Source: an uncultured Thermococci archaeon (GTDB lineage Archaea; Methanobacteriota_B; Thermococci; Thermococcales; Thermococcaceae). Taken from it: a stretch of 15,204 nucleotides of DNA. This document shows, piece after piece, positions 1 through 15,204 of this stretch. The notes beneath the pieces are model-generated. The model worked only from the letters and a program-made list of their open reading frames with translations. It was not told the DNA's origin and did no database searches. Both the position numbers and the translations under genes were made by a program. Where the stretch lies: positions 1-15,204 of the forward strand of contig CAZTOS010000056.1 of assembly GCA_964615185.1 (NCBI GenBank), read 5' to 3'. The first letter of the stretch is position 1. Every line of letters starts with the position of its first letter.

Positions 1-43
1 AGTGTTTGGAAATTTGGCTTTTGAGCAGGAAAGCAAGGGGAGG

Positions 44-50
44 TTTAAAT
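44..50 (+). promoter_or_regulatory. Probable archaeal TATA box (TTTAAAT) for the RHH-tnpB operon
   Basis: TTTAAAT at 44-50 after a purine-rich stretch, about 33 nt upstream of GTG83. An RBS-like GGTGGGAG lies at 74-81. Confidence 0.5.
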
Positions 51-82
51 GCTTGTATGTCTTAATATTTAATGGTGGGAGT

Positions 83-238
83 GTGGGGGTCATAACTGTC
101 TCTGTGGATGATGAGGTTGAGAAAAAGTTCAGAGAACTCGTGGCAGAGAAGTATGGGCGGATTAGGGGAGCACTGGGAGTTGCGGTAACTGAGGCCATGA
201 AACTCTGGATTGAAAAAGTTGAGCGGGAAAGAAAATGA
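83..238 (+). CDS. Small ribbon-helix-helix (CopG/Arc/MetJ-like) DNA-binding protein, 51 aa
   Basis: From GTG83: MGVITVSVDDEVEKKFRELVAEKYGRIRGALGVAVTEAMKLWIE. Alternating beta strand (ITVSV) followed by two helices. The stop overlaps the tnpB start (ATGA 235-238). The ORF-track start at 2 is probably too long. Confidence 0.75.
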   Translation: MGVITVSVDDEVEKKFRELVAEKYGRIRGALGVAVTEAMKLWIEKVERERK

Positions 239-1509
239 AGCGTTCCATAACAGTAAAACTCCAGCCCTCAAAAGCCCAAGAGAAAATCCTCTTCGAATTA
301 GCCCAAGCCACAGTCATAATCTGGAACAAAATCAACTACGAGAGGCTGAAGCAGTTCAAGGAGTTCGGCAAAATAGACTTTAACGGGACGGAAAAAGAGG
401 TTTATTACTGCTTTAAGGACTGGGTTGGCGGCTCAACACTCCAACAATTGGCCAGAAAGAATGCTGAAGCTTGGCGGAGCTTCTTCACCCTGAACAAGAA
501 GAAAAAGGCTGGAGAATTGCCTGAATGGTTTAAGCCCAAGCCACCAAAATTTATCAAAGGAAAGAAACTCTTCACAATTCCACTCAGGAACGACCAATAC
601 AAGATTGACAGGAACGTTATTGAGTTGAGGAGGCTCGGAAAATTCGGCAGGCTGAGGATTCAGTTCAAGGGCAGAATACACTTAAAGGGTAAACAAGGCA
701 GGCTTGAAATTGTTTACGATGATGTTAAACGCAAGTGGTATGCTCACATCAGTTTTAATGTTGAAGAGAGACTATCCAAAAACGGTTGGGTTAAAATTCC
801 AAGACAAGTCTTGGGAAGTTTAACTGCTGGAATTGACCTTGGAGTGAACAATTTGATGGCTGTTTATGTCGAGAACGGTGAAAGTTTCCTCGTGAATGGC
901 AGACCATTAAAAAGCATTGCCTTTTACTGGCAATGTAAAATTGCAGATTATCAGTCAAAAATCAACAAGAGTGGAGCAAAGAAGAGTAGGAAATTAAAGA
1001 GAATGCATGAAAAGGCTAAACTTCAAGCAAGGCATTATATTAACACTGCAGTTAGACAGACCGTTGAAAAACTCTACCAGTTGGGAGTCTCAAAGATTGT
1101 CGTTGGCTATCCAAAGGAAATCGCAAGAAATTCTGACAAGAGCAGGAGGCAGAACTTCATCCTCTCTCACGTCTGGCGTTTTAACACTGTAATAAAACGT
1201 TTAACTGAAGTTGCCGATGAGTATGGTATCAAAGTTATACTCACGGATGAGGCTTTTACTTCCCAGCTTTGCCCTCTCTGCGGCCAACGCCATTCGAATG
1301 GTAGAATCTTTAGAGGTTTGTTTAAGTGCCGCAGAGAGTGTGTTGTAATGAACGCTGATTTAGTTGGAGCGTTCAACATTTTAAGGAAGGCCATAAAAAC
1401 CATAACCCCGAGCCTTCCCGCTTTAGCGGGAGGTAGGGGTAACTGGGGCAAGACCGTCCCAGAGGGGCTGAAGTTAAGTTATGAAGCCCCTCGAACCTCC
1501 CCGCCCTGA
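235..1509 (+). CDS. tnpB: TnpB RNA-guided endonuclease (IS200/IS605/IS607 OrfB family), rearranged RuvC-II type
   Basis: N-terminal 'KRSITVKLQPSKAQEKIL'; RuvC-I GIDLG (D201); RuvC-II position IVVGYP (G291) with a downstream DEAFTS (E339); Zn finger CPLC...CRREC; RuvC-III NADLVGAFNI (D375). Confidence 0.95.
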   Translation: MKRSITVKLQPSKAQEKILFELAQATVIIWNKINYERLKQFKEFGKIDFNGTEKEVYYCFKDWVGGSTLQQLARKNAEAWRSFFTLNKKKKAGELPEWFKPKPPKFIKGKKLFTIPLRNDQYKIDRNVIELRRLGKFGRLRIQFKGRIHLKGKQGRLEIVYDDVKRKWYAHISFNVEERLSKNGWVKIPRQVLGSLTAGIDLGVNNLMAVYVENGESFLVNGRPLKSIAFYWQCKIADYQSKINKSGAKKSRKLKRMHEKAKLQARHYINTAVRQTVEKLYQLGVSKIVVGYPKEIARNSDKSRRQNFILSHVWRFNTVIKRLTEVADEYGIKVILTDEAFTSQLCPLCGQRHSNGRIFRGLFKCRRECVVMNADLVGAFNILRKAIKTITPSLPALAGGRGNWGKTVPEGLKLSYEAPRTSPP

Positions 1510-1582
1510 AGGGCGAGGGTTCCAACGAGTTAACCCCTCGCCAATGACGGGGAGGAGGTCAGATTTTAGACACACTCCATCT
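1405..1582 (+). ncRNA. Predicted TnpB omega-RNA (right-end RNA): scaffold about 1405-1562 plus guide about 1563-1582
   Basis: Stems visible: ACCCC 1405-1409/GGGGT 1436-1440 enclosing CTTCCCGC-TTTA-GCGGGAGG (1414-1433); GAGGGGCT 1462-1469/AGCCCCTC 1485-1492; CCTCCCCG 1496-1503/CGGGGAGG 1548-1555 enclosing GGCGAGGG 1512-1519/CCCTCGCC 1535-1542. It overlaps the tnpB 3' end, as omega-RNAs do. The 5' boundary is a guess. Confidence 0.7.
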
Positions 1583-2099
1583 TTATAAGACGTACCTCGA
1601 TTTTGCGGGTCTAAATACCGACTTCCTATACAGCAAGGATGTGTTCATACTAAAAATTGGAGGACATAAAAAGGTCGGCAATGTTATTTCTGAGATTAGG
1701 CTTACCGATGAGTTTTATATTCACCATGAAAATTATAAAACAGCTTTTGATTCGATACTGAGCCAGAGAAATTTCTTTATAAACATCGTTCTTGGATTTG
1801 ATAGAAGGATGATACTACTCTCTCCCTCATATCAGCGTTATCTATTTCTCCTCACTAAAACACATTATCTTGGAAATAAGAAGAGGACAGCGTTTTATTT
1901 TGTCAATAAGGAGGTACTAAAAAATACACCTCTTGTACTTCCAATTTTGGAGGAAATCTCAACAAGCGTTGTAAAAATAGAAAAAAGAGACAACAATATT
2001 TTACTAACGTTTCTAAAGTCCCCACATTCTTCTCTTATTGAGTCTCAATTTGAATTCAGCATACAAGAGATACTAAATTATTTAAGGGAGGGGAGTTAA
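1563..2099 (+). pseudogene. 5'-truncated DUF257-family gene, interrupted by the tnpB element
   Basis: The frame of ORF 1641..2099 stays open upstream to 1563 and reads ILDTLHLYKTYLDFAGLNTDFLYSKDVFILKIGG, which aligns to IFDMLHICKMQLEYIGVDLNLDDENIFVIKKGG (about aa 49-81) of the downstream paralog. There is an in-frame TGA at 1545-1547 inside the IS end and no native start. Confidence 0.8.
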
Positions 2100-2100
2100 A

Positions 2101-2742
2101 ATGGATGTTTTTGAACTATTTGAGAGCTTTAAACGAGGAGAAACAGTTCTATTCCTATATTCCCCCATTTCCCCCTCATATGTTCTTCTAAAAAGAGTAG
2201 TTGAATACTGTAAAAAGAAAGGTCTTGAGCTTTACATAGTTGATATATTCGATATGCTGCACATATGTAAAATGCAATTAGAGTACATTGGCGTGGATCT
2301 CAATCTTGATGATGAGAATATATTTGTCATTAAGAAAGGGGGCAAGATAAATGTGGGAAGAGTTCTTAGCAGAATCAGCATAGATGAAGACGCTACAATT
2401 CATTTACGAAAATATGCAGACGTCTTTGAAAGCACACTGAAAGAAAAAGAGTTCGTATTAAATGTTGCACTTGGTTTTGATAAGCTCCTTGCATTCTATT
2501 CCGAAAGCCCCAAAGATCTAAAGACAATCTTAATGGCGGTTAAAGATTTTGTAGGAAACAAAAAACGGACAGCTATATACTTCATCAATCAAGAAGTTGT
2601 TGCAAATATAAATAACACTTTGGAATTTTTGGAGGATTCCGCGACTTCTGTGATAAAACTGGAGAAAGACGCAGAGGGATGGTATCTAAGGATTTTAAAG
2701 TCTCCAAAAATAGAGATAGTGGGAACAAAAGTTAGAATTTAA
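2101..2742 (+). CDS. DUF257 family protein (Thermococcales RecA/KaiC-like fold)
   Basis: 'FKRGETVLFLY', 'VIKKGG', 'VGNKKRTAIYFIN', 'ILKSP' motifs. Tandem paralog of the truncated upstream gene. RBS GGAGGGGAG precedes ATG2101. Confidence 0.85.
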   Translation: MDVFELFESFKRGETVLFLYSPISPSYVLLKRVVEYCKKKGLELYIVDIFDMLHICKMQLEYIGVDLNLDDENIFVIKKGGKINVGRVLSRISIDEDATIHLRKYADVFESTLKEKEFVLNVALGFDKLLAFYSESPKDLKTILMAVKDFVGNKKRTAIYFINQEVVANINNTLEFLEDSATSVIKLEKDAEGWYLRILKSPKIEIVGTKVRI

Positions 2743-2996
2743 CCAGCTACACCTCTCACTTTAATGTATAAATTCACAGCACTTTGAAAAGCGGCAAGGG
2801 CGTTCAGCATTAAAAATATCCAATCTCTAATTAGGTAAGAATATATTGTGAGCAGTGTTGATGCTGTTACATAAATGAGTATAAACCTAAAATTCAGAGG
2901 ACATTGCTTCGTCTTTATTGTCTCAATTGTCTGAGGAACCCAAGAGCTCACCAGAAGCAACATCCCCATTAAACCAATGAGCTCTCCTCTCACCAT
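2739..2996 (-). CDS. PQ-loop / SemiSWEET-like three-helix membrane protein
   Basis: 85 aa with three hydrophobic segments and 'SSWVPQTIETIKTK' PQ motif after TM1. GGGGGTGA RBS upstream. Confidence 0.8.
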   Translation of the reverse strand: MVRGELIGLMGMLLLVSSWVPQTIETIKTKQCPLNFRFILIYVTASTLLTIYSYLIRDWIFLMLNALAAFQSAVNLYIKVRGVAG

Positions 2997-3073
2997 CTCA
3001 TTTCACCCCCTTATTTTTAGAGCTTCATAAACCTTTGAAAAAGGGTAAAAAAGCATTGTGAATTTAATCAAAT

Positions 3074-3100
3074 CAAAAAAATAGCGAACAAAAACAAAAA
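3074..3100 (-). terminator. Oligo-T archaeal terminator after the helical-repeat gene
   Basis: Minus strand reads TTTTTGTTTTTGTTCGCTATTTTTTTG just downstream of the stop at 3115. Confidence 0.5.
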
Positions 3101-3114
3101 TTAACAGAATAATG

Positions 3115-3597
3115 TTAATCTTCTCTCTTTTGATTGATTTCTGCAGCTAACCTTGAAGTTGCCCATGTTTTAACGTCATCATCAAGAATATCATTAATCA
3201 GCTTAAGGGCTTCTGGAATTTTTCCTTTCTTTGCAAGGGATATAGCGACTTCTGCCTGGATTTTGGAGCGATTGGAGATATCCTTAATCATCGATGCAAT
3301 TTTAAGAACTTCATCAATTTTGTCAAGATTTAAGAACTCAAAGGCAAGACTCATAAGTGCCTTTGTTATACTATCCTCATTCCCCATTTCAAAAATAGCG
3401 TCAAGTGTCTTTTTTAGAACCTCCTGGTAATTCTCCCCCTTCTTGGCCATTTCAATCGTTATTTTTGAAAATGCTTTTGCTTTTATACCCTTATCAGGTA
3501 TCGTCTCAGCAACTTGGACTGCGGTTTTGAAATCTTGATTACCTATGAGCTTTGAAATAGCTTCATACAGAGCTCTTGATTGATACCATTCCTGCAT
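3115..3597 (-). CDS. Alpha-helical repeat (TPR-like) hypothetical protein
   Basis: Repeated helix-pair units (A..IPD...KAKA; A..IKD...RSK; I..ILD...KTWA). Probable start ATG3597 with GGTG RBS; the ORF track starts at 3609. Confidence 0.7.
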   Translation of the reverse strand: MQEWYQSRALYEAISKLIGNQDFKTAVQVAETIPDKGIKAKAFSKITIEMAKKGENYQEVLKKTLDAIFEMGNEDSITKALMSLAFEFLNLDKIDEVLKIASMIKDISNRSKIQAEVAISLAKKGKIPEALKLINDILDDDVKTWATSRLAAEINQKRED

Positions 3598-3656
3598 CAA
3601 TAACACCACGCTGAAATTTCGCTTTTGATAGATTTAAGCTTTCTCAAAATTAAAGA

Positions 3657-4382
3657 TCAATAGAAGAAGAGAACATAGATACCAAGGATTATCAATGCAG
3701 AACCAGCAATCATTGAGAGTTCTCTTGATCTTTGGACGATTTTCTGAGACAAGCTTTTACTTTCAGTTATGCTCCCAACAGTGAAGAGAATAATCAACAG
3801 TGGCAGAACAAAGATAATGTTGTATAACCCAAGCAGAATCCATGTCAGCGCTTTTCCAATTTTTGAAATGAGAATTGCATAAATCAAATAACTACCAGCA
3901 GAACATGGGAGTAAAGTGAACGATATCATAACACCAAGAGCAAAAGCACCTAAAATACTTGCTTCATGCCTAAAGATGCTCTTCCTAACTTTTTTCTTTC
4001 CAGCAACTCTGGATTTCTCCAGATAACCTGTTATAACAGTATACCCACCAAAGAGTATGGAGATAATACCAGCAATCCATGTAGGAATGCTTTTTGTGAA
4101 AATTACAAGCCCAACCCCCAAGAGATAGTATGAGATATATATCGCAACTACAAATGCCAAGCCTATTGCGTAAATCCTCCTTTTTGAAATGCTTTCCTTA
4201 AGGGAAAGTGCAATTAAGAACATCGTATAAATTACGAAGGTACAGGGGTTTATAGAATCAGAAACCGCTAACGAAATCAAAGGAAAGATCATAGACTGTA
4301 GATGTACTAATGAAAGTACTACAACAGTGAGCCCAAAAGATAGAGAGATAATTAGGAGCAGTGCTTTGATTTCATCCTTCAC
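3657..4382 (-). CDS. ccdA: CcdA/DsbD-type transmembrane thiol-disulfide electron transporter
   Basis: Multi-TM protein with the two PC motifs 'DSINPCTF' (C51) and 'LLPCSAGSY' (C164), ORF numbering. Probable start GTG4382 with GGTGA RBS, overlapping the upstream thioredoxin-fold gene. Confidence 0.8.
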   Translation of the reverse strand: MKDEIKALLLIISLSFGLTVVVLSLVHLQSMIFPLISLAVSDSINPCTFVIYTMFLIALSLKESISKRRIYAIGLAFVVAIYISYYLLGVGLVIFTKSIPTWIAGIISILFGGYTVITGYLEKSRVAGKKKVRKSIFRHEASILGAFALGVMISFTLLPCSAGSYLIYAILISKIGKALTWILLGLYNIIFVLPLLIILFTVGSITESKSLSQKIVQRSRELSMIAGSALIILGIYVLFFY

Positions 4383-4992
4383 TGGGCTCACCATTCATGA
4401 AAATAGCTTCAAGCTTTTTAATTATTTCTGTCTGGTTTGAAGGGATTAGATATACTTTGTCTGTGATGAAAAGAACACCATTCTCTTTCAACGCAGTATT
4501 TACTATTAAAGGAACGTTTTTGGCTGGATCAGGTATTTCTCCCTCAACAATTGCAACTATATGATTATTATAAAATATTCCTATCGCTGGAACTCCAGTA
4601 ATTCCCAGAGTAGCATACAACTCTGAAAAGAGCTGGGTGTTGTGCTTATTTCCCTGAAGCTCATAGTACGTAAATTTGTCCTTCCCAAAAGTCTCTGGTA
4701 ATAACTTTTTCATCCTTCCGCAGTGAGGACAGCCAGCTGCACCGAACATGTAGAAATGGAGTTTTGTGGTATCAATTCCAGTTTGAGCTTGTGTTGAGGT
4801 GGTTTCAGTTGAAGAAGACTCTGAAGACTGAGTATCAGAGGTAGTTGTTAAAACTTGAGTTGTCGAAACAGTTGCTTGAGTATTAGGAGTGGATGTCATC
4901 TGTGTGGATGTTGCTGGATTATTAGAGATGCACATGCTCATAGCTGTGCTTAAAACGAGTACAAGCAGTATTCCAGCCAAAATTCTCTTCAT
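4372..4992 (-). CDS. Exported thioredoxin/glutaredoxin-fold protein (probable lipoprotein) with CPHC active site
   Basis: Signal peptide MKRILAGILLVLVLSTAMSM-C21; Ser/Thr-rich linker of about 50 aa; GCPHCG (C88/C91); 'GVPA' cis-Pro loop; GGTGA RBS. Confidence 0.85.
   Translation of the reverse strand: MKRILAGILLVLVLSTAMSMCISNNPATSTQMTSTPNTQATVSTTQVLTTTSDTQSSESSSTETTSTQAQTGIDTTKLHFYMFGAAGCPHCGRMKKLLPETFGKDKFTYYELQGNKHNTQLFSELYATLGITGVPAIGIFYNNHIVAIVEGEIPDPAKNVPLIVNTALKENGVLFITDKVYLIPSNQTEIIKKLEAIFMNGEPSEG
4765..4914 (-). repeat. Low-complexity Ser/Thr-rich linker coding region
   Basis: ATSTQMTSTPNTQATVSTTQVLTTTSDTQSSESSSTETTSTQAQTGIDTT. Confidence 0.7.
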
Positions 4993-5126
4993 TTAATTCA
5001 CCTTAGCACAGTTATCTAATGAAGACAATTTAAGTATTTGGGTACTGCATATAAAAGCTCATGAATGCATCTTCTTTTACAAAAATCATTAAATAGTCAG
5101 AAAACTTAGAGCTGGTTGGTGATAGG

Positions 5127-5651
5127 ATGAGTGAAGTAGAAAGAGCCCTTCAAACATTTCATTCACTTAAAGTCAAACAAGTAATGCCTCCATTAGCCTC
5201 AATGCCGGTTGTAACAGTTGATTCATCTATCATTAATGTATTAAAACTACTTAAAACCCGACATCATGTATGGGTGGTTAATAACAAGGAGGAGATGAAG
5301 CTTAAGGGGGTGATTAGATACATCAATATTGTGGATGTTCTCCTGCCTCCTGAGCTTCAGAAAGCAAGATTTGGTAACATTAGTCATCTCTTTAAGTCAA
5401 TTCTTGGAGGAGCAGACAGGGCAGGGCATGTAATGGAGCGTAACGTTCTTACGATAAATGAAAATGCAACTGTCCTTGAAGCATTGACAAAGATGAAACG
5501 ATACAAAGTGCCTTTACTGGCAATCATTGACGAAAATGGAAGACTGGTGGGAGAGATAAGCCTCAGAATATTGGTCAACGAATTTATGAGACTGATGCGC
5601 ATAGGTGGTGTCAAATGGAGCCAGAGTGGATTCTCTTCACAATCGGAGTAG
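5127..5651 (+). CDS. CBS-domain (Bateman) protein
   Basis: Two CBS repeats ('VKQVM...HHVWVV...LKGVI' and 'HVMERNVLTI...LAIIDENGRLVGEIS'). GGTGAT RBS. TATA-like ATTAAATA at 5088-5095. Confidence 0.9.
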   Translation: MSEVERALQTFHSLKVKQVMPPLASMPVVTVDSSIINVLKLLKTRHHVWVVNNKEEMKLKGVIRYINIVDVLLPPELQKARFGNISHLFKSILGGADRAGHVMERNVLTINENATVLEALTKMKRYKVPLLAIIDENGRLVGEISLRILVNEFMRLMRIGGVKWSQSGFSSQSE

Positions 5652-6871
5652 CGCTGATTGTGGGAAAGATTGGAGATAACATAGTAGAGCGTTTTGAGCT
5701 TCCCGGTGTTTTGGGAGAAATTTTAATGGGTATGATTCTGGGAAATTTGATATATTTTGGAATTATCAGTCCTGAATACCTTACCCTACATTCAAATGAA
5801 ACCTTTGAGTTTTTAGCAAAGCTTGGTATAATTTTTCTGCTCTTCTTGGGAGGTCTTGATACTGATATAGAGCTCATAAAGAGAACTGGAAAAGTTGCCA
5901 TAGTCTCCACCCTTATGGGAGTATTCACACCTCTAATAATGGGATATCTTGGGCTTAAGTTAATGGGGTATCCTCCCAGAGAAGCCTTTGCTGGTGGTGT
6001 TCTGCTTACAGCAACGAGTATTGGAATCACGGTTAGAGTTATGATGGATCTGGGAGTTTTGAGGAGTGAGGTAGGAGCAGCTTCGCTGAGTGCGAGTGTA
6101 ATGGATGACTTTCTTGGCATAGCTTTGGTGATTTTTGCTGTTGGAACGGGGAGTATTTTGGGATTAATTGGAAAAATGACGGCCTTCTTCATAATTACTG
6201 GTGTTGTTGCTTGGTATTCTATTGATAAATACATACGCTTTTCTGAACGACTCCATGTGGAGAAGGGAGTTCTAGCTATGGTTCTAGCGTTAATGTTTCT
6301 CTTTTCAGCCCTTGCAGAGAAATGGTTTGCTGCTGCGATTGAAGGTGCATTCATGGCAGGTCTTGTTTTATCAAAGCTTCCAGAAGGCAGAAAAATAGCA
6401 GAAGATGTTAAAGCCATTGGATACGGCTTCCTAATTCCGATATTCTTCGTGTACACTGGAGCGATGCTCGATTTGAAAGTGTTTGCAAGCAGAGAGGCAT
6501 TGGCTTTAGCAGTCGTTCTAACGAGCATTGCGGTTATTGGAAAGGTTGTAGGAAGAGGAATCGGAGCAATGATGATGGGATGGGACTTCAAAAAGTCTCT
6601 TCAAATGGGAATAGGTTCAATTCCAAGAACTGAAGTTGCTCTCGTGGATTTGATGGTTGCAATTCATGGAGGTGCAATACCCCAGAGTGATGCACAAAAG
6701 TTTATAGCCGCAACGCTGATTTTCATCACTGTCTCCGTGCTGATAACTCCTCCACTGTTGAAGTGGGCATTTAAGGAAGATGTCGAAAGGAGGAAGAAAG
6801 AGAAAGCAGAAATTAAGAAAGAGAAAGTTAAAGAGACCAAGAAGAAAATTGCAGAGATTAAGCGGAGCTGA
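5615..6871 (+). CDS. CPA2-family cation:proton antiporter (NapA-like Na+/H+ antiporter)
   Basis: About 12-13 TM segments; 'LPGVLGEILMGMILG', 'TATSIGIT', 'VMDD' di-Asp motif, 'IGKVVG', 'PRTEVAL'; charged C-terminal tail. Confidence 0.9.
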   Translation: MEPEWILFTIGVALIVGKIGDNIVERFELPGVLGEILMGMILGNLIYFGIISPEYLTLHSNETFEFLAKLGIIFLLFLGGLDTDIELIKRTGKVAIVSTLMGVFTPLIMGYLGLKLMGYPPREAFAGGVLLTATSIGITVRVMMDLGVLRSEVGAASLSASVMDDFLGIALVIFAVGTGSILGLIGKMTAFFIITGVVAWYSIDKYIRFSERLHVEKGVLAMVLALMFLFSALAEKWFAAAIEGAFMAGLVLSKLPEGRKIAEDVKAIGYGFLIPIFFVYTGAMLDLKVFASREALALAVVLTSIAVIGKVVGRGIGAMMMGWDFKKSLQMGIGSIPRTEVALVDLMVAIHGGAIPQSDAQKFIAATLIFITVSVLITPPLLKWAFKEDVERRKKEKAEIKKEKVKETKKKIAEIKRS

Positions 6872-7520
6872 GTGATTCCGCAAATTCAATCTCTAAATCA
6901 ACGTCAAGACCTTCAAAAGCCTCTCTTATTTGTTCTTCAAAAACTTCAGCCTCTGGGCTGTCCTTGGGAATATTAAGCATTATCTTAACTTTTCTGCCTT
7001 CAATCTTACATCCCTTATACTTATCCCCTCTAAGAACGCTTTCCCCAGTAAGTGGGTCAATAACTGCCGCAAGAATCAGCTTAACAAAGCTCTCGTCAAT
7101 TTCTCTCCTCCCTTGGATAACATCCCACTTCGCCAAAGCCTGCTTAAGTCCTTCAGCCGCTAATACTGCACAGTGATATTTGATCTGCGGCAATCCTCCA
7201 AGCTCTTCCACAATGTCCTTGAATTTAATTTTCTTGGCTTCTTCGATAGTTTTTCCTTTTATCATTTCTGTGAGCACTGAGGCAGTTGCAATATTCGCGG
7301 CACAACCGTAACTCCTGAATTTAGCGTCAACTATTTTGTCATTCTCAATCTTCAGATAGAGCTTTATCATGTCTCCACATGCTGGACTTCCTGCTTTTGC
7401 CGTGACACTTGGATTTTCTATTTCTCCAACATTTTTTGGATGAAGAAAGTACTGTAAGACCTTCCTCGAATAACCTATCCTCTTTTTCTCGTCCCATTTT
7501 CTGGCATCAAATCTTTCCAT
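6858..7520 (-). CDS. iscU: IscU/NifU-N (MisU-type) Fe-S scaffold fused to a C-terminal DUF59/SufT-like domain
   Basis: 'YS.KVLQYFLHPKNVG', ACGD (C48, D50), YGCA (C73), LPQIKYHC (H116, C117). Extra residues about 141-213 read 'LAAVIDPLTGESV...KVKIMLNIPKDSPEAEVFEEQIREAF'. Confidence 0.9.
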   Translation of the reverse strand: MERFDARKWDEKKRIGYSRKVLQYFLHPKNVGEIENPSVTAKAGSPACGDMIKLYLKIENDKIVDAKFRSYGCAANIATASVLTEMIKGKTIEEAKKIKFKDIVEELGGLPQIKYHCAVLAAEGLKQALAKWDVIQGRREIDESFVKLILAAVIDPLTGESVLRGDKYKGCKIEGRKVKIMLNIPKDSPEAEVFEEQIREAFEGLDVDLEIEFAESLSSA

Positions 7521-7742
7521 TTATCTCACCTTTTTCACGACGATTCTCCAAACACCGTCTTTCTCGTCGATTTCAAGGATTTCTTGACCTGTTTCATCGG
7601 CTGCTAACGCTATTTCACCCTTACTTAACTCATGAGTGCCAACAATCTCAATTATCTCTCCAACTTTGGCTTTTCTCAAAGCCTTCCTGAATTCATTGAG
7701 TGGGATTGGACATTCTTTTCCTATGACATTGATCTTTATCAT
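7521..7742 (-). CDS. tusA: TusA/SirA-family sulfur carrier protein
   Basis: 73 aa with 'INVIGKECPIP' CPxP motif and 'KVGEIIEIV'. The start overlaps the iscS stop (ATGA); the stop abuts the iscU ATG. Confidence 0.85.
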   Translation of the reverse strand: MIKINVIGKECPIPLNEFRKALRKAKVGEIIEIVGTHELSKGEIALAADETGQEILEIDEKDGVWRIVVKKVR

Positions 7743-8887
7743 CCCTTACCACCGTAGATGCTGATTTCCCTTAGTTTTTCAACGACATCCTTTATAATCT
7801 CATACGCCTTTACTATCTCATCCTCAGTTGTCCACTTGCTTAAGCTCAGCCTCACTGAACCGTGAGCATCTTCAAATGAGCCCCCAATGGCTCTAATTAC
7901 ATGACTTGGCAAAAGTTCTTGCGAATAACATGCAGAACCAGTTGAAAACACCAGCCCTCTCAAGTCACAGTGGAGTAAAATGCTTTCTCCTTCAACGTAA
8001 GCGAATGAAACGTTTACATTATTGGGCAACCTTTTATCTCCTCTTGGACCGTTGAGCTTTGTATCGGGGATGCTTAAGAGCAAATCAATTAGCTTATCCC
8101 TGAGCTTTGCCATTCTCTTAGCATCATCGTAGTTTATTAACTCTACAGCTTTTCCAAAGCCAGCTATTGCTGGAACATTGATCATTCCTGGTCTTATTCC
8201 TCTTTCCCTCACATCTCCATCAAGGAGAGGTTTGAGTTTAACCCCATCCCTTATATAAAGTGCGGCAATTCCCTTAGGGCCGTGGATTAAGTGAGCGGTA
8301 ATGCTCATTAAGTCAACATCCAGCTTTTTGACATCTATTTTAACTTTACCAAAGGCATGATTTGCATCCAAATAGAGGAGAGCGCCTTTATCATGAACTA
8401 TCTCAGAGATTGCTTTGATGTCTTGGATAGTTCCAATTTCAAAGTTCCCTAAGTGAGTAGCGAAGAGAATTGTATCTTTCAAATTGCTTTGAAGGTCTTC
8501 AAGGTTTATAAAGCCCTCTCTATCAACATTAACTTCATAAGTGTCAAATCCCCAATCTTCCAGTCTTTTGACTGTGTTAAGAATTGCTTTTCTCTCAATT
8601 TTACTTGTCAAAACTTTTCCTTTCTCTTTAGCCCATGCTGTACCTTTTATCGCCAAATTATCAGCTTCAGTTTCATCAGAGACAAAAATAATCTCGTCTG
8701 GAGACGCATTTATTTCCTTCGCTATCTTTTCTCTCGCCTCTTCTATGGCTTCTCTTGCTTCCTCGTCAAATATATGTCCAAATTCGCCTCCTGGAGTTCC
8801 GTATTTCTCTTCCAGATACTCAAGCATTACCTTAATTACCTCTGGATCGGGCTTAGTGGTGTTTGCATTATCCAAATAAATAACCAT
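7739..8887 (-). CDS. iscS: IscS/NifS-type (class I) cysteine desulfurase homolog lacking PLP-binding residues (probable pseudo-desulfurase)
   Basis: 'IYLDNANTT', 'GPKG', 'RLPNNVNVSF..VEGE', 'STGSAC' (C323), 'PSHVIRAIG', 'GSVRLSL' identify the family. The SAHK motif reads TAHL (L203, TTA at 8290-8288). Probable start ATG8887 after AGGTGA RBS; residue numbers follow the ORF starting at 8896. Confidence 0.9.
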   Translation of the reverse strand: MVIYLDNANTTKPDPEVIKVMLEYLEEKYGTPGGEFGHIFDEEAREAIEEAREKIAKEINASPDEIIFVSDETEADNLAIKGTAWAKEKGKVLTSKIERKAILNTVKRLEDWGFDTYEVNVDREGFINLEDLQSNLKDTILFATHLGNFEIGTIQDIKAISEIVHDKGALLYLDANHAFGKVKIDVKKLDVDLMSITAHLIHGPKGIAALYIRDGVKLKPLLDGDVRERGIRPGMINVPAIAGFGKAVELINYDDAKRMAKLRDKLIDLLLSIPDTKLNGPRGDKRLPNNVNVSFAYVEGESILLHCDLRGLVFSTGSACYSQELLPSHVIRAIGGSFEDAHGSVRLSLSKWTTEDEIVKAYEIIKDVVEKLREISIYGGKG

Positions 8888-8920
8888 CTTTTTCACCTGC
8901 GTATCACTAAACGGAGATCA

Positions 8921-8928
8921 TTTTTAAG
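8921..8928 (-). promoter_or_regulatory. Probable TATA box (CTTAAAAA) for the iscS-tusA-iscU operon
   Basis: Minus strand CAGCAATA-CTTAAAAA, about 34 nt upstream of ATG8887. Confidence 0.45.
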
Positions 8929-8951
8929 TATTGCTGGACAGAGCTGTGTAA

Positions 8952-9341
8952 CTACCCGAATAAATCTATACATATCCTGCATTCTGCTGGATTTACCTCG
9001 GGATCAATTTTCTCATGGAGAGAGCAGAGATAGCCTTTCCCAAGCATTTTTAGTGCAATTTTAACAAGTTCTGCATGTATTTGGTATTCACTTGGCTTTT
9101 TCCTAATTATCTCCTCTGCAAGCTTTCTGAGATCTGCATCAATATCCGGAAATTTTGAAACTTCTATAAGTGCTCCCCTATTCATTCGCAAATACCTTGA
9201 AACAGCGGATTGAGTAATATGCAGAAGTTCAGCGACTTGAGTTTGGGTCAACTTATGCTCCTTGTAAAGAATTTCAACTAACCGCCTTCTCAATGAAGGA
9301 TAAACATATTTAGCCGCAACCTCAAAGGCATTTATTTTCAT
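8952..9341 (-). CDS. Archaeal HTH transcriptional regulator (COG2522-like) with C-terminal C-x2-H...C-x2-C motif
   Basis: 'YVYPSLRRRLVEIL', HTH 'LTQTQVAELLHITQSAVSRYL', tail 'LCSLH...ECRIC'. Probable leaderless start ATG9341, about 23 nt below a TTATATAT box at 9371-9364. Confidence 0.85.
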   Translation of the reverse strand: MKINAFEVAAKYVYPSLRRRLVEILYKEHKLTQTQVAELLHITQSAVSRYLRMNRGALIEVSKFPDIDADLRKLAEEIIRKKPSEYQIHAELVKIALKMLGKGYLCSLHEKIDPEVNPAECRICIDLFG

Positions 9342-9351
9342 GATTCCTAAT

Positions 9352-9365
9352 ATGACGCGTGGCAT
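9352..9365. promoter_or_regulatory. Putative operator box 1, ATGAC-GCGT-GGCAT
   Basis: Near-palindrome (extends to ATATGAC...GGCATAT, 9350-9367) between the regulator's TATA box and its start codon. Confidence 0.6.
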
Positions 9366-9400
9366 ATATAACCTTTATTGAACAAAAATGTGTAGAAAGG

Positions 9401-9408
9401 TTTAAAAG
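9401..9408 (+). promoter_or_regulatory. BRE/TATA (AGAAAGG-TTTAAAAG) for the DUF438-hemerythrin-PAS gene
   Basis: Canonical Thermococcales promoter about 35 nt upstream of ATG9443. Confidence 0.65.
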
Positions 9409-9416
9409 TGTTAAAT

Positions 9417-9430
9417 ATGACATATGTCAT
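9417..9430. promoter_or_regulatory. Putative operator box 2, perfect palindrome ATGACATATGTCAT
   Basis: 14-bp perfect inverted repeat between the TATA box (9401-9408) and the RBS (GGGTGA, 9433-9438). Confidence 0.7.
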
Positions 9431-9442
9431 GAGGGTGATAAA

Positions 9443-10780
9443 ATGACTGAAATCTTGAAAAATCGTGAGTATAAGAAAGAGAAAATGAAAGAGCTTTTGA
9501 AGAAAATCCACAAAGGAGAAGACGTTGAAAAGCTCAAAGAGGAGTTTAAAGAACTCTTGAGGAGCATCTCTCCGTTAGAAATACCCCTCATTGAGCAAGA
9601 ACTTGTTAAAGAGGGTATTTCTGCAAGAGAAATCGCAAAGATGTGCGACATCCACGTTGAGCTTTTCAGAGAAGCGGTTTCTGAAGCTGAGAAGGAGGAG
9701 CTGAGTGATATTCCTCCGGGTCATCCCCTCCACACACTCTATGAAGAGAACAAGGAAATTATGAAAGATGCAGAGATGCTCAATCTTTACGCTTTAACTT
9801 TAGCCAACACAAAGGATGAAAAGATGAGAAAAGAAATCCTTGGGGTTCTTAAAGGGATAGCTAACCAGCTCAGGGCTGTTGGATTCACTCACTACAACAG
9901 GGAGGAGATGTTGCTCTTTCCTTACCTTGAGAGGAGGGGCATTACAGCCGTCCCAACAGTCCTCTGGACAAAGCATGATGAAATAAGGGCAATGATAAAG
10001 CAGCTAATTGAGATATTAAATAAAGAAAATAAAATGGATTGGGAAGACTTCGTGAAGAAGGTCAAAGAAAAAGCTTCAGAACTTTCAAGAGCTCTAGTTG
10101 ACATGGTATTCAGGGAGAACAACATACTCTATCCAACACTAAAAGCTCTGCTCTCTGAGGGAGAATGGGACGCTATAACACAGCAGGAAGATGCCATAGG
10201 ATACTACAAAGTTAAGCCTGGAAATAAATGGAAGCCAAAAGCTAAGCCCCTTCACCCCTACGAAATTGACACAACCCTAACAGCAGAACAAATCTTAAGT
10301 TTGCCAAAGGAAGTCCAGATGACACTTAAGGGACAGAAGCTTGAGGGAGATAAGACAAAAGTAAAAAGAGAAGGCGACCTGGAGCTTGATATCGGATATC
10401 TCTCGCCAAAAGAAATAGACGCAATATTTAAACACCTTCCCGTTGATATAACATTCATAGACAAAGACGACAGAGTACGGTTTTTCTCTGGTGGAGACAG
10501 AATATTTACGAGGACACCCTCGATAATCGGAAGACCTGTGCAGCTCTGCCATCCACCAAAGAGCGTCCATATAGTTAACAAAATTCTCAAGGCATTTAAA
10601 GAAGGCAGAAAAGATGTTGCGGAATTCTGGATTCAAATGGGCGGAAGGTTTATACACATCCGCTACTTCGCTGTGAGGGACGAGAACGGTGAGTATTTGG
10701 GAACTCTTGAAGTTGTTCAAGATGTTACTGAAATTAGAAAGCTTGAAGGAGAAAAGAGACTTTTGGACTGGAGGAATTGA
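9443..10780 (+). CDS. DUF438 + hemerythrin-like + PAS domain protein (COG2461-like)
   Basis: DUF438 'ISPLEIPLIEQEL...MCDIHVELF'; hemerythrin-like 'GHPLHTLYEEN', 'HYNREEMLLFP', 'WTKHDEIR', 'MVFRENNILYP'; PAS 'LPVDITFIDKDDRVRFFS...IGRPVQLCHPPKS'. Start ATG9443 with GGGTGAT RBS; the ORF track starts at 9359. Confidence 0.9.
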   Translation: MTEILKNREYKKEKMKELLKKIHKGEDVEKLKEEFKELLRSISPLEIPLIEQELVKEGISAREIAKMCDIHVELFREAVSEAEKEELSDIPPGHPLHTLYEENKEIMKDAEMLNLYALTLANTKDEKMRKEILGVLKGIANQLRAVGFTHYNREEMLLFPYLERRGITAVPTVLWTKHDEIRAMIKQLIEILNKENKMDWEDFVKKVKEKASELSRALVDMVFRENNILYPTLKALLSEGEWDAITQQEDAIGYYKVKPGNKWKPKAKPLHPYEIDTTLTAEQILSLPKEVQMTLKGQKLEGDKTKVKREGDLELDIGYLSPKEIDAIFKHLPVDITFIDKDDRVRFFSGGDRIFTRTPSIIGRPVQLCHPPKSVHIVNKILKAFKEGRKDVAEFWIQMGGRFIHIRYFAVRDENGEYLGTLEVVQDVTEIRKLEGEKRLLDWRN

Positions 10781-10840
10781 AATGATTGTTGTAAAAGTTG
10801 AAGAAGCAGTCTATATAAAGCCTGTAGGGTGGGGTGAACA

Positions 10841-11938
10841 ATGAAAGGGAATGAAAAGATATTCAAAAGGAGAGTAGAAAGATTTCAAGAGCTCCTAAGA
10901 GAGAAGGAAATAGATGGGGCTGTTATAAGAACTCTTTCGACTTTTATTTATTTCACTGGGACTAAATGGCTCAGGCCTTCACTCCTTATTCCAGCAGAAG
11001 GCGAGCCGTTAGTTATTGTGGCTAAAGGAGAAAAGGAGCTTTTCACGCAGAGGAGCTGGATTGAAAATGTGGAAGAGTTTCAAAAGACGGAAGATTTGAT
11101 GGCAATTGTGACGATGTGGATTAGGAAGAACGGCTACAACACTATCGGTATGGAATTCTCCATCGAGAGAGATGCATACATTTTGTTTTATGAAATTTTC
11201 AAGCGACTTAATCCCGGCGTGGAAATCCAAGATGTCAGACCCCTTACGATGCAACTAAGAATGATAAAAGACGAGTGGGAGCTTGAAAATATACGAAAGG
11301 CTGGAAAAATTGCAGTTAAAGGCATGAAAGTGGCAGTAGAAACCATAAGACCGGGAAAAAGTGAGCTTGAGACAGCGGCTGAAATCGTTAGAGAACTCAT
11401 GCTCAGCGGAAGCGAAGACCCAAAGGTGTATGTCTCTGCAACGCCAAGAGTACACGCTGAGCCTTTTAGAGATGTCAAAGTTGAGAGGGGCAAATTTGTA
11501 ACCGTGGTAATCGGCGCTGACTACAACAGCTATTATGCAAACATGACGAGGAGCTTTTTCATCGGTGAACCAGAAGAAAGAACCAAGAGAGCTATTGAAG
11601 CCATGGAGAGAGTTCATCAGATAGCTCTGGAGAAGACCCGGCCGGGAGTTACTTTCGCTCAGGTGGAGAGAGAAATAGCCGCCGTTTACAGGGAGAAGGG
11701 ACTCCAAGAGTACTACATAACGGGCTATGCCCATGGAGTTGGACTTTTAATTGAAGAAGACCCAATAACCACCATCGTGGTTCCTCATAGAGCCATGAAG
11801 GCTCAAGAAGGAATGGTTCTGGCAATGGTGCATGCTCCTCTCATTATTCCCGAGGGTGCCGTGAAAAAGGAAGACACTATAATACTTGGCAAAGGAGTTG
11901 AGAACGTTACACCCTTTGATGCCCCGCTCTTCCTTTAG
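10841..11938 (+). CDS. M24 (Xaa-Pro peptidase/prolidase/creatinase) family protein with degenerate metal ligands
   Basis: Creatinase-N-like start, 'LRMIKDEWE', 'RPGKSELE', 'YYANMTRS', 'HGVGL', 'KEDT'. GGGGTGA RBS. Confidence 0.9.
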   Translation: MKGNEKIFKRRVERFQELLREKEIDGAVIRTLSTFIYFTGTKWLRPSLLIPAEGEPLVIVAKGEKELFTQRSWIENVEEFQKTEDLMAIVTMWIRKNGYNTIGMEFSIERDAYILFYEIFKRLNPGVEIQDVRPLTMQLRMIKDEWELENIRKAGKIAVKGMKVAVETIRPGKSELETAAEIVRELMLSGSEDPKVYVSATPRVHAEPFRDVKVERGKFVTVVIGADYNSYYANMTRSFFIGEPEERTKRAIEAMERVHQIALEKTRPGVTFAQVEREIAAVYREKGLQEYYITGYAHGVGLLIEEDPITTIVVPHRAMKAQEGMVLAMVHAPLIIPEGAVKKEDTIILGKGVENVTPFDAPLFL

Positions 11939-11965
11939 TCTTTTCACTTAAGGATAATGAAAAAA

Positions 11966-12781
11966 TCAAAAAGCTCCGCTTCCAATCCCACAAATCTTTG
12001 CGAAGGGACATTCTTCACAGTTCTCTGTGTATGGTTTGAGATAAGGCTCCCCTTTAATCTGCTTTGTAATTTCCTTTGCTTTTTTCATATCCTCATCATC
12101 ACCTTCCAGAACAAGTGTAATGCTACCTTCTGCTCCACCAGCTCCTCCAGCGGCTATTGGAATTACATCAACGTTCGCCAATATCTCATAAGCTTCAACT
12201 TCAGTTATCGGCACAGCGTGAGGTATCGGCACTAATGCAGCATAAAGTCCGGTTCCCCAGTCAAAGGAATGGATTCCCGTTATTTTTGCACTGTATTCAA
12301 CGGGTGTTGGCACAAATTTCTCAAGGCTTACTGGCGCAATCGTTAGGACACCTTTTGTTATCGTCCAGCCGAATGTTCTCCCTATCGTTCCCCCATCTGA
12401 AGCTGCAGCAAGCACCGCAACATTCCAGTTGACATCTATAGCGTTTGCTCCTTTGATAAAAACGTCTTCAGGCCCCATTTCTTTCAATGCCTCTATTGGT
12501 TCTCCTTCAAATGGCTTCCCCTTGTAGAGGACAAGATGTTTAGGCCAAGTTTTCTTTGGGGTTACACATGTCCTTCCTTTGCTTATAACTCCAACAGTCC
12601 ACTTTTCTTTTTCAATTTTCTTGCCTAAAATCTCCTCTGCAATATAAGCCGCTGTTGTGCCCGTTGCAATGTAGACAAAGCCATGCTTTAAGGCATATTG
12701 GACTTCATCCAAGGCCACAACGGCTTTGGCAATTAAGCGCTTGCTCTCCGGTGGGGTGAGTGTAACTAAAGCTCTTTGCAT
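11966..12781 (-). CDS. Conserved hypothetical protein, NagB/RpiA/CoA-transferase-like motifs, C-terminal Cys cluster
   Basis: 'VYIATGTTAAY' and 'DVFIKGANAID' resemble RpiA/DeoR-C/eIF2B-type motifs. Tail CEECPFAKIC. Probable start ATG12781 after GGTGAT RBS; the ORF track starts at 12790. Confidence 0.65.
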   Translation of the reverse strand: MQRALVTLTPPESKRLIAKAVVALDEVQYALKHGFVYIATGTTAAYIAEEILGKKIEKEKWTVGVISKGRTCVTPKKTWPKHLVLYKGKPFEGEPIEALKEMGPEDVFIKGANAIDVNWNVAVLAAASDGGTIGRTFGWTITKGVLTIAPVSLEKFVPTPVEYSAKITGIHSFDWGTGLYAALVPIPHAVPITEVEAYEILANVDVIPIAAGGAGGAEGSITLVLEGDDEDMKKAKEITKQIKGEPYLKPYTENCEECPFAKICGIGSGAF

Positions 12782-12876
12782 ATGCATCACCGCATTAAAA
12801 TTTGCATCGAAGTTATATTAAACTATTCCATGCCAATAATTCAACAGGTGAAATCTTTGAAAAGGCCATAAGGTGC

Positions 12877-12907
12877 AGAAAACTCAATAAAAACAAGAAA
12901 AGAAGAA
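12877..12907 (-). terminator. Oligo-T terminator at the end of the mbs operon
   Basis: Minus strand TTCTTCTTTTCTTGTTTTTATTGAGTTTTCT directly after the mbsN stop. Confidence 0.55.
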
Positions 12908-13543
12908 TCATGAAGAATTTCCTTCCTTCTTTCCGGTTTTTGCAGGCTTGGGCTTGGCAGCAGCTGGTGGTCTAAGTCCATAGCCGAGGATCTTAAACTT
13001 GAACACCTCCCCATCCCTGAAATAGTATGTTACCTCTTTTGTCTCCTTGTTGAACTCAATCTTTACAACCGGGAATCTGTAATCTGGGAATTTCTCATTG
13101 ATTTCCTTGATTTTGTCTGGATGAATTGGAACCCAGTCAAAGAGCTCAATCTCCTCATCTTTCCACTCAGTTGTGAGCATGAAGTTCTCAACAAATCCAA
13201 GTGCACCAGTTGGACACACATCCACACAGAACTGGCAGAATGTACATCTGCCATAGTCAATCTTCGGATGCGGTCTCTTTTCGACTTTGCCGTCAACTTC
13301 AATCCACGTCATCTCAATTGCCCTCGCCGGACATATCTGGCCGCAGAAGTTACAGCCAATGCATTTTTTCCAGTCAAGTGAATGGAATCCCCTGTATTTT
13401 TCAGCGATTTGAGTTTTTTCGTAGGGTATTTTGATTGTTACGGGCTTTTTGAAGAGGTACTTTAACCCAAGCCAAGGTTTAATGTATGAGGGTTTTTTCT
13501 TGATTTTGCTCTCGGGTGCAACCTTAAAATCAATCTCCTCCAT
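12908..13543 (-). CDS. mbxN: Membrane-bound sulfane reductase (MBS/MBX) subunit N, NuoI-like 2x[4Fe-4S]
   Basis: CIGCNFCGQICP and CTFCQFCVDVCP; 'KKPVTIKIPYE', 'KYRGFH'. Follows mbxL. Probable start ATG13543 after AGGTGA RBS. Confidence 0.92.
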   Translation of the reverse strand: MEEIDFKVAPESKIKKKPSYIKPWLGLKYLFKKPVTIKIPYEKTQIAEKYRGFHSLDWKKCIGCNFCGQICPARAIEMTWIEVDGKVEKRPHPKIDYGRCTFCQFCVDVCPTGALGFVENFMLTTEWKDEEIELFDWVPIHPDKIKEINEKFPDYRFPVVKIEFNKETKEVTYYFRDGEVFKFKILGYGLRPPAAAKPKPAKTGKKEGNSS

Positions 13544-13548
13544 TTCCA

Positions 13549-14724
13549 TCACCTGTCAATGTCGGGCGGGCAGTTATCAAGACTCATTAATATGACTGGA
13601 ACATCAGCTATCCTCGCTCCAACTAACAGCTGCTCAAGGACTCTGATACCATGTGCGATGCTTGGCCCTCTTATCTGCACCCTATAAGGCTTGTTCCCAC
13701 CATCGCTGACTACATAGGCACCAAAGTCTCCTTTCGTGCTTTCAACGTGAGCAAATGCATCTCCAGCTGGAACCTTGAACCTCGGCAAGTTCTTCAGCCT
13801 TGGATCTTGGACTTTGTATGGTCCACTTGGTGGTCTCATTTCAAGGAGCTGCTCCAGTATATATAAGTCCTGCTCAAGCTCGTATCTTCTAATTAATGCC
13901 CTTGCCAGTGCATCCCCCTCTTTTAACACTGGAACCTCAAAGTCAAGCTCTGGGTAAAGCAGATATGGATCCATCCTCCTTACATCATATGGAACGCCCG
14001 TTGCCCTTAAGTTTGGCCCAGTCACTCCCTCAGCCAGCGCAAACTTCTTATCCATAACACCAATTCCTTCCATTCTCTTGAATGTTATGTAGTTCTCGAA
14101 AACGAGGTGATCAAAGTCGGGGAGTTTGCTCTTTATGTATTCAACCGTATCCTTCAGCTGACGGAGCCACTTATCCCCAGGAATGTCTCTTCTAACTCCG
14201 CCAATTTTTGTGTAAATGTGATAAACACTTGCCCCAGTTAGCTCCTCAAAGAGCGCCATGAGCCTTTCTCTGTAAGCTGCAGCCCACTGACCAGCAGTAT
14301 AAACACCAAGCTTGAAGCTGAGACCCATTATCCAGAATAAGTATGCAGAAACCCTTGCCATCTCCAAGACTGTCGTTCTAATCCACTGTGCCCTCTCCGG
14401 AACCTCCCAGCCCATCAATTCATCAACAGCCATTGAGTAAATTGCCTCTGGAACATCTGGTTCTGGGACACAAATTCTTAAGAGCAGGGCGATGTTTGTG
14501 TACCAGGGTCTGAGTTCAGCTAACTTTTCAAATCCTCTGTGCAAAAATCCAGGATTTGCTATGGCTTTAACAACCCTATGACCGTCCATTTTGAGGATTA
14601 TGCTGAAGTTTTCAGTGGCCATGTGCTGAGGACCGAAGAACAACTCATAAGTATCTTTGTCGAGGGGTAAAAGCTCCATGCCATTTTCTCTCGCTTCTTT
14701 AATAAGTTCGCTTTGTGAAACCAT
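13549..14724 (-). CDS. mbxL: Membrane-bound sulfane reductase (MBS/MBX) catalytic subunit L, NuoD-like
   Basis: 'FGPQH', 'GFLHRGFEK', 'RICVPE' (C85) and C-terminal 'DNCPPDIDR' (C385), numbered from ATG14724. Only two of the four NiFe-hydrogenase Cys are present, the MbsL signature. Confidence 0.93.
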   Translation of the reverse strand: MVSQSELIKEARENGMELLPLDKDTYELFFGPQHMATENFSIILKMDGHRVVKAIANPGFLHRGFEKLAELRPWYTNIALLLRICVPEPDVPEAIYSMAVDELMGWEVPERAQWIRTTVLEMARVSAYLFWIMGLSFKLGVYTAGQWAAAYRERLMALFEELTGASVYHIYTKIGGVRRDIPGDKWLRQLKDTVEYIKSKLPDFDHLVFENYITFKRMEGIGVMDKKFALAEGVTGPNLRATGVPYDVRRMDPYLLYPELDFEVPVLKEGDALARALIRRYELEQDLYILEQLLEMRPPSGPYKVQDPRLKNLPRFKVPAGDAFAHVESTKGDFGAYVVSDGGNKPYRVQIRGPSIAHGIRVLEQLLVGARIADVPVILMSLDNCPPDIDR

Positions 14725-14734
14725 TTCTCTCACC

Positions 14735-15204
14735 TCAAATCACGTAATTGTCTTTGTTCTCATCAAATCTGTCCAAAATCTTGTATTTCTTTTTGACATA
14801 GCTCAGCATGTCAAAGTCCTTTCTGTGTGGGAACAGTCCTTGCTCTGCATCATCAAGAATCCAAGGCATCTCCATCTTCTCATTACCCTCAAAGTAAACT
14901 CCATAGAAGTCATGAGCGTCTCTCTCATAGGTTTCTGCAACTGGGTAAATATCCTTGACTGTTGGCATCCTTGCCTTATCTAACTCCCTTGGAATCCTCA
15001 TCTTAACCATTGCATGAGTTCTGTGGGTTATGCTCCACATCTGGTAAACCAGCTCATATTCCCCTTCTTTTAGCCAGTCAACCACCGTTATCTGAAGCAT
15101 GAGCTCAAAGTTGTTTTCTTTTAGTAGGGTCAAAAAATCTCTTATCCTGTCTGCCGGTACTTTGAACTCAATTCTCCGCTCTCTTCTAACCCTTCCCTCA
15201 GCAT
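14735..15204 (-). CDS. mbxK: Membrane-bound sulfane reductase (MBS/MBX) subunit K, NuoC-like; 5' end outside the window
   Basis: 'ITVVDW', 'YPVAETYERDAHDFYGVYFEGN', 'FPHRKDF'. The frame stays open to the window edge (AEGRVRRERRIEFKVPADRIRDFL). Confidence 0.9.
   Translation of the reverse strand, partial: AEGRVRRERRIEFKVPADRIRDFLTLLKENNFELMLQITVVDWLKEGEYELVYQMWSITHRTHAMVKMRIPRELDKARMPTVKDIYPVAETYERDAHDFYGVYFEGNEKMEMPWILDDAEQGLFPHRKDFDMLSYVKKKYKILDRFDENKDNYVI

Follow-up and report, generated by a model that had tools for sequence, protein, structure and literature searches.

The closest published case of the gene cassette described here is the isc1 cluster of M. acetivorans, which encodes IscU1 (MA0807), IscS1 (MA0808), a DsrE-family protein (MA0809), and a SirA-like (TusA) protein (MA0810); the cluster remained uncharacterised, with inclusion bodies noted (Deere 2020, PMC7585200). 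An IscS of A. fulgidus was reported to be inactive and to provide its cysteine as a cluster ligand (PMC8918507, bioRxiv 2024.03.20.586028), and cluster building by such an IscS–IscU pair, with sulfur-releasing activity absent, has been described as an open question (Fujishiro 2022). Minimal IscSU systems (MIS, MisSU) are described as a working desulfurase beside IscU, with no chaperones and no extra carrier (PMC13066941), while in E. coli the sulfur comes from IscS and tusA lies outside the isc operon (PMC7585200). The locus analysed here resembles each of these systems in part. The literature on the inactive A. fulgidus IscS is said to include Marinoni 2012, Yamanaka 2013, Pagnier 2015, Hidese 2014, and Garcia 2022.

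The window, i.e., the whole analysed stretch of 15,204 nucleotides, belongs to a Thermococcaceae genome of 2.26 Mb that is 95.6% complete. The named records that are 94–96% identical come from Thermococcus MAGs, T. paralvinellae among them. A minus-strand gene run begins with an IscS-like gene, followed by genes for a TusA-like protein and a long IscU, with an HTH gene upstream:

8952..9338, minus strand: HTH protein (HTH_3), adjoining the IscS-like gene in 9 of 12 Thermococcales loci
8921..8937, minus strand: BRE/TATA-like element, conserved upstream of 11/11 orthologs, two of them without the HTH gene
7739..8887, minus strand: P0001, predicted IscS-fold pseudo-enzyme without the Schiff-base Lys, 382 aa, ATG at 8887, TGA at 7739–7741, frame intact
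7521..7742, minus strand: TusA-family sulfur carrier, 73 aa, with Cys11 in CPxP (PF01206, 64.8 bits against a cut-off of 28.6)
6858..7520, minus strand: long IscU, 220 aa, with a scaffold domain and a C-terminal DUF59/FeS_assembly_P-like domain (profile matches, ligand residues)

The end of iscS and the start of tusA share 4 nt, and iscU begins immediately after the tusA stop. The BRE/TATA-like element is probably the own promoter of iscS-tusA-iscU. The HTH protein is a possible regulator and is loosely attached to the locus: among the 12 Thermococcales loci its gene was not found at L036 and L037, and the L038 contig ends early. Contigs from RNA runs of a relative about 92% alike cover the operon; these are assembled sequences only and prove neither transcription nor a single transcript.

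Like the M. acetivorans cluster, the cassette combines a TusA-family gene with an IscU that matches the 24 kDa IscU1 in its ligands and in its kind of tail, and P0001 resembles IscS1 in the loss of Lys and His, the EFG[YH] motif, the GSAC[FY]S loop with its Cys, and the retained Arg. In contrast, Lys and His are replaced by Thr and Asp in M. acetivorans and by Leu and Arg in P0001, the gene order is different, and the DsrE gene has no counterpart in the window genome, where no match to PF02635 was found at 95.6% completeness. P0001 shares with A. fulgidus IscS2–IscU (PDB 4EB5, 4EB7, 4HVK, 4R5F) the absence of Lys, the loop Cys, the IscU partner, and the fold (Z 48.9, rmsd 1.6 Å). The A. fulgidus protein differs in having Asp (Asp199) rather than Leu, in bound PMP, and in keeping TSGATE, His, and NNE where P0001 has VSDETE, IERK, and NFE; the IscU tails also differ. 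As in MIS, an IscS homolog stands beside an IscU with intact ligands, and no hscAB, fdx, or iscA accompanies the pair, but the catalytic residues are absent, and tusA and the DUF59-like tail are present (PMC13066941). The CPxP carrier recalls the E. coli IscS–TusA relay (PDB 3LVJ) and the DsrE–TusA relays of sulfur oxidisers. PDB 9WER was considered as a precedent and set aside, since it has normal His and Lys; no paper on it was found. The first-pass annotation of this DNA had passed over tusA, the DUF59-like tail, and the closer precedent of M. acetivorans IscS1.

Cofactor site and conservation of the IscS-like protein

P0001 matches PF00266 with 210 bits and has a fold-type I class V fold with a long Cys loop. 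Its predicted structure (pLDDT 87.9) matched IscS/NFS1 proteins with Z of about 49–50 and rmsd of 1.6–1.9 Å over about 370 residues (Foldseek and VIA). The model is weak at residues 30–39, 223–235, and 321–324, and since the protein was folded as a monomer, the low confidence of these segments was not taken as evidence. P0001 scores under every NCBIfam desulfurase cut-off (TIGR03402, 399 versus 531; TIGR02006, 347 versus 643; NF002806, 248 versus 304). The fold, the loop Cys, a dimer-type architecture (by homology), and the equivalents of Asp180, Cys328, and Arg354 are common to class I IscS/NifS/MisS proteins, whereas the catalytic Lys, His, and Gln are absent. Alignment to E. coli IscS placed the relevant residues, numbered from the ATG at 8887 (the first-pass numbers are higher by 3), as follows:

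8288..8290 (TTA), minus strand: Leu200, replacing the Schiff-base Lys (E. coli Lys206)
8591..8593 (AGA), minus strand: Arg99, replacing the ring-stacking His (E. coli His104)
8672..8677, minus strand: Asp71-Glu72, replacing E. coli Gly74-Ala75 where the phosphate-binding helix begins
8357..8359, minus strand: His177, replacing Gln183
8441..8443, minus strand: Phe149, replacing Asn155
8183..8185, minus strand: Met235, replacing Thr243
7928..7930, minus strand: Cys320 of the mobile loop, kept (E. coli Cys328; cluster ligand in A. fulgidus)
7850..7852, minus strand: Arg346, kept (E. coli Arg354)

We take Asn155, Thr243, and the phosphate cup to be parts of the cofactor site. A codon-by-codon check found all the substitutions listed in the first-pass annotation, as well as the kept Cys and Arg, at the codons it had named, including the T31 change in the YGTPGG motif, and alignment to both E. 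coli and A. fulgidus IscS placed L200 on Lys206/Asp199 and R99 on His104. The changes go beyond chance: the lost positions are 95–100% conserved in 131 Lys-bearing representatives (K 131/131, H 131/131, Q 126, N 124, T 127), none of which (0/131) has an acid at 71/72. Some of the wording of the first-pass annotation was too broad. In the change from RxGT to RPGM, Thr is indeed replaced by Met, while the Pro is ordinary, occurring in 26/131 normal enzymes; the Gln-to-His change is present in P0001 but not fixed, two of the 11 orthologs having Gln; and the PLP site has suffered the reported losses without being wholly gone, since D174 (Asp180), T73 (Thr76), T197 (Ser203), and H199 (His205) remain. 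The two acids in the phosphate cup are real, but both occur in just 13 of the best 120 of 544 homologs. Rescue by another lysine, K205 (K208 in the first-pass numbering), is unlikely because the same residue stands beside the true Lys in 124/131 normal enzymes and is also present in the inactive A. fulgidus IscS.

E. coli IscS cannot do without His104, Asp180, Gln183, Lys206, or Cys328, but its R354K variant retains full activity (Pang 2023). With the equivalents of Lys206, His104, and Gln183 replaced, a Lys–PLP aldimine and His-assisted chemistry would be impossible, and thus P0001 should form no persulfide from cysteine. The sequence therefore supports the earlier proposal that P0001 is no active cysteine desulfurase. 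Loss of the cofactor itself is plausible for the sub-branch of P0001; as the other contacts are present in 86 of the 120 homologs and both acids in so few, it is a reasonable reading for the sub-branch and not for the clade.

The gene is under purifying selection and shows no decay. The 382-codon frame is open in all 11 full orthologs, pairwise dN/dS between the window and 10 orthologs was 0.04–0.15 (Nei–Gojobori; dS is almost saturated for the three most divergent of them), the same motifs occur in 12 proteins with 83–100% identity, and Leu200 is constant across TTA, TTG, and CTA codons. The tusA and iscU genes are constrained as much as the iscS gene or more, with tusA dN/dS of 0–0.03 where dS is unsaturated. 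No SurR-type site, as defined by what we take to be the SurR motif, was found within 900 nt upstream in 10/11 orthologs.

The P. pacificus ortholog PAP_08965 (P0010, 87% identity) reached RPKM values of 6017 with and 6692 without elemental sulfur, above those of the compared genes sufS (2080/2938), sufB (866/1274), and sufC (308/586); it was not induced by elemental sulfur, both media being reduced with sodium sulfide (PMC6981617). The miscall foreseen in the first-pass annotation has occurred in print, this gene being published as "cysteine desulfurase (iscS)" (PMC6981617), and also in databases. The log2 values printed there for iscS and sufS seem to be swapped.

Phylogeny and distribution of the cassette

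Judged from the sequences, loss of the Schiff-base Lys is recurrent in IscS-like proteins: among the 150 best 50%-identity representatives, 18 lack it, each with the Cys still in place. In the best 120 of 544 homologs of P0001, the Lys position is occupied by Leu in 119 and Met in one, and never by Lys, and 120/120 retain the loop Cys. In trees built on 52 hand-picked rows, the Leu-type group containing P0001 received support of 100/99 with all columns (LG+G4) and 100/98 after removal of 71 motif columns (mixture model), which points firmly to a clade. P0121, which belongs to the wider group, does carry a Lys. Erosion of the pocket across the clade appears stepwise: in 86 of the same 120 homologs, Lys (and Asn155) alone has gone, with His, Asp, Gln, Gly, and Thr/Ser all in place. 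Since these 86 retain the His, a loss of the Arg99 type is specific to the sub-branch. All such counts are drawn from kin and overstate independence. A class-wide search aimed at Methanosarcinales was centred on G099, a small genome with small-genome kin (0.4–1.3 Mb), and is uninformative on the clade; 47/151 were matched, and all 30 loci read have Lys.

A sister-like branch (Lys to Thr, His to Asp) corresponds motif by motif to M. acetivorans IscS1, lacks the Lys in 120/120 members, and keeps the Cys in 120/120; its named matches are anaerobic Clostridia-like bacteria. Represented in the trees by proxies such as P0132, with MA0808 itself left out, it joined the Leu-type group at 100/99 with all columns (LG+G4); the same join was present in 18% of bootstrap trees when the 71 motif columns were dropped under the mixture model, and it was not rejected by the starred branches. 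One origin of the two branches is likely on the basis of shared gene content. A join of the A. fulgidus-like proxies (P0171, P0154, P0218) to the Leu-type group was rejected (AU p = 0.002); the proxies were picked by motif and stood in the tree in place of the A. fulgidus sequence itself, and the group was defined once earlier trees had been seen. Dehalococcoidales copies without the Lys were also placed elsewhere. The A. fulgidus IscS thus looks like a separate loss, and the earlier description of P0001 as having degenerated further than this protein is not supported.

A pseudo-iscS ortholog was found in 12/99 Thermococcales genomes, including 8/8 of the own genus, and the other 87 lack the cassette. 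In 12/12 carriers tusA and iscU lie directly behind pseudo-iscS, with tusA in between. IscU occurs in 14/99 genomes of the order, namely, the 12 carriers and two members of another family. Active desulfurases were surveyed in Thermococcales, and a SufS-type gene with intact His, Gln, and Lys is present in 12/12 carriers (one cut by a contig end); the window genome also has a SufB-core gene. The cassette's TusA is the only one found in that genome. Its motif is C11-P-I-P, and it scores far below the cut-offs of the TusA, YedF, and YeeD equivalog profiles. The IscU ligands (Tyr17, Cys48, Asp50, Cys73, LPQIK 110–114, His116, Cys117) are intact and nearly invariant among homologs. The IscU tail scores 20.1 bits against FeS_assembly_P/DUF59, below the cut-off of 23.5, which is exceeded in 7/7 long IscU homologs scanned.

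Metagenome loci were represented by the best 80 of at least 227 confirmed loci, of which 64 have at least 1 kb downstream. In these 64 loci, a long IscU lies within 700 nt downstream in 63, and TusA lies within 1.5 kb in eight. An OsmC-like gene and an adenine deaminase gene each occur in 31 of the best 80 loci, in a single sub-branch only. A stress island encoding a hybrid cluster (prismane) protein lies opposite the operon in four relatives, two of which also have a flavodiiron-like gene; the island is missing around carriers L059 and L133 and partly lost in the window. The stress island and gcvP neighbourhoods were considered as parts of the system and judged to be insertion sites. Genes for ThiI-like and SepCysS-like proteins lie near the L120 cassette.

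Possible interface with TusA and the proposed direction of sulfur flow

In E. coli, binding of TusA requires IscS Glu49 and Asp52, which are bridged to TusA Arg27 and Arg31 (Shi 2010, PMC2854127); the loop Cys lies 4 Å from TusA Cys19, and TusA and IscU compete for IscS (PMC11302665). Alignment located the corresponding segment in P0001:

8732..8752, minus strand: Glu46, Glu49, and Arg52, corresponding to the TusA-binding Glu49, Asp52, and Arg55 of E. coli IscS

The central interface charges thus match on both partners, with R19/R23 in the window TusA and E46/E49 in P0001. This acidic pair occurs in 27/28 clade members versus 37/131 Lys-bearing representatives, counts that are overstated by kinship, and the second acid (E49) is found in just 24/120 members of the M. 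acetivorans-like branch. E. coli Trp45 is Glu42 here, and the Arg220–Glu21 bridge is lost on both sides (D214 in P0001, I13 in TusA). Polysulfide persulfurates the CPxP Cys of bacterial TusA proteins, and TusA also accepts sulfur from DsrE3 proteins (Tanabe, bioRxiv 2023.12.18.572138), while the archaeal TusA of M. cuprina is described as taking no sulfane sulfur from polysulfide (bioRxiv 2023.12.18.572138).

With moderate confidence, we propose that P0001 is a non-catalytic IscS-fold adaptor, whose Cys320 takes sulfur from TusA and passes it on to IscU. Since P0001 would not make persulfide from cysteine, it could not be the sulfur source and the flow would have to start elsewhere; a dead enzyme with a mobile Cys, a scaffold, and a sulfur carrier together imply that sulfur is supplied from outside. 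By homology and gene order, a P0001 dimer would dock the long IscU and TusA on the usual IscS surfaces. Sulfur may then move in the direction opposite to that in E. coli, from a TusA Cys11 persulfide to the mobile Cys320 and on to the cluster site of IscU; there, as in A. fulgidus, Cys320 may in addition serve as a ligand of the forming [2Fe-2S]. The matches at the interface and the loading of bacterial TusAs with sulfane sulfur favour such a reverse relay. The least certain step is the loading of TusA, which might involve polysulfide or sulfane sulfur of the cell or the intact SufS. The DUF59-like tail could help to hand clusters on or repair them. In T. kodakarensis, a sulfur (S0)-dependent route operates with a SufS-type desulfurase only (PMC12442378), and that route can therefore do without the cassette, which would be a constitutive accessory pathway beside SmsBC/SufS. 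Retention of the loop Cys in 120/120 members of each branch, while the pocket erodes, was counted for the adaptor, as were the purifying selection on all three genes, the near-confinement of IscU to the 12 carriers, the position of tusA in 12/12 of them, the TusA-like and DsrE genes beside M. acetivorans iscS1, the intact SufS-type gene of the carriers, and the high transcription of the P. pacificus ortholog. Counted against a relay were the T. kodakarensis route, the 87/99 genomes without the cassette, the rarity of E49 in the M. acetivorans-like branch, the presence of TusA in just 8/64 loci, the lack of induction by elemental sulfur, of a SurR site, and of DsrE, the M. cuprina result, the lost Trp45 and Arg220–Glu21 matches, and the fact that no electron donor gene is encoded within the operon.

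Alternatively, P0001 may carry no sulfur at all, free sulfide and iron assembling on an IscU that P0001 stabilises and to which it lends Cys320, with TusA as a competitor, regulator, or sulfide buffer. We consider this less likely than the relay, but it is a close rival and the main one. The cluster-bound complex led to the proposal of such a role for A. fulgidus IscS (PMC8918507, bioRxiv 2024.03.20.586028), H2S feeds IscU directly in E. coli without IscS (PMC13015791), and the rivalry of TusA and IscU for E. coli IscS (PMC11302665) would suit a competitor; the constant partner in the 64 loci from the best 80 of at least 227 is the long IscU (63/64) and not TusA (8/64), and expression in P. 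pacificus is constitutive in sulfide-reduced media (PMC6981617). However, A. fulgidus iscS2U2 did not rescue an E. coli ISC/SUF mutant, not even when Na2S was supplied, a result to be read with the failure of the ordinary M. thermoacetophila iscSU in the same system (PMC8918507, bioRxiv 2024.03.20.586028), and both the tight, highly conserved tusA of 12/12 carriers and the TusA and DsrE of M. acetivorans isc1 would be left unexplained. It is unlikely that the flow is outward, with P0001 drawing sulfur from IscU clusters or sulfide and loading TusA for thio-cofactors (Mo/W-pterin, tRNA thiolation), or recycling damaged clusters under redox stress. Transfer from IscS to TusA is the known direction in E. 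coli (PMC11302665, PMC2854127), and the stress island opposite the operon in four relatives and the ThiI-like and SepCysS-like genes close to the L120 cassette would fit, but persulfide formation from sulfide should need an oxidant and none is encoded here, the island is absent around L059 and L133 and partly lost in the window, and most of the 64 loci lack TusA.

Two further explanations concern P0001 itself. Non-covalent binding of a B6 cofactor, with other or residual chemistry, is very improbable: the retained T73, D174, T197, H199, and R346 would allow it, PMP is present in A. fulgidus IscS (Fujishiro 2022) and PLP bands persist in E. coli K206A (Pang 2023), every scored contact but Lys is kept in 86 of the best 120 of 544 homologs, and P0121 of the wider group even has the Lys, but the sub-branch has other residues in place of His, Gln, Asn, Thr, and Gly-Ala, two acids stand at the phosphate helix, and the positions vary freely across the clade (His to R/Q/E/K), which fits lost constraint rather than a new active site. 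The chance of a sequencing error or a decaying pseudogene, which the first-pass annotation had also discounted or named as a refuting outcome, is negligible given the open frame in 11/11 orthologs, dN/dS of 0.04–0.15, motifs shared by 12 proteins, and the high transcription of the P. pacificus ortholog; patchy distribution (12/99 genomes) is the sole hint of dispensability.

Relevance for iron–sulfur cluster assembly

The inactive A. fulgidus IscS was known before, and a member of the family in M. acetivorans was noticed in 2020. No account of the clade, its link to TusA, or the Thermococcales form was found in a literature search that covered subscription journals and preprint supplements thinly, and the available text of PMC13066941 and PMC10500019 does not describe the family. 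M. acetivorans grows on sulfide without SufBC or IscSU2 for reasons given as unknown (PMC10500019). For the question raised for A. fulgidus, the present locus names TusA as a candidate donor and offers three thermostable proteins of cultured organisms, which makes it directly testable in vitro.

More broadly, and tentatively, the adaptor reading for P0001 would place it in an old, widespread lineage of IscS pseudo-enzymes of anaerobic archaea and Clostridia-like bacteria, which may serve a cysteine-independent Fe–S route from sulfane sulfur via TusA and the loop Cys to IscU-DUF59, the Thermococcales form being a cofactor-free end state with its own acids in the phosphate site. The family is large and misannotated, many members being labelled "cysteine desulfurase" in databases and in one transcriptome paper, so predictions of cysteine use in archaeal genomes are inflated. 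The sequence of the cassette suggests a possible way of building iron–sulfur clusters from externally supplied sulfur.

Departures at the catalytic and loop positions

Within the wider group of IscS homologs without the Schiff-base Lys, to which the window's protein belongs, P0121 carries a Lys but has no His. The loop Cys is missing from one clade member, which reads GSASYN (L118:1334-2530); this rests on a single contig and may be an error. Members of the Dehalococcoidales (L020:9082-11621; L023:8469-11015; L024:1637-2821) have a normal IscS and, nearby, a second, Lys-less IscS with the motif AGSQFY or AGNQFY, accompanied by IscU and a TusA gene. The tree position of this second protein indicates that its loss of Lys is a separate event. 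P0153, an ISC-like IscS in which Met and Gln occupy the Lys and His positions, represents another separate loss.

Surroundings of the operon in the window and its relatives

In four relatives (L191-L194), a redox-stress island is oriented divergently to the iscS-tusA-iscU operon, with the following genes:

hybrid cluster (prismane) protein
TusA/DUF2249-DUF1858 protein, in three of the four
flavodiiron-like gene, in two of the four
DUF438-hemerythrin-PAS gene

Only the DUF438 gene of this island remains in the window (9359-10780), and contigs of one relative carry 1719 additional letters at window positions 9371-9382. At the other end of the operon, a small thioredoxin-like gene (CPYC) directly follows iscU in the relatives and is absent from the window (6858-6873), where iscU and the end of the antiporter gene overlap and the IscU protein is four residues longer than in the relatives. 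The window also contains:

2-1509 (within), small ORF preceding the TnpB-family gene
235-1509, TnpB-family gene (NF040570 score above the cut-off)
12908-15133, terminal part of an operon resembling those for membrane-bound hydrogenase or sulfane reductase

The last assignment comes from translations alone, which gave ferredoxin-type and catalytic-subunit-like ORFs.

Gene neighbourhoods in other genomes

The long IscU is solitary in two genomes from another family of the same order (L195:4167-4781; L196:5444-6058; L200:5024-6184), in which a divergent, Lys-bearing IscS adjoins glycine-cleavage P genes at another site. Elsewhere, a single run comprises cysK, short nifU, a cysE-like gene, Lys-less iscS, ferritin, long iscU, and tusA (L135:69-4964). 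In L120:5992-12344, a SepCysS-like gene, an HTH gene of the same family, and a ThiI gene come after Lys-less iscS, iscU, and tusA, and this neighbourhood may connect the cassette with the sulfur chemistry of tRNA.
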